DNA from: a virus
Lineage: Duplodnaviria; Heunggongvirae; Uroviricota; Caudoviricetes
DNA length: 3,816 nucleotides
Strand: one strand, 5' to 3'
IMG/VR virus record: IMGVR_UViG_2609459834_000012
Span: 1-3,816 of that record
Part shown: positions 1-3,816 of the stretch, piece after piece
Layout of the letters: every line of letters starts with the position of its first letter
Numbering within the stretch: the first letter of the stretch is position 1
Program-made: the position numbers and the translations under genes
The notes under the pieces: model-generated
Seen by the model: only the letters and a program-made list of their open reading frames with translations
The model's database searches: none
Told to the model about the DNA's origin: nothing

Positions 1-1029
1 GTGGCTCTTGCCGTGCATGACGCTAACAACACCGCTATCGGGATCTACAACTCTTTTTCACCGACGACAGCGCAGGCCGCAGCGCTTAGCAGCAATGTGA
101 AAATTAACGGGATCACGCGAAAAGTAGCGACAAACTCTACTGCTGACCTTCTGTTAACCGGTACGGCAGGCACGACTATCACGAATGGCTCCGCACGGGA
201 TAAAAACGGCATTATCTGGAATTTTCCCGCAAGTGTAGCGATCGGCGTTGATGGTACTGTGCTGGTGACGGCCACATGTGCGAATAGCGGTTCGGTTGCT
301 GCGATGGCCGGGACTATTACCACCATTAACACACCGACTCGCGGCTGGGTGTCGGTAACCAACCCAGCTTCGGCTACTGTCGGTTCACCAGCAGAAACCG
401 ACGCAGAGCTGCGCATTCGGCAGGGGCAAAGCGTAGCGCTACCCTCTATCACGCCGTTTGAAGGTGTCGACGGTGCAATAGCTAACGTTGCTGGCGTGAC
501 ACGTCACAAGTTGTATGAGAACGACACTGGGGCAACCGACAGCAACGGGCTGCCGCCACACTCAATTTCCGCCATCGTCGATGGTGGAGATGTTACCGAA
601 ATAGCCCAGACCATCAGGGGGAATAAAGGACAGGGAACGGCAACCTACGGGACAACTTCTGTCACGGTGCCGGATACTTACGGTAATCCTCACGTCATCA
701 GTTTTTCACGCTCTACCGATGTGCCAATTTTCGTAGCCATTACCCTGAAAGTTTTTACCGGGTATACCTCTCAAATCGGCGAGCAGATCAAACAGGCTGT
801 TGCCGGCTATATTAATGGCCTGACAATTGGCGACGACGTTCTGCTGAGCCGTATTTATTCCCCGGCAAACCTTGGCGTTGTGAGCGGCGGTAATGCCCGA
901 TATTACGACATTACCGAACTGCTGATCGGTAAGTCGTCTGGCAGCGTATCGGCATCAAACATTGATATTGCCTATGATGCTTCAGCGTCCTGTAGCACCG
1001 CGAATATCAGTATCACGGTGACCTCATGA
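1..1029 (+). CDS. Baseplate J-family protein (P2 gpJ / T4 gp6-like baseplate wedge), 5'-partial at the window edge
   Basis: Frame 1 is open from base 1 to TGA at 1027-1029. The motif ETDAELRIRQ resembles the E-x-D-x-x-LR-x-R motif I recall near residue ~115 of P2 gpJ, and the protein has the Thr/Ala/Gly/Ser-rich character of these wedge proteins. Its stop overlaps the next gene's start (ATGA at 1026-1029). The true start cannot be determined: position 1 is GTG, but the ORF probably continues upstream. Confidence 0.7.
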   Translation: MALAVHDANNTAIGIYNSFSPTTAQAAALSSNVKINGITRKVATNSTADLLLTGTAGTTITNGSARDKNGIIWNFPASVAIGVDGTVLVTATCANSGSVAAMAGTITTINTPTRGWVSVTNPASATVGSPAETDAELRIRQGQSVALPSITPFEGVDGAIANVAGVTRHKLYENDTGATDSNGLPPHSISAIVDGGDVTEIAQTIRGNKGQGTATYGTTSVTVPDTYGNPHVISFSRSTDVPIFVAITLKVFTGYTSQIGEQIKQAVAGYINGLTIGDDVLLSRIYSPANLGVVSGGNARYYDITELLIGKSSGSVSASNIDIAYDASASCSTANISITVTS

Positions 1030-1706
1030 GCAAATACACCGAACTAATCACGAACTACCACGCCACCAAACCTAAATTTCTTGCGCATGTTGATCTGATG
1101 ACCCGGCCGCTTATTGATGTTGCGGCTGCCACCAGAGGGCTGATTACTGCATTTGATATTGACTCTGCGGTTGGTGTGCAACTTGACATTCTGGGATTGT
1201 GGATCGGGCGTAGCCGTGTTGTCAGCCAGCCTATATCAGGTGTCTATTTCAGCTGGGATACCGACGGGCTTGGATATGATCAGGGGGTATGGCAGGGGCC
1301 GTATGACCCGGATTCGGGCTATACGTCACTGAGCGATGACACCTACCGCATCATTCTGAAAGCGAAAATCGCTATCAACAACTGGGACGGTCGGAACGAC
1401 TCTCTGCCTCCCATCCTTGACGCTGCGACTGCAGGCTCAGGCCTGAGGATGCAAATTGTCGACAACCAGGACATGACGATATCGGTTTGGGTATTCCCCG
1501 AGACTGATATTTCTGATGTGTCTCTTGAACTGATTGCCGCTATCAAACAGGGCTATCTCACCGTTAAAGCAGCTGGCGTATGGGCCGGTGATGTTGAAAC
1601 GCCTTCGGTAGAAGCACCATCCGAGGGCTCTAAATTCTTTGGGTTTGATATGGATAACGAATACATCGGCGGGGTCGATGTAGGGGCATGGGGAGTATTA
1701 CTCTGA
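1026..1706 (+). CDS. Phage tail/baseplate protein in the gpI / Mu gp48 position (tail protein I-like)
   Basis: 226-aa ORF. ATG at 1026 overlaps the upstream stop (ATGA), and its own TGA at 1704-1706 overlaps the ATG at 1706 (TGATG). It sits between the baseplate J gene and the tail fiber gene, where P2 and Mu encode gpI / gp48. The family assignment is mainly positional; I do not recognise a diagnostic motif with certainty. Confidence 0.55.
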
Positions 1707-2734
1707 TGGCAAAAAATGACTTTAAAGCGTTTGCAACTGATCGAAATGCCAATGTTATGTCGCAGGAGGAATGGGAAGCGTTGCCTGCGCTTATATCCGG
1801 ATTTACAGCAGGGAAAGCATCCAGTGCGCAAGTCAATAAGGTTATTCGGCAGGCCAGCTTTATTGCTGCAGCTCTGGCCCAGTTTGTAAGTGATAAAACG
1901 CAACGGGATGTGCTTGATAATGGTGATCTGCCCGGTTTTGTTGAATTGCTGGGATCGGGGTTTGCTGTTGAATACCTGAGCCGCAAGAATCCGTTTGGCG
2001 ATATCAAATCGGATGGCACTGTGCAAACGGCTCTCGAAAACCTTGGTATTAAAAACGCATCAACAACACAGGTGGGTTTAGTCCGGTTAACGTCATCGCG
2101 GGTATCGGGTGCAGAGGATATTGCAGCCACAGCTAATGCTGTCGCGCAAAACTATACGGATATAAAGGCGCTGCAAAATAAGACTCAGGATGCAACTACT
2201 ACTCAGAAAGGTATTGTTCAACTTACATCATCAAGGGTTTCCGAATCTGAAACTCTTGCTGCAACCACAAAAGCAGTGGCGTTGAATTATGCGGACATAC
2301 AGGCGTTGCAAGGCAAGACCAATGATGCAACCCCAACAAACAAGGGAATTATCCGCGTATCTGATTCCAGAACATCGACGGAATCTGGTGTTGCTGCATC
2401 ATCACTTGCTGCATCACAAAACTATTCAGATATGAAAGGGTTGTTTGGTCAATGCGGAATGAAATCTAGAAATCTCGGTGTCGTATACACCAACAGCCAG
2501 TCTTTCGCCATATTTGTAAGCGTCAATGCGGTGCTGTCTGACGGTAGTTCATTTCTGAGCGCCAACGTTAATGTGGATGGTAATTCGGCTAATTTTCGCG
2601 GCTCTCAGACAACAAATCTTGCAGGGCAAAGAGCAACTATCGCATTCATGGTTCCTGCCGGTGCGACCTATATTGTGCAGCAGTTTTCAGGAACAGTGTC
2701 AGATGTTACCTGGGTAGAGGTGGATAAAAAATGA
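1706..2734 (+). CDS. Tail fiber protein (receptor-binding fiber with tandem phage-fiber repeats); alternative start at 1688
   Basis: Three tandem ~44-45 aa repeats of the classic tail-fiber motif G-[IV]-x-x-L-[TS]-S-x-x-S-x-x-E-x-x-A-A-T-x-x-A-V, as I recall from P2 gpH and related fibers. The 1706 start (MAKNDFKAF...) is preferred because it overlaps the upstream stop as TGATG and has GGGAG about 10 nt upstream. The ORF-track start at 1688 has its nearest purine-rich run only 1 nt from the ATG. Stop TGA at 2732-2734 overlaps the chaperone start. Confidence 0.85.
2054..2452 (+). repeat. Three in-frame tandem tail-fiber repeat units (~132-135 bp each) inside the tail fiber gene
   Basis: Protein-level repeats: [44 protein letters not shown] / [45 protein letters not shown] / [44 protein letters not shown]. 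The DNA copies are clearly diverged, so this is an old duplication rather than a recent one. Confidence 0.75.
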
Positions 2735-3099
2735 TAACAATGATGAAGTATTACAAAGATGAAAATAACGTCGTATATGCCTACGATGCGTATGGCACAC
2801 AGGATGCTTTTATCAAAGAAGAGCTTGTGCCAATCACCAGAAGTGAGGCTATGGCAATTATTAATCCCCCACCGACTCATGAACAACTCATCCAGGCTGC
2901 TGAAAATGAGCGACAGCGATTACTGTCCGCCGCTGATGCAATTATGCTCGACTGGCGCACAGAGCTGATGCTGGGTGAAATCAGCGATGCCAACAGAGCT
3001 AAACTTTCGGCGTGGCTTTTATATAAGAATCAGGTTAAGGCTGTTGATGTAACAACCGACCCTGAGCATGTTAACTGGCCTGTCATCCCGGAACTTTAA
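2731..3099 (+). CDS. Tail fiber assembly chaperone (Tfa; Mu U / P2 gpG / lambda Tfa family)
   Basis: 122-aa ORF. The C-terminal region [58 protein letters not shown] follows the conserved Tfa pattern, including the terminal W-P-x-x-P. ATG at 2731 overlaps the tail fiber stop (ATGA), with GAGG/GGA 6-10 nt upstream. In-frame alternative starts exist at 2740 and 2743. Stop TAA at 3097-3099. Confidence 0.85.
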
Positions 3100-3105
3100 A
3101 CCATA

Positions 3106-3150
3106 CTGGTCTTGCTACATCAATGCGCATCAGCAAGACCAGCTATTTTC
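3106..3150 (+). terminator. Candidate intrinsic terminator of the tail operon: 11-bp perfect stem, 15-nt loop, short T tract
   Basis: CTGGTCTTGCT (3106-3116) and AGCAAGACCAG (3132-3142) are exact reverse complements. The loop ACATCAATGCGCATC contains the palindrome ATGCGCAT (3123-3130). The stem is followed by CTATTTTC, and the element begins 7 nt after the chaperone stop. The loop is long and the T tract is only 4 T, so terminator strength is uncertain; it could instead be a protein-binding inverted repeat. Confidence 0.4.
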
Positions 3151-3184
3151 AAACTAAGCAACATAGCCCTCCGCTACTCCTCCT

Positions 3185-3204
3185 GTTCGAAACGAACCTT
3201 TTTT
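3185..3204 (+). other. Short palindrome GTTCG-AAA-CGAAC followed by a T6 run (weak terminator-like element or binding site)
   Basis: GTTCG (3185-3189) / AAA / CGAAC (3193-3197), then C and TTTTTT (3199-3204). The stem is only 5 bp. The T run leads straight into TATAAC (3204-3209), a possible -10 hexamer for the invertase gene with no convincing -35 partner. Confidence 0.3.
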
Positions 3205-3236
3205 ATAACCATCAAAAATCTGGTGATGCTTCGCCG

Positions 3237-3263
3237 TTTCTCCTGTTTTCATAACAGGAGAAA
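3237..3263 (+). promoter_or_regulatory. Perfect 11-5-11 palindrome overlapping the invertase Shine-Dalgarno (candidate SD-sequestering hairpin or operator)
   Basis: TTTCTCCTGTT (3237-3247) / TTCAT / AACAGGAGAAA (3253-3263) are exact reverse complements. The right arm contains the SD AGGAG (3256-3260), 7 nt upstream of the invertase ATG at 3268. The left arm carries the anti-SD-like CTCCT. Confidence 0.45.
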
Positions 3264-3267
3264 TCCC

Positions 3268-3816
3268 ATGATTTACGGTTATGCCCGAGTATCAACAAAC
3301 CACCAGGACACTGAATTGCAACTAACGGCGCTCAAGTCAGCGGGTTGTGAGAAAATTTTTGAAGAGCATGCCAGCGGGAGGAAATCGAATCGGCCGGTTC
3401 TAAAACGGCTGATCGCCATTATGCAGCCGGGGGATGAACTGGTGGTCTGGAAGCTGGACAGGATAGGCCGCAACGTTCTGCATGCGCTGTTGATGTTCCA
3501 GCAGTTACAGGAAAAGGGTATCAACTTCCGCAGTATTACCGATGGCGTGGATCTCAAAACAGCCAGCGGCCGCTATAACTTTCGTAACATCCTTTCCGCA
3601 GCACAATATGAATCTGATCTTAATAGCGAACGTACCTTAGCAGGGCTGGCCGTAGCCAGGGCAAAAGGGCGAGTTGGTGGTCGCAGGCCTAAGTTCACGG
3701 ATGAGCAATGGCGGGAAATGGGGGAGCGGATGGCAACCGGTGAATCACGACAAAGCGTATCAAAAACGTATGGAGTAGGGCTCTCAACTCTGTATAAAAA
3801 GTTTCCAGCTAGCTGA
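3268..3816 (+). CDS. Small serine recombinase, DNA invertase of the Hin/Gin/Cin/Pin family
   Basis: 182-aa ORF starting MIYGYARVSTNHQ, with the catalytic serine in the conserved YxRVST motif near the N terminus. Further matches to the family as I recall it are VVWKLDRIGR, VGGRRPK and the C-terminal helix-turn-helix GVGLSTLYKKFPAS (Hin and Pin end similarly). Strong SD AGGAG is 7 nt upstream; stop TGA at 3814-3816. The ORF-track version starting at 3112 uses a TTG inside the terminator hairpin and is almost certainly an artefact of the open frame. Confidence 0.9.
   Translation: MIYGYARVSTNHQDTELQLTALKSAGCEKIFEEHASGRKSNRPVLKRLIAIMQPGDELVVWKLDRIGRNVLHALLMFQQLQEKGINFRSITDGVDLKTASGRYNFRNILSAAQYESDLNSERTLAGLAVARAKGRVGGRRPKFTDEQWREMGERMATGESRQSVSKTYGVGLSTLYKKFPAS

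Follow-up and report, generated by a model that had tools for sequence, protein, structure and literature searches.

Among the known systems closest to the locus analysed here are the tail-fibre inversion switches of e14, a cryptic prophage of E. coli K-12, and of phage Mu. In e14, two cassettes (stfP-tfaP and tfaE-stfE) lie in a 1797-bp P segment with canonical inner half-sites, GGTTTGGGAGAA and TTCTCCCAAACC, and this segment has been shown to invert (PMC12529663). It is also inverted in trans by PinQ, an enzyme of the cryptic prophage Qin (PMC12529663), and inversion continues in a prophage of E. coli EC958 whose own invertase is truncated, presumably through the enzyme of another prophage (PMC4134206). 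The G segment of Mu follows the same logic, with 26-bp sites reading TTATCCAAAACC TC GGTTTACAGGAA and TTCCTGTAAACC GA GGTTTTGGATAA.

The window, by which we mean the whole stretch of 3,816 nt that was analysed, forms the right-hand end of a myovirus-type prophage of E. coli that sits in a phi80-type att site adjoining yciI. We consider it likely that this end carries a decayed Pin/Gin-type tail-fibre inversion switch from which the reverse cassette is gone, leaving the fibre probably stuck ON next to an intact invertase. Three genes, all on the plus strand, make up the region, with 168 nt from the chaperone stop to the invertase start; this layout had been described correctly in the first-pass annotation and agrees with the ORF list and Pfam.

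1706 to 2734, plus strand: tail fibre gene, 342 aa (ORF list; Pfam PF03406; same call in the source contig).
2731 to 3099, plus strand: tail fibre assembly chaperone, 122 aa (Pfam PF02413 Caudo_TAP, E = 2.6e-18).
3268 to 3816, plus strand: intact small serine DNA invertase of the Gin/Pin/Hin/Cin family, 182 aa (Pfam Resolvase and HTH_7).

The fibre gene, for which an alternative start ATG exists at 1688, is composed of an N-terminal constant part (1706 to about 2044) and an exchangeable receptor-binding part (2045–2734) with Phage_fiber_2 repeats, and its homology to many phages and prophages breaks off at about 2040–2047. The earlier impression that the minus strand holds no credible cassette was borne out, in that a complete one is absent from it: where a full segment has two fibre C-termini and their chaperones in opposite orientations, the window has a single cassette.

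A convincing pair of crossover sites had at first not been seen. Alignment of the window with two-cassette relatives, the one approach by which the pair was found, places two inverted 26-bp sites as follows.

2031 to 2056, unstranded: left crossover site, CTCTCGAAAACC TT GGTATTAAAAAC (outer half, core, inner half; PWM and e14 homology).
3183 to 3208, unstranded: right crossover site, CTGTTCGAAACG AA CCTTTTTTATAA (inner half, core, outer half; alignment to relatives).

The left site sits within the fibre gene, at codons 109–117, and its outer half and core are identical to those of the e14 left site; the first-pass annotation missed it by one base (AAACC-TT-GGTAT instead of GGTTT). The right site, near the invertase gene, aligns column by column with TTCTCCCAAACC AA CCTTTTTTATAA of two-cassette relatives, and its core AA is TT on the opposite strand, the pair being inverted and sharing the same core dinucleotide. 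The two sites bracket the distal fibre and the chaperone at the positions where related prophages carry theirs, and the window thus contains the very arrangement, inverted sites of about 26 bp around this region, that the annotation had itself named as evidence against its view.

The sites were scored with a half-site matrix derived from 51 canonical relatives, a training set in which both outer halves of the window also occur. By this measure the best two 26-mers of the window are the left site (17.8 bits) and the right site (9.3 bits), followed by a third at 1.4 bits. Among 300 shuffles the score of the left site was reached 0 times and that of the right site by 0.13 sites per shuffle. The right site falls well short of the approximately 25 bits computed for a canonical right site and has no strong half (3.2 + 6.1 bits), which would be expected to lower recombination. 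The inner halves are the weak part of both sites: at 4.4 and 3.2 bits they belong to the top 0.3% and 0.5% of window 12-mers, as against about 18.7 bits and a median of 12/12 consensus positions for the inner halves of two-cassette loci, which in intact relatives are perfect inverted copies, GGTTTGGGAGAA and TTCTCCCAAACC. They are nevertheless more site-like than chance and clearly outscore the inner halves of single-cassette loci of the L005/L006 type, and by our count each has 8/11 of the specified positions of the published invertase-site consensus (PMC4134206, Table 3).

The two sites agree at 14/26 positions, as counted from the sequence, and the pair was not listed in a generic inverted-repeat search of the window because agreement is limited to these positions and the inner halves are not complementary. 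One might take this omission, together with the coding constraint that also acts on the left outer half (..ALENL), as a sign that there are no real sites here, the 26-mers having arisen by chance or being conserved coding or flanking DNA and the invertase being unrelated to the fibre genes. This seems highly improbable: 58 two-cassette relatives, and e14 as well, have their sites at the homologous positions, the two sites of the window are the top PWM matches, far above the third, and homology to other prophages stops at the core dinucleotides left and right, although the right side is non-coding.

Between the chaperone and the invertase genes, four further features can be recognised.

3100 to 3149, minus strand: relic of a reverse-oriented chaperone gene now lost, from its 3′ end (49 nt align with the 3′ end of the reverse chaperone gene of locus L002 at 85.7% identity, E = 5.5e-11).
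3106 to 3142, plus strand: hairpin with an 11-bp stem and a 15-nt loop, followed by CUAUUUUC (−17.2 kcal/mol, z = −3.9 versus shuffles).
3150 to 3182, unstranded: spacer from the relic to the right site (no BLAST-detectable homology past the relic).
3236 to 3264, plus strand: hairpin with a 12-bp stem (main helix in the fold of 3205–3275).

On the minus strand the reading frame of the relic extends into the terminal part of the forward chaperone gene, just as it does in intact tail-to-tail pairs, and the stretch 3099–3196 is 100% identical in all six contexts carrying the window cassette. These 50 nt of minus-strand sequence at 3100–3149 had been overlooked in the first-pass annotation. We also considered that the relic might reach up to the right site, as the result of a deletion at a quasi-site in the reverse chaperone gene, but do not claim this, since BLAST homology covers only about 50–60 nt and an extension by eye was unconvincing. 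As a test for deletion at a pseudo-site, a two-cassette parent was sought for the class in which the chaperone stop TAGG is followed by AA and the outer half; it was absent among the fetched loci. The hairpin inside the relic may act as the terminator of the fibre operon. The second hairpin, which is kept in relatives and has its counterpart in the repeat pair labelled IR3 immediately before phi80 pinL, belongs to a fold of −23.1 kcal/mol as a whole (z = −5.8) and holds the invertase Shine–Dalgarno sequence (AGGAG, 3256–3260) in its 3′ arm; it probably limits translation of the invertase.

The invertase itself carries a catalytic domain (Pfam PF00239, E = 5.6e-39) with the YxRVS motif, in which Ser9 of YARVST aligns to residue 9 of Gin (Ala in the 3UJ3 chain, Ser in 4M6F), and a C-terminal HTH (Pfam PF02796, residues 138–181), and it is collinear with, and of the size of, known invertases (about 180–195 aa). 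Its matches to Gin and Pin are unambiguous, the alignment with Gin (PDB 3UJ3) running ungapped over residues 1–181 (E = 2.5e-56). At the DNA level the gene is 99.5% identical to that of phage HK225 and 94.7% to phi80 pinL, and the protein is identical at 181/182 residues to invertases beside two-cassette segments that are found in both orientations. The enzyme is almost certainly active. In a scan of the 5′ region of the gene for a Fis-bound recombinational enhancer, the strict Fis-like 15-mer at +78 common to Mu gin and e14 pin proved not to be conserved in the window, Fis sites being very degenerate; despite this, invertase genes 181/182 identical to that of the window adjoin flipping segments.

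The invertase gene is the last of the prophage. In the source contig, JNPE01000036.1 of E. coli 2-156-04_S1_C3 (assembly GCA_000703505.1), it is followed by 137 nt matching the phi80/HK225 att region and then by host DNA, of which yciI-tonB-yciA is 99.2% identical to E. coli; the contig runs 62 kb past the window in the gene order yciI, tonB, yciA, yciB, yciC, ompW and trp genes. The prophage therefore ends 137 nt past the window, at host yciI, and there is no invertible DNA downstream, which refutes the earlier suggestion of an invertible segment beyond the window. That a second cassette and a second site should lie just past the edge has nothing in its favour except that the window ends at the invertase stop codon, and we give the idea practically no credence: att-proximal DNA and host yciI onward occupy this position, and in relatives the entire segment lies upstream of the invertase.

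How the window came to its present state is best seen against its relatives. Intact ones have a segment of 1.8–1.9 kb in which two fibre C-termini and two chaperones stand tail to tail. A survey of 83 related loci yielded 58 with two cassettes, 12 with short segments, most of these with non-canonical inner halves, and 13 that are orphan-like, so that shortened or orphaned loci make up about 30% (25/83). Of the four explanations initially put forward, the one in best agreement with the reverse-chaperone relic, the weakness of the inner half-sites and the abundance of shortened relatives is a collapsed switch that has left its invertase an orphan. We infer an ancestor with two cassettes, which would have resembled the intact layout, with both fibre C-termini and both chaperones tail to tail between 26-bp sites. 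The reverse cassette would then have been lost except for about 50 nt of the reverse chaperone 3′ end and a spacer of about 33 nt. Both crossover sites are still present at the homologous positions, inverted and with matched cores (TT/AA). The remaining 1152-bp segment would probably invert rarely or never, so that the fibre gene would be effectively fixed ON. Such a collapsed switch is a common decay state of a well-known system and, as such, an ordinary case.

The first-pass annotation had also raised an ON/OFF switch in which inversion splits the fibre gene. A switch of this type would flip 2045–3194 at an appreciable rate between the full fibre and a 119-residue stub, and some induced virions would then be without this fibre. 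The placement and orientation of the sites fit such a scheme, as they flank exactly the distal fibre and chaperone with identical core dinucleotides, and inversion would indeed cut the fibre, giving residues 1–113 followed by RFEQEE and a stop (6 codons). The invertase is intact, GTTCGAAACGAAC is conserved between diverged relics, and junctions fall precisely at the cores in many backbones. What was missing is the flipped form itself. The predicted flipped junctions (CTCGAAAACCTT joined to CGTTTCGAACAGGAGG, and GCGTTTTTAATACC joined to AACCTTTTTTATAACC), synthesised in silico, were searched for in 5,426 complete genomes of E. coli and gave no match with a query coverage of 80% or more; few genomes carry the cassette, and this makes the test a weak one. 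The OFF-state protein was not found in a collection of 15 billion proteins, exact-sequence look-ups being of low power. An exact-pattern scan with the inner left half-site returned only unrelated chance matches in metagenomes, none in species-representative genomes, and 7 loci in the viral collection, whose left junctions were all native.

The orientation of existing copies points the same way. The cassette lies beside an invertase in six contexts (the window, L007, L008, L009, L018 and L099, the left junction being deleted in L009 and L018), and all are ON relative to the invertase, in a small sample of about six contexts with only three invertase-linked copies among complete genomes. The source contig is unbroken across both sites, and hundreds of source-flagged partial database proteins end at the left site. 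As a positive control, two-cassette relatives with a 181/182-identical invertase were found in both orientations, while the window segment was seen in one, again with low power. Considering further that the right site has no strong half, that an OFF state has no obvious benefit and that the invertase is being lost in some lineages with the cassette, we regard a working ON/OFF switch as unlikely.

Returning to the collapsed switch, its cassette has a distribution of its own. Both E2348/69 and another prophage of the source strain carry it beside an invertase of which just the C-terminal remnant is left. In other prophages the left inner half of the window is found with four different outer halves, identity beginning at the core TT, and the right inner half has five different outer partners, likewise joined at the core; the junctions fall exactly at the core dinucleotides in unrelated prophage backbones. 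This pattern is most simply explained if the sites served site-specific exchange after the collapse, and the invariance of GTTCGAAACGAAC (13 bases, inner half and core) between two relic lineages otherwise only 73% identical hints at a constraint on this sequence; like the better-than-chance inner halves, both observations speak against a frozen switch. The spread of the cassette is recent, too recent for an informative Ka/Ks of the invertase in single-cassette lineages. Because four left and five right outer half-sites adjoin the 1152-bp unit exactly at the cores, its relic being 100% identical, and because the unit occurs twice in the source strain, one could go further and see in the one-cassette segment a mobile unit which Din-family invertases swap between co-resident unrelated prophages at weak "quasi" half-sites, with ON/OFF flipping still taking place at a low rate; we hold this to be a rather doubtful extension.

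It is somewhat easier to imagine, though still speculative, that the orphan invertase is kept for its action in trans, the local segment being dead and the enzyme flipping Pin-type segments of other prophages in the cell. The window invertase may plausibly act in this way, given the precedents of PinQ on the e14 P segment (PMC12529663) and of inversion in EC958 despite a truncated invertase (PMC4134206), and an intact invertase persists beside short or absent segments in 25/83 relatives, including phi80 and HK225. Against this, the source strain yielded no target segment: the one other fibre locus seen there (L111) retains a left site but lacks a right one, and its invertase is reduced to a remnant. 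Moreover, the window invertase may persist through recent collapse alone, the relic being 100% identical across contexts. Action in trans and a collapsed local switch are compatible with each other.

For annotation, these observations mean that an invertase beside a single fibre cassette need not be a mystery, and that the sites of a decayed Pin-type switch may be recognisable by homology to relatives only, not as an inverted repeat. The shortened or orphan forms, about 30% of the family, usually keep an intact invertase, which fits the recent evidence for trans action of orphan Pin enzymes, and the core-dinucleotide junctions with foreign backbones suggest that invertases help to shuffle receptor-binding modules between unrelated phages. 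Neither the high share of decayed forms nor the shuffling of modules is new in kind.

Among known systems, the lambdoid phages phi80 (pinL) and HK225, which have degenerate fibre remnants, possess an invertase gene and a right outer half-site almost identical to those of the window, and share with it an att site at yciI, the invertase as last gene before att and a hairpin over the ribosome-binding site. They differ in having the right site only, together with pseudogene fragments or unrelated genes, and no left site in a fibre gene was recognisable within 3.5 kb upstream of their right site. The window is thus not an orphan invertase with a lone site of the phi80 pinL/HK225 type, since it has a strong left site (17.8 bits) inside the intact fibre gene of a contractile-tail prophage. 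With Mu, the window has in common the fold and length of the invertase (E = 2.5e-56 to PDB 3UJ3), but Mu has a TC/GA core and a 3 kb segment in which S/U and S′/U′ are both complete. The inversions in EC958 (PMC4134206) and of e14 by PinQ (PMC12529663) likewise involve Din-family invertases, E. coli prophages and 26-bp sites; in contrast to the window, these segments have two cassettes and both orientations were seen in reads or by qPCR (PMC4134206, PMC12529663). It is e14 that has the same layout as the window, with a constant fibre N-terminus, a left site in the fibre gene, a chaperone, a right site some 70 nt ahead of the invertase start codon, and the invertase. Both have CTCTCGAAAACC TT as left outer half and core, and PinE is 55% identical to the window invertase over 181 residues without a gap. 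Where e14 has two cassettes in 1797 bp between canonical inner halves, the weak inner halves of the window enclose 1152 bp with a single cassette and the 50-nt relic.

The window is probably a collapsed Pin-type switch with an intact invertase, its segment probably being fixed in the orientation found here (ON), which encodes the full tail fibre. It corresponds to bases 1-3816 of contig JNPE01000036.1 (assembly GCA_000703505.1, Escherichia coli 2-156-04_S1_C3) and contains five genes, all on the + strand:

1-1029 (+): baseplate J gene, 5′-truncated at the contig edge
1026-1706 (+): DUF2612 baseplate-wedge gene
1706-2734 (+): tail fibre gene with Phage_fiber_2 repeats
2731-3099 (+): tail-fibre assembly chaperone gene
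3268-3816 (+): serine recombinase (invertase) gene, 182 residues, Resolvase and HTH_7 domains

Gene and domain calls bear out the layout of the first-pass annotation, including the 168-nt gap between chaperone and invertase. Since the baseplate J homologues are 1200 nt long, of which the window keeps the last 1029, and the ORF is cut by the contig end, the GTG at position 1 is no genuine start codon. Downstream of the invertase, the source contig has 137 nt matching phages phi80 and HK225 up to the annotated attP core and next, in DNA 99.2% identical to E. coli chromosomes, the host genes yciI, tonB, yciA, yciB, yciC, ompW and the trp genes. The invertase is thus the last prophage gene, and an invertible segment downstream of the window, which had been considered as an explanation for the single cassette, is excluded by the att-type DNA and host genes found there.

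The first-pass annotation had noted one cassette with an adjacent invertase, which stands, and no convincing pair of crossover sites, which does not: both sites could be located, at homologous positions, by alignment with relatives. Each consists of an outer 12-nt half, a core dinucleotide and an inner 12-nt half facing the segment:

2031-2056: left site, CTCTCGAAAACC TT GGTATTAAAAAC, outer half and core identical to e14; 17.8 bits (inner half 4.4 bits, top 0.3% of the window's 12-mers)
3183-3208: right site, CTGTTCGAAACG AA CCTTTTTTATAA, outer half and core identical to relatives; 9.3 bits (outer half 6.1 bits; inner half 3.2 bits, top 0.5% of the window's 12-mers)

The sites are mutually inverted, with the core dinucleotide TT in both on opposite strands, and enclose exactly the distal fibre and the chaperone. 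When the window was scanned with a half-site matrix trained on 51 canonical loci (training half-sites: median 13.7, maximum 18.7 bits), they gave the two highest scores, the third-best 26-mer reaching 1.4 bits; in 300 shuffles the left-site score was never attained and the right-site score by 0.13 sites per shuffle. As both outer halves are present in the training set, independent information comes from the inner halves only. T2, T4 and the greater part of the A-tract are retained in both of these, and of the 11 positions specified in the published consensus (Table 3, PMC4134206) each matches 8 (both our own counts); the canonical consensus inner half TTCTCCCAAACC scores about 18.7 bits. Judged by sequence, the weakness lies in the right site, which lacks a strong half while every canonical site has at least one. 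The two sites agree with each other at 14/26 positions (own count), and it is for this reason that they escaped the first reading as well as a generic inverted-repeat search of the window, which did not list the pair. Together, the right inner half and core are also a short palindrome, GTTCG AAA CGAAC, with six Ts after it (3185-3204), which a terminator scan flags. These 13 bases are unchanged in the relic copy of a related locus, L109, otherwise only 73% identical.

Two cassettes are present in AR_0118 and GPEC60-12-649, close E. coli prophages at the identical chromosomal site: between the DUF2612 gene and their near-identical invertase they carry two fibre C-termini and two chaperones, arranged tail to tail. 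The 3′ end of AR_0118's reverse chaperone gene has a counterpart at 3100-3149 (-) of the window, with 85.7% identity in a 49-nt alignment (E = 5.5e-11). This relic of the lost cassette translates into a typical chaperone C-terminus, and its frame extends into the terminal part of the forward chaperone gene, an overlap shared with intact tail-to-tail pairs. For the 33 nt between relic and right site no origin was detectable. A hairpin within the relic (3106-3142, 11-bp stem, z = -3.9), with a short U-rich stretch after it, is a candidate that may, we infer, serve as terminator of the fibre operon.

Among 83 loci with this invertase family, 58 have a segment of at least 1.4 kb, mostly ~1.8-1.9 kb, with the left site within the fibre gene, the right site ~70 nt upstream of the invertase start and inner halves matching GGTTTGGGAGAA / TTCTCCCAAACC at a median of 12/12. 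Cassettes adjacent to the right site of one locus often recur reverse-complemented beside the left site of another, and entire segments align in reverse between loci, so the family flips in nature; the invertases of loci seen flipped are 181/182 identical to that of the window. Flipping here would shorten the fibre to 119 residues (...ALENL-RFEQEE-stop; OFF). All invertase-linked contexts of this cassette are ON (6/6), the left junction having been lost by deletion in two of the six, L009 and L018. None of 5,426 complete E. coli genomes had a match to the synthetic flipped junctions with at least 80% query coverage. Five predicted OFF-state proteins are missing from a collection of 15 billion proteins in which the ON proteins do occur, and none of the proteins retrieved by homology to the 119-residue OFF protein ends in RFEQEE. 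The window's contig is unbroken across both sites. Each of these tests is low-powered because few genomes carry this cassette, but jointly they speak for a switch held ON, with flipping absent or nearly so. What the OFF-protein search did return included clusters of 111-113-residue sequences, hundreds in total, that their sources mark as partial (database proteins P0043, P0094, P0095, P0097 and P0098). P0043 (113 aa, 263 members), the sole cluster read, terminates exactly at ...ALENL, i.e. at the left crossover site, which suggests that assemblies of inverting loci break there; in short-read assemblies, such clusters could offer an inexpensive sign of active inversion.

The distribution of the cassette argues against a wholly dead switch. 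The core-to-core stretch 2045-3194 also occurs in three E. coli P2-like prophages (23AR0998, EcPF16 and Z1323HEC0011), in prophage L099, which has a different fibre N-terminal region, and in several viral contigs; across all of them the relic is 100% and the cassette 92-98% identical. On the left, identity sets in at the core and is preceded by four different outer halves (CTCTCGAAAACC, TTCTCACATACC, TTCTCAAAAACA, TTCTTTCATACC); on the right, it ends at the core, with five different outer halves beyond (CCTTTTTTATAA, CCTTTTTAAAAC, CGTTTTGGAAAA, CGTTTAAGAAAA, CCTTTGAAATAT). In strain AR_0128 a 73%-identical relic, with GTTCGAAACGAAC intact, follows a different forward cassette. Core-precise junctions with varied outer halves speak for use of the sites in exchange events that came after the collapse. 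Such exchange would be the main argument against a wholly dead switch, and the mosaic pattern suggests that invertases swap receptor-binding cassettes between unrelated prophages. The source strain itself has a second copy, L111, in a P2-like prophage (contig JNPE01000026.1, about 7037-8105; 96.7% identical over window 2040-3098), with the left site TTCTCACATACC TT GGTATTAAAAAC present and the right site absent; its chaperone gene is followed by an invertase C-terminal remnant only, a decay similar to that in E2348/69. The two co-resident copies are possible substrates for exchange or large inversions.

The remaining loci of the family comprise 12 with short segments, mostly with non-canonical inner halves, and 13 with the right site only (phi80- or HK225-like). 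In a recurrent single-cassette class (L005, L006, L051, L059, L063) the chaperone stop is fused directly to the core (..ATAGG AA CCTTTTTTATAA); the chaperone sequences have diverged and most of the invertases have kept their full length (that of L006 is frameshifted). This class looks like an old, stable one-cassette arrangement. L018 (IMGVR_UViG_2609459819_000002, about 3700-3900) keeps cassette, relic, right site and invertase, the fibre N-terminal part and left site being gone; homology begins at window 2100, with unrelated sequence upstream, and we regard it as another decay state. In the P2-like L009 (E. coli Z1323HEC0011, 2222-4591) a capsid scaffold gene is directly followed by the distal fibre cassette, chaperone, relic and invertase, a join that implies a large late-gene deletion ending inside the cassette. 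A full-length invertase is still encoded in most short or right-site-only loci. Orphan or foreign Pin enzymes are able to flip segments of other prophages (PMC12529663, PMC4134206): PinQ inverts that of e14 (PMC12529663), and a prophage of EC958 whose invertase is truncated nonetheless occurs in both orientations (PMC4134206). By analogy, the window invertase may work in trans.

Just upstream of the invertase start codon lies a hairpin (3236-3264, 12-bp stem) whose 3′ arm includes the Shine–Dalgarno sequence (AGGAG, 3256-3260). When 3205-3275 is folded (z = -5.8), this stem forms the main helix; it is retained in relatives and may keep invertase translation low. Its counterpart in phi80 is the annotated repeat pair IR3. 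The Mu sites read TTATCCAAAACC TC GGTTTACAGGAA and TTCCTGTAAACC GA GGTTTTGGATAA, while e14 has an arrangement like that of the two-cassette relatives, with the sites CTCTCGAAAACC TT GGTTTGGGAGAA and TTCTCCCAAACC AA CGTTTATGAAAA.

Follow-up and report, generated by a model that had tools for sequence, protein, structure and literature searches.

The gene for the serine DNA invertase Pin, which closes the window (the whole 3,816-nt stretch of DNA analysed here), is preceded by an 11-bp hairpin whose 3′ arm contains the pin Shine-Dalgarno (SD) sequence, and this element probably acts in cis within the pin mRNA, hiding the SD and throttling pin translation. DNA invertases must be scarce so that the switching of tail fibres, and with it of host range, stays rare, and to our knowledge the means by which invertases of the phage Pin group are kept scarce is poorly documented. 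A simple answer would be a strongly conserved hairpin that covers the ribosome binding site and works without a further factor; it would also explain the steady behaviour of the pin module across unrelated phages and behind strongly transcribed late genes. Hiding of the SD in a hairpin is an ordinary, well-known kind of control. The genes of the window and the parts of the hairpin are as follows.

1-1029: Baseplate_J protein
1026-1706: DUF2612 protein
1688-2734: tail fibre
2731-3099: tail-fibre assembly protein
3237-3247, + strand: 5′ arm of the hairpin, TTTCTCCTGTT (sequence, fold, alignment)
3240-3244, + strand: anti-SD CTCCT, within the 5′ arm
3248-3252, + strand: hairpin loop TTCAT, 5 nt (sequence)
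3253-3263, + strand: 3′ arm of the hairpin, AACAGGAGAAA (sequence, fold)
3256-3260, + strand: pin Shine-Dalgarno AGGAG, within the 3′ arm
3268-3816, + strand: pin, serine DNA invertase of 182 aa, starting MIYGYARVST (ORF, Pfam)

The hairpin at the pin start codon

The arms TTTCTCCTGTT and AACAGGAGAAA are exact reverse complements and form an 11-bp inverted repeat around a 5-nt loop, in which the anti-SD CTCCT at 3240-3244 pairs with the SD AGGAG at 3256-3260. The pin ATG (3268-3270) lies 4 nt past the 3′ arm and 7 nt past the SD, and the dyad of the palindrome runs through the single base C3250 (11+5+11 bp). An earlier reading made from the sequence alone had described the stem, the loop, the AGGAG in the 3′ arm and the 4-nt distance to the start codon, and all of these can be read directly in the DNA. 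Its wording of a perfect 27-bp palindrome is right for the 11-bp inverted repeat and too generous for the 5-nt loop, which is non-palindromic; similarly, its span of 3237-3270 begins at the correct base and has an end that takes in the spacer and the ATG. Such a stem is not expected by chance in DNA of this composition, as resampling the window 300 times under a first-order Markov model never produced a perfect stem of at least 11 bp with a 3-8 nt loop, and the longest stem in these resamples averaged 7.1 bp with a maximum of 10. A search for a second copy of the palindrome in the window found none, and an Rfam search gave no match, with best scores of 11-17 bits against gathering thresholds of 55-117.

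The expectation of the sequence-only reading that this segment forms a stable RNA hairpin is borne out by the predicted folds, both alone and in longer contexts. As RNA, 3237-3263 has a predicted energy of -14.1 kcal/mol by itself (z = -5.6), and the 61-nt context folds at -20 kcal/mol (z = -4.2) with none of 200 shuffles equally stable, while the 121-nt context gives z = -5.0. The hairpin is retained in the MFE and centroid folds of both contexts, and the predicted pairing probability of the pin SD is 1.00. Opening the region from -15 to +12 of the pin start costs 19.1 kcal/mol, compared with a mean of 9.2 kcal/mol in start regions of neighbouring phage genes, where an equal cost is found in only 4 of 181 controls. 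The palindrome folds alike on either strand (-14.1 vs -13.7 kcal/mol). On these modelled energies, a transcript with both arms must fold, and an SD held in a -14 kcal/mol stem must initiate poorly.

In the proposed mechanism, a transcript containing 3237-3263 would fold into the 11-bp stem with the SD in its 3′ strand and a perfect anti-SD in its 5′ strand, and the 30S subunit would bind only the rare unfolded state, giving very low translation initiation. Low initiation would keep the invertase scarce and inversion of the tail-fibre segment rare, and the level of invertase would be insulated from changes in upstream transcription. As no upstream sequence that competes for pairing with the anti-SD is present, the hairpin looks like a fixed throttle rather than a switch. 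We infer both that transcription covers the 5′ arm and that selection has acted to keep translation low. In practical terms, the 5′ arm must be removed where such invertases are to be expressed or used as genetic switches.

Conservation among pin relatives

The product of pin matches the Pfam families Resolvase (5.6e-39) and HTH_7 (1.5e-9), and the gene is 99.5% identical in DNA sequence to the invertase gene of HK225 and, over the aligned stretch, 94.7% identical to pinL of phi80. The invertase together with its leader is 94-99.7% identical in HK225, mEp237, phi80 and 141 complete E. coli genomes. The pin module is found in unrelated phages, including the siphoviruses phi80, HK225 and mEp237, P2-like myoviruses and the present baseplate-J type myovirus. 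Since the module moves between unrelated phages, any factor acting on the hairpin would have to come with the module or from the host, and the working of the module in unrelated phages and with Pin proteins that are 79% identical fits a factor-independent element.

Homologous pin genes conserve the palindrome, as a comparison of loci drawn from isolate genomes, IMG/VR and metagenomes shows. The hairpin arms are invariant apart from the terminal base in 18-20 distinct leaders, which come from Escherichia, Trabulsiella, Kluyvera, Pseudocitrobacter, Shimwellia, Apirhabdus and metagenomes. The inner ten stem pairs are identical in every pin of the clade (79-100% protein identity), 9 of the 11 pairs never vary within it, and a variant leader (L032) has a C.A mismatch in the stem. 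The surrounding sequence is freer: the loop occurs in four forms (TTCAT, TTTAC, TTCAC and TTTAT), the spacer between hairpin and ATG is 4-5 nt long in about nine forms, and the stretch of ~30 nt that separates the stem from the crossover site is variable at many positions. In viral contigs, the pattern TTCTCCTGTT-N5-AACAGGAGAA has 89 matches, and all 80 of those that were checked lie immediately before an invertase ATG, with none away from an invertase start. A multi-copy operator of a phage regulator was considered and rejected, as each of these 80 viral occurrences is a single copy before pin.

The palindrome has already been flagged in the phi80 record (GenBank JX871397, Rotman et al. 2012), which labels both arms as the repeat 'IR3' upstream of pinL, without a function; the 'IR4' of the same record is merely another short perfect inverted repeat. 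IR3 is the same element as that of the present phage, with 11-bp arms (CTTCTCCTGTT / AACAGGAGAAG), a loop of 5 nt and a distance of 5 nt to the pinL ATG, and differs in having C-G as its terminal pair where the present phage has T-A, and TTTAC as its loop. A search of the literature on invertase leader hairpins and pinE start sites found nothing usable.

In the phi80 type, the outermost pair is thus changed from T-A to C-G on both sides, which makes it the one pair of the 11 that is doubly changed. A scan of metagenomes for arm variants found nothing new except one hybrid (L531), which has U.G at the same outermost pair. Judged from these sequences, the double change at the terminal pair would count for RNA pairing, as would the U.G form. 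The freezing of both arms, without wobble in the inner ten pairs, appears stricter than pairing alone requires, and a sequence-specific DNA site would also fit it. Because nine of the 11 pairs do not vary, covariation within the clade is nearly uninformative, and with a double change in a single pair RNA pairing and a sequence-specific DNA site are not separable within the clade.

Crossover sites and the palindrome as a DNA site

The sites at which the invertase is expected to act lie elsewhere in the window.

2031-2056, + strand: left-hand crossover site CTCTCGAAAACC-TT-GGTATTAAAAAC, in the tail fibre gene (pattern match)
3183-3208, + strand: right-hand pix-like crossover site CTGTTCGAAACG-AA-CCTTTTTTATAA (homology start, module junctions)

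A search of the window for an AAACC-NN-GGTTT-like pattern matched 2038-2049 and 3190-3201 and did not match the palindrome, and the core of the left site is inverted relative to that of the right. Similarity to HK225 and E. coli prophages starts abruptly at 3190, and homology ends at 2047 in many E. coli and phage matches among those listed. In relatives, the right-hand site reads TTCTCCCAAACC-AA-CCTTTTTTATAA, and its left half TTCTCCCAAACC equals, in the K-12 sequence compared, the inverted repeat of the e14 P segment, CCTTCTCCCAAACCAA (PMC12529663). At the AA core, one and the same cassette end with its left half-site (…CCTCCTGTTCGAAACG-AA) runs on into three different invertase modules, the three junction backgrounds being 3100-3196 of the window and two E. 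coli prophages (L404 4530-4640 and L405 4530-4640), which pins down the exchange point. Both prophages have the same fibre-tip and assembly cassette, one of them P2-like with the same type of palindrome and the other with a classic TGGCATGAT leader. The pattern of these junctions suggests that phages swap cassettes with one another at this site.

The invertible segment ends at the right-hand site, and the palindrome lies 29 bp beyond that site; with the crossover sites mapped at 2031-2056 and 3183-3208, the palindrome is outside the invertible segment and should be kept separate from these true sites in annotation. The segment itself, 2045-3194, is only 1.15 kb long and holds one cassette of fibre tip and assembly protein, with no alternative cassette on its opposite strand; relatives have two assembly genes between the same flanks. 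Simulated inversion gives a tail fibre of 125 aa instead of 348, and because of this truncation the present copy would either switch the fibre on and off or be the remains of a decayed switch. At 3185-3203, the left half of the right-hand site forms GTTCGAAACGAAC followed by CTTTTTT, which is terminator-like in the present orientation, and since this signal would be lost on inversion, read-through into pin may depend on orientation. The tail fibre gene also has tandem repeats of the Phage_fiber_2 type (Pfam PF03406) at 2100-2420 and short DNA repeats such as TTGCTGCATCA, present twice at 2391-2416.

The sequence-only reading had mentioned a non-canonical recombination site as a less likely role for the palindrome, and this does not survive the mapping of the real 26-bp sites elsewhere and the lack of their defining features. 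There is virtually no chance that the palindrome is a crossover site for the invertase: it adjoins the invertase gene and has some resemblance to the real sites in the motif TTCTCC, but these are mapped by homology breakpoints and by module junctions exactly at the AA core, and the breakpoints fall at 2047 and 3190 rather than at 3250. The palindrome is moreover of odd length with a single central base, instead of two 12-bp half-sites and a 2-bp core, it lacks the AAACC-NN-GGTTT core region, and it has no partner copy in the window. The argument already drawn from the odd 5-nt spacer against a classic 2-bp core is well founded in view of the 11+5+11 bp geometry.

It is unlikely, if still credible, that the palindrome serves as DNA as the operator of a dimeric protein, most plausibly Pin itself, which would bind it as a non-cleaved accessory site, overlapping the transcript start or the RBS, in autoregulation; such a role may coexist with the RNA effect. 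Conservation of the arms goes beyond their pairing and extends to their sequence, with a centre that varies, and there is one copy per phage, always beside pin, as an autoregulatory site predicts. Each arm has TTCTCC as its outer six bases, as does the commonest pix half-site, TTCTCCCAAACC, of relatives and e14, and in the palindrome these bases lie only 0.5 bp closer to the dyad, in a 25-bp as opposed to a 26-bp site. This match is, however, largely forced by the anti-SD CTCC, and the inner AAACC / GGTTT, which is the best conserved part of the real half-sites, is absent, with TGTTTT agreeing with CAAACC at 0 of 6 positions. The symmetric change of the outermost pair from T-A to C-G is predicted by a hairpin and not by a protein site, and one palindrome goes with Pin proteins whose identity is as low as 79%.

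Unlikely as well, and slightly more so, is a dual role in which the RNA hides the SD and a Pin dimer binds the DNA without cleaving it, at an accessory site of 25-bp spacing that has TTCTCC as its outer half-sites. If true, DNA invertases would have an autoregulatory subsite of the res kind, and the freezing of the arms as sequence would be explained. We know of no description of a res-like accessory or autoregulatory subsite for the Hin/Gin/Cin/Pin invertases.

Transcription into pin and comparison with other leaders

An SD-hiding hairpin in the pin mRNA depends on transcription that enters upstream of the 5′ arm. The features that bear on this are listed below.

3106-3150, + strand: terminator-like hairpin beyond the gene for the tail-fibre assembly protein, with 11-bp arms at 3106-3116 and 3132-3142, then CTATTTTC
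3202-3207 and 3225-3230, + strand: weak candidate pin promoter, -35 TTTATA and -10 GATGCT with a 17-bp spacer (read by eye)
3222-3235, + strand: small hairpin GGTGA-TGCT-TCGCC, 5-6 bp, -6.9 kcal/mol (fold)

The pin gene sits directly 3′ of the late tail-fibre operon, and read-through from this operon must cross two terminator-like hairpins, that at 3106-3150 (-17.2 kcal/mol, z = -4.4) and that at 3185-3197 with its T-run. A promoter scan of the + strand from 2900 to 3500 made no call. The candidate read by eye, which is below the threshold of the scan, has its -35 in the right half of the crossover site, and A2 and T6 of its -10 are mostly conserved in the leader alignment; with low confidence, and going by its sequence, it would start transcription at ~3236-3237, the first base of the stem. 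The small hairpin at 3222-3235 falls within 3221-3236, which the terminator-like scan flags, and is conserved as GGYGA-N4-TCGCC, with 96.7% of alignment cells paired and variants that are mostly U.G or G.U, compatible with RNA of the + strand. The U-rich 5′ arm of the SD hairpin comes right after it. This small hairpin could be an attenuator-like RNA element or could overlap the weak -10, and as an RNA element it would imply transcription from further upstream. With a start at ~3236-3237 or further upstream, the whole stem would be in the mRNA either way, and the sequence has no -10-like hexamer that would place a start after 3247.

As the palindrome itself forms a stable stem, and as LexA boxes are predicted nearby in phi80, it might be taken for a transcription terminator or a LexA box, both of which are highly improbable. 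No T-run follows the stem, which is succeeded by TCCCATG on the + strand and by CGGCGAAG on the - strand, and the terminator scan made no call on the palindrome. A LexA box has the form CTGT-N8-ACAG, and the palindrome, with CTGT-N7-ACAG, is one base short of it.

Three further observations concern the same region. The sequence TCCTCCTGTT at 3178-3187 is a copy of the 5′ arm with one mismatch, just inside the invertible segment and 60 bp upstream; read-through RNA could pair it with the 3′ arm, and the likeness is probably a coincidence because the other strand there codes for the short end of the fibre in its inverted form. On the minus strand, a promoter-like site at 3268-3295 (TTGATA, 16-bp spacer, AATCAT; 9/12 matches) overlaps the pin start codon with its -10, and antisense RNA made from it would run across the palindrome. 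The site may be a chance match, and its position in coding-constrained sequence makes its conservation uninformative. A 43-codon ORF without an SD (3123-3254) reads through the 5′ arm and ends at the TAA of the loop, and in relatives with a 5-nt spacer this frame stops at the TGA of ATGA. As each phage has a different upstream flank, the ORF probably has no significance. Translational coupling through this ORF was rejected as a general mechanism, as it has no SD, starts inside the invertible segment and has a left flank that differs in each relative.

Leaders of other invertases give a broader, if modest, indication of the same tendency. Across 29 invertase leader types of unrelated sequence, the mean opening cost is 12.6 kcal/mol compared with 9.2 kcal/mol in controls (p = 9e-7), and the predicted SD pairing is 0.76 compared with 0.67; SD pairing probability is a weak discriminator and the opening cost is more informative. 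Of the 29 types, 22 have a sense strand that folds better than its antisense, and since the controls share this bias the excess in invertase leaders is modest (p = 0.015). G.U wobbles, which are usable by RNA only, contribute to pairing of the SD in the P1-type cin (GCUUGCUAU/AUAGUGAGC), the P2-like 500465-1 type (AUCAUCUCC/GGGGAUGAU) and two further types (L283/L285), and in the mEpX1-type leader a GGUGA SD pairs with UCACC. RNAalifold analysis of 26 leaders of the classic clade found no shared SD helix and no covariation, only an invariant GGCAU/AUGCU pairing, so that the family argument is one of energy statistics, and these modelled signals are modest. The proposal that an SD-occluding hairpin lowers invertase translation is strengthened by the stability, the conservation, the linkage to the start codon, the opening cost and this family trend, and is held back by the double change being confined to one of 11 pairs.

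The classic Gin/Cin/Pin clade has a different conserved element, TGGCAT(G/C)AT, which is nearly invariant ~30 nt upstream of the start codon and is seen in Mu gin, e14 pinE and P2-like leaders (L097, L492 4640-4690, L099 and others). Besides resembling an extended -10, this element is complementary to the AUGCU of the start region. Read as an extended -10, TGGCATSAT would start transcripts after the anti-SD, and a fold-back arrangement like that of IS10 is possible in this clade. In the fold-back control of the IS10 transposase, the native transcript starts inside the hairpin and only read-through RNA is silenced. The corresponding arrangement for the present pin, in which the native promoter would fire in or after the 5′ arm and give translatable mRNA, and only read-through RNA of the strongly expressed late operon would have both arms and be silenced, is quite improbable. 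It would agree with the good extended -10 of the classic clade and the start after the anti-SD that this implies, with the TATAAA in the 5′ arm and loop of the P1-type cin hairpin, and with the position of pin directly downstream of the late operon. The promoter assignments in other clades are themselves only inferred, however, and in the present clade nothing -10-like is found at 3232-3245, the variable loop leaves no conserved -10 there, and the best -10, GATGCT, predicts a start that includes the whole hairpin.

Several known systems provide a measure for these readings. The hix, gix, cix and pix sites of the Hin-Gin-Cin-Pin family are like the palindrome in their dyad symmetry, in their position beside the invertase gene and, for the commonest pix half-site, in the outer TTCTCC; they have a 12+2+12 structure with an inner AAACC, whereas the palindrome spans 25/27 bp around a single central base and has neither AAACC nor an inverted partner. 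Subsites II and III of res, in the resolvase systems of Tn3 and gamma-delta, are bound by dimers, uncut and of non-canonical spacing, and they repress tnpR. In comparison with these, the palindrome is a putative site only, with a half-site similarity to pix of 6/12. The SD-hiding hairpin proposed for the pin mRNA is closest to the hairpins of IS10 and the MS2 coat gene, in which, as proposed for pin, an upstream anti-SD pairs with the SD of a gene whose product has to be scarce, and the control is purely cis and free of factors. In the MS2 series of de Smit and van Duin, expression reportedly goes down about tenfold per 1.4 kcal/mol beyond about -6 kcal/mol, and the predicted stability of the pin hairpin is far past this point at which expression starts falling. 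The native mRNA of IS10 lacks the full hairpin, whereas the pin mRNA, by the best guess at its promoter, is predicted to include all of it.
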